Shown here in pieces: positions 1-28,996 of a stretch of 28,996 nucleotides of DNA. Below the pieces are notes generated by a model. That model ran no database searches. It had not been told where the DNA came from and saw nothing but the letters and a program-made list of their open reading frames with translations. The stretch is from a virus. Taxonomy: Duplodnaviria; Caudoviricetes. How positions within the stretch are numbered: the stretch's first letter is position 1; each line of letters begins with the position of its first letter. Where the stretch lies: the IMG/VR virus record IMGVR_UViG_3300030376_003152, positions 1 to 28,996 of that record; one strand, written 5' to 3'. The translations under genes and the position numbers were made by a program.

Positions 1-158
1 CACAAACCTGAACCTGACAATAATCGAGATGCAATATTCCACATTTTACTTTGGTCAGCAGCATTACCAAAAGCAGCAGCCACACCTTCAGTTTGGGATT
101 CAATTAAACCCAAAGCCTTAGCAAGAGTAGTAGTGGATTCATATGCATCTCCCGCCAA
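1..158 (-). CDS. Probable tail tape measure protein, N-terminal fragment (runs off the left edge)
   Basis: Not in the ORF track. TTG at 158 opens a frame (MAGDAYESTTTLAKALGLIESQTEGVAAAFGNAADQSKMWNIASRLLSGSGL) open to the window edge. It is Ala/Gly-rich and lies directly after the frameshifted chaperone pair, the canonical tape measure position. Confidence 0.6.
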   Translation of the reverse strand, partial: MAGDAYESTTTLAKALGLIESQTEGVAAAFGNAADQSKMWNIASRLLSGSGL

Positions 159-161
159 AAC

Positions 162-374
162 TTATCTCCCCATTTTCTTTTGTTCTTTTTCCATTGCTTT
201 CGCTTTCATTTCTTCTACTGTGGTGTGTATTGATATCATCTCCAATATATCTTTCATTGGAGTATGTTTTGCATCATTAGGACTTATACTAAATATTTTA
301 CAATATGTATATAATAAGACACGTAAAGCAATAGAAGGTGTAACTTCTTTCCCTTCTAATGCCTTTCGTATCAA
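162..374 (-). CDS. Tail assembly chaperone, second (gpT-like) frame, probably expressed by -1 frameshift
   Basis: 70-aa ORF in the -1 frame relative to the upstream chaperone, reached from slippery site G GGA AAA; lies between tail tube and putative tape measure. Confidence 0.7.
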   Translation of the reverse strand: MIRKALEGKEVTPSIALRVLLYTYCKIFSISPNDAKHTPMKDILEMISIHTTVEEMKAKAMEKEQKKMGR

Positions 375-739
375 TTTCCTTTTCCCGTATCAGCCTCCGA
401 CATCATATCACTAAATGGGTTTGGTAATACCTCTTTAAGTTGTCCACCAACATAAGGATTTAACTGTAATAGTTCTAAAGCGTTAAGAGAAGGTTCTGTT
501 TTCTCTATAAAATTCTCAACCATAAACCTATACATTTTATTTAAATCTAAGTTCATTGATTGAGTCTGTGAATTTAAATCCATTACAGACGAAAGGGCTT
601 GTTCTACTTGAAGCCAAGTAGGTTCTTTAACCCAAACTTTCATTATTTGTTCAGAGTCAGGACTAACTCTTAATTCATGCATCGTTGTTTCTACTGCCGC
701 AAATAGGGCACTCTTATCATTTACTATTTCTTTATTCAT
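371..739 (-). CDS. Tail assembly chaperone (lambda gpG-like), about 122 aa
   Basis: Follows tail tube; ends in slippery site. ATG at 739 (MNKEIV) with SD-like GGTGGA upstream preferred over the 775 start. Confidence 0.7.
   Translation of the reverse strand: MNKEIVNDKSALFAAVETTMHELRVSPDSEQIMKVWVKEPTWLQVEQALSSVMDLNSQTQSMNLDLNKMYRFMVENFIEKTEPSLNALELLQLNPYVGGQLKEVLPNPFSDMMSEADTGKGN
380..386 (-). other. Programmed -1 ribosomal frameshift slippery heptamer G GGA AAA
   Basis: X XXY YYZ heptamer in the correct codon phase, two sense codons before the TGA of the chaperone; -1 slip gives GKRKLIRKALEG, continuous with ORF 162..374. Confidence 0.75.
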
Positions 740-759
740 TTTCTTTCCACCTAACCATA

Positions 760-828
760 ACCAACAAACAAACAAACGTATTGTTGGTGGAATTTAAAAC
801 ACTAGAATATCTTTTTACTTTGATATTC
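760..828 (-). terminator. Two short inverted repeats after the tail tube gene (possible attenuator or mRNA-stabilising hairpins)
   Basis: GAATATC(805-811)/GATATTC(822-828) and ACCAACAA(760-767)/TTGTTGGT(781-788) around a (CAAA)n run. Confidence 0.3.
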
Positions 829-832
829 CTCC

Positions 833-2359
833 TTAATCAACATTGAATATAGCCCATCTACTTTGTGAAGTACAACTGTGTAGTGTTCTAGGGCTTATTG
901 TAAGTTCAACTTCAACCGGCCCTTTATCATCAGGGTATGGTACAGAAACAGAACGAGTAATATAATCTTTAAATTGTAAGTCTACAAAGTCAGTAGCACT
1001 TCTTTCAAATCTTAGTTTAAGGATATTAGTGTTATCTTCTCCACCTTCTCTCATTAAATCCCAAATCTTTGTATCAGTAATAAGAAGTGTTAAGGATATT
1101 TCATATTGTCTTTGTCCGGCAGTATGGTTAGACATAACTTGATTATTATAGTTACCAATAAATCTTTGACCTACAATGTTATTATTTATTGTTAAACTAC
1201 CTGATTTGACTCTAGCAAAAGTTTGACCATATACTTCAATAGTACCATCATGGAATAAGTATGGTATTTTATTCTCTGAATAGTTTGCAAAAGCCGTTAC
1301 ATCTGTTACTTGTCTTTGTGGTGAATAATTTTGTGGTGCATCAAATGCACTACGAGTTACTAACTCTACTGTATTTTTAACTTCTTGACCTTCTTCAAAT
1401 GTTATATTAAGAGAATTAACTTGACACCCTGTAAAGATTCTAGAGTATACTTCTTCTTCAGGAGTTGCAGATGCTTGTACTGTTTGAACTGAATAGTCTG
1501 CACCGGATTTACCACCTTTTGCATATGCAACATCTAAAGCAAATGAAGGTAATGTTCCGTTATTGTTTTCAGTCATAGTATAAACAAATGGATTACTTGC
1601 ATGTATTAAACCATGAGTACTATCATCAAGAACAACGCCTGTAGGTGTAGGGTCAGGATATGTATGGTGTCCTACACCTGAATCTGTTAATCTTCTAATG
1701 ATTGCACTATTAGTTCCATCTGTATCTATGGTTATTCCCGATGTATCTGTAGTAGTAGGACTAGACATAGTAAAACTCATACTTCCTAATGTATAGTATA
1801 ACCACATTGGATTATTCATTGATACTTCTAAACTTCCACCACTTACTGTTTCACCTTTAGTAAATTGAAATCCTAAATTTCTAGAACCACCTGCAACTAA
1901 ATTTAATTCACCTGTTTCTACTTCTACATTTGGTGGTGAAAATGTATTTACAAGACCTAACCAATTGTCAGATAATATAGTTGTTTTAGAATTAACAGGT
2001 GGCGTAGGAACGGGTGCTCCAAAAGATTGTATTGTCGCTTTAACATCTGTATCTGCACCCATATCCCCTCTTATATCTCCTGTAACTGTTATAGTGCTTA
2101 CAGTATTAGATTCAATAAGATATATGTTCTTTTTAGTGGCATCTGCCGTCAATTCTATTTCTATAAAACAACCAACATATAGATTAGGAACTAAATCTAT
2201 TCCTATATCTCCACCCGCATATCCATCTAATGTAACAGTACTACTATTATTTGTTGTATTAGTAGCAGCAGTTTGCACATCTGCACCTAGATATATACGG
2301 GCTTCCGGTGCTAAACTAGCAGTTACTCCTGCTCCTACAAATATCTCATTACTTACCAT
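833..2359 (-). CDS. Major tail tube protein
   Basis: 508 aa, T/S/G/V beta-rich; tail-tube-like segments (FTGCQVNSLNITF, SGSLTINNN, RQYEISLTL); directly upstream of chaperones. Confidence 0.75.
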   Translation of the reverse strand: MVSNEIFVGAGVTASLAPEARIYLGADVQTAATNTTNNSSTVTLDGYAGGDIGIDLVPNLYVGCFIEIELTADATKKNIYLIESNTVSTITVTGDIRGDMGADTDVKATIQSFGAPVPTPPVNSKTTILSDNWLGLVNTFSPPNVEVETGELNLVAGGSRNLGFQFTKGETVSGGSLEVSMNNPMWLYYTLGSMSFTMSSPTTTDTSGITIDTDGTNSAIIRRLTDSGVGHHTYPDPTPTGVVLDDSTHGLIHASNPFVYTMTENNNGTLPSFALDVAYAKGGKSGADYSVQTVQASATPEEEVYSRIFTGCQVNSLNITFEEGQEVKNTVELVTRSAFDAPQNYSPQRQVTDVTAFANYSENKIPYLFHDGTIEVYGQTFARVKSGSLTINNNIVGQRFIGNYNNQVMSNHTAGQRQYEISLTLLITDTKIWDLMREGGEDNTNILKLRFERSATDFVDLQFKDYITRSVSVPYPDDKGPVEVELTISPRTLHSCTSQSRWAIFNVD

Positions 2360-2369
2360 TTTTTCTCAC

Positions 2370-2918
2370 CTAAACTGTGCTTCGCCCGAACCGCTTAATC
2401 TCTACCGCTAGTTTGTAGCCCAATAACCTTTTGCCCCTATCATTGGCCTCACTTCTACTATTCAATGTAATCAATTCAGCCGAATCTTCTACTGTTCCCG
2501 AAGTTCCGCCTCCTTGATACACGGTAGGGCTACGAGCATTATTCTCTAAAATGTATCGGACTATTCGATAAATACTCTGTAGTCTATCTCTAGAATCAGT
2601 AAGAGAAGAAAAGTCTCTTCTATGTAAAACTCTCATGTGTATTGTCATGTTAAATGTTTCATTTCTAATTACGGTATCAATAGTTGGATTTGTTTGAGAC
2701 ATACCATCTTCAAACACTAAAACAACAGAATGAGAATCTACATCCACTCTTCTTCCTTCATTTGGTTCTAAAGAACGTATATCTAACACTTTAATAGAAG
2801 CACTATTTCCTGTAGAAAGAGGTCTATGGTTTGTTGGTAACTGACTTCCTAAAGAAGTTACTGCTGCATCCCACCTATCAGATAGTAGTCGAATTAGAAA
2901 GGTTACTTCATCCATCAT
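2370..2918 (-). CDS. Putative tail completion/terminator protein
   Basis: 182 aa between adaptor and tail tube; size and alpha/beta pattern fit; positional inference. Confidence 0.5.
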   Translation of the reverse strand: MMDEVTFLIRLLSDRWDAAVTSLGSQLPTNHRPLSTGNSASIKVLDIRSLEPNEGRRVDVDSHSVVLVFEDGMSQTNPTIDTVIRNETFNMTIHMRVLHRRDFSSLTDSRDRLQSIYRIVRYILENNARSPTVYQGGGTSGTVEDSAELITLNSRSEANDRGKRLLGYKLAVEIKRFGRSTV

Positions 2919-3106
2919 AATTTAGCAACCTCTTCTTGTATACTTTTAGCAAATTCTTTATCAAATACACTATGGGCTTCTGCTATAACTGCTTCATCAG
3001 ATAAAGCAAATTCTGCATAAATACTATCTTTTAACATATCATTACGTTCCTGTTGGATTGCAACAATTTTTTTGAATAATTTTGTTACGTCTTTCATACT
3101 AATCAC
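2915..3106 (-). CDS. Hypothetical protein (63 aa, neck region)
   Basis: 4-nt overlaps with both neighbours suggest translational coupling. Confidence 0.55.
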   Translation of the reverse strand: MISMKDVTKLFKKIVAIQQERNDMLKDSIYAEFALSDEAVIAEAHSVFDKEFAKSIQEEVAKL

Positions 3107-4203
3107 GATATAAAATGAACAATGTTTTTCTTCCCATTTAAGATTGCATTTGCTTCCTCTAATAAAATATCGTGTTTAGATTTCAAATCAATATTAGAAC
3201 CTGTTTCAGTAATTAATATTGAATTATCATCATGTCTAATTATTTCAGCCGCTACAATCTTAGTAGCCGCTTCATGAATAGGTGCAGGTACACGACTTTC
3301 ACCTGCTACATATGTTACTTTAATAGAATGGTGTTGATTATGGGGATATTCTTTTCTAAAGAAAATTTTACCATCATCCTTCATCATCCAAAAATCATCA
3401 TTTCTACCCGATGTTTGATTATCAGCAAAAGAAGTTACTGAACCATAAGTAGAAGATAATGTACAATATGTACCATCTTCTCCATCTAATAATGAACTAA
3501 TAATTATTTTTGTCTTATCTTCACTATCTGTTGTTGCATAAAAGAAATCAGAAACATGTACACTTGAAGCACCATCAGCCGTAATAGATTTAGAAGTAGT
3601 TTCTCCTGTAAATTTAGCAGTTTTCATAGGATACACTTCATTAATTGTATCTACAATTTGACTTGCCGTAGTTTTTGGGCCAAAATTATCATAAAAGTGT
3701 CTAATACTATTGTTTGCTAAATTCTTAATATAGAATGTATATGTAGTTGGGTTTCCAACGGTTAGTGTAATTGTCCAATCATTAGTAGTAGCAGAATCAG
3801 GTACTATTAAAGATGCGGAAGCAGAAGCCAAATCTTTCCATGTATCACCTTGATATACTTCTAATCTAACTAATTTTTGAATTTTAGGATAACTTAATTG
3901 AACAAAACCGACATAATCCTTGTAAGCAACAACAGGATATGCATTCCTTCTTTGAGTTTCTAAAGAATGAAATTCATCTCTATAAATAATAGGTCTATAA
4001 GATGATTTAATTGTATCATCTATTTTTTCTTCTGCTCTTTTTATTAGTTTACCTATTTCAGAAAGATTAGGAGTTGTATTTGCACTAAACGAACTTATTT
4101 GTAATAAATTAGAAATATCTGCGTGTGTAGTATAATGACCATTACCTGCTGAATAATCTACATTTATATTTGTAAAATCACTAGGGGATGAAACTTTGCC
4201 CAT
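3103..4203 (-). CDS. Head-tail connector/adaptor (HK97 gp6/SPP1 gp15-like) with large beta-rich insertion
   Basis: N-terminal YTTHADI...LIKRAEEKID and C-terminal IKVTYVAG...VPAPIHEAATKIVA are typical of adaptor proteins; SD GGAGG upstream. Confidence 0.7.
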   Translation of the reverse strand: MGKVSSPSDFTNINVDYSAGNGHYTTHADISNLLQISSFSANTTPNLSEIGKLIKRAEEKIDDTIKSSYRPIIYRDEFHSLETQRRNAYPVVAYKDYVGFVQLSYPKIQKLVRLEVYQGDTWKDLASASASLIVPDSATTNDWTITLTVGNPTTYTFYIKNLANNSIRHFYDNFGPKTTASQIVDTINEVYPMKTAKFTGETTSKSITADGASSVHVSDFFYATTDSEDKTKIIISSLLDGEDGTYCTLSSTYGSVTSFADNQTSGRNDDFWMMKDDGKIFFRKEYPHNQHHSIKVTYVAGESRVPAPIHEAATKIVAAEIIRHDDNSILITETGSNIDLKSKHDILLEEANAILNGKKNIVHFIS

Positions 4204-4204
4204 T

Positions 4205-6070
4205 TTAATTTCCTCCCACCAATGCCTTCAGACTATTATAGCCTCTTTTAATATTTAAAAAATCTTTCTGTACTCTAACAACATCCATATCCATTGAAGT
4301 TGGTTCTTTATTTTTTGTTTGTGGTTTTATTTTAAACTTATAATTTTTAGGTGTAGTATCAAGAAGCATATCCATGTCATAAGTTACATCTGCATATAAT
4401 ATTGGTATTCTACTTTTACCTGCTATAAAACCTGATTTTGATTTACTTTTACTCATCAGGTCTTTAGCATAAATTCTTACTGCATCTATATCTAATTCAC
4501 CTACATTTTCTATGTTTCTATACTCATCTAAAATATCTACTAAAGATATGTCAAGTTTATCACTAAATAGTCTATAATTTGCAACAATACTATCCCAAGT
4601 TTCTTTATCTTCTTCTATTTGTTCTTTATCTGAAACTTCTTCTTCTATAATTCTAAAACCGTGTTTTTCACGTTTTACCTCATTGTCTATTAAAGATTCT
4701 AACAAAGTGTTATCCATTTTAGGAAATTGTTGCATAACTTCAAAAATCATACCTGCTAATTTTTCTACGTTCTTATCTAATTTAACATCTATACCTTCAT
4801 CTAAGTTTAATTTAGAACGAATACTTTCAACCCACTTTTGTTTATCTTTACTTGAACCTTCTTTTGTTTTATTTATTTCTATTTCTAAAGTACCTAATTT
4901 TAATTCTCTTCTTTCTGCACTTAGATATCCGTAAATAATATTTTTTAATGGGTGCTTATCTTGAGACATAATAATTTTTTCTAAATATTTTTCAACTAAT
5001 TTAGGCTTAGTACTTATTTCATCTATAGCATCATATGCATCTTCTAATGTGTCAAATTTTTTACTACCTGTAAGTCCTTCAACAAGAAACATATCCTTTT
5101 CTTTTTCATACTTACCTGCTCCTTTATCGCCAACCAATTTTAGATGTAATAAAGGAATATTATTTCTTGTATCTTTTTCTGAAAAGGTTTTCTTTTTCTT
5201 TCCCTCAAAAAACATTCTTGCTTCATATTGCTCCTCAGATTCATCTTTTTGTTGATTTGGTTTATCAAAATGTTCTAATTTGCTTCCAAGTATTCCACTT
5301 TTAAAAGGAAAATTTTCACTATCAAAAGCACCAAATCCTTCCTTGATAAATACTTCATTTACATATTTTTTAGTATCTAAAGTAATTTTAGCACCACTCA
5401 CTTGTTCCTGAACAACAAAATAATTTTTAATCATCTCATACAATATAGGCTTACCACTATCTATAGCACTCATAAGTGCTCCACTCCCACTTTCTCTTTT
5501 TGGGCCTATCTCTACATCACTGTCTATTTCTTGCCCTCTTTCAATATTATCTACTAATCTCTCTATTGCAGGTTGATTATCTATTTGTGTTAATTTAAAA
5601 TTCTGTAGTTTTTCAGCGTTTAAATTAAGAGGTTCAGTTATAGTAATAGTAACTGTACCATCTGTGTTGTGTTTTGTTTTTTCAGGGAAATATTCGTTTG
5701 TACTTAATGCTTGTATTAAATTAAGCATATCTGTTTTTTCTATCTCTTCTAAATAGTGTGTGAAAAATTTATTTATTTCTCCTTCAGTAATAAGGTCAAT
5801 TAATCCTTCTTCTCTTTCTCTTAATTTCTTAAAATCTTCATTGTCATATTGTAATAATTGAGAAAGTTTAGGTTTAATATCATCCATCTTCTTAGTTCTG
5901 TCTTTTCTAGGTACGGCTCTATAAAATATATAACCTAACATACTTAGAAAAATAGGATTTTTTTTATCACTAACTAAGGCATCAAAACCCTTACTTAATT
6001 CCGTATTATCAAGTATGACATCCTGCTTAGTATTAGGCACTAGGTCAGCAGGAATTGTTATTTCGCCCAT
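4205..6070 (-). CDS. Hypothetical protein, 621 aa, K/E-rich
   Basis: Long ORF co-oriented with the operon; no motif recognised. Confidence 0.7.
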   Translation of the reverse strand: MGEITIPADLVPNTKQDVILDNTELSKGFDALVSDKKNPIFLSMLGYIFYRAVPRKDRTKKMDDIKPKLSQLLQYDNEDFKKLREREEGLIDLITEGEINKFFTHYLEEIEKTDMLNLIQALSTNEYFPEKTKHNTDGTVTITITEPLNLNAEKLQNFKLTQIDNQPAIERLVDNIERGQEIDSDVEIGPKRESGSGALMSAIDSGKPILYEMIKNYFVVQEQVSGAKITLDTKKYVNEVFIKEGFGAFDSENFPFKSGILGSKLEHFDKPNQQKDESEEQYEARMFFEGKKKKTFSEKDTRNNIPLLHLKLVGDKGAGKYEKEKDMFLVEGLTGSKKFDTLEDAYDAIDEISTKPKLVEKYLEKIIMSQDKHPLKNIIYGYLSAERRELKLGTLEIEINKTKEGSSKDKQKWVESIRSKLNLDEGIDVKLDKNVEKLAGMIFEVMQQFPKMDNTLLESLIDNEVKREKHGFRIIEEEVSDKEQIEEDKETWDSIVANYRLFSDKLDISLVDILDEYRNIENVGELDIDAVRIYAKDLMSKSKSKSGFIAGKSRIPILYADVTYDMDMLLDTTPKNYKFKIKPQTKNKEPTSMDMDVVRVQKDFLNIKRGYNSLKALVGGN

Positions 6071-6082
6071 ACATCAAACCAC

Positions 6083-6769
6083 CTATGCAAGCCATTTAGC
6101 CCAAGCAACGCCTTTAGTTATAGCCGCACCTAAACCTAATCCACTTACAGGAGGTGTATATGTCATTTGACCTGTATTAGGGTCTATCCAATATGCATTG
6201 TTCATATTATCGTATCCGGCAGGTGGAACAGGATATCCACTACCATTGTTCATAGCCATTTGTTGTTGCATCATAGTATTATTAATTCCTGTTCCCATAT
6301 TGCCGCCTTGTATGTTTTGTGGGTTCATTCCCATTGAGTTAGCCATTGGCGGTTGTGTAGGTGCTGCTGCTCCACTAAATCCTTGAGACTCTAAATATTG
6401 TGCTTTAGCCATTCTACGTTGCATAATTACTTCTGAATTAATTGCTGAATTTAATAAATTTTGTAAATCTAATTCTATGTTAGCAGCAGTAATTTCTTGA
6501 AAAGTACTTTTAACGTCTGTGTTTAAAACAAGCCCCGCACTTGTTGTAGTAAACTCTAATTGGGCTAACATATCACCAACAACTCTAGCAACAACATCTT
6601 CAATCAATTGTTCCATGCTAGATAAGAATGCTTCTCCATGATATTGAAAGAAATCTTCTACATGATTCTCTTGTAATGTTAATAAATTGTTCATTGTTTT
6701 AAATTGATTTTGTTGACCATTTGATATAGTATTAGCCAATTGTGTGTTGCTTGTTCCGAATAATCCCAT
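6083..6769 (-). CDS. Hypothetical protein: helical N-half, Q/M/P/N/G low-complexity C-half, amphipathic C-terminal helix
   Basis: 228 aa; NTMMQQQMAMNNGSGYPVPPAGY; ends GLGLGAAITKGVAWAKWLA; TAATG overlap with upstream gene. Confidence 0.7.
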   Translation of the reverse strand: MGLFGTSNTQLANTISNGQQNQFKTMNNLLTLQENHVEDFFQYHGEAFLSSMEQLIEDVVARVVGDMLAQLEFTTTSAGLVLNTDVKSTFQEITAANIELDLQNLLNSAINSEVIMQRRMAKAQYLESQGFSGAAAPTQPPMANSMGMNPQNIQGGNMGTGINNTMMQQQMAMNNGSGYPVPPAGYDNMNNAYWIDPNTGQMTYTPPVSGLGLGAAITKGVAWAKWLA

Positions 6770-7455
6770 TAGTTCTCACTCTCCGCCTGTACGCCCTTGC
6801 TTGTAACCTTAACGCCTTCGGTCAATAAGACTTTCACTCTCTTGGTATTAGATTCGTTTTCTATTAACAACCTAAATAACTCTTCTTCTTTACTTTCAAC
6901 AGTTCCTTGAGGAGGTTTAATTGTCCAACCTAATCCCGCAAGTGATTGTATATCTCCTTGTTTTAGACTAGTTAATGGCCCACTAGATAATGGATTTAAA
7001 TTAGGCATTTTTGGAATATAAGCACTGTATGACAACCCATGTTCTTCTGCTAACATTTGTTGTTCTAACATTTCATATTGTCTGTGTATCTGTGCATGTT
7101 TATCACAATAAGTTCCTCTCATTGGATATCCTTTTCTAACTTTATGTAGTGGTAATGGTGGTCTTAAATTATCACTTGCTTCCCAAACCTTTTGAGTTCC
7201 ACAAACAACACATCTGTCTTTCATGTTATATTTGAAACTATATGGAAATTTTAAAAAAGATTTTTTTTCCGGTTTTAATATTTTAATTATTTCTTTCAAT
7301 TGTTTTTTTGGCTTTAAGTTTTTAAATTCGTACAACATTACTGTACCTGCTGCTCTCGCTTGGTCATGCCTATCCATGAAGGCATTTGACGCTACAGTTG
7401 TAGTGGTTGCACCAATTAAATTAGGTGGCTGATAGTTCATCGTCATGGTCTTCAC
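6769..7455 (-). CDS. Zinc-finger protein (CxxC...CxxH) with ArfGAP-like motif
   Basis: RCVVCGTQKVWEASDNL...GTYCDKHAQIHR; directly downstream of GTPase. Zinc ligands seen; GAP identity speculative. Confidence 0.6.
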   Translation of the reverse strand: MKTMTMNYQPPNLIGATTTTVASNAFMDRHDQARAAGTVMLYEFKNLKPKKQLKEIIKILKPEKKSFLKFPYSFKYNMKDRCVVCGTQKVWEASDNLRPPLPLHKVRKGYPMRGTYCDKHAQIHRQYEMLEQQMLAEEHGLSYSAYIPKMPNLNPLSSGPLTSLKQGDIQSLAGLGWTIKPPQGTVESKEEELFRLLIENESNTKRVKVLLTEGVKVTSKGVQAESEN

Positions 7456-7457
7456 AC

Positions 7458-8129
7458 CTAGTAGTCCTTTATCATTGTTAAGATTCCTCTGTATACCATT
7501 GTGGAGTCAGTTTTAGCACTAACAATGTATTTGAAACAAGGTATTCCCTTTTCATTTAACTTTTGCATTCCATTTTTAAATGCCTCAAAAATAGGATGTT
7601 TTTCAATTGGCCCATCATGTTCATATTTGTCTTTCCATAAATCATATTTATTGGCCCATATACCTACTGCAATAGGATAATCGTGGTCTTTTTTCTTTTT
7701 TAATTTATTATTAACATTCCAATGAGGTGAACAAATACTATCTACTAAGAATGTCCAACATAATTGTTGTTCGATATCATAATGTTTATTCATGTGCCTA
7801 TCATCAATTAAAAAAATAATGTATTTTACTCTACGTTCTTTCATATCTTTTATCCATTCTGTCCAATAAATAGTTTGTCCACCGATATCGGCAGTTTTTA
7901 CAGTATGAGCATTACCATCTAATTTTATATATTTTCTAGATGCCCTTTCTAATCCTACTGTTCTTTCCATAATATCGGGTACTTCGCCTCTTGTTCTCAA
8001 TTGGTGGTGTAAGGTGGTCTTCCCTGCTTTACTCGCACCATATACACCAAAGGGTATTGAATGTAATCTTTGATATATTTTATTCAATCCCTCAACCATT
8101 AATATGGCGAATCCCGCCATTACTGACAC
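7458..8129 (-). CDS. Ras-superfamily small GTPase, Arf/Sar1-like
   Basis: All five G motifs: G1 GASKAGKTT, G2 RTVG, G3 DIGGQ, G4 WANKYD, G5 VSAK; N-terminal hydrophobic/amphipathic helix. Confidence 0.9.
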   Translation of the reverse strand: MSVMAGFAILMVEGLNKIYQRLHSIPFGVYGASKAGKTTLHHQLRTRGEVPDIMERTVGLERASRKYIKLDGNAHTVKTADIGGQTIYWTEWIKDMKERRVKYIIFLIDDRHMNKHYDIEQQLCWTFLVDSICSPHWNVNNKLKKKKDHDYPIAVGIWANKYDLWKDKYEHDGPIEKHPIFEAFKNGMQKLNEKGIPCFKYIVSAKTDSTMVYRGILTMIKDY

Positions 8130-8133
8130 AATA

Positions 8134-8358
8134 TCACCACAAATGATTCCAAAAGTCTACCAATCCATTCCACAATATTGAGATTGTATTGACCCCAAAT
8201 ATTGCTAATGTTTGACCTATAAAGAAACAAGCAATGGAACTTATAATACCCCATATCCAAAACCTTGCTCTAAGAAACCAAATATCAGCAGAATGTGCTC
8301 TTTGCAAATCATAAGCCATAGCGGTTTCATCAAAACCCATTAGGATTTCTCCAACCAT
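8134..8358 (-). CDS. Small membrane protein (74 aa)
   Basis: Hydrophobic segment FWIWGIISSIACFFIGQTLAIFGV and Trp-rich amphipathic tail; SD GAGGTGA upstream. Confidence 0.75.
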   Translation of the reverse strand: MVGEILMGFDETAMAYDLQRAHSADIWFLRARFWIWGIISSIACFFIGQTLAIFGVNTISILWNGLVDFWNHLW

Positions 8359-8371
8359 TATTTCACCTCAA

Positions 8372-8797
8372 TCATTGTTCCAATGTTAAAAAGGAAGGAC
8401 TTACACCTTCTGTATTGCTCTTAATTACGGGTAAATTATTATCACCATAAACGTTAGTAGGGGATTGTACTTGGTTATTCCATGTCTGTTGGAAATTTCT
8501 AAAAGACTCTCTAACTCTTTTACGGTTCTCTTCTTCTCTTGCTCTACGACTCCAATAAGCATCAATGCGTCTTTGTAATAATGTTTCTTCGATATAATCA
8601 TTAGCAATTAAATCAAATACTGCTTTCATTATCATAATTCCACCTATTGTAGATATACCAAACAATACTGCGTGTGCTTCAACAGTATAAGGAAAACCTA
8701 CACCATATTGGGCATAGAAGTAAACGTTTACTCCACTAACTGCACCAACAAAAAGAATAGTCATTACTAATCTTGTATCTGTATCTATGCTTGGCAT
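8372..8797 (-). CDS. Membrane protein with two TM helices and a charged coiled-coil tail
   Basis: TM-like LVMTILFVGAVSGVNVYFYA and AVLFGISTIGGIMIMKAVF, then RRAREEENRKRVRE; ATG at 8797 (MPSIDT) preferred over 8812. Confidence 0.75.
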   Translation of the reverse strand: MPSIDTDTRLVMTILFVGAVSGVNVYFYAQYGVGFPYTVEAHAVLFGISTIGGIMIMKAVFDLIANDYIEETLLQRRIDAYWSRRAREEENRKRVRESFRNFQQTWNNQVQSPTNVYGDNNLPVIKSNTEGVSPSFLTLEQ

Positions 8798-8802
8798 TGT
8801 AA

Positions 8803-9081
8803 TCACGCCCACTCTAGGGAGTAATGACCTGTTCCTGTTATATCAACAAAAAGACCTTTAGCACAAAATCTACCATGCATATCATATTCAAAAGAACCAT
8901 TAGCGGCTAATACCATTCTACAAACTTCTACATCACCGGATGCAGAAGCATCATCACTATCATAAACAGAAATAGTTACTGCTGAACCTGAAACATTAGA
9001 GGCATGTACACTCATCAGTTTACACTTACCTTTGAAAACCAATGCATCAGCCGTCTTGACTCCACTACCACTACAACCTAT
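8803..9081 (-). CDS. Small beta-rich protein, probable virion accessory
   Basis: Track ORF 8803..9042; the frame is open upstream through ATA at 9081 (IGCSGSGVKTADALVFKG), which overlaps the previous TAG. Start uncertain. Confidence 0.55.
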   Translation of the reverse strand: MGCSGSGVKTADALVFKGKCKLMSVHASNVSGSAVTISVYDSDDASASGDVEVCRMVLAANGSFEYDMHGRFCAKGLFVDITGTGHYSLEWA

Positions 9082-9503
9082 TCTCTCACTTCCTTATTGT
9101 CTTCTGAAGGTGTTTCTTTCTTAGGCGTTTCTATCTTTTTTGCTTTTTTAGCAGATGTTTTCTTTGCAGGTGCTTTTTTAGCAGGTGCTTTTTTAGCAGG
9201 TGCTTTTTTAGCAGGTGCTTTTACCTTCTTAGGAAATAATATTTTTTGTGCTTGATTACGGGTATCGCCTTCTTTTAACTCATTAGTTAATCTAATTAAT
9301 TCATTAAACTTATAGTCATTAAGTCTTGCTATATCGGCTTCATCCATCTTATCGAATGTACATGTAAGGTTTTCACCACCTAATATGTTTATTACGTGGT
9401 CTAATGGTATTGTTGTTTGTTGGTTAAAATGTATAGGGTATATTACCCCACCGATTTTAATATCTCTTGGGCTTGCTTGGTTCGTTAATGTTACTTGTGT
9501 CAT
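9078..9503 (-). CDS. Protein with histone H1-like basic KKAPA-repeat tail
   Basis: KKVKAPAKKAPAKKAPAKKAPAKKTSAKKAKK; SD AGGAGA upstream. Confidence 0.75.
   Translation of the reverse strand: MTQVTLTNQASPRDIKIGGVIYPIHFNQQTTIPLDHVINILGGENLTCTFDKMDEADIARLNDYKFNELIRLTNELKEGDTRNQAQKILFPKKVKAPAKKAPAKKAPAKKAPAKKTSAKKAKKIETPKKETPSEDNKEVRE
9166..9222. repeat. 15-bp tandem repeat (GCAGGTGCTTTTTTA, about 3.8 copies) encoding KKAPA
   Basis: Units start at 9166, 9181, 9196, 9211. Confidence 0.9.
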
Positions 9504-9528
9504 GTGGTTTTCTCCTTTTAATAAGGGG

Positions 9529-9571
9529 ATAGTAGCCCCCGTTCTGATTGTCTCAGAACGAAGACTACTAT
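9529..9571 (-). terminator. Strong intergenic RNA hairpin (19-bp stem including G-U pairs) after capsid/decoration genes
   Basis: Minus-strand RNA AUAGUAGUCUUCGUUCUGA-GACAA-UCAGAACGGGGGCUACUAU pairs fully with three G-U wobbles; function as terminator vs stabiliser unknown. Confidence 0.6.
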
Positions 9572-9597
9572 TTTATGTTTATTCTATTATTCACTGT

Positions 9598-9945
9598 TTA
9601 GAGGTTTCCGTAAACACGGACTCTAACAGTTGTATCTGTAATGTTTCCATTCGCTGCTGCGTTTGTTCCATCCATTGCGGTGAACAACAAAGCAAAACTT
9701 GTACCACTTTCATAAGCACCTGCGGCAGAGCATTCTACATCTACATCATATGTTGCGGGTAGGCTATTACCTGTTATTAGAACTGCATGTATTCTACTTA
9801 GTCCTAGTGAAGCAGCAGTAACTACTTCTCCACCGGATGTTGCAGTTGTAACTAACAACGAAGCATCCACAAGATACTCATCTCCTGATACTTTAGGAGC
9901 AGTAAATCCTTTATGGTCAGCCAAAAGGGTTACAGTATGTGCCAT
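9598..9945 (-). CDS. Putative capsid decoration/cement protein
   Basis: 115 aa, A/T/G/V beta-rich, immediately after major capsid, SD GAGGTGA. Confidence 0.55.
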   Translation of the reverse strand: MAHTVTLLADHKGFTAPKVSGDEYLVDASLLVTTATSGGEVVTAASLGLSRIHAVLITGNSLPATYDVDVECSAAGAYESGTSFALLFTAMDGTNAAANGNITDTTVRVRVYGNL

Positions 9946-9957
9946 ACTTTAATCACC

Positions 9958-11310
9958 TCAAGCACTCTTTATGTTAGTTATCTTACCTTGACCTTTGAAG
10001 AAAGAACAACATACTTCACCAATAGTTCTGTACATTGCTTGGTTTCCTAAAGTTCCAACACCGAATGGGTTTCCGTTAGAAATTCCATCCTCGAAATATT
10101 CTGTAGGTTTCATAACTGATAACCATAGATGGTCTGTATCTAAGATAAAGATATCACTCAATCCATTTGTTAGGCTTGCTTCAGTTGTTGAAGCCATATC
10201 CTTACAAGGGATTAATGGTATGTCATAGTATGTTGCAACTCTGAAACCAACTTCAGCACCTTTAACTCCACGAACACCATTATGTGTAGGAACAATTTCT
10301 TTCCTATCCATAAATCTCTCTTGACTTTGTAGTAAGTCAGAGATGTGTTGTATAGTATCGTAGCCTGTTAAGATACATTTTGGGTTTCCACCATTTTGAC
10401 GGATTCTGCGAATCATGTCATTTAATAGTGTTAGAGTTAATACTCTAGCAGAACCACTTGCATAACTTGCACCGTAATCAACTTCAGCATCCAAGAAATC
10501 AGGCACGGCAGTAATAGTTTCAGTACTAACTGTAACTCCTCTGTCTTGTCCATAAATTCTTACTAATTGTGGGTCAAGTGCTTCGTTAGTACCACTTTCA
10601 CCATCTTCTGTTAAGTTAGCAGTATACATTGCACCTATTTCAGCACCATCTGTTACAACCTTATACAAAGATGTATAGTTGTTAGTCATACCTGTAATAC
10701 CTGCTGCTGAATATGTTTCAAGAGGTGTTAATAACATCTTGTTCTGTACTTCAGCATGGTGCTTACCCATATCTTCACGGATTATAGCACGTATATCACC
10801 AACACCGTCATCAATAGCAGCAAGTTCCATTGCAAGTTCTGAAAACTCGAATTTATGTGCTATTGTTTTAGGCGTTACTTTTAGGGTTGTGTATTCAGGG
10901 GCTAATGCCGGAATACCGGATAATGCTGCATTCTCAGCAACTCCACCAATTAGGTCTGCTTTAGGAGATGCACTTCCTGCTGCTCCTGAACCAATTGCAA
11001 AAGAAGAACCACTACCACCTTGAGGTCGGCTCTTTAGAACTCTCCAACCACTTGATGTATATGGCCTCTTAGCAATCATAGACAAAGCATTAACTTCTTG
11101 GTTAAGCATTGACCATACTTTCTGTCCGTAAAGAACATTGTATAGGTCTGTCATTCCTGTTGCACCGCTAAAAGCGGTTTGTAAATCGTGTCCTGCTCCT
11201 GCTAGTCCACCAACTACTCCTGCACTCTTCAACAAAGCATTACCGTTACCGCCTCTTAAGCCGTATGATGCTGCTTCTAAATCTCTCATTGTTTTTATAT
11301 ATCCACTCAT
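9958..11310 (-). CDS. Major capsid protein (HK97 fold)
   Basis: 450 aa after protease/scaffold; HK97-like segments YGQKVWSMLNQEVNA, VTPKTIAHKFEFSE, YYDIPLIP, IFILDTDHL, QGKITNIK; SD GGAGTGA. Confidence 0.9.
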   Translation of the reverse strand: MSGYIKTMRDLEAASYGLRGGNGNALLKSAGVVGGLAGAGHDLQTAFSGATGMTDLYNVLYGQKVWSMLNQEVNALSMIAKRPYTSSGWRVLKSRPQGGSGSSFAIGSGAAGSASPKADLIGGVAENAALSGIPALAPEYTTLKVTPKTIAHKFEFSELAMELAAIDDGVGDIRAIIREDMGKHHAEVQNKMLLTPLETYSAAGITGMTNNYTSLYKVVTDGAEIGAMYTANLTEDGESGTNEALDPQLVRIYGQDRGVTVSTETITAVPDFLDAEVDYGASYASGSARVLTLTLLNDMIRRIRQNGGNPKCILTGYDTIQHISDLLQSQERFMDRKEIVPTHNGVRGVKGAEVGFRVATYYDIPLIPCKDMASTTEASLTNGLSDIFILDTDHLWLSVMKPTEYFEDGISNGNPFGVGTLGNQAMYRTIGEVCCSFFKGQGKITNIKSA

Positions 11311-11323
11311 ATCTTATCACTCC

Positions 11324-11965
11324 TTAATTATATTTCCTCGCTATATCAGCAATCTCATTCCATGATAGGTTACTTACATCACTAGGAATTTCTATTGATT
11401 GTGATTTAACAATCTCATCATTTTGTACAGTTAAAGATTTGCGTAGTTCTGCAAATTCTTCTTTCAAAGCAATTACATCTGAACGAGCATCATATGATGC
11501 TGCTTCAGCATTTGCTTTCTTAACGTCTAATTCTTCTGTAAGCCTTGCTTCAAATTGCTTGCTTAGAGAATCGTATGCAATCTTTTCCATTCTTTCTGCT
11601 TTGAATGCTTCATATGCTTTTTCAACATTTTCTGCACTTAAGTTAAGAGTAGAGAAGTCAGAATCTTCTAATCCCTTTGTAACATCTAAATCAGCAGGGG
11701 TTGGTTTTGGATTACCGTTATCAACAACAAGTTCTCCGGCTTCCATGTCTCTTGTTGAATCTTCATCAAGAGCCTTTTCTTCCATATCCATCTCATCGTC
11801 ATCCATATCCTCTTCAACCTCTTCTGTATCCATGTATGCCATATCACCCTTTGTTTCAAGGGTCGCGTCTGTCGTATTTTCTTCAGTTTTTTCTAACACT
11901 GAAGAATTAACTTGTTTCATCAAGTCATTTAATTCTTCAAGTGCTTTTTCCAATTTTTCACTCAT
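11324..11965 (-). CDS. Putative nested in-frame scaffolding protein (213 aa)
   Basis: GGAGGT SD (11972-11977) followed by in-frame ATG at 11965 (MSEKLEKALEEL) exactly at the end of the protease domain. Confidence 0.6.
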   Translation of the reverse strand: MSEKLEKALEELNDLMKQVNSSVLEKTEENTTDATLETKGDMAYMDTEEVEEDMDDDEMDMEEKALDEDSTRDMEAGELVVDNGNPKPTPADLDVTKGLEDSDFSTLNLSAENVEKAYEAFKAERMEKIAYDSLSKQFEARLTEELDVKKANAEAASYDARSDVIALKEEFAELRKSLTVQNDEIVKSQSIEIPSDVSNLSWNEIADIARKYN

Positions 11966-12505
11966 TGTATTACCTCCAACATCTTGTTTTAAAATGTCGA
12001 ATTTCGCTTCGGGATTAATTCCCTTTTCACATATGGTTACTTCATGAAGTTCTAACTTTTCTATTTCGTTATACTCTCCATATTCATCATTTGTCTTCTG
12101 TTTCTTAGATATGGCTTGTCCACCAATACTAAAGGAACGAAGAGTTCCTTTTCTAATACCTCTTGAAATTTCTTTTGCTTTTTCTATATCATCTCTTAAT
12201 TTGATAACAACATAAAAACCAACATCATCTACACCTGTCTTGTGTAATACTCCATTAGTATCTCGATACTTCTCTACTACTTCACCAACTTGAACATTAG
12301 AATGATTTGACATTACATTTCTATATTTTGTTTCTTTCATATATTTTTGTACTGCTTCATCTAATGCCTGTAATGTAATTAAATCATTTTGTTTATCTAC
12401 AATTTCTATAGAGGCATACCCCCCAATAACTAAATCATCAGACTTTAAAATTCTAAATTCATGATTAGAATCTGCCTTCATTAAAAGAGATTCCGCCATC
12501 ATCAT
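11324..12505 (-). CDS. Prohead protease fused to acidic/coiled-coil scaffold domain
   Basis: HK97-type protease motifs GYASIEIVDKQND, SNH, GTLRSFSIGG, LHEVTICEKGINPEA, then D/E-rich and coiled-coil C-half. Confidence 0.9.
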   Translation of the reverse strand: MMMAESLLMKADSNHEFRILKSDDLVIGGYASIEIVDKQNDLITLQALDEAVQKYMKETKYRNVMSNHSNVQVGEVVEKYRDTNGVLHKTGVDDVGFYVVIKLRDDIEKAKEISRGIRKGTLRSFSIGGQAISKKQKTNDEYGEYNEIEKLELHEVTICEKGINPEAKFDILKQDVGGNTMSEKLEKALEELNDLMKQVNSSVLEKTEENTTDATLETKGDMAYMDTEEVEEDMDDDEMDMEEKALDEDSTRDMEAGELVVDNGNPKPTPADLDVTKGLEDSDFSTLNLSAENVEKAYEAFKAERMEKIAYDSLSKQFEARLTEELDVKKANAEAASYDARSDVIALKEEFAELRKSLTVQNDEIVKSQSIEIPSDVSNLSWNEIADIARKYN

Positions 12506-12528
12506 AAAACAAACACCTTAAACTTTTA

Positions 12529-12536
12529 CTATATAA
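12529..12536 (-). promoter_or_regulatory. Putative archaeal TATA box (TTATATAG) for protease-capsid transcript
   Basis: In the 32-bp intergenic gap, centred about 27 nt upstream of ATG 12505, the spacing expected for a near-leaderless archaeal transcript. Confidence 0.5.
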
Positions 12537-12537
12537 G

Positions 12538-15159
12538 TTAGTCGGCACTTTCAGGAGGAAATTTTAATTTAGCATATTTATCTTCTCTTATATCCCATAA
12601 ATTTTCATTATCTTTATTGTCTAACATTTCTTGTTTTTTACCTGTCCATGCTATCCATGTATTTTTCTCATCTAATGGTACAACCCGCAGATGCATTCTT
12701 GTATCGAATTTATCTCCTTCTAATTTATATTCGTGATATCCATCTTTCTGAACACCTAAAATTAAATCTCCACTATCTAATAAATCATCTTCATCAACAT
12801 TAGTTGCTACTATAGCAGGGAACTTACCCGATTTACCAAATAAGTTATACACATCTTCAGTATCTTCTATGTCTATAGTCCATGCTAGTTTCTCATCTTT
12901 TATTAACAAAACAAAATCTAAATTACCATCTTCACGTTGATATATTTTAAATGTAGTATTTTTAGGAATGTTCTTTTTTAATTCCTCAATATCTTTTTCT
13001 AAAACATCTTCTCTTGCTTGAAATTTATTTGGGTGTATATATACAATATCATCTTGTTTCTTCATCCATGACATAAGACTATCTTCACGCCCTTCAAATA
13101 ATTCATCAAAATCTTCTTTATAGTGTTTCACAACAAAATCTAAAACCTTATTGAATGGTTTCGGTCTGTCTCCATATTCTATAATATCATTCCTAATAGC
13201 CATTCTTAATTCTGCTCTTTTTGTTTTTATAATATCAGTAAGTTGTTCTTTCCATAAATCTATATTATATAATGCATTTTTCTGCATTAGTGTATCTCCT
13301 TCAAAACCATAAATAGTAAAACCATCTAAATTTTCTTTTAGAATAATTTCAGCATTACCGTGTATATCATCAGTAACATAATAAGATTTTTTAATTCCGG
13401 CCTTTTTATGTTTTCTCTTACCTTGCACTTTATCTGATAACCCACTACTTACTCTAAATAATCCACCCATTGTTCTACCTGCTACAAACTCTACAAAATC
13501 GGCTAAAGATTTTTTAGTTTTACCTGCAAGTTGTTCTAATGTTATAATGCTATCTGATTCAGTAACTTCCGGTAATTCTATTACTTTAGCAGAATATAAA
13601 CTAAAACCATCTTTTGTCTTCTTTACTTCATCTACCTTGACTCTAATTATATCTCCAATTTTTACACATTGTTTTGTATTTAGTGCCTTACCTACAGGAA
13701 TGTATGCTTTATCTTCTAATTCTACGGTTTTATATTTTCTAGTATCTTCAGCAGATACAGGGCCAATTCCCATAGTGTAACTATGTAAACCACTTTTGGT
13801 CTTCTTATCATCTAAAACTATTACATCTAAATCAATAAATTTTTTCCATTTAATCCATTTTGGGTTTTTCTTTTTACCAATAAGATAAGTAGATTCAATA
13901 TCTTTAATCACTACACCTTCAGAACTAGGTAATATCATAATATCTTTAGCATAGTCTTCTATTTCTTTTAATGAATCTGCAATGCGAGTATCTTTTTTAG
14001 ATGGGAATGCTAAATTTTCTGTAGAATGCTGACTATATTGATAGAATAAAGTATTTATTCTTTCACGTAGGGGTTCATCTGCAACCATTTTACCTTCATG
14101 TTTCATTATATCAAATACGTGAGCAGATAATCTACCTTTAGTTTCCTTTTTGAAAACATGTGATATTGTATCTGCTCTATGTAATGGTTCATCATTCAAA
14201 AATAGAGTTAATTCAGCATCTAATATACAGTCTCCGAAATTTTTCTTTTTCATTTCTTTTACCTGTTGAGGACATTTATCAGTAATATCTTTTTTATTAT
14301 AAGAATAAATAGTTACAGTATCATCTGTTTTATGTATTTGTATTCTCATACCATCATATTTTTCTTGTACTAACCATTCTCCACTAAATCCCTTTAGTTC
14401 TTTAATATCATCTATTTCAAAAATTCTATACAATGGCTTGTTAGGAATTAAAAAATCAACCTCTGCTTTTTCTTCTTCACTTTTTTGAGCCTTTGCAATC
14501 TGTACATCTCTTAAATTTTCCCACTTAGATTCAGGATATATTTCCGTATACATTTCTTGTATTTTTACCATACCTGCTTTAATTTTATTATGTATTCTTT
14601 TATCATTAGTGCTTTCATTACCATAATGTTCTATTACGAATAAAGGTATATCACTAACTTTCAAATCTAATCCCATAATACCTCTTGTTATTAAATCGGG
14701 TTTCATGTCAAATTGTTCCCACAACTTTTCCGGTAAAGCATTAGAATGACTTCTCATAGCATAATGTAAAAATGCAATTAATACCTCTTCTTTTTCTAAA
14801 AAAGTATCAATTACTTTAGTATCAAAATGTTTACTAAAAGGGTCGCTTATTTCGTCTGATTGAAATCTAAGTTTTTTTACGGCTTCAAATACCTTTCTTG
14901 CTTCATCAGAAGTTGGGTCAACTACATCTTTATCAAACAAAACATCTTCATCTATATATTTTTTTAATTCCGTTGCAAAACTACTAATGTTATCAAAATC
15001 TTCCTTCATCATCATTATGACTTTTTTCCATTCAGAAGTATATTCAGCAGGGTCTTCTCTTGCTGAAAGATAGGCATATCTAGTACGTTCAAAAAAATCT
15101 AAAATGCGTTGTGTTAACGAATCTTTTTCTTTTTCAAATGCTAAACCTGTTTGAGTCAT
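12538..15159 (-). CDS. lig: ATP-dependent DNA ligase with N-terminal extension and C-terminal LigD-phosphoesterase-like domain
   Basis: Motif I QEKYDGMRIQIH, III ILDAEL, IIIa HVFDIM, IV EGVVIKD, V WIKWK, then OB-fold start DLDVIVL; 873 aa. Confidence 0.9.
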   Translation of the reverse strand: MTQTGLAFEKEKDSLTQRILDFFERTRYAYLSAREDPAEYTSEWKKVIMMMKEDFDNISSFATELKKYIDEDVLFDKDVVDPTSDEARKVFEAVKKLRFQSDEISDPFSKHFDTKVIDTFLEKEEVLIAFLHYAMRSHSNALPEKLWEQFDMKPDLITRGIMGLDLKVSDIPLFVIEHYGNESTNDKRIHNKIKAGMVKIQEMYTEIYPESKWENLRDVQIAKAQKSEEEKAEVDFLIPNKPLYRIFEIDDIKELKGFSGEWLVQEKYDGMRIQIHKTDDTVTIYSYNKKDITDKCPQQVKEMKKKNFGDCILDAELTLFLNDEPLHRADTISHVFKKETKGRLSAHVFDIMKHEGKMVADEPLRERINTLFYQYSQHSTENLAFPSKKDTRIADSLKEIEDYAKDIMILPSSEGVVIKDIESTYLIGKKKNPKWIKWKKFIDLDVIVLDDKKTKSGLHSYTMGIGPVSAEDTRKYKTVELEDKAYIPVGKALNTKQCVKIGDIIRVKVDEVKKTKDGFSLYSAKVIELPEVTESDSIITLEQLAGKTKKSLADFVEFVAGRTMGGLFRVSSGLSDKVQGKRKHKKAGIKKSYYVTDDIHGNAEIILKENLDGFTIYGFEGDTLMQKNALYNIDLWKEQLTDIIKTKRAELRMAIRNDIIEYGDRPKPFNKVLDFVVKHYKEDFDELFEGREDSLMSWMKKQDDIVYIHPNKFQAREDVLEKDIEELKKNIPKNTTFKIYQREDGNLDFVLLIKDEKLAWTIDIEDTEDVYNLFGKSGKFPAIVATNVDEDDLLDSGDLILGVQKDGYHEYKLEGDKFDTRMHLRVVPLDEKNTWIAWTGKKQEMLDNKDNENLWDIREDKYAKLKFPPESAD

Positions 15160-15169
15160 TTTTAACTCC

Positions 15170-15775
15170 TCAATTTTTATTTTCTTGTAAGAAATTTAAA
15201 ATTGATTTTGATAATTTTTCATACTCATTTGCAAAATTATTATCATAAGGAAGGTCTTCAGCCATATTTTCTAATGATTCATATGCTTGTTTCATAACAT
15301 CTGTTTTATTTTCAGACTTTGATATAATATTAGAATCATTAACAATCATTTCTTTTAAAGTAGATAATCCTTTTAGTACTATAGATTTGTAAATTTCTGC
15401 ATTTATATCTTCTATAGAAGATTCTAATCTATTACGTTCTGATAATAATCTTCTATATCCTTGATTTGATTTACCATCTTTCATAGAATCATAAGATTCC
15501 ATTTCTTCCTTAACACCATCTAATCTTTCTTGAAGTCTTTTTTTTCTAGATTCATCATCTTTTTCTTCTTCAGCATCTAAAAATGGATTGTCTTCTTTAA
15601 TCATTTCTTTGTTTGCATCTTTAGGCATATCAATTTTTTCTTCTTTAGGATTTTTTGGAGGTCTTTTTACCTTTGCCTCTTCTCCTTCTGAATCATGAAG
15701 TCTAGCAAATTGACTATCTTCTAAAACTGCTTTTGCTTTTTCTATGGCTTCTTGTACTAATTCTAACTGATTCAT
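15170..15775 (-). CDS. Hypothetical charged coiled-coil protein, putative internal head protein
   Basis: 201 aa; several hydrophobic-x-K-[SA] sites (IEKA, IYKS, ISKS). Confidence 0.65.
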   Translation of the reverse strand: MNQLELVQEAIEKAKAVLEDSQFARLHDSEGEEAKVKRPPKNPKEEKIDMPKDANKEMIKEDNPFLDAEEEKDDESRKKRLQERLDGVKEEMESYDSMKDGKSNQGYRRLLSERNRLESSIEDINAEIYKSIVLKGLSTLKEMIVNDSNIISKSENKTDVMKQAYESLENMAEDLPYDNNFANEYEKLSKSILNFLQENKN

Positions 15776-15786
15776 TTTTAATTCCT

Positions 15787-16170
15787 CTATTGTGGTCTCT
15801 GTTGTTGCCCTTGTGGTTGCCCTTGTTGTGGCATAACTTGATTATAACTTTGATTCGCTTCATTCATTCGGTCTTTATCATACTGTTCCATTGTCATCAT
15901 TGGTTTAGAAGGTCGTTTACCTCCGGCTGCTTTGTCTTGTTGTGCAAGCAATCTTGCTGATTCTCTTTCTTCTTCAATTGCTTGTTTTAAAGGTGTACCA
16001 CTTTTTATGAAATCTATAATACCTTGATAAAAGAGTTCAGGGCTATAACCATGTGCTGCTACCCATTCTTTTTCTAAAGCATCTAAACTATATATTTCTA
16101 CTATAGCATCTGCTAACATTTGCTTTCCTTTTGCATTTGCTTTTAGTACGGTTTCCCAATTATTCTTCAT
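15787..16170 (-). CDS. Hypothetical protein with W-x-x-V-L-K leader and Gln-rich tail
   Basis: MKNNWETVLKA...PQQGQPQGQQQRPQ. Confidence 0.7.
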   Translation of the reverse strand: MKNNWETVLKANAKGKQMLADAIVEIYSLDALEKEWVAAHGYSPELFYQGIIDFIKSGTPLKQAIEEERESARLLAQQDKAAGGKRPSKPMMTMEQYDKDRMNEANQSYNQVMPQQGQPQGQQQRPQ

Positions 16171-16174
16171 TTTT

Positions 16175-16405
16175 TTATCCCTCTATTGTTTCTATTATGT
16201 TATGGATATCTGACCAATCCATCTTGGCTATTTTATCACCCGACATTTGATTTGTGTTAGTTTGCATTCGTGGGTGAGGACTATCTACAACAACATATCC
16301 TGATTTCATTAATAAATTATCCTTATTATAAACCGCTTCTTCAAGAGTTTTAACCTTAGACACTAATTCTTTTAATAACATTAACATTTCATTATTCTCT
16401 TTCAT
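16175..16405 (-). CDS. Small scaffold-like/core protein (76 aa)
   Basis: N-terminal coiled coil, LLMKS site, C-terminal MDWSDIHNII resembling scaffold C-terminus LSWNEIADIA; SD GGAGG. Confidence 0.65.
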   Translation of the reverse strand: MKENNEMLMLLKELVSKVKTLEEAVYNKDNLLMKSGYVVVDSPHPRMQTNTNQMSGDKIAKMDWSDIHNIIETIEG

Positions 16406-16473
16406 ACTTGTTCCTCCCTATACGCTATAACTTTCTCTTGTATCCTTTCTTTTAAAAATGCTTTCCAATTCAT
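16402..16473 (-). CDS. 23-aa mini-ORF MNWKAFLKERIQEKVIAYREEQV (not in ORF track)
   Basis: SD GGTGA upstream, shared W-x-x-F-L-K leader, ATGA overlap with next gene, fills the intergenic gap exactly. Confidence 0.55.
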   Translation of the reverse strand: MNWKAFLKERIQEKVIAYREEQV

Positions 16474-16477
16474 GTGT

Positions 16478-16738
16478 TCACCTATTACTGTATAGTTTTC
16501 TTTCTGCTTGTTCATCTCGTAGATTTTGTGTTGCTCTATCTATGAAGGACATATCTCCTCTTGTTTTTGCTCTTACTTGTGTTTGTTCTTTCTTTTCAAA
16601 CATTTCACATTGTCCTGTAGGGCTAATAGTTATTACATCTAATATACAATGCATATTTTCATTAGAACGACAAGTATTGGCTTTGCATATTTCTACTACG
16701 CAATCACCTTTTTCTTTTACAATACTTTGCCAACTCAT
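16478..16738 (-). CDS. Cys-rich small protein (DUF1540-like pattern) with MSWQSIVK leader
   Basis: CKANTCRSNENMHCILDVITISPTGQC. Confidence 0.65.
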   Translation of the reverse strand: MSWQSIVKEKGDCVVEICKANTCRSNENMHCILDVITISPTGQCEMFEKKEQTQVRAKTRGDMSFIDRATQNLRDEQAERKLYSNR

Positions 16739-16744
16739 TCTAAA

Positions 16745-17146
16745 TCACTCAAGCATCCAATCATCATTCATAGGTGTCAAAAATTCTTTAGCATCTTCTA
16801 ACTCATCATTAAAAGATAATTTCATTACCTTTTCCAAAAATTTTCTCATCTCTTTTGTATCATCATCTAAATAAGTAGCAAATAATATCCCTGTATAATT
16901 TTCTTTTAGTTCTTCATCATAAACATTACATTGAATCATATATTCATGAGTATTTGGTTTAGGTGCATCTTCAGAGTCATAGGAAAGGTTATCATAAATA
17001 TCTTTTATTTCATCGTTACGGTAGCCATCAATTAAATAACGAGTAGATTCTATTTCTACATTTTTATATCCTGATAAAACGTTATCTATTTCTACAACTG
17101 CCTCCATAACAGTTAGTTTCCTTTTTAGTATATCTTGCCAACTCAT
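16745..17146 (-). CDS. Acidic hypothetical protein with MSWQDILK leader
   Basis: 133 aa; coupled to upstream gene by ATGA overlap. Confidence 0.75.
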   Translation of the reverse strand: MSWQDILKRKLTVMEAVVEIDNVLSGYKNVEIESTRYLIDGYRNDEIKDIYDNLSYDSEDAPKPNTHEYMIQCNVYDEELKENYTGILFATYLDDDTKEMRKFLEKVMKLSFNDELEDAKEFLTPMNDDWMLE

Positions 17147-17433
17147 TTTTCATCACCTTTCTCAAAACCATCAGAAAATTCATTGTCTAATAATTCTTTA
17201 ATTTCTTGTGGGATATCTTCATCCTCATTGTAAATTTCTTTATCGTCTTTAGTTATTTTAACGATGTAATCATTATGAGCACTTCTACTAATATTACTTA
17301 CTTCGTAGCCTTTACCTTCTAAAAAATCTATTACTTGGTTAGAATACTGTTTATCTGCACCGTCATCAAAACCAAATTTAGAAAAGGAATCTTCCCAATC
17401 GTATCTATTTTTTAGAATGTCTTGCCAACTCAT
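17143..17433 (-). CDS. Acidic hypothetical protein with MSWQDILK leader
   Basis: 96 aa; SD GAGTGA. Confidence 0.75.
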   Translation of the reverse strand: MSWQDILKNRYDWEDSFSKFGFDDGADKQYSNQVIDFLEGKGYEVSNISRSAHNDYIVKITKDDKEIYNEDEDIPQEIKELLDNEFSDGFEKGDEK

Positions 17434-17438
17434 TTAAA

Positions 17439-17723
17439 TCACTCTGAATTATATTTTCTGTCTTCAATTTGGGTATATGGTTTACTATTATTTTGTTCGA
17501 CTATTCCAAACTCATAACTACTTGTGTTACCACACTTAGGACAGGTATGCCGATAAAACAAAGCAAAACCATCAGGACTTTTATCGGTACTTTGAAGCAT
17601 AGTAGGAAACTGTTCGTTCCATTCTTTACTATCATCACTTTCATAACCACAATGATGACACATGAAAACTGTGCCTTTATTCGAATCACCAAAACTTTTT
17701 CGTACTATATCTTGCCAACTCAT
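17439..17723 (-). CDS. Zinc-ribbon protein with MSWQDIVRK leader
   Basis: FMCHHCGY...TCPKCG. Confidence 0.75.
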   Translation of the reverse strand: MSWQDIVRKSFGDSNKGTVFMCHHCGYESDDSKEWNEQFPTMLQSTDKSPDGFALFYRHTCPKCGNTSSYEFGIVEQNNSKPYTQIEDRKYNSE

Positions 17724-18049
17724 TCTAAATCACCTTTCTTTTTTGGATAAACCACTGTTCTTAATTGATTGTAAAGAGTCTCGTAACCCTTCCTTAGTTT
17801 AGATGCGGTGGCTACTAAGTCTAAGTTACTTTCGTCATATTTCTCTAATTTCTTTCTTAATACCTTATCAGACTTAACTAAATCTAATGACTTCATCTCT
17901 GAAATTAAATCAGTCAACTTAGTTACTTCTTGGCCCATGAACTCTGTTGGTTCAGCAGCCTGTAATAGTTTTTTGATTCTCTTTTTTTGTTTAGGTTCTA
18001 ACTTAGCAACAAGACCTCTATCTTCTTTAACTACTTCAAACCAATCCAT
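17720..18049 (-). CDS. Helical hypothetical protein with MDWFEVVK leader
   Basis: 109 aa; internal LVKS site; SD GGTGA. Confidence 0.7.
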   Translation of the reverse strand: MDWFEVVKEDRGLVAKLEPKQKKRIKKLLQAAEPTEFMGQEVTKLTDLISEMKSLDLVKSDKVLRKKLEKYDESNLDLVATASKLRKGYETLYNQLRTVVYPKKKGDLE

Positions 18050-18052
18050 TTC

Positions 18053-19243
18053 TTATTCACCTAACCTTTTTCTTACATTTGATTTACCAAGAAAATTTTC
18101 CCCTGCACTTTCAAGTTCAGGAAATTCTCTCTCTAAATCAATATCTCTAGGCTCATCTATATCTATTAAAGGTTCTTCAATATTAGGACTTGCCATATAG
18201 TCTCCACGTAATTTTAATATTGCTATAATAAATTCAATAACATCTAGATACTTTTCAACTTCTTTTAATTCACTTTGAGAAGGTTGTCTCAAATGTGGTT
18301 CTAACTTATCTTGTAGTTCATCTGCTTCATTTGCTATATCAATTAATACACTTTCTAATTTATCTACAGGGCTTCTAAATAATAATTTTTCATCTTCTTC
18401 AGTATATTCTTCTGCCTTTTTATGAAGTATAGTCATTAGTTCTTCTGTTAATGTTTCAAAATCTAATTTAAAATGTTCTAATAATGAGCCTCTACTACTA
18501 AATATTTCCTTTCTAGAAAGGGCTTTGATACCTAATCCTTCTACTATTTCGTTAAATAATTCTTTACTATTTTTACCACTATATTCTTTGTAGGCAATCT
18601 GACCATCTATTATCCAATCTTCTTCTGAATCATCCCACTTAGCAGAGGTATCTTCTAATAAAACTGAATGTAACTGACTTACAGGTTTTCCATCTAAAAA
18701 GAAACTTATTATTTTATTTATATCAACTTTCTTAAATTTCTTTTTAAACTCTTGTACATCTTCATCTTCTACCCTAAAACCGTTTTTGGCTACTATTGTA
18801 AAAACACTTTCTAAAAGACTAGATACTTCTGTTTTCCTTGTTTCAGAACGCTGAGGTTTTACCTTTTTACTTCCTATTTTTGTATCTTTACCAAACAAGG
18901 CCAACCTGTATAATACATCTTTTATTTTATCAAGTTCATCTACATCATCTTGAGTTAGAGTTTTCTTATCCATTACATTTCCTAAATTTAAATTATTAAC
19001 AATCTCTCTTATGATTCTTGGAAACATTGTCTTTGATTCATTCATATCTGTAAATTTATAGGTTAATGGATTAGTGTTCCCTTCTATACCTTTTATTTTG
19101 GCAGAAATAAATTCCTTTAACTTATCTCTCTCAAAATAATCATATGTTTCATTAATTTCTTTTTCTGATACTCTGAGTTTTTTTGCTTCTTCATATAAAA
19201 TAGGGTCAATTTCTCTCGCCTTTAGTATATTCATGAAACTCAT
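18053..19243 (-). CDS. Hypothetical protein, 396 aa, MSFMNILKA leader
   Basis: Long K/E-rich ORF; SD AGGTGA. Confidence 0.7.
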   Translation of the reverse strand: MSFMNILKAREIDPILYEEAKKLRVSEKEINETYDYFERDKLKEFISAKIKGIEGNTNPLTYKFTDMNESKTMFPRIIREIVNNLNLGNVMDKKTLTQDDVDELDKIKDVLYRLALFGKDTKIGSKKVKPQRSETRKTEVSSLLESVFTIVAKNGFRVEDEDVQEFKKKFKKVDINKIISFFLDGKPVSQLHSVLLEDTSAKWDDSEEDWIIDGQIAYKEYSGKNSKELFNEIVEGLGIKALSRKEIFSSRGSLLEHFKLDFETLTEELMTILHKKAEEYTEEDEKLLFRSPVDKLESVLIDIANEADELQDKLEPHLRQPSQSELKEVEKYLDVIEFIIAILKLRGDYMASPNIEEPLIDIDEPRDIDLEREFPELESAGENFLGKSNVRKRLGE

Positions 19244-19252
19244 ACTCTCACC

Positions 19253-19486
19253 TTAAAATGGTATATTTTCACTTTGATTCTTTCTTTTCTTTGGTAAAAG
19301 TATTGCATTTGGAACTTCTGCACTATTAGGAGCAGGTCTATGGTTTTCAATTGGTTTAGCAACACCAACTGTAAAATCTCTATTCTTTTCTATTCTTCCA
19401 TCTGCGATACTTTTCTCACGTATTCTTGCTTCTTTTAATTCTCTTTCTAATTGTCTTACACCTTTATCTTCACTCATTTTCTTCAC
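19253..19486 (-). CDS. Hypothetical protein (77 aa)
   Basis: Co-oriented, tight packing; real start may be the internal MSEDK following GGTGA. Confidence 0.6.
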   Translation of the reverse strand: MKKMSEDKGVRQLERELKEARIREKSIADGRIEKNRDFTVGVAKPIENHRPAPNSAEVPNAILLPKKRKNQSENIPF

Positions 19487-19488
19487 CT

Positions 19489-19758
19489 TTATATGTTTTG
19501 AGACATTCTTTCTTGCTCTTCTTGTAATCTCTTTTGTTCTTCTTGTAATTTCTTTTGTTCTTGTAGGGCTTGCTTTTGTTGTTCTATTTTTTCTTTCATC
19601 TTACCCGCAGCAAAATTCCCTGCTGCACCTATAGCCTTTTTTCCCATTGGCGTTTTAGCAGCAGCCAAACCTGCCCTTCCTGCTACTGCTAAAGCAGGTA
19701 AAATCTTCTCTACTTCTTCTGTTTTTAAAGTATTAAACCACTCATCTTTTTCTACCAT
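19489..19758 (-). CDS. Hypothetical protein with EWFNTLK leader, Ala/Gly-rich segment and Q/E coiled coil
   Basis: 89 aa; SD AGGTGA. Confidence 0.65.
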   Translation of the reverse strand: MVEKDEWFNTLKTEEVEKILPALAVAGRAGLAAAKTPMGKKAIGAAGNFAAGKMKEKIEQQKQALQEQKKLQEEQKRLQEEQERMSQNI

Positions 19759-19766
19759 ATCATCAC

Positions 19767-21392
19767 CTATTCTGTTCTTCTATCTACATTCCTATTTCCT
19801 GCTTCAGCAGGTAGTCCACTAAACCGCTTATCAGGGCCGACACTATTGCGAGCCTTATTCTTTGTGGGGTTTGGATTCATTTGTGGAGTAGATTCACCCA
19901 TACCTGCTTCCATCATTTGACCCATTTGACTAGCATCAATATTAGTTCCTGCGTAAGGGTCTGTTTCAACCATCTCTTCTTCCATTGGCCCTTGTTCTGT
20001 AGGAGGTGGTGGGGGTTTAACAAATGTAAATCTACCTTCATCATCCATATTAACTTCAAATCCTAAATTCTTTATAGAAGCAGCAACATTAACTTCAATT
20101 TCTCTCTTTCGTAATTTAGCAATTTCATCTTCTTCTTCTGATGGTGGCAATTTTAATTCCCAATCTGTAATACCAAACTCCTTTGTTACGAATGGGAAAA
20201 CATAATTATTCCAAATTGTTTGAGCCATTTCTACGGCTCTATTGGTTACAAGTATTTGCATACCCTCATTATTTAATCCACCACTTGCAGAATTATCAGA
20301 CATAAATATTTTACTTACTCCATAGAAAGCAGATATTCTATCACGTAAATCTTCTTTGACTTGTATATAATCCATCTCTTTTAGACTATCCATAAATTTA
20401 ACCCACTCAATAGAACCTTTACCATTTTCAGATTCAATTCCCATAACAGGAATAAAGTGTGGGTCTGTTTCCATTTTTTCTTTTACACTTCTCCAAAAAG
20501 ATTTCATAGAATCCATGTTTCTAGTTTGTACTGCTAACAAACCTTTTGGCATTCTAGCCTTTGTGTAAGAAGAATTTACATAATTTTCCATTGCAGTTAA
20601 AGTAGTAACTTGATTCCATAATGTAATTATTGGAGACATACCATATAATCTAGAAGGTGAATATTTACTAAAATGCAAAACCTCTCCCTTAACAAAATAT
20701 TGTTCTTCACCGTTTACTCTATTTACATAATGTACAGGATGTAATTCAGAATTACACATTTCACATATTCCACTAGAAGAAGTATCTAACATAGTTCTGT
20801 GTTTCAAACATGTGTAACCATCTATCCCCCTTTCACCTAATTCATTAGAATAAATGTGCATTGTTACGGGGTCTCCACGATATACTTCTTTTATTCTATG
20901 CATTTGAATATCTCCATTATTATCCATAAAATATTCTTTAACCATTACAAGGTAAGCATCATCCATAATATTTAGGTCATCTTCCATTTCTTTTAGAACA
21001 TCAATAAACATTTGTTCTGACTTATTTACATATCCACCTAATAACTTTTTAGCATATTCTAATTGGGCTTCATCAGCCTTTACTAAATTTAAAGATTCAC
21101 AATTACTACATTTAGATACAGGGGTTTTATGTTCTTTACCACAATCTGCACACTTTCTTAAAAATGATTCTTCCCATGTATATCCTCTTCTAAATACCTC
21201 TTGTTTTAATTGAGTAGTACATGTTCTCACAACTGTTGAATTAGTAGCAATTTGATAAATAATAGGAGATGTTAACAGATATGAAGTATTCTTTTCTTGA
21301 ATACCCATATTGTATACTTGTCTATCTGCGGGTTTAGGTGTAGTTCTTCTAAATAGATTTCTAATACTAAAGGTGCGTTGTTCTTCTACCAT
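19767..21392 (-). CDS. Portal protein with two inserted zinc-binding motifs
   Basis: 541 aa downstream of terminase; portal motifs EVLHFSKYSPSRLYGMSPI, RMPKGLL, RDRISAFYGVSKIF; CADC..CSNC and CLKH..CEMC insertions. Confidence 0.85.
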   Translation of the reverse strand: MVEEQRTFSIRNLFRRTTPKPADRQVYNMGIQEKNTSYLLTSPIIYQIATNSTVVRTCTTQLKQEVFRRGYTWEESFLRKCADCGKEHKTPVSKCSNCESLNLVKADEAQLEYAKKLLGGYVNKSEQMFIDVLKEMEDDLNIMDDAYLVMVKEYFMDNNGDIQMHRIKEVYRGDPVTMHIYSNELGERGIDGYTCLKHRTMLDTSSSGICEMCNSELHPVHYVNRVNGEEQYFVKGEVLHFSKYSPSRLYGMSPIITLWNQVTTLTAMENYVNSSYTKARMPKGLLAVQTRNMDSMKSFWRSVKEKMETDPHFIPVMGIESENGKGSIEWVKFMDSLKEMDYIQVKEDLRDRISAFYGVSKIFMSDNSASGGLNNEGMQILVTNRAVEMAQTIWNNYVFPFVTKEFGITDWELKLPPSEEEDEIAKLRKREIEVNVAASIKNLGFEVNMDDEGRFTFVKPPPPPTEQGPMEEEMVETDPYAGTNIDASQMGQMMEAGMGESTPQMNPNPTKNKARNSVGPDKRFSGLPAEAGNRNVDRRTE

Positions 21393-21396
21393 GTGT

Positions 21397-22755
21397 TCAT
21401 TCCTCCTTATTTATTGTTTTGTGTGTTTTCTGTATATTTTCGTAATCTAACTTATCCATTAAAGTCATTTTACATTTATCGTGTAATTTTGCAACAGTTG
21501 TAGGGTCTATACCATATTGTGAAAAATCATATCCAACATGGTCTTTGTGATTTTCATATTTCATTAATTGGAAAAGTTCATCCTTTCTTTCTTTATACCA
21601 ATCAGTTTTTTTATATGATTTCTTCATACGAATTAGTTCTAATAAAATATCTGCATTAGCCCCCTTCATTCTAAAGTGTGGTCTACATTTAGTTAAAATA
21701 TTAACTACATCATCACCGGAATAAAAATTTAATCTATTAACGGGTCTTGTTGCTTGTGGAGATTTTTGGTCAAGATGAAGCCTACCACAACCTAAAGATT
21801 TATGCATTTCTAACATAAATGCTTTACCTCTTTCACCTGTAGCAATTAATCCAACTCTAGGATTATGGTTTTTATCCATCGTAATATAACCATCTGAGTC
21901 TATAAATGCAGCAGTATAAGCATAAATATCTTTTTTAATGTCATCGTGTATTTTATAAAAAGCACCATTAACATTAGTAATATTCATACTTTTAGCCATT
22001 TTAGATATTATGGATGGCGAAGTTTTCTTAAACAAATTTGAAGGCAATCGCTCATGTATTTGTCTTGATGATATACCATTTTCTTCACAAACTGCTTTAA
22101 GTATTTCTTGTTTAATAATATCTTTAGGGCTTACTCCTAACATATAGTCCTTTAGAGATTTCTTAAATGCTTTTTTATTAACCACCATTTGTTTAGATAA
22201 TTTTGCATATTCTTTGTTAAATGATAATCCTTGTCTATCTAATTTTGCTTCCCAATATTTACATAGACTATCTATCATATCTCTTCTAGCATTTTCTTCT
22301 GTTACATAAGATAATTTAATTAAAGTATCTTCATTGCAGGTCATTTCCTTCACGATTGGTTTGTATTTACTTATCCAATAAGCATTTTCTATTGTATTAT
22401 CTAAATGTTCTCCATATGCTTTAATTAAATTGTCAATAGATTCAGTTATTGCAATCTTTTCCTCACCCTTTAACGTTCTTCTATATTTTCTAAGTTGTTT
22501 AATTAAAGAAGGTACATCATTATCTTCTACTTGTAATTTTTTAACATTAGTTGTTAATTCCTTTCTTGCTTTAGATAATGATAATTGATATTCTGCGGCA
22601 AACCTTTTTTCAACATCAAAATGACTAGAAATTCTTTGCTCTTTTAGCCAAGTTTTTTTCATTTTATCTGTTAATTCTTTTTGTCTTTCTACTAACTCAT
22701 TTTCTTGGTCTGCGAGTTCAGCCGCTTGTCTAAGTTTGTCTCCTTTTTCACTCAT
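21397..22755 (-). CDS. LAGLIDADG endonuclease-domain protein with long helical N-terminus and wHTH-like segment
   Basis: YAYTAAFIDSDGYI motif, HKSLGCGRL, PHFRMK; upstream GISSRQIHERLP helix-turn-helix-like segment. Confidence 0.75.
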   Translation of the reverse strand: MSEKGDKLRQAAELADQENELVERQKELTDKMKKTWLKEQRISSHFDVEKRFAAEYQLSLSKARKELTTNVKKLQVEDNDVPSLIKQLRKYRRTLKGEEKIAITESIDNLIKAYGEHLDNTIENAYWISKYKPIVKEMTCNEDTLIKLSYVTEENARRDMIDSLCKYWEAKLDRQGLSFNKEYAKLSKQMVVNKKAFKKSLKDYMLGVSPKDIIKQEILKAVCEENGISSRQIHERLPSNLFKKTSPSIISKMAKSMNITNVNGAFYKIHDDIKKDIYAYTAAFIDSDGYITMDKNHNPRVGLIATGERGKAFMLEMHKSLGCGRLHLDQKSPQATRPVNRLNFYSGDDVVNILTKCRPHFRMKGANADILLELIRMKKSYKKTDWYKERKDELFQLMKYENHKDHVGYDFSQYGIDPTTVAKLHDKCKMTLMDKLDYENIQKTHKTINKEE

Positions 22756-22766
22756 TCAAACACACC

Positions 22767-24203
22767 TCAAAGATTCAACCCTGTAACTCCACTCGCCATT
22801 AAGTTAACAGGCTTTTGGGTCGAATTGAATATATCCATGTCATCTAACAAGATAAAGGTTTCATTCGCCGACTGTGTTGCAGCGTTGGCTAATGCTAAAC
22901 TCATCACTAAATCGTCATGTGCACCAACACCCTCAAACCTACCCGAATCGGTAATACTAAACATTGATAATTCTTCTATCAACATGTTAGTTATTTTCTT
23001 ACTATTATTATCCCCATAAGGAAAATGTAACTTACCATTTTCTATATTCATTTGTAAATTTAAAATAATTTCTTGTTTCTTTCTTCTAGTGGTATTAAAG
23101 TCGTGTACATTTAAATCAGATACGTTTCTTAGTTCTTGAGTAAATGCCTTAGCAAAGGTGTTGGTCTCATAAAATATTTTATCCGGTTGAAATATTTTAC
23201 CAACAATGCGAATTTTTTCAATGTTTTCTCTAAATTCTACATTCTTGGCTCTGTCAATATGTACAATAGTTTTATTTTGATTTTCATCTACTTCTAATAC
23301 TGTAATTACATTGTAATCCCCATCAGTCGAAATAGCAGGGTCAACACCCACATAATATCTGTATCCTTTTTCTCTTCTATTTCCTAACTTTAAAATATAA
23401 TCTTTATTTTTACATTTTTCAATATAATCAGGATTAAATAAAGCAGTACCCGTAGATATAGGAACACACAAATATTCTCTTGTAAATTTTAAAGACCCGA
23501 TTTCAGTTTTTCTTTGCATAAGTGCTTCATAATCCCACCTTGCGGGCCAAAGTGGTTCATTTAATGAATTTAAACAAGGGTATTTATTAACAGTATATGC
23601 TTCATTTTCTTCTAATTGAGCAAATATATCTGTGTAAGTAAAAGGCGTTCCAATCATTCTAAGTTTAGAAGTATGGTGAAGTGTTGGTATCATGTCTCCA
23701 AAGAACCAATCAGTAACACGTTGAATTGCTGATAGGCTAAACTCCTTCAAGGGGTCATCAATAATTATTTCTTGAGGATGAAGTCCTCTAATCTGAGAAC
23801 CAACGGAACGTTCCAATATTTGATTTCCATTAGTTAACTGAATGTTTCCAATAGCCCAACCCCTAGTAGGTTTAAATTTCTTAAGTGCAGGGTGGTTAAA
23901 ATATCTATCAATTTCTCTCATATGAACAAGAGTCTGCTTTTGGTTAGATGAAATGTATAACATCTGATATGGAGGCTCTTGAAAAACTAAATTCCAAACA
24001 ACCCAACTATGCATGAATACAGATTTACCATGTCCTCTAGAACATATGATTACACTTCTTTGTGTTTCACCAAGTAATTGAAGCCACTCTTCTTGATGGT
24101 CAGCAAAATCCCACCCTAATACATTTTTAAAAAAATAAGGAAAAGAATTTTTAGATAGTTCCATGTCCATATCAGACATAAAATCTATATTACCAAACTC
24201 CAT
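22767..24203 (-). CDS. terL: Terminase large subunit
   Basis: Q-motif DHQ, Walker A CSRGHGKS, Walker B IIIDD, IGTP coupling motif, nuclease GVDPA and HDDLVMSLA. Confidence 0.95.
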   Translation of the reverse strand: MEFGNIDFMSDMDMELSKNSFPYFFKNVLGWDFADHQEEWLQLLGETQRSVIICSRGHGKSVFMHSWVVWNLVFQEPPYQMLYISSNQKQTLVHMREIDRYFNHPALKKFKPTRGWAIGNIQLTNGNQILERSVGSQIRGLHPQEIIIDDPLKEFSLSAIQRVTDWFFGDMIPTLHHTSKLRMIGTPFTYTDIFAQLEENEAYTVNKYPCLNSLNEPLWPARWDYEALMQRKTEIGSLKFTREYLCVPISTGTALFNPDYIEKCKNKDYILKLGNRREKGYRYYVGVDPAISTDGDYNVITVLEVDENQNKTIVHIDRAKNVEFRENIEKIRIVGKIFQPDKIFYETNTFAKAFTQELRNVSDLNVHDFNTTRRKKQEIILNLQMNIENGKLHFPYGDNNSKKITNMLIEELSMFSITDSGRFEGVGAHDDLVMSLALANAATQSANETFILLDDMDIFNSTQKPVNLMASGVTGLNL

Positions 24204-24204
24204 T

Positions 24205-24774
24205 TTATTTCCTCTGCATAATATAGAACCAATTAGATATAGGTTTAAAATACAGTTTTCTTATAGGAGCAACTTCACTAGGAATAACTCCCTTAGAATA
24301 TACTAATTCTATTACATCTTTTACATCTTGAGGAATATCTTCTTGACCTACTACATTACCATTTTCTATTTCTATATCTCTAAAACCAACTTTAGAAAAT
24401 ACTTTTTTTCCGGCAGGTTTAGCCATACCAACTATGGGTTTATCCCCATGTAATTCTATAACTTTGTTACTAACTACTGTTCCTGCACCTCTTGTATCGC
24501 TTGAATCTAATTTACCCGCATAATCAGAACCATGACTAACTAAGCCCAATAATAAATATACACCATTATGTAAACCAATTCCTTGTACTGCAATAGGTTT
24601 ATCTTTACTAAAGGATATCCAATACCCACCATTAGTTTTTTCAAACATTGTATTGTTTAGAAGTTTATATCTTTCATTTCTTGTCTTATATTGTATACCT
24701 TCTTTAGCAAAAAGTTCTACAACTTCCTTTTCACGGAACGGCCCTTTTACTTCAAATTCCGCCACTAATATCAC
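24205..24774 (-). CDS. Putative GNAT-fold acetyltransferase
   Basis: Motif A-like DTRGAGT and motif B-like AGKKVFSKVGF with preceding beta strands (PIAVQGIG, VYLLLGLVS). Confidence 0.5.
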   Translation of the reverse strand: MILVAEFEVKGPFREKEVVELFAKEGIQYKTRNERYKLLNNTMFEKTNGGYWISFSKDKPIAVQGIGLHNGVYLLLGLVSHGSDYAGKLDSSDTRGAGTVVSNKVIELHGDKPIVGMAKPAGKKVFSKVGFRDIEIENGNVVGQEDIPQDVKDVIELVYSKGVIPSEVAPIRKLYFKPISNWFYIMQRK

Positions 24775-27458
24775 CTAAAATTAGCCTTTAGATAATATAC
24801 ACTTTCTACAGGAACACCATGCATTTTACTTATACTTTCCATTGAATCCATTTTATTTACAATTTGTTCTATATCACTTACAGTAACATCTACATGATAG
24901 GTGTTTTTCAATACATCAATTGCCTTATTTACATGGTTGTAATTATTTAATTTAGAAGTGTTATAGTATACAGGTTTATCCATCATTTTTCTAATATTAT
25001 CGTGAGCATCTAAAAGTTTTAATTCAGCATCAGATTTTACAATATTCATATCATCAAGAGCAGAAAAGAATCTTTTGATTAAATCTCTTGTGGTTGGATT
25101 ACCTGAATACTGCTCTCTGTTTTTATTTAGATGTGATTCAATTGCTTCTAATGGGTAAACTTTTTGGTCTTTGTATAGTTCTTTCCACTCTTCAGTTTTT
25201 TTATTGAATATTTCTACATCATTTAATTTATTCTTAGTGATAATAGTATTTAGGAATACACCAAGTTCAACTTTAGAATCTTCCTTGAAGTTACCCCCTA
25301 ACCCTCCTAATATTTCAGCAGTTAATGTTTGTAGCCCTTGTAACTGTGTTCTTAATTTAACATAATCTTTTTCAGCAGGAGTTGTAATAAATTCTAAAGC
25401 CGTTACAATTTGCTCTAACTCATCTTCATCTAATAATAACGCACCATATTCTGCTTCCATCGCTAATAAAGTAAAGAAAGAATTATCTTTTTGTATGTCT
25501 TGTTGGTTGGTTAATATTTGTATTAATCTACTATTTGCAAATTCTATCTTATCATCAAATGGTTTGTACCTAGAAGTCATAGGTAATATATAGTAATCTA
25601 TAATTGCTTCCATCATTGCTTTATGCTCATTAGTTAATGCTTTTATTTCTTCTAAGAAATTTTGTCTATCTTTTCTACCAAGTGTAGCAGATACTAATGT
25701 TGGTTTCTTTTGTGCTTCTGTTCCTTTTTCTTCTATACTAGTAGGAGATGCTAGTTTGTCCAAATCTGAACCACTAGATAAAAATTTACTAATTGTTTCT
25801 AAAAAATTACCAATATTTTTTAGGTTCTCTATTTCGTTTATATCATCATTATCTTTAGTTTTTATTATACCACTTTCTAAAATTCTTTCAGATGCAGGAA
25901 GATAAAATTTTGAAGTTCCTGACACTACTGCTTGTGCTGCTAATGTGTTTACATAGTCCTCAATATCATCATCTATAACTATTGTAAATTTATCACCTAG
26001 TCTTTTCATTGCTCTTTTAATTCGACTAATTTCCTTATTAAAAATAGGCCACTCTGCCCATGCTGAAAATTCATTTCTATTTTTATTTTCACCTGCATAT
26101 ACATAATAAAACAGTGGGTCTACTTTAGTAGTGTCATGTAATTTACCTAATTTCTTACCTAATCTAGAAACTTGTGCGTCTTCTTCCTTAGACTCAATCG
26201 CATCTATTTCTATAAATTCTGTTTTATCCCCTGTTTCTTTATCTGTCATACTTGTACGAGTAGCAAGTCCACGACCTTCAAGTCCTAACTCTTCATTAGA
26301 TACATTAGAATCTAATCCTAACTCTTGGATAAGTTCATCTCTTTGTCTATCCAACTCTACATCTGCACCCTTTTTATCAAGAGTGTCTAAAAAAGTTTCA
26401 AATAAAATTTGAACTTTATCAGTTCCTTTAACCCAATCTTTCATTGTTTTACCATCATATTCTAAAATATATTTGTATTTGTTTTCATCTGCTTCTAATT
26501 CTTCTGCAATAGAGATAAAATCTTGAATTACTTCTTTTAATTTATCATTAGTAGTTTCTATTTCTTTTAGTCCTTCTTTAAATTCTTTAACTGTGTTTAC
26601 AACATCTGTATACTTTTCATCAATACCTTGCCAATACTTGTAGATATCTTCTCTTCTTGATAAAAACTTTAAATCTAATTTTCCTATTAACATGTCTGCA
26701 TCTAATTCCATACCTTGCAGAGACACACTTTTATCAGTGGTTAATCTACTATTAATTTGAGTAATAAATGGTTCAACTAATTTTCTCATCTGTTGGGTTG
26801 GTGCACTTTCTAAGGTTCTTAACCATTCTTGTAATTTATTTTTTGAAAGGACTCCTTTACTCCAAGAAATTCCTTGACTTAGAACCTCATTTGCATTTTT
26901 TAAATTATACTTAGTAGATTTTCCTTTCATTTTAAAATTATTAAGAACTCTATTTATTCCTTCTGATTCCCCTCTTTCTATTGCTGACTCTTTATCTTGT
27001 GATTCTACATCAGCAAGAGTTTCTTTAGTTTGAGTACCAAACGCCTTTCTTTCTTTTAATTGTGAAATGACAAATCTTAACATTTTACTTTTCATATCAT
27101 CCGGTCTAATAGACTGAAACCCTTCATATTCTTTACGCATGTAATCATTTAATATTTGTTGTACTTCACCGTCTAATGCTTCAGATAAAATATGAGGTTG
27201 AAATACATATCCATCTTTAGTTTCCCTTAACAATACAGAGTCATCTTCTTTACTGCTAGAAGAGTTTTGTACTAAGAAATTAAATAACATATCTTTATTA
27301 AAACTCTTTCTAAGTTGAATAGCAGCCTGTCTAATATTTTCTTGTTCTACACCAACCTTGTCTAAATGGGTTTTTAATCCATCCATACCATTTTTTAATA
27401 ATATAGAGAAAACCTGAACCTTATCTAACTCATCTAAATTTTCTATTTTAACTACCAT
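24771..27458 (-). CDS. Large hypothetical protein, 895 aa, helical
   Basis: Long ORF; IVKS site precedes a small C-terminal HTH-like domain (SMESISKMHGVPVESVYYLK). Confidence 0.7.
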   Translation of the reverse strand: MVVKIENLDELDKVQVFSILLKNGMDGLKTHLDKVGVEQENIRQAAIQLRKSFNKDMLFNFLVQNSSSSKEDDSVLLRETKDGYVFQPHILSEALDGEVQQILNDYMRKEYEGFQSIRPDDMKSKMLRFVISQLKERKAFGTQTKETLADVESQDKESAIERGESEGINRVLNNFKMKGKSTKYNLKNANEVLSQGISWSKGVLSKNKLQEWLRTLESAPTQQMRKLVEPFITQINSRLTTDKSVSLQGMELDADMLIGKLDLKFLSRREDIYKYWQGIDEKYTDVVNTVKEFKEGLKEIETTNDKLKEVIQDFISIAEELEADENKYKYILEYDGKTMKDWVKGTDKVQILFETFLDTLDKKGADVELDRQRDELIQELGLDSNVSNEELGLEGRGLATRTSMTDKETGDKTEFIEIDAIESKEEDAQVSRLGKKLGKLHDTTKVDPLFYYVYAGENKNRNEFSAWAEWPIFNKEISRIKRAMKRLGDKFTIVIDDDIEDYVNTLAAQAVVSGTSKFYLPASERILESGIIKTKDNDDINEIENLKNIGNFLETISKFLSSGSDLDKLASPTSIEEKGTEAQKKPTLVSATLGRKDRQNFLEEIKALTNEHKAMMEAIIDYYILPMTSRYKPFDDKIEFANSRLIQILTNQQDIQKDNSFFTLLAMEAEYGALLLDEDELEQIVTALEFITTPAEKDYVKLRTQLQGLQTLTAEILGGLGGNFKEDSKVELGVFLNTIITKNKLNDVEIFNKKTEEWKELYKDQKVYPLEAIESHLNKNREQYSGNPTTRDLIKRFFSALDDMNIVKSDAELKLLDAHDNIRKMMDKPVYYNTSKLNNYNHVNKAIDVLKNTYHVDVTVSDIEQIVNKMDSMESISKMHGVPVESVYYLKANFR

Positions 27459-27459
27459 T

Positions 27460-28996
27460 TTATACCCTCGTTTTTACCCAATTATACGGTTCTAATTTCT
27501 TCCTACCGTGTAGTATACTTTTGTCTCCACTACCCATATAGTCTACAATGGTTTTCATTAACTCTTCAAAAAAAGCCTCTCTTATTCTAGTATAGTTTGA
27601 TTGTGATAATGCATCCCTTACTTTCTTTTCATTATCTTCAGTAGAATTTTTACCATATTTTCTAACCAATCTAGGTAAACTATCTGCTCCACCTAGACTT
27701 ACCACTTCAATTCTACCTAAAACACGTATAACACTAGGAAGAGTTGCTGATTGAGTTTTCATATTATCTAACTTAAACATATTAGCACCTTCAGTTTCCC
27801 TTGCTAAGTCTAAATAAGATTCAAGTGCATCTTCATCTGTATCAACAGTATCTACTGAAATAGTTTTAGAACTTCCCTGTTGCCCAAATAATCTTATTAA
27901 TTTTTTACCATCTTCTAAAGATGCTGCTCTCATTCCTCCACTACGATTATCTTTCATGCGTTCTAGTTCTGTAGTATACTCCGAATAATACTCGTAAACA
28001 TCATCTTCATCTATATCAGGAAAATATTTTTCTAATAATTTAAGTTGTTGTTCATTTAGACTACCATCTTTTACAGATATTAAAGCACTATAATCTTCTT
28101 TAGGTATACTATAATCTACCTTTTCTGTTCCACTTATTCTAGATTTCCATTCATTTTCTAAAGAAATTTTGTTTGCGTGTTCTGACATCTTTTTTCTAAA
28201 TGTAGGAAAACTATTATTAGAATCATCCCATAATTCTTGTATTATTTCAGAAACATTTTTTCCTGCATCTTCTATAAATTCTGAATCGTCATCAATAAAA
28301 ATATTAGTTCTTAACATATTAATCACTGCTTGTTGTTGATTACTTTGTTTAGTTGTTCCTTCTGTTGGAAAGTTTGATGGTTCAAAATTAGGATTATTCA
28401 TAACCCATTCTAAAGAAGGGTTCATTCTATTCCCAATTAGTTTTTTAAATTTTCTAGGAATATATGGAACATTCGCTTCTCCGACCTTATATAAAAACTG
28501 TAAATATTCTACAAAGAATGCAGGGGTTAATTTACTTTCATCTACTTTAACTTTCAAATCTTCTTCCTCTTGTGGAAGTTTAAATTTTAATTGTGCAGCA
28601 AGTTCCGGTTTATCTTTTAGATACTCAGATAATTTATTTTCATTCTTTTCATCCCATACCTTTAGTCTTAATTGTTCTCTAGGATTTTTATTAAAAAATT
28701 CTACTACTTCATCATGTTTACCATCTAATAATAATTTAATATTATTTACCATAAAAGGTCTTTCATCTCTAGATTTTTTCGGTATTCCGTCTAGTATCAT
28801 CTGAACAAGTTCCTTTTCATCTTCATCTCCGGCTTGTTTAATTTGACGACCTGCTGCTCGTAATATTTCTTCTCTATTATATTCATACCCTTTGCTATCT
28901 GTACTATTATCTTTAACACCTTGAATAAGTTGTTCAATACCTGCTTTATTATCTGACAACATTAGAACATTAATCTGTTTATCCCAATATTTAGCA
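27460..28996 (-). CDS. Large hypothetical protein, probably 5'-truncated by the window edge
   Basis: Frame remains open from ATG 28962 to the edge (AKYWDKQINVL-MLSDNK), so the true start may lie outside. Confidence 0.7.
   Translation of the reverse strand, partial: AKYWDKQINVLMLSDNKAGIEQLIQGVKDNSTDSKGYEYNREEILRAAGRQIKQAGDEDEKELVQMILDGIPKKSRDERPFMVNNIKLLLDGKHDEVVEFFNKNPREQLRLKVWDEKNENKLSEYLKDKPELAAQLKFKLPQEEEDLKVKVDESKLTPAFFVEYLQFLYKVGEANVPYIPRKFKKLIGNRMNPSLEWVMNNPNFEPSNFPTEGTTKQSNQQQAVINMLRTNIFIDDDSEFIEDAGKNVSEIIQELWDDSNNSFPTFRKKMSEHANKISLENEWKSRISGTEKVDYSIPKEDYSALISVKDGSLNEQQLKLLEKYFPDIDEDDVYEYYSEYTTELERMKDNRSGGMRAASLEDGKKLIRLFGQQGSSKTISVDTVDTDEDALESYLDLARETEGANMFKLDNMKTQSATLPSVIRVLGRIEVVSLGGADSLPRLVRKYGKNSTEDNEKKVRDALSQSNYTRIREAFFEELMKTIVDYMGSGDKSILHGRKKLEPYNWVKTRV

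What the first reader, a model, noticed from the sequence alone, without database searches (positions are those of the whole stretch)
6083..8797. Five-gene membrane module built around an Arf-like small GTPase inside a tailed archaeal-type virus structural operon
Seen: a tightly coupled run (gaps of 13 nt or less) of a 2-TM + coiled-coil protein, a 74-aa membrane protein, a complete Ras-superfamily GTPase, a Zn-finger protein and a Q/M/P-rich protein with an amphipathic C-terminus, placed between capsid and neck genes. Established: Arf/Sar1 GTPases drive membrane coat recruitment and remodelling in eukaryotes, with relatives in Asgard archaea; they are not standard Caudoviricetes genes. No recognisable holin/endolysin occurs in this window. 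Inference: a late-expressed, GTPase-timed membrane remodelling or egress/lysis system (membrane anchor or GEF + switch + GAP + polymerising effector) for a host without peptidoglycan.
Basis: partly seen in the sequence, partly recalled or inferred. Interest (0 to 1): 0.92.

Follow-up and report, generated by a model that had tools for sequence, protein, structure and literature searches.

The report
Shared viral GTPase membrane cassette
This tailed virus, likely of abundant ocean archaea, carries five always-linked genes built around a small GTP-switch protein and predicted membrane proteins; the same block occurs in virus-like genomes with no detected head-and-tail packaging genes, so it likely acts on the host membrane and may time the release of new virus.

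Summary
Five minus-strand genes (6083-8797) lie between the capsid and tail genes of a magrovirus-type genome: A (two predicted TM helices), B (one), a divergent Ras-superfamily GTPase C with G1-G5, D and E. They are under purifying selection. Order is fixed: 171 of 189 distinct loci carry all five, and the other 18 end at a contig or locus edge. The block recurs in three distant clades at about 30% GTPase identity. Clade 3 resembles the unexplained magrovirus 'group D': no terminase, portal or HK97 capsid match in incomplete records, but an SH1-type packaging ATPase. Its capsid fold was not confirmed. That argues for a host-facing rather than a virion role. Corrections: C fails several Arf signatures, carries an MglA-like Arg before the G2 Thr in three clades, and varies at the catalytic Gln. 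D's Zn ligands are lost in clade 4, so the GAP and GEF labels are unsupported. Egress is my best guess (0.42) and is untested. This scan noted the cassette before on other DNA; the group-D link was not in the lines shown to me.

The parts
8372..8797 (-). Gene A: 141-aa protein with two predicted TM helices and a charged, Gln-rich tail; holin-like anatomy (inferred)
   Evidence: 2 TM in 33 of 36. No Pfam, PHROG or NCBIfam family. dN/dS 0.07-0.14. Profile match to clades 3+4 A: 42%, E 3e-4.
8134..8358 (-). Gene B: 74-aa protein with one predicted TM helix and a strongly conserved N-terminal segment
   Evidence: 1 TM in 39 of 42. Profile match to clades 2-4 B: 56%, E 1e-4. No family.
7458..8129 (-). 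Gene C: divergent Ras-superfamily small GTPase with G1-G5, hydrophobic plus amphipathic N-terminus, Arg56 before the G2 Thr57, Gln/Glu at position 85, and a polybasic insert before G4
   Evidence: dN/dS 0.05-0.08 against 0.25-0.28 for the MCP.
6769..7446 (-). Gene D: soluble 225-aa protein with CxxC...CxxH; likely adaptor of the GTPase (inferred from adjacency)
   Evidence: 98%, E 6e-13 to clades 2-4. AF2 pLDDT 58, no Foldseek PDB hit at E<=1e-3. Zn ligands lost in clade 4.
6083..6769 (-). Gene E: 228-aa protein with a conserved N-terminal domain, a Gly/Met/Asn/Gln/Pro-rich linker and a Gly-rich amphipathic C-terminal segment
   Evidence: Profile match to clades 2-4 E: 97%, E 5e-10. No family or Atlas hit.
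9958..11310 (-). Context: major capsid protein, halovirus HVTV-1/HCTV-1-like
   Evidence: phrog_24667 E 2e-23; 24-26% identity to HVTV-1 and HCTV-1 MCP.
833..2359 (-). Context: tail tube protein
   Evidence: PF18906, E 1e-14.

Best explanation
The five genes form one conserved unit whose products likely assemble on the inner face of the archaeal host membrane as a GTP-switched machine that likely times and opens the cell for virus release. Shown: the genes, their order, their conservation across four distant clades, and the GTPase motifs. Predicted from sequence: A and B are integral membrane proteins, C docks by its greasy N-terminus and basic insert, and E by an amphipathic helix. Inferred working model: A, with B and in clades 2 and 4 a third small two-TM protein, accumulates in the membrane late in infection as the lesion-forming part. 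C acts as the timer and, as in MglA, may supply its own catalytic arginine (Arg56), so a partner would only need to position it. D would be the adaptor or regulator of C. E would be a membrane-binding scaffold that bends or clusters the membrane until it ruptures.
For: Unit inheritance: 100 of 117 distinct clade-1 and 71 of 72 clade-2 GTPase loci carry A-B-C-D-E in order, and the other 18 stop at a contig or locus edge (only the best 60-80 loci per scan were fetched, of 60, 541, 132 and 127 confirmed stretches). In the profile matrix each gene matches its positional counterpart best. Independence from the virion: in clade 2 the block lies about 8 kb before the terminase and 23 kb before the MCP. 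Clade-3 records show no match to this window's terminase (0 of 6 records), portal (0 of 4) or MCP (0 of 2), nor to Pfam Terminase_6N (0 of 4), while clade-2 controls rang each time. They encode an ATPase whose only matches among 50,697 phage records are SH1, HHIV-2 and HCIV-1 (E 2e-3 to 8e-3; profile 97%, E 2e-11). Membrane features are kept in all clades. Selection on C is stronger than on the MCP. Established: head-tailed archaeal viruses lyse their hosts, yet holin genes remain elusive (PMC10791045, passages); a small GTPase drives vesiculation in Haloferax (PMC10927574, passages); MglA uses Arg53 next to Thr54 as an intrinsic arginine finger (PMC3199381, passages).
Against: No function, expression timing or interaction was measured or predicted. 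No component resembles a known holin, pyramid protein, ESCRT, coat, GEF or GAP in Pfam, PHROGs or NCBIfam. The related lytic halovirus HVTV-1 has no annotated GTPase between capsid and tail genes, and C has no match among GenBank phages, so tailed archaeal viruses can lyse without it. Holins need no GTPase (established). The catalytic position is Gln in only 13 of 60 clade-1 sequences and His in clade 3, and Arg-Thr is absent in 4 of 4 clade-4 sequences, so hydrolysis chemistry is uncertain. Clade-3 records are 20-79% complete and could hide a divergent head-tail module. Their capsid candidate gave a failed model (pLDDT 30) and no significant match to SH1-type VP4 or VP7 (best 3.7%, E 0.011).
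Confidence: 0.42

Rival explanations
1. The block is a non-lytic membrane-remodelling or host-takeover machine. It would drive vesicles or internal membrane compartments for replication and assembly, block division, or exclude superinfection, as a viral analogue of ArvABC or of Arf/Sar1 coats.
For: Same membrane anatomy and conservation as above. Small GTPases with N-terminal amphipathic helices drive vesiculation in Haloferax and target membranes in Asgard ArfR (PMC10927574 passages; bioRxiv 10.1101/2024.02.28.582541 passages). A reversible switch suits a cyclic process better than a one-off lesion (inference). A likely membrane-containing clade-3 virus would need to recruit membrane.
Against: Head-tailed viruses of clades 1 and 2 need no membrane for assembly (established) yet keep the block under strong selection. 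In clade 1 it is co-oriented in the late structural operon. No ArvB or ArvC family match.
Confidence: 0.33
2. The GTPase and its two soluble partners serve a cytoplasmic role, such as counter-defence, control of translation or protein targeting (SR-beta-like), with A and B only as tethers.
For: 57 of 60 homologues match SRPRB and 59 of 60 match MMR_HSR1 weakly. D is basic and soluble; its only fold hint is a non-significant T4 endonuclease VII row (E about 8).
Against: Those Pfam matches are all weak and reflect the shared G-domain. Four of five proteins keep membrane-facing features across clades.
Confidence: 0.15
3. The proteins are virion components, for example ejected or internal proteins that build a DNA channel across the host membrane at entry.
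For: In clade 1 the block sits among structural genes. Ejection proteins can be hydrophobic and Gln-rich (general knowledge).
Against: Its position differs in clade 2. It occurs in elements without detected head-tail packaging genes. GTP-switch motifs are invariant.
Confidence: 0.1

Closest known systems
Arf-family small GTPases, including Asgard ArfR (bioRxiv 10.1101/2024.02.28.582541; PDB 8OUN, named GerdArfR1 in earlier scan notes, 'GTP-binding protein')
   Same: G1-G5, DxGG in G3, Thr-x-Gly in G2, a Trp seven residues after the G3 Gln position, an N-terminal amphipathic segment without myristoylation signal. 8OUN is the only PDB sequence hit (E 0.0065 with the profile).
   Different: Below the Pfam cut-off. 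Arg replaces Pro before the G2 Thr, the catalytic Gln is variable, the switch-II Arg and the Trp before DxGG are missing, the N-terminus is uniformly hydrophobic for about 13 residues, and there is a polybasic insert. It is virus-encoded with four orphan partners.
ArvA/ArvB/ArvC (OapABC) vesiculation operon of Haloferax (PMC10927574)
   Same: Archaeal setting; small GTPase with an N-terminal amphipathic helix in an operon with a Zn-type protein downstream.
   Different: No DUF2073 or DUF2072 match. ArvABC is cellular and has three genes; this block has five or six, two or three of them integral membrane proteins.
MglA/MglB (PMC3199381)
   Same: Arg directly before the switch-I Thr: 60 of 60, 29 of 30 and 5 of 5 sequences in clades 1-3.
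   Different: No roadblock/LC7 partner detected, G3 is DxGG-type, the Gln is not fixed, and the Arg is absent in clade 4.
Holin-endolysin lysis cassettes and archaeal virus egress systems (PMC10791045; Adrikavirales holin candidates, PMC11706807)
   Same: Small one- and two-TM proteins with charged tails in a likely late operon.
   Different: No family match, no endolysin, and a GTP switch with two soluble partners, which no passage read describes.
Magrovirus groups A/B and the unresolved 'group D' (PMC5434244)
   Same: The window has the halovirus-like MCP and a ligase inside the structural module, as described for groups A and B. Record G001 has PolB, thermosome, resolvase and RNA polymerase A, as described for group D.
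   Different: The main text holds no 'GTP' and leaves the nature of group D open. Here G001 shows the cassette and an SH1-type ATPase.

Membership tests
Ras-superfamily small GTPase | G1-G5 motifs in one domain of about 170-220 aa | tested here: met
   G36-K37-T38, T57, D81-x-G83-G84, N160-K161-x-D163 and S204-A205 invariant in 60 of 60; weak TIGR00231, Ras, Roc and Arf hits.
Ras-superfamily small GTPase | Binds and hydrolyses GTP | not testable with these tools
   Needs biochemistry.
Arf family | Pfam Arf above the curated cut-off | tested here: not met
   21.2 against 22.3 bits; 23 of 60 homologues at E<=0.1.
Arf family | N-terminal amphipathic helix | tested here: met
   Moment 0.5-0.7 at residues 10-26, preceded by a uniformly hydrophobic stretch; median best moment 0.56-0.61 in all clades. 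Computed, not measured.
Arf family | Switch-II signature wDvGGqxxxRxxW (recalled, from no call) | tested here: not met
   Ala/Ser for the first Trp, Gln in 13 of 60, Trp89 at the Arg position; last Trp (W92) invariant.
Arf family | Two-residue interswitch toggle | not testable with these tools
   Needs GDP and GTP structures; C was not folded.
Arf family | Phylogenetic placement within Arf/ArfR | not tested
   The tree held no reference Arf, Rag, Ras or MglA sequences.
MglA family | Intrinsic Arg directly before the switch-I Thr | tested here: inconclusive
   Present in clades 1-3, absent in 4 of 4 clade-4 sequences; role untested.
MglA family | Roadblock/LC7 (MglB) partner gene | tested here: not met
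   No such Pfam hit for A, B, D or E.
ArvABC | ArvB (DUF2073) and ArvC (DUF2072) downstream of the GTPase | tested here: not met
   36 D homologues at E<=10 and single A, B, E at E<=0.1: no match.
ArfGAP-type GAP (for D) | C4 zinc finger with a conserved Arg after the last CxxC (recalled) | tested here: not met
   CxxC-x31-CxxH; the Arg is Met, Lys or other in homologues; ligands lost in clade 4; no ArfGap Pfam hit.
Holin | Small protein with 1-3 TM helices and a charged C-terminus | tested here: met
   Gene A; this anatomy is non-specific.
Holin | Adjacent endolysin, or a holin family match | tested here: not met
Holin | Forms lethal membrane lesions | not testable with these tools
   Needs expression assays.
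Sphaerolipovirus-like tailless virus (clade-3 carriers) | FtsK/HerA-type packaging ATPase | tested here: met
   (97%, E 2e-11).
Sphaerolipovirus-like tailless virus (clade-3 carriers) | Single jelly-roll major capsid proteins | tested here: inconclusive
   AF2 failed (pLDDT 30); no PDB or phage match; best profile hit VP7 at 3.7%.

The most novel reading that the evidence does not exclude
A GTP-timed, endolysin-free egress machine built from a membrane-anchored Arf-like switch with its own arginine finger, holin-like membrane proteins and an amphipathic scaffold, shared by head-tailed magroviruses and by large tailless SH1-like viruses ('group D') of the same ocean archaea. It would be a lysis system common to two unrelated virion architectures and a prokaryotic-virus case of GTPase-driven membrane remodelling.
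Probability: 0.3. Interest if true: 0.93.

Novelty: categorically new. Interest (0 to 1): 0.78.

Why it matters
[quoted passage not shown] This block gives five defined genes that can be expressed in a model archaeon or on liposomes without culturing host or virus. It also adds a viral branch of membrane-associated small GTPases outside Asgard archaea and eukaryotes, and it ties the unexplained group D elements to an SH1-type packaging ATPase.

Tried and rejected
Tight spacing as proof of a module: rejected, the whole operon is tight. D as ArfGAP: rejected. ArvABC membership: rejected. Cellular origin in a host genome: the pattern scan of 185,579 species genomes gave 2 loci, both in one Maricaulis MAG; L139 carries ligase, protease, MCP and the cassette, so it is likely a mis-binned virus contig; this scan finds only relatives sharing short motifs. 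Fold of D: pLDDT 58, no Foldseek PDB match at E<=1e-3; the wide VIA search was not obtained. ESM Atlas for D and E: nothing usable. Fold of the clade-3 capsid candidate failed and was not searched. The last homologue search went to the neighbouring 294-aa gene, which gave 31 unnamed hits. Complex prediction of C with D was not available, so no interaction was scored. C and E were not folded. P0249 had no match in viral contigs; P0319 had none in plasmids. Expression: no RNA holder listed. Script 69 timed out and script 133 failed part-way. A-A2 and B-B2 were not significant in the first clade-1 versus clade-2 comparison (1-2%) and rose only to 22% and 56% with clades 3 and 4 added. My note of 49 of 60 complete loci was a miscount: one search lists 48 of 60. 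Magrovirus group C and viruses found by capsid rather than by GTPase were not surveyed, so absence of the block in relatives is untested. Supplements of the magrovirus papers were not read and may annotate the GTPase.
Full report
Setting. The window is a 29-kb virus record, 31% complete, read almost wholly on the minus strand: terminase 22767-24203, portal 19767-21392, ATP-dependent ligase 12538-15159, prohead protease 11324-12505, major capsid protein 9958-11310 and tail tube 833-2359. The capsid's nearest annotated relatives are haloviruses HVTV-1 and HCTV-1 at 24-26%. A halovirus-like capsid with a ligase inside the structural module is what PMC5434244 describes for magrovirus groups A and B (passages; section 5 part 1). 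The host, Marine Group II archaea (Poseidoniales), is therefore inferred, not shown.

The observation. All five genes are present: A 8372-8797, B 8134-8358, C 7458-8129, D 6769-7446 and E 6083-6769. Against three relatives, dN/dS is 0.05-0.08 for C, 0.09-0.10 for D, 0.07-0.14 for A, 0.11-0.19 for B and 0.15-0.16 for E, against 0.25-0.28 for the capsid and 0.37-0.50 for the 621-aa gene that follows. A has two hydrophobic segments in 33 of 36 homologues and B one in 39 of 42; D and E have none. A, B, D and E match no Pfam, PHROG or NCBIfam family at the thresholds used. Tight spacing holds for the whole operon and proves nothing by itself.

The GTPase. In 60 homologues G1, T57, DxGG, NKxD and SA are invariant. 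Family assignment is diffuse: 59 of 60 match MMR_HSR1, 57 SRPRB, 50 Ras, 46 Roc and 23 Arf at E<=0.1. The only PDB sequence hit is 8OUN (E 0.0065), which earlier scan notes name as Asgard GerdArfR1. Arf-like traits are DxGG, Thr-x-Gly, W92 and an N-terminal amphipathic segment. Non-Arf traits, judged against a recalled signature, are the missing Trp before DxGG, the missing switch-II Arg, a catalytic position that is Gln in 13 and Glu in 47 of 60, and an invariant Arg56 just before Thr57. MglA uses an Arg in that place as an intrinsic arginine finger (PMC3199381, passages). Arg-Thr is found in 60 of 60, 29 of 30 and 5 of 5 sequences of clades 1-3 and in 0 of 4 of clade 4. The 26 residues before the G4 strand carry a median net charge of +3 in clade 1 and +8 in the other clades, a likely second membrane contact. 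C is a Ras-superfamily GTPase that may work like an Arf; it is not shown to be one.

The unit. The GTPase profile confirmed 541 viral stretches. Among fetched loci, 100 of 117 distinct clade-1 genes have A-B-C-D-E in order and 17 stop at an edge, with no true exception (this set includes two contigs from a bacterial MAG, and near-identical genomes are not independent). A search of 1.84 billion representatives gave 88 hits, among them GTPases about 30% identical. P0252 led to 127 viral stretches, 80 fetched: 71 of 72 distinct loci carry the same five-gene order (profiles built from these loci), followed by a small two-TM gene in 79 of 80. Some have extra ORFs between C and D. Two complete clade-2 genomes encode terminase and capsid homologues; in G003 the block lies about 8 kb before the terminase. 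P0253 and P0249 led to clades 3 and 4, again in the order A-B-C-D-E, with an acidic gene between B and C in clade 4. Clade-1 profiles match their positional counterparts in clades 2-4 at 22% (A), 56% (B), 100% (C), 98% (D) and 97% (E); off-diagonal values are below 3% except E-D at 17%. A and B homology is thus weak, supported mainly by position and anatomy. In a tree of 46 GTPases each clade is a supported group, and all four, with five unplaced sequences, lie on one side of a 96/95 branch (no reference families, midpoint root).

Carriers without head-tail genes. Record G001 (110 kb, 79% complete) encodes PolB, thermosome, resolvase and RNA polymerase subunit A (82 selected ORFs of G001 and G002 scanned), the gene set of 'group D' in PMC5434244, for which no morphogenetic block was found. 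Clade-3 records gave no match to this window's terminase (0 of 6), portal (0 of 4) or capsid (0 of 2), nor to Terminase_6N (0 of 4), while clade-2 controls matched. G001 and G002 encode a 238-258-aa HerA/FtsK-type ATPase whose only matches among 50,697 phage records are the ATPases of SH1, HHIV-2 and HCIV-1 (profile 97%, E 2e-11). These are tailless icosahedral Sphaerolipoviridae (taxonomy lines; internal membrane recalled). PHROGs labels the same family 'terminase large subunit', as do the RefSeq copies of those three viruses. A conserved 314-aa capsid candidate nearby, with distant homologues in clade 4 (E 4e-12), could not be confirmed: AF2 pLDDT 30, no PDB or phage hit, best profile row VP7 at 3.7%. 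So clade 3 is likely, not certainly, a tailless virus, and all its records are incomplete.

D and E. D keeps CxxC or CxxxG plus CxxH in clades 1-3 but loses most ligands in clade 4. The Arg after CxxH that would mimic an ArfGAP finger is not conserved. Its model is poor (pLDDT 58) and has no significant fold match. E keeps a short hydrophobic N-terminal motif, 36-46% Q/M/N/G/P and a Gly-rich amphipathic segment near the C-terminus in all clades. Polymerisation is conjecture.

Mechanism. A function kept by viruses with different genome layouts and likely different virions, made mostly of membrane-facing parts and absent from the halovirus relatives checked, is best read as acting on the envelope of a shared host. 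Egress is my first choice (0.42): these viruses need a way out, holins are elusive in archaeal tailed viruses (PMC10791045, passages), A has holin-like anatomy, and clade 1 places the block in the structural operon. Non-lytic remodelling (0.33), a cytoplasmic role (0.15) and a virion role (0.10) remain. No step from GTP state to membrane lesion is shown, and no interaction could be scored.

Literature and prior notes. No paper in the library holds both 'magrovirus' and 'GTPase'. 'GTP' does not occur in the main text of PMC5434244, PMC11706807 or PMC10160649 (term searches). Searches for group D with jelly-roll and for Singelaviria with Poseidoniales gave none; one search listed one unrelated preprint; some searches were seen as listings. 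For PMC10927574 and bioRxiv 10.1101/2024.02.28.582541 I saw passages only. Supplements were not read, and subscription papers are not covered. This scan noted look-alikes in 62 windows of 53 genomes with the same general reading; these are unchecked notes and add no support. One was marked as partly fallen, without detail.

Verdict. A real, strongly conserved five-gene system unlike the known lysis and vesiculation systems I could test. Function is unproven. Interest 0.78.

Noticed in passing
G001 (loci L305-L310); L308:14417-15133 minus; L308:7982-8926 minus: A 110-kb record with the 'group D' gene set (PolB, RNA polymerase A, thermosome, resolvase) encodes an SH1/HHIV-2/HCIV-1-type packaging ATPase and no detected terminase, portal or HK97 capsid: candidate large tailless virus of marine archaea. 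Capsid fold unconfirmed.
   Followed up: partly
L305:15800-17503 minus; L310:11878-12621 minus: G001 also has a AAA ATPase with a lid domain (Pfam AAA, E 4e-25) and a one-TM protein with a weak v-SNARE N-terminal hit (E 8e-4, below cut-off); possible further membrane-remodelling parts.
   Followed up: no
L240:12372-12638; L303:12221-12532: A sixth gene, a small two-TM protein, follows E in clade 2 (79 of 80 loci) and clade 4, but not in this window.
   Followed up: partly
L294:9229-9999; L303:9217-9999: Clade 4 inserts a 250-260-aa gene with a long Asp/Glu-rich tail between B and the GTPase.
   Followed up: no
window 8803-9081 minus: The small gene before A likely starts at an ATA overlapping the previous stop (92 aa rather than 79); more distant homologues are about 90-105 aa.
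   Followed up: no
window 4205-6070 minus: The 621-aa gene after E is hypervariable (561-899 aa among detected homologues, dN/dS 0.37-0.50) amid conserved neighbours.
   Followed up: partly
window 9078-9503 minus: 141-aa protein with KKAPA repeats, weak histone-H1-like HC2 hit (E 0.009); possible DNA-condensing protein.
   Followed up: no
L138, L139: Two magrovirus-type contigs with the GTPase sit in one Maricaulis MAG; L139 carries ligase, protease, capsid and the cassette, so likely mis-binned.
   Followed up: partly
L213-L251 upstream of A: Many clade-2 viruses have a 2,000-3,000-aa ORF directly before the cassette, with no clear family in the one scanned.
   Followed up: no
P0272, P0288, P0299, P0305, P0318, P0319, P0321, P0327: More distant small GTPases of unknown origin, many with hydrophobic N-termini, form the sister set in the tree; their gene context was not obtained.
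   Followed up: partly

Follow-up and report, generated by a model that had tools for sequence, protein, structure and literature searches.

A predicted small GTPase of mixed Arf-type and Ras/Rab-type traits in a conserved five-gene cassette of a magrovirus-type tailed virus

Small GTPases of the Arf, Arl and Sar1 type and the Asgard archaeal protein GerdArfR1 (8OUN; bioRxiv 10.1101/2024.02.28.582541; PMC11914678) share with the viral protein described here the motifs G1 to G5, an N-terminal amphipathic helix, a DxGG-type G3, a tryptophan in the register of Arf W78 and the lack of a C-terminal CAAX motif. Three structural determinants are given for the Arf toggle in PMC2063696, namely the N-terminal helix, a short interswitch and the signature wDvGGqxxxRxxW, and a Leu-Asp pair in G1 is named as Arf-specific in PMC11914678. 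The N-terminal residues of 8OUN agree with those given for GerdArfR1 in the preprint bioRxiv 10.1101/2024.02.28.582541, in whose accessible text Korarchaeia are the only group outside Asgard archaea reported to have ArfR and the word “virus” does not occur. A further point of comparison is the conserved operon arvABC (ArvA/OapA) of Euryarchaeota and DPANN archaea, in which PMC10927574 describes a small GTPase with a predicted amphipathic N-terminal helix, which acts on the membrane and drives vesicle formation, next to a zinc-finger protein proposed as its GAP. Giant viruses encode Rab, Ran and Ras/Rho proteins according to PMC9546365, which does not list Arf in its accessible text. Canonical Arf/Arl genes with Gly2 appear in IMG/VR and GVMAG giant-virus records (L224 to L259; 34 of 37 pattern matches); these are of eukaryote type (Gly2, GLD, PTIGFN and WDxGGQxxxRxxW) and are assigned to viruses of eukaryotes.

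Set against these systems, the viral GTPase departs from Arf and ArfR in an interswitch that is five residues longer, in the absence of the signature arginine, of the aromatic residue preceding it and of the G1 Leu-Asp pair, in a basic insertion, in a longer hydrophobic N-terminus and in forming a long-stemmed clade of its own. It is like arvABC in pairing such a GTPase with a putative zinc protein in a conserved gene block and unlike it in being viral and in having two membrane-protein genes alongside, a comparison made with trees that contain no ArvA sequence. With the giant-virus proteins it has in common that it is a virus-encoded Ras-superfamily switch, whereas it occurs in a magrovirus-type tailed virus, represents a separate lineage and has its own partner genes. 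Virus-encoded small GTPases as such are thus already known from giant viruses; a GTPase in magroviruses was not found in the main texts and supplements searched (subscription papers and other supplement files could mention one), and the lineage and its cassette, as recognized from sequence, appear to be without a published account.

A five-gene cassette in a magrovirus-type structural module

The window, that is, the whole stretch of DNA analysed (28,996 nucleotides), is a 29-kb virus record, 31% complete, in which the genes for terminase, portal, ligase, protease, capsid, tail tube and tail chaperone all lie on the minus strand. The presence of terminase, portal, protease, capsid and tail-tube genes in this IMG/VR-type virus record bears out the viral origin that a preliminary description, made from the letters of this DNA, had given the GTPase. 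The description did not place the gene in a cassette, which came to light from the neighbouring genes. The features that matter here are as follows.

12538..15159, minus strand: ATP-dependent DNA ligase, inside the structural module (PF01068, E 1e-28)
9958..11310, minus strand: major capsid protein, upstream of the cassette (phrog_24667, E 2e-23; PF17236)
8372..8812, minus strand: cassette gene 1, 146 aa, with two predicted transmembrane segments (~15-33, ~48-66), followed by a charged helix and, at the C-terminus, a conserved FLT motif
8134..8358, minus strand: cassette gene 2, 74 aa, with a single predicted transmembrane segment (~38-56) and, at the C-terminus, an amphipathic helix (muH 0.63)
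7458..8129, minus strand: cassette gene 3, predicted small GTPase, 223 aa, G1 to G5, N-terminal helix 1-24, insertion 134-152
6769..7455, minus strand: cassette gene 4, 228-aa Cys/His protein; C82, C117 and H120 invariant in both subfamilies
6083..6769, minus strand: cassette gene 5, 228 aa, MGLFG start, helical core and a linker rich in Gln, Met, Asn, Gly and Pro
833..2359, minus strand: tail tube protein, downstream of the cassette (PF18906, E 1e-14)

A DNA ligase inside the structural module is described as a hallmark of group A and group B magroviruses, which are linked to Marine Group II archaea (PMC5434244) and rank among the most abundant ocean viruses (PMC11706807). Since the window combines a head-tail module with an embedded ATP-dependent DNA ligase, which is the magrovirus (Poseidoniales virus) trait, it probably represents a magrovirus structural module with a Marine Group II host. 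The same module holds, between terminase and portal, a 452-aa gene (21397-22755) that weakly matches a homing endonuclease (phrog_5046, E 1e-5), consistent with the nuclease insertion described for the structural modules of magroviruses. A 141-aa protein (9078-9503), encoded two genes behind that of the capsid, has a histone-H1-like tail of PAKKA repeats whose copy number varies; it is possibly a DNA-condensing protein. A run of short acidic ORFs (16175-19758) includes several that begin with MSWQDI or MSWQSI (16478-17723), suggesting a paralogous family or a common N-terminal tag.

The five cassette genes are closely packed, the start of gene 5 overlapping the stop of gene 4 by one base. Genes 1 and 2 had no family in Pfam, PHROG or NCBIfam, and genes 4 and 5 could not be assigned to a family; gene 5 ends in a hydrophobic C-terminal helix (AWAKWLA). 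Its invariant residues make it likely that the Cys/His protein encoded by gene 4 binds zinc. Its model has a core pLDDT of ~90, a best Z of 4.3, no Foldseek match at E<=0.001 and an uninformative best value of 0.79 in the ESM Atlas, leaving the protein without a fold match. ArfGAPs have a C4 zinc finger with an invariant arginine finger. An assignment of gene 4 to this family was considered and dropped, given that its fourth ligand is His, that the Arg following this ligand is Lys or His in distant members and that a fold match was lacking, although absence from the match lists does not by itself exclude a family.

All five genes were found in each of the 121 loci whose flanks are long enough, from a total of 142 in which some contigs are counted twice. 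To count presence on a set chosen by terminase rather than by the GTPase, we took the best 80 of 175 terminase relatives and examined 49 longer records: the GTPase is present in 43 of these and in 14/14 of those that are at least 90% complete, while the six records that lack it are 42-82% complete. In subfamily 1, to which the window belongs, the cassette lies between the capsid and the head-tail/tail-tube genes in every locus long enough to include them. A second subfamily of the GTPase, ~30% identical, emerged when 1.84 billion representatives were searched with a profile (86 matches); its 80 loci keep the order of two-transmembrane protein, one-transmembrane protein, GTPase, Cys/His protein and Gln-rich protein, with positional neighbours in 76-80 of the 80 loci, some short upstream calls being in wrong frames. 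Profile homology between the subfamilies is evident for the Cys/His (97.6%) and Gln-rich (93.9%) proteins and weak for the two membrane proteins (18% and 3%), so that the latter are matched by position and hydropathy. All four subfamily 2 records examined encode a related capsid protein (43-46% identity) at a distance of 20-23 kb from the block, which sits among other neighbours instead of beside the capsid gene. The same gene order at a distant site, together with the homology of the Cys/His and Gln-rich proteins, argues that the cassette moves as a unit. In 77/80 subfamily 2 loci, by position, a sixth gene for a two-transmembrane protein of ~80 aa directly follows the Gln-rich gene (for example L143:7619-7885 and L180:8172-8429); the window has no counterpart.

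A scan for promoters and terminators gave results at chance level (14 versus 20 expected, and 2 versus 2). Contigs of two seawater metatranscriptomes, both from a single study, agree almost exactly with the capsid gene and with 169 bases of the gene at 6083-6769; they do not cover the GTPase and are uninformative about it either way. A pattern scan of 185,579 GTDB genomes, which can find only close relatives, left 2 of 15 candidate stretches, both of them magrovirus-like contigs binned in a single Maricaulis MAG, and thus revealed no close cellular copy of the GTPase. With a wider profile, the 301 genomes of that MAG's phylum gave, outside the MAG itself, generic P-loop matches only (best E 8e-9), and GenBank phages gave no match to the GTPase at E<=1. 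The Maricaulis MAG contains three contigs with the GTPase (L141, L142 and G001:C111:1202-1909), and the two that were examined have magrovirus-type ligase, protease and capsid genes; these contigs look like mis-binned viral DNA and could make the GTPase family appear bacterial.

The GTPase gene and its product

The reading frame at 7458-8129 starts with GTG, preceded by a putative Shine-Dalgarno-like GTGGTGA, and has an in-frame ATG at codon 4 that serves as the start in other gene calls. The five G motifs listed in the preliminary description could all be located by translation: G1 GASKAGKTT at residues 31-39, G2 RTVG at 56-59, G3 DIGGQ at 81-85, G4 ANKYD at 159-163 and G5 SAK at 204-206. The element YWTEW, said to follow DIGGQ, is also there, within TIYWTEW (86-92), separated from it by two residues and hence not adjoining. 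The N-terminal extension, put at ~22 residues, exists and measures ~24 residues from the GTG or 21 from Met4; it forms a hydrophobic and then amphipathic helix (1-24). As described, the protein has neither Gly2 nor CAAX, its C-terminus being KDY, and its wider characterization as a small GTPase of the Ras superfamily with an amphipathic N-terminal extension, a DxGG G3 and a tryptophan in the Arf register holds.

Among 547 candidates, 360 relatives were found at E<=0.001, and the best 120 are all at least 61% identical. An alignment of 72 sequences from the two subfamilies has GKTT, RT, DxxG, W92 and NKxDxW invariant in 72/72, which includes the Ras-superfamily (TRAFAC) motifs G1 GxxxxGK[ST], G2 Thr, G3 DxxG and G4 NKxD. 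Against close loci, dN/dS is 0.048-0.081 in 6/6 pairs, indicating strong purifying selection, and in 130/130 shared loci the GTPase exceeds the capsid protein in conservation (median 79% versus 69%). Given these relatives, the invariant motifs, the low dN/dS and a modelled G domain, the reading frame is not a chance one. The catalytic Gln position holds Gln in 45/72 sequences and often Glu or Asp instead, and G5 is degenerate in subfamily 2, which suggests that GTP turnover may be unusual. The subfamily has a median pI of 9.3; both subfamilies have a basic/aromatic insertion between alpha3 and beta5, with median net charges of +3 and +7, and the beta2 region is basic as well. This combination of a high pI with basic loops would equally fit binding to nucleic acid.

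An AlphaFold2 model built from 45 sequences (pLDDT 72.6, pTM 0.74) comprises a G domain and an N-terminal helix, with residues 5-8 and 46-59 below pLDDT 50 and helix 2-22 at low confidence (pLDDT 48-58). A VIA search with this model gave a Z of 13.7 (rmsd 3.3-3.7, 158-169 residues aligned), with Asgard Rag, Arf6, G-alpha-i, G-alpha-s, SR-beta and Arl2 tied at 13.4-13.7, and Foldseek returned at least 500 matches at E<=0.001, with Rab33, RhoA, Gz and Ras first. Judging by the model, the protein is a G-domain fold, and neither fold search ranked Arf above Rag, G-alpha, SR-beta, Rab or Ras. Its motifs suggest that it would bind and hydrolyse GTP.

Relation to Arf and other GTPase families

The preliminary description had seen Arf-family signatures in the protein. 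Among the traits of Arf, the N-terminal helix, the GG of G3 and the tryptophan are present, while the short interswitch, the signature Arg, the G1 Asp and Gly2 are missing. The N-terminal amphipathic helix is clearly present: its best 11-residue moment (muH 0.71) is reached by 0.2% of 5000 shuffles (p 0.002), and the family median of 0.70 compares with 0.69 in the Arf references, the viral N-terminus being longer (median 25 versus 15-18 residues) and more hydrophobic. The interswitch is a different matter. From the G2 Thr to the G3 Asp we counted 24 residues in 6/6 viral proteins measured, compared with 19 in 27/27 references, made up of 13/13 eukaryote-type Arfs and 14/14 ArfR-like proteins (three near-identical to the aligned 8OUN, the other eleven ArfR-like by motif only), and 23-25 in four Rabs. 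The viral interswitch is thus of Ras/Rab length, ~10 residues longer again in subfamily 2, and its hairpin aligns without gaps to KRas, whereas a gap of seven residues is needed against GerdArfR1. The signature wDvGGqxxxRxxW is half matched, with the D, the GG (67/72) and the final W kept, the leading W replaced by A, S or T and the R by W in 69/72. Positions 2-3 of G1 are A/P and S/T, without the Arf-specific Leu-Asp (Asp26), and Gly2 occurs in 0/37 subfamily 1 sequences. Sar1, Arl8 and ArfR also lack Gly2, so its absence is not decisive against Arf.

Sequence comparisons incline toward Arf, at low scores. Arf is the best Pfam match of the GTPase, below the cut-off (21.2 versus 22.3 bits), and GerdArfR1 (8OUN) is the best PDB sequence match, a weak one (E 0.13 for the single sequence, 0.007 for the profile). 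Profile scores of the GTPase were 86 for ArfR-like, 76 for Rab, 72 for Arf, 67 for Rup1-like, 45 for Roc and 30 for MglA, and its orphan relatives scored 129/120 with ArfR/Arf versus 96 with Rab. These orphans, metagenomic Arf-like proteins, are the nearest relatives found (profile score 233, 18-28% identity). They include P0272, P0287, P0295, P0298, P0305, P0318, P0322 and others, come from ESM Atlas clusters mostly labelled bacterial, and resemble the viral GTPase in the N-terminal extension, in DH/DD-R after beta4 and, in several, in WxxW for RxxW. They are full-length GTPases from metagenomic sources that do not look like magrovirus, and tracing where the family came from will hinge on them. 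Scans of viral sequences with P0298 and with an alignment of three sequences gave no context for them, P0287 had no relative among 178 candidates, and the context search yielded one weak plasmid match.

References for the trees were gathered by motif scans and family searches, and include rows that we take, from their motifs, to be Rup1-like and MglA-like; Sar1, SR-beta, Rag, ArfL, G-alpha and ArvA are omitted. The careful tree (83 rows, 174 columns) unites the viral GTPases with 17 orphan proteins in one long-stemmed clade (100/99), a grouping that is partly circular because the orphans were picked by the viral profile, and this clade joins Arf+ArfR at only 85/79. In a quick tree with Roc (69 rows, leaving out 21 rows that include three long orphan branches), Arf+ArfR (91), Rab+Roc+Rup1-like (92) and the viral/orphan clade (99) meet without a resolved order. 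AU tests rejected neither a tree with MglA as sister (p-AU 0.34) nor one with eukaryotic Arf as sister (p-AU 0.12). The phylogeny proposed in the preliminary description therefore yields a divided answer: the free trees contain no grouping with Roc or MglA, an MglA sister relationship is compatible with the data, and the viral proteins form, with the orphans, a clade of their own that takes the Arf side in the careful tree only.

Rab and Ras proteins have DTAGQ and a C-terminal CAAX; the viral protein has DIGGQ and ends in KDY without a prenylation motif, and the Rab references form a separate clade. It is a stand-alone protein of 223 aa without COR, its Roc score of 18.3 lies below the cut-off of 27, and the Roc clade stands apart, all of which speaks against Roc/Roco. 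MglA-type proteins have GTPGQ or TVPGQ as G3 and an adjacent MglB roadblock gene, whereas here G3 is DxGG, the MglA profile score is the lowest and Pfam found no roadblock domain in the neighbours. Membership of the GTPase in the Arf family proper is thus not supported; as far as the sequences tell, it is a separate, long-stemmed lineage that leans to the Arf side and for which no donor can be named.

Candidate roles of the cassette

Our preferred reading, which we hold tentatively and at somewhat less than even odds, is that the GTPase docks at the inner face of the host membrane and acts as the GTP-driven timer of a five-protein viral machine for late membrane remodelling or virion release. 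GTP binding and hydrolysis by the GTPase would drive this machine, and the protein would sit on the membrane through its long hydrophobic-plus-amphipathic N-terminal helix and basic loops on the same face. In the G-domain topology, the loops before beta1, beta4 and beta5 and the beta2-beta3 turn lie opposite the nucleotide site; the helix and the basic alpha3-beta5 insertion would share one face, which suits docking to an anionic membrane. An interswitch as long as that of Ras makes it unlikely that the helix is capped and then let go in the Arf manner. Docking would probably be constitutive or controlled by partners, namely the two membrane proteins. Partner binding would depend on the nucleotide state, with the GTP form recruiting or releasing the two soluble proteins onto the two small membrane proteins. 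The Cys/His protein would be a candidate regulator and the Gln/Met/Gly-rich protein a candidate membrane-active effector, with a breach or bud in the murein-free envelope as the outcome. From membrane docking to envelope breach, these steps draw on anatomy and analogy, the four partners having no known fold or family.

Late remodelling or lysis is favoured because the cassette is near-universal in the relatives tested, is directed to the membrane, is co-oriented with the structural genes, here lying between the capsid and head-tail genes where late genes lie, and because no lysis genes have been identified in these viruses (PMC10791045). Egress of archaeal head-tail viruses is described as lysis through unknown genes in PMC10791045, and ArvA (above) offers the analogy of a GTPase that acts on membranes. 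The capsid-adjoining position is not kept in subfamily 2, which counts against an egress role. The same fact weighs on the improbable alternative that the cassette serves virion assembly, by tethering heads or tails to the membrane or by having the GTPase gate head-tail joining or packaging: the place of the subfamily 1 cassette in the structural module, the extreme conservation, which suits a core morphogenetic step, and the basic surface would all agree with it, whereas unrelated genes surround the subfamily 2 block, 20-23 kb away from the capsid gene, and no requirement for a small GTPase is known in HK97-type assembly.

It is also conceivable, though unlikely, that the cassette remodels the host without lysis, through ArvA-like vesicles, superinfection exclusion, or a block of division or defence at the membrane. 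Superinfection exclusion systems typically are small membrane proteins, as are the products of genes 1 and 2, and an amphipathic-helix GTPase beside a zinc protein repeats the arvABC theme; against this, no neighbour matched ArvB (DUF2073) or ArvC (DUF2072) in Pfam at E<=0.05, and accessory host-interaction genes are usually patchy and fast-evolving, while this GTPase is found in all 14 near-complete records and exceeds the capsid protein in conservation. A similarly low probability attaches to a true, fast-evolving Arf/ArfR protein of Asgard-like or eukaryotic source, with an interswitch toggle and GTP-dependent membrane binding. The Pfam and PDB matches, the profile scores of GTPase and orphans, the Arf/ArfR side taken in the careful tree and the AU result for a eukaryote-type Arf sister would accommodate this, as would ARL4, an Arf family member with a long interswitch (PMC2063696). 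The Ras/Rab spacing, the hairpin alignment, the Trp in place of the signature Arg, the missing Leu-Asp and Gly2, and the group of Arf+ArfR apart from the GTPase once Roc is added (SH-aLRT 91, quick tree) argue against it. This true-Arf reading is about mechanism and could go together with any outcome proposed for the cassette. Least probable of all, and in our view quite improbable, are virion-carried entry proteins forming a trans-envelope DNA-delivery channel gated by the GTPase; the membrane segments, the hydrophobic C-terminal helix of gene 5 and the site in the structural module would fit, whereas no similarity to PHROGs tail or ejection families was seen and a virion would presumably have no ready supply of GTP.

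To return to the preferred reading of a membrane-docked timer, it is tempting to speculate that magroviruses exit by a GTP-timed membrane-breaching machine of their own, in which a deep Ras-superfamily lineage sister to Arf/ArfR works with virus-specific regulators and small membrane proteins. We consider this full version possible but doubtful. If true, this would make magroviruses the first tailed viruses with lysis or egress under GTPase control, and would supply the missing counterpart of holin and endolysin for hosts without murein. How tailed viruses leave murein-free archaea is presented as an open question in PMC10791045, and the cassette is a concrete, expressible candidate. We caution against citing the GTPase as a viral Arf and against using it to argue for transfer from eukaryotes or Asgard archaea. 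What it contributes is a deep lineage of the Ras superfamily in which Arf-type traits (N-terminal helix, GG and W) are combined with a Ras/Rab-type long interswitch, a mixture that bears on how the Arf toggle arose.
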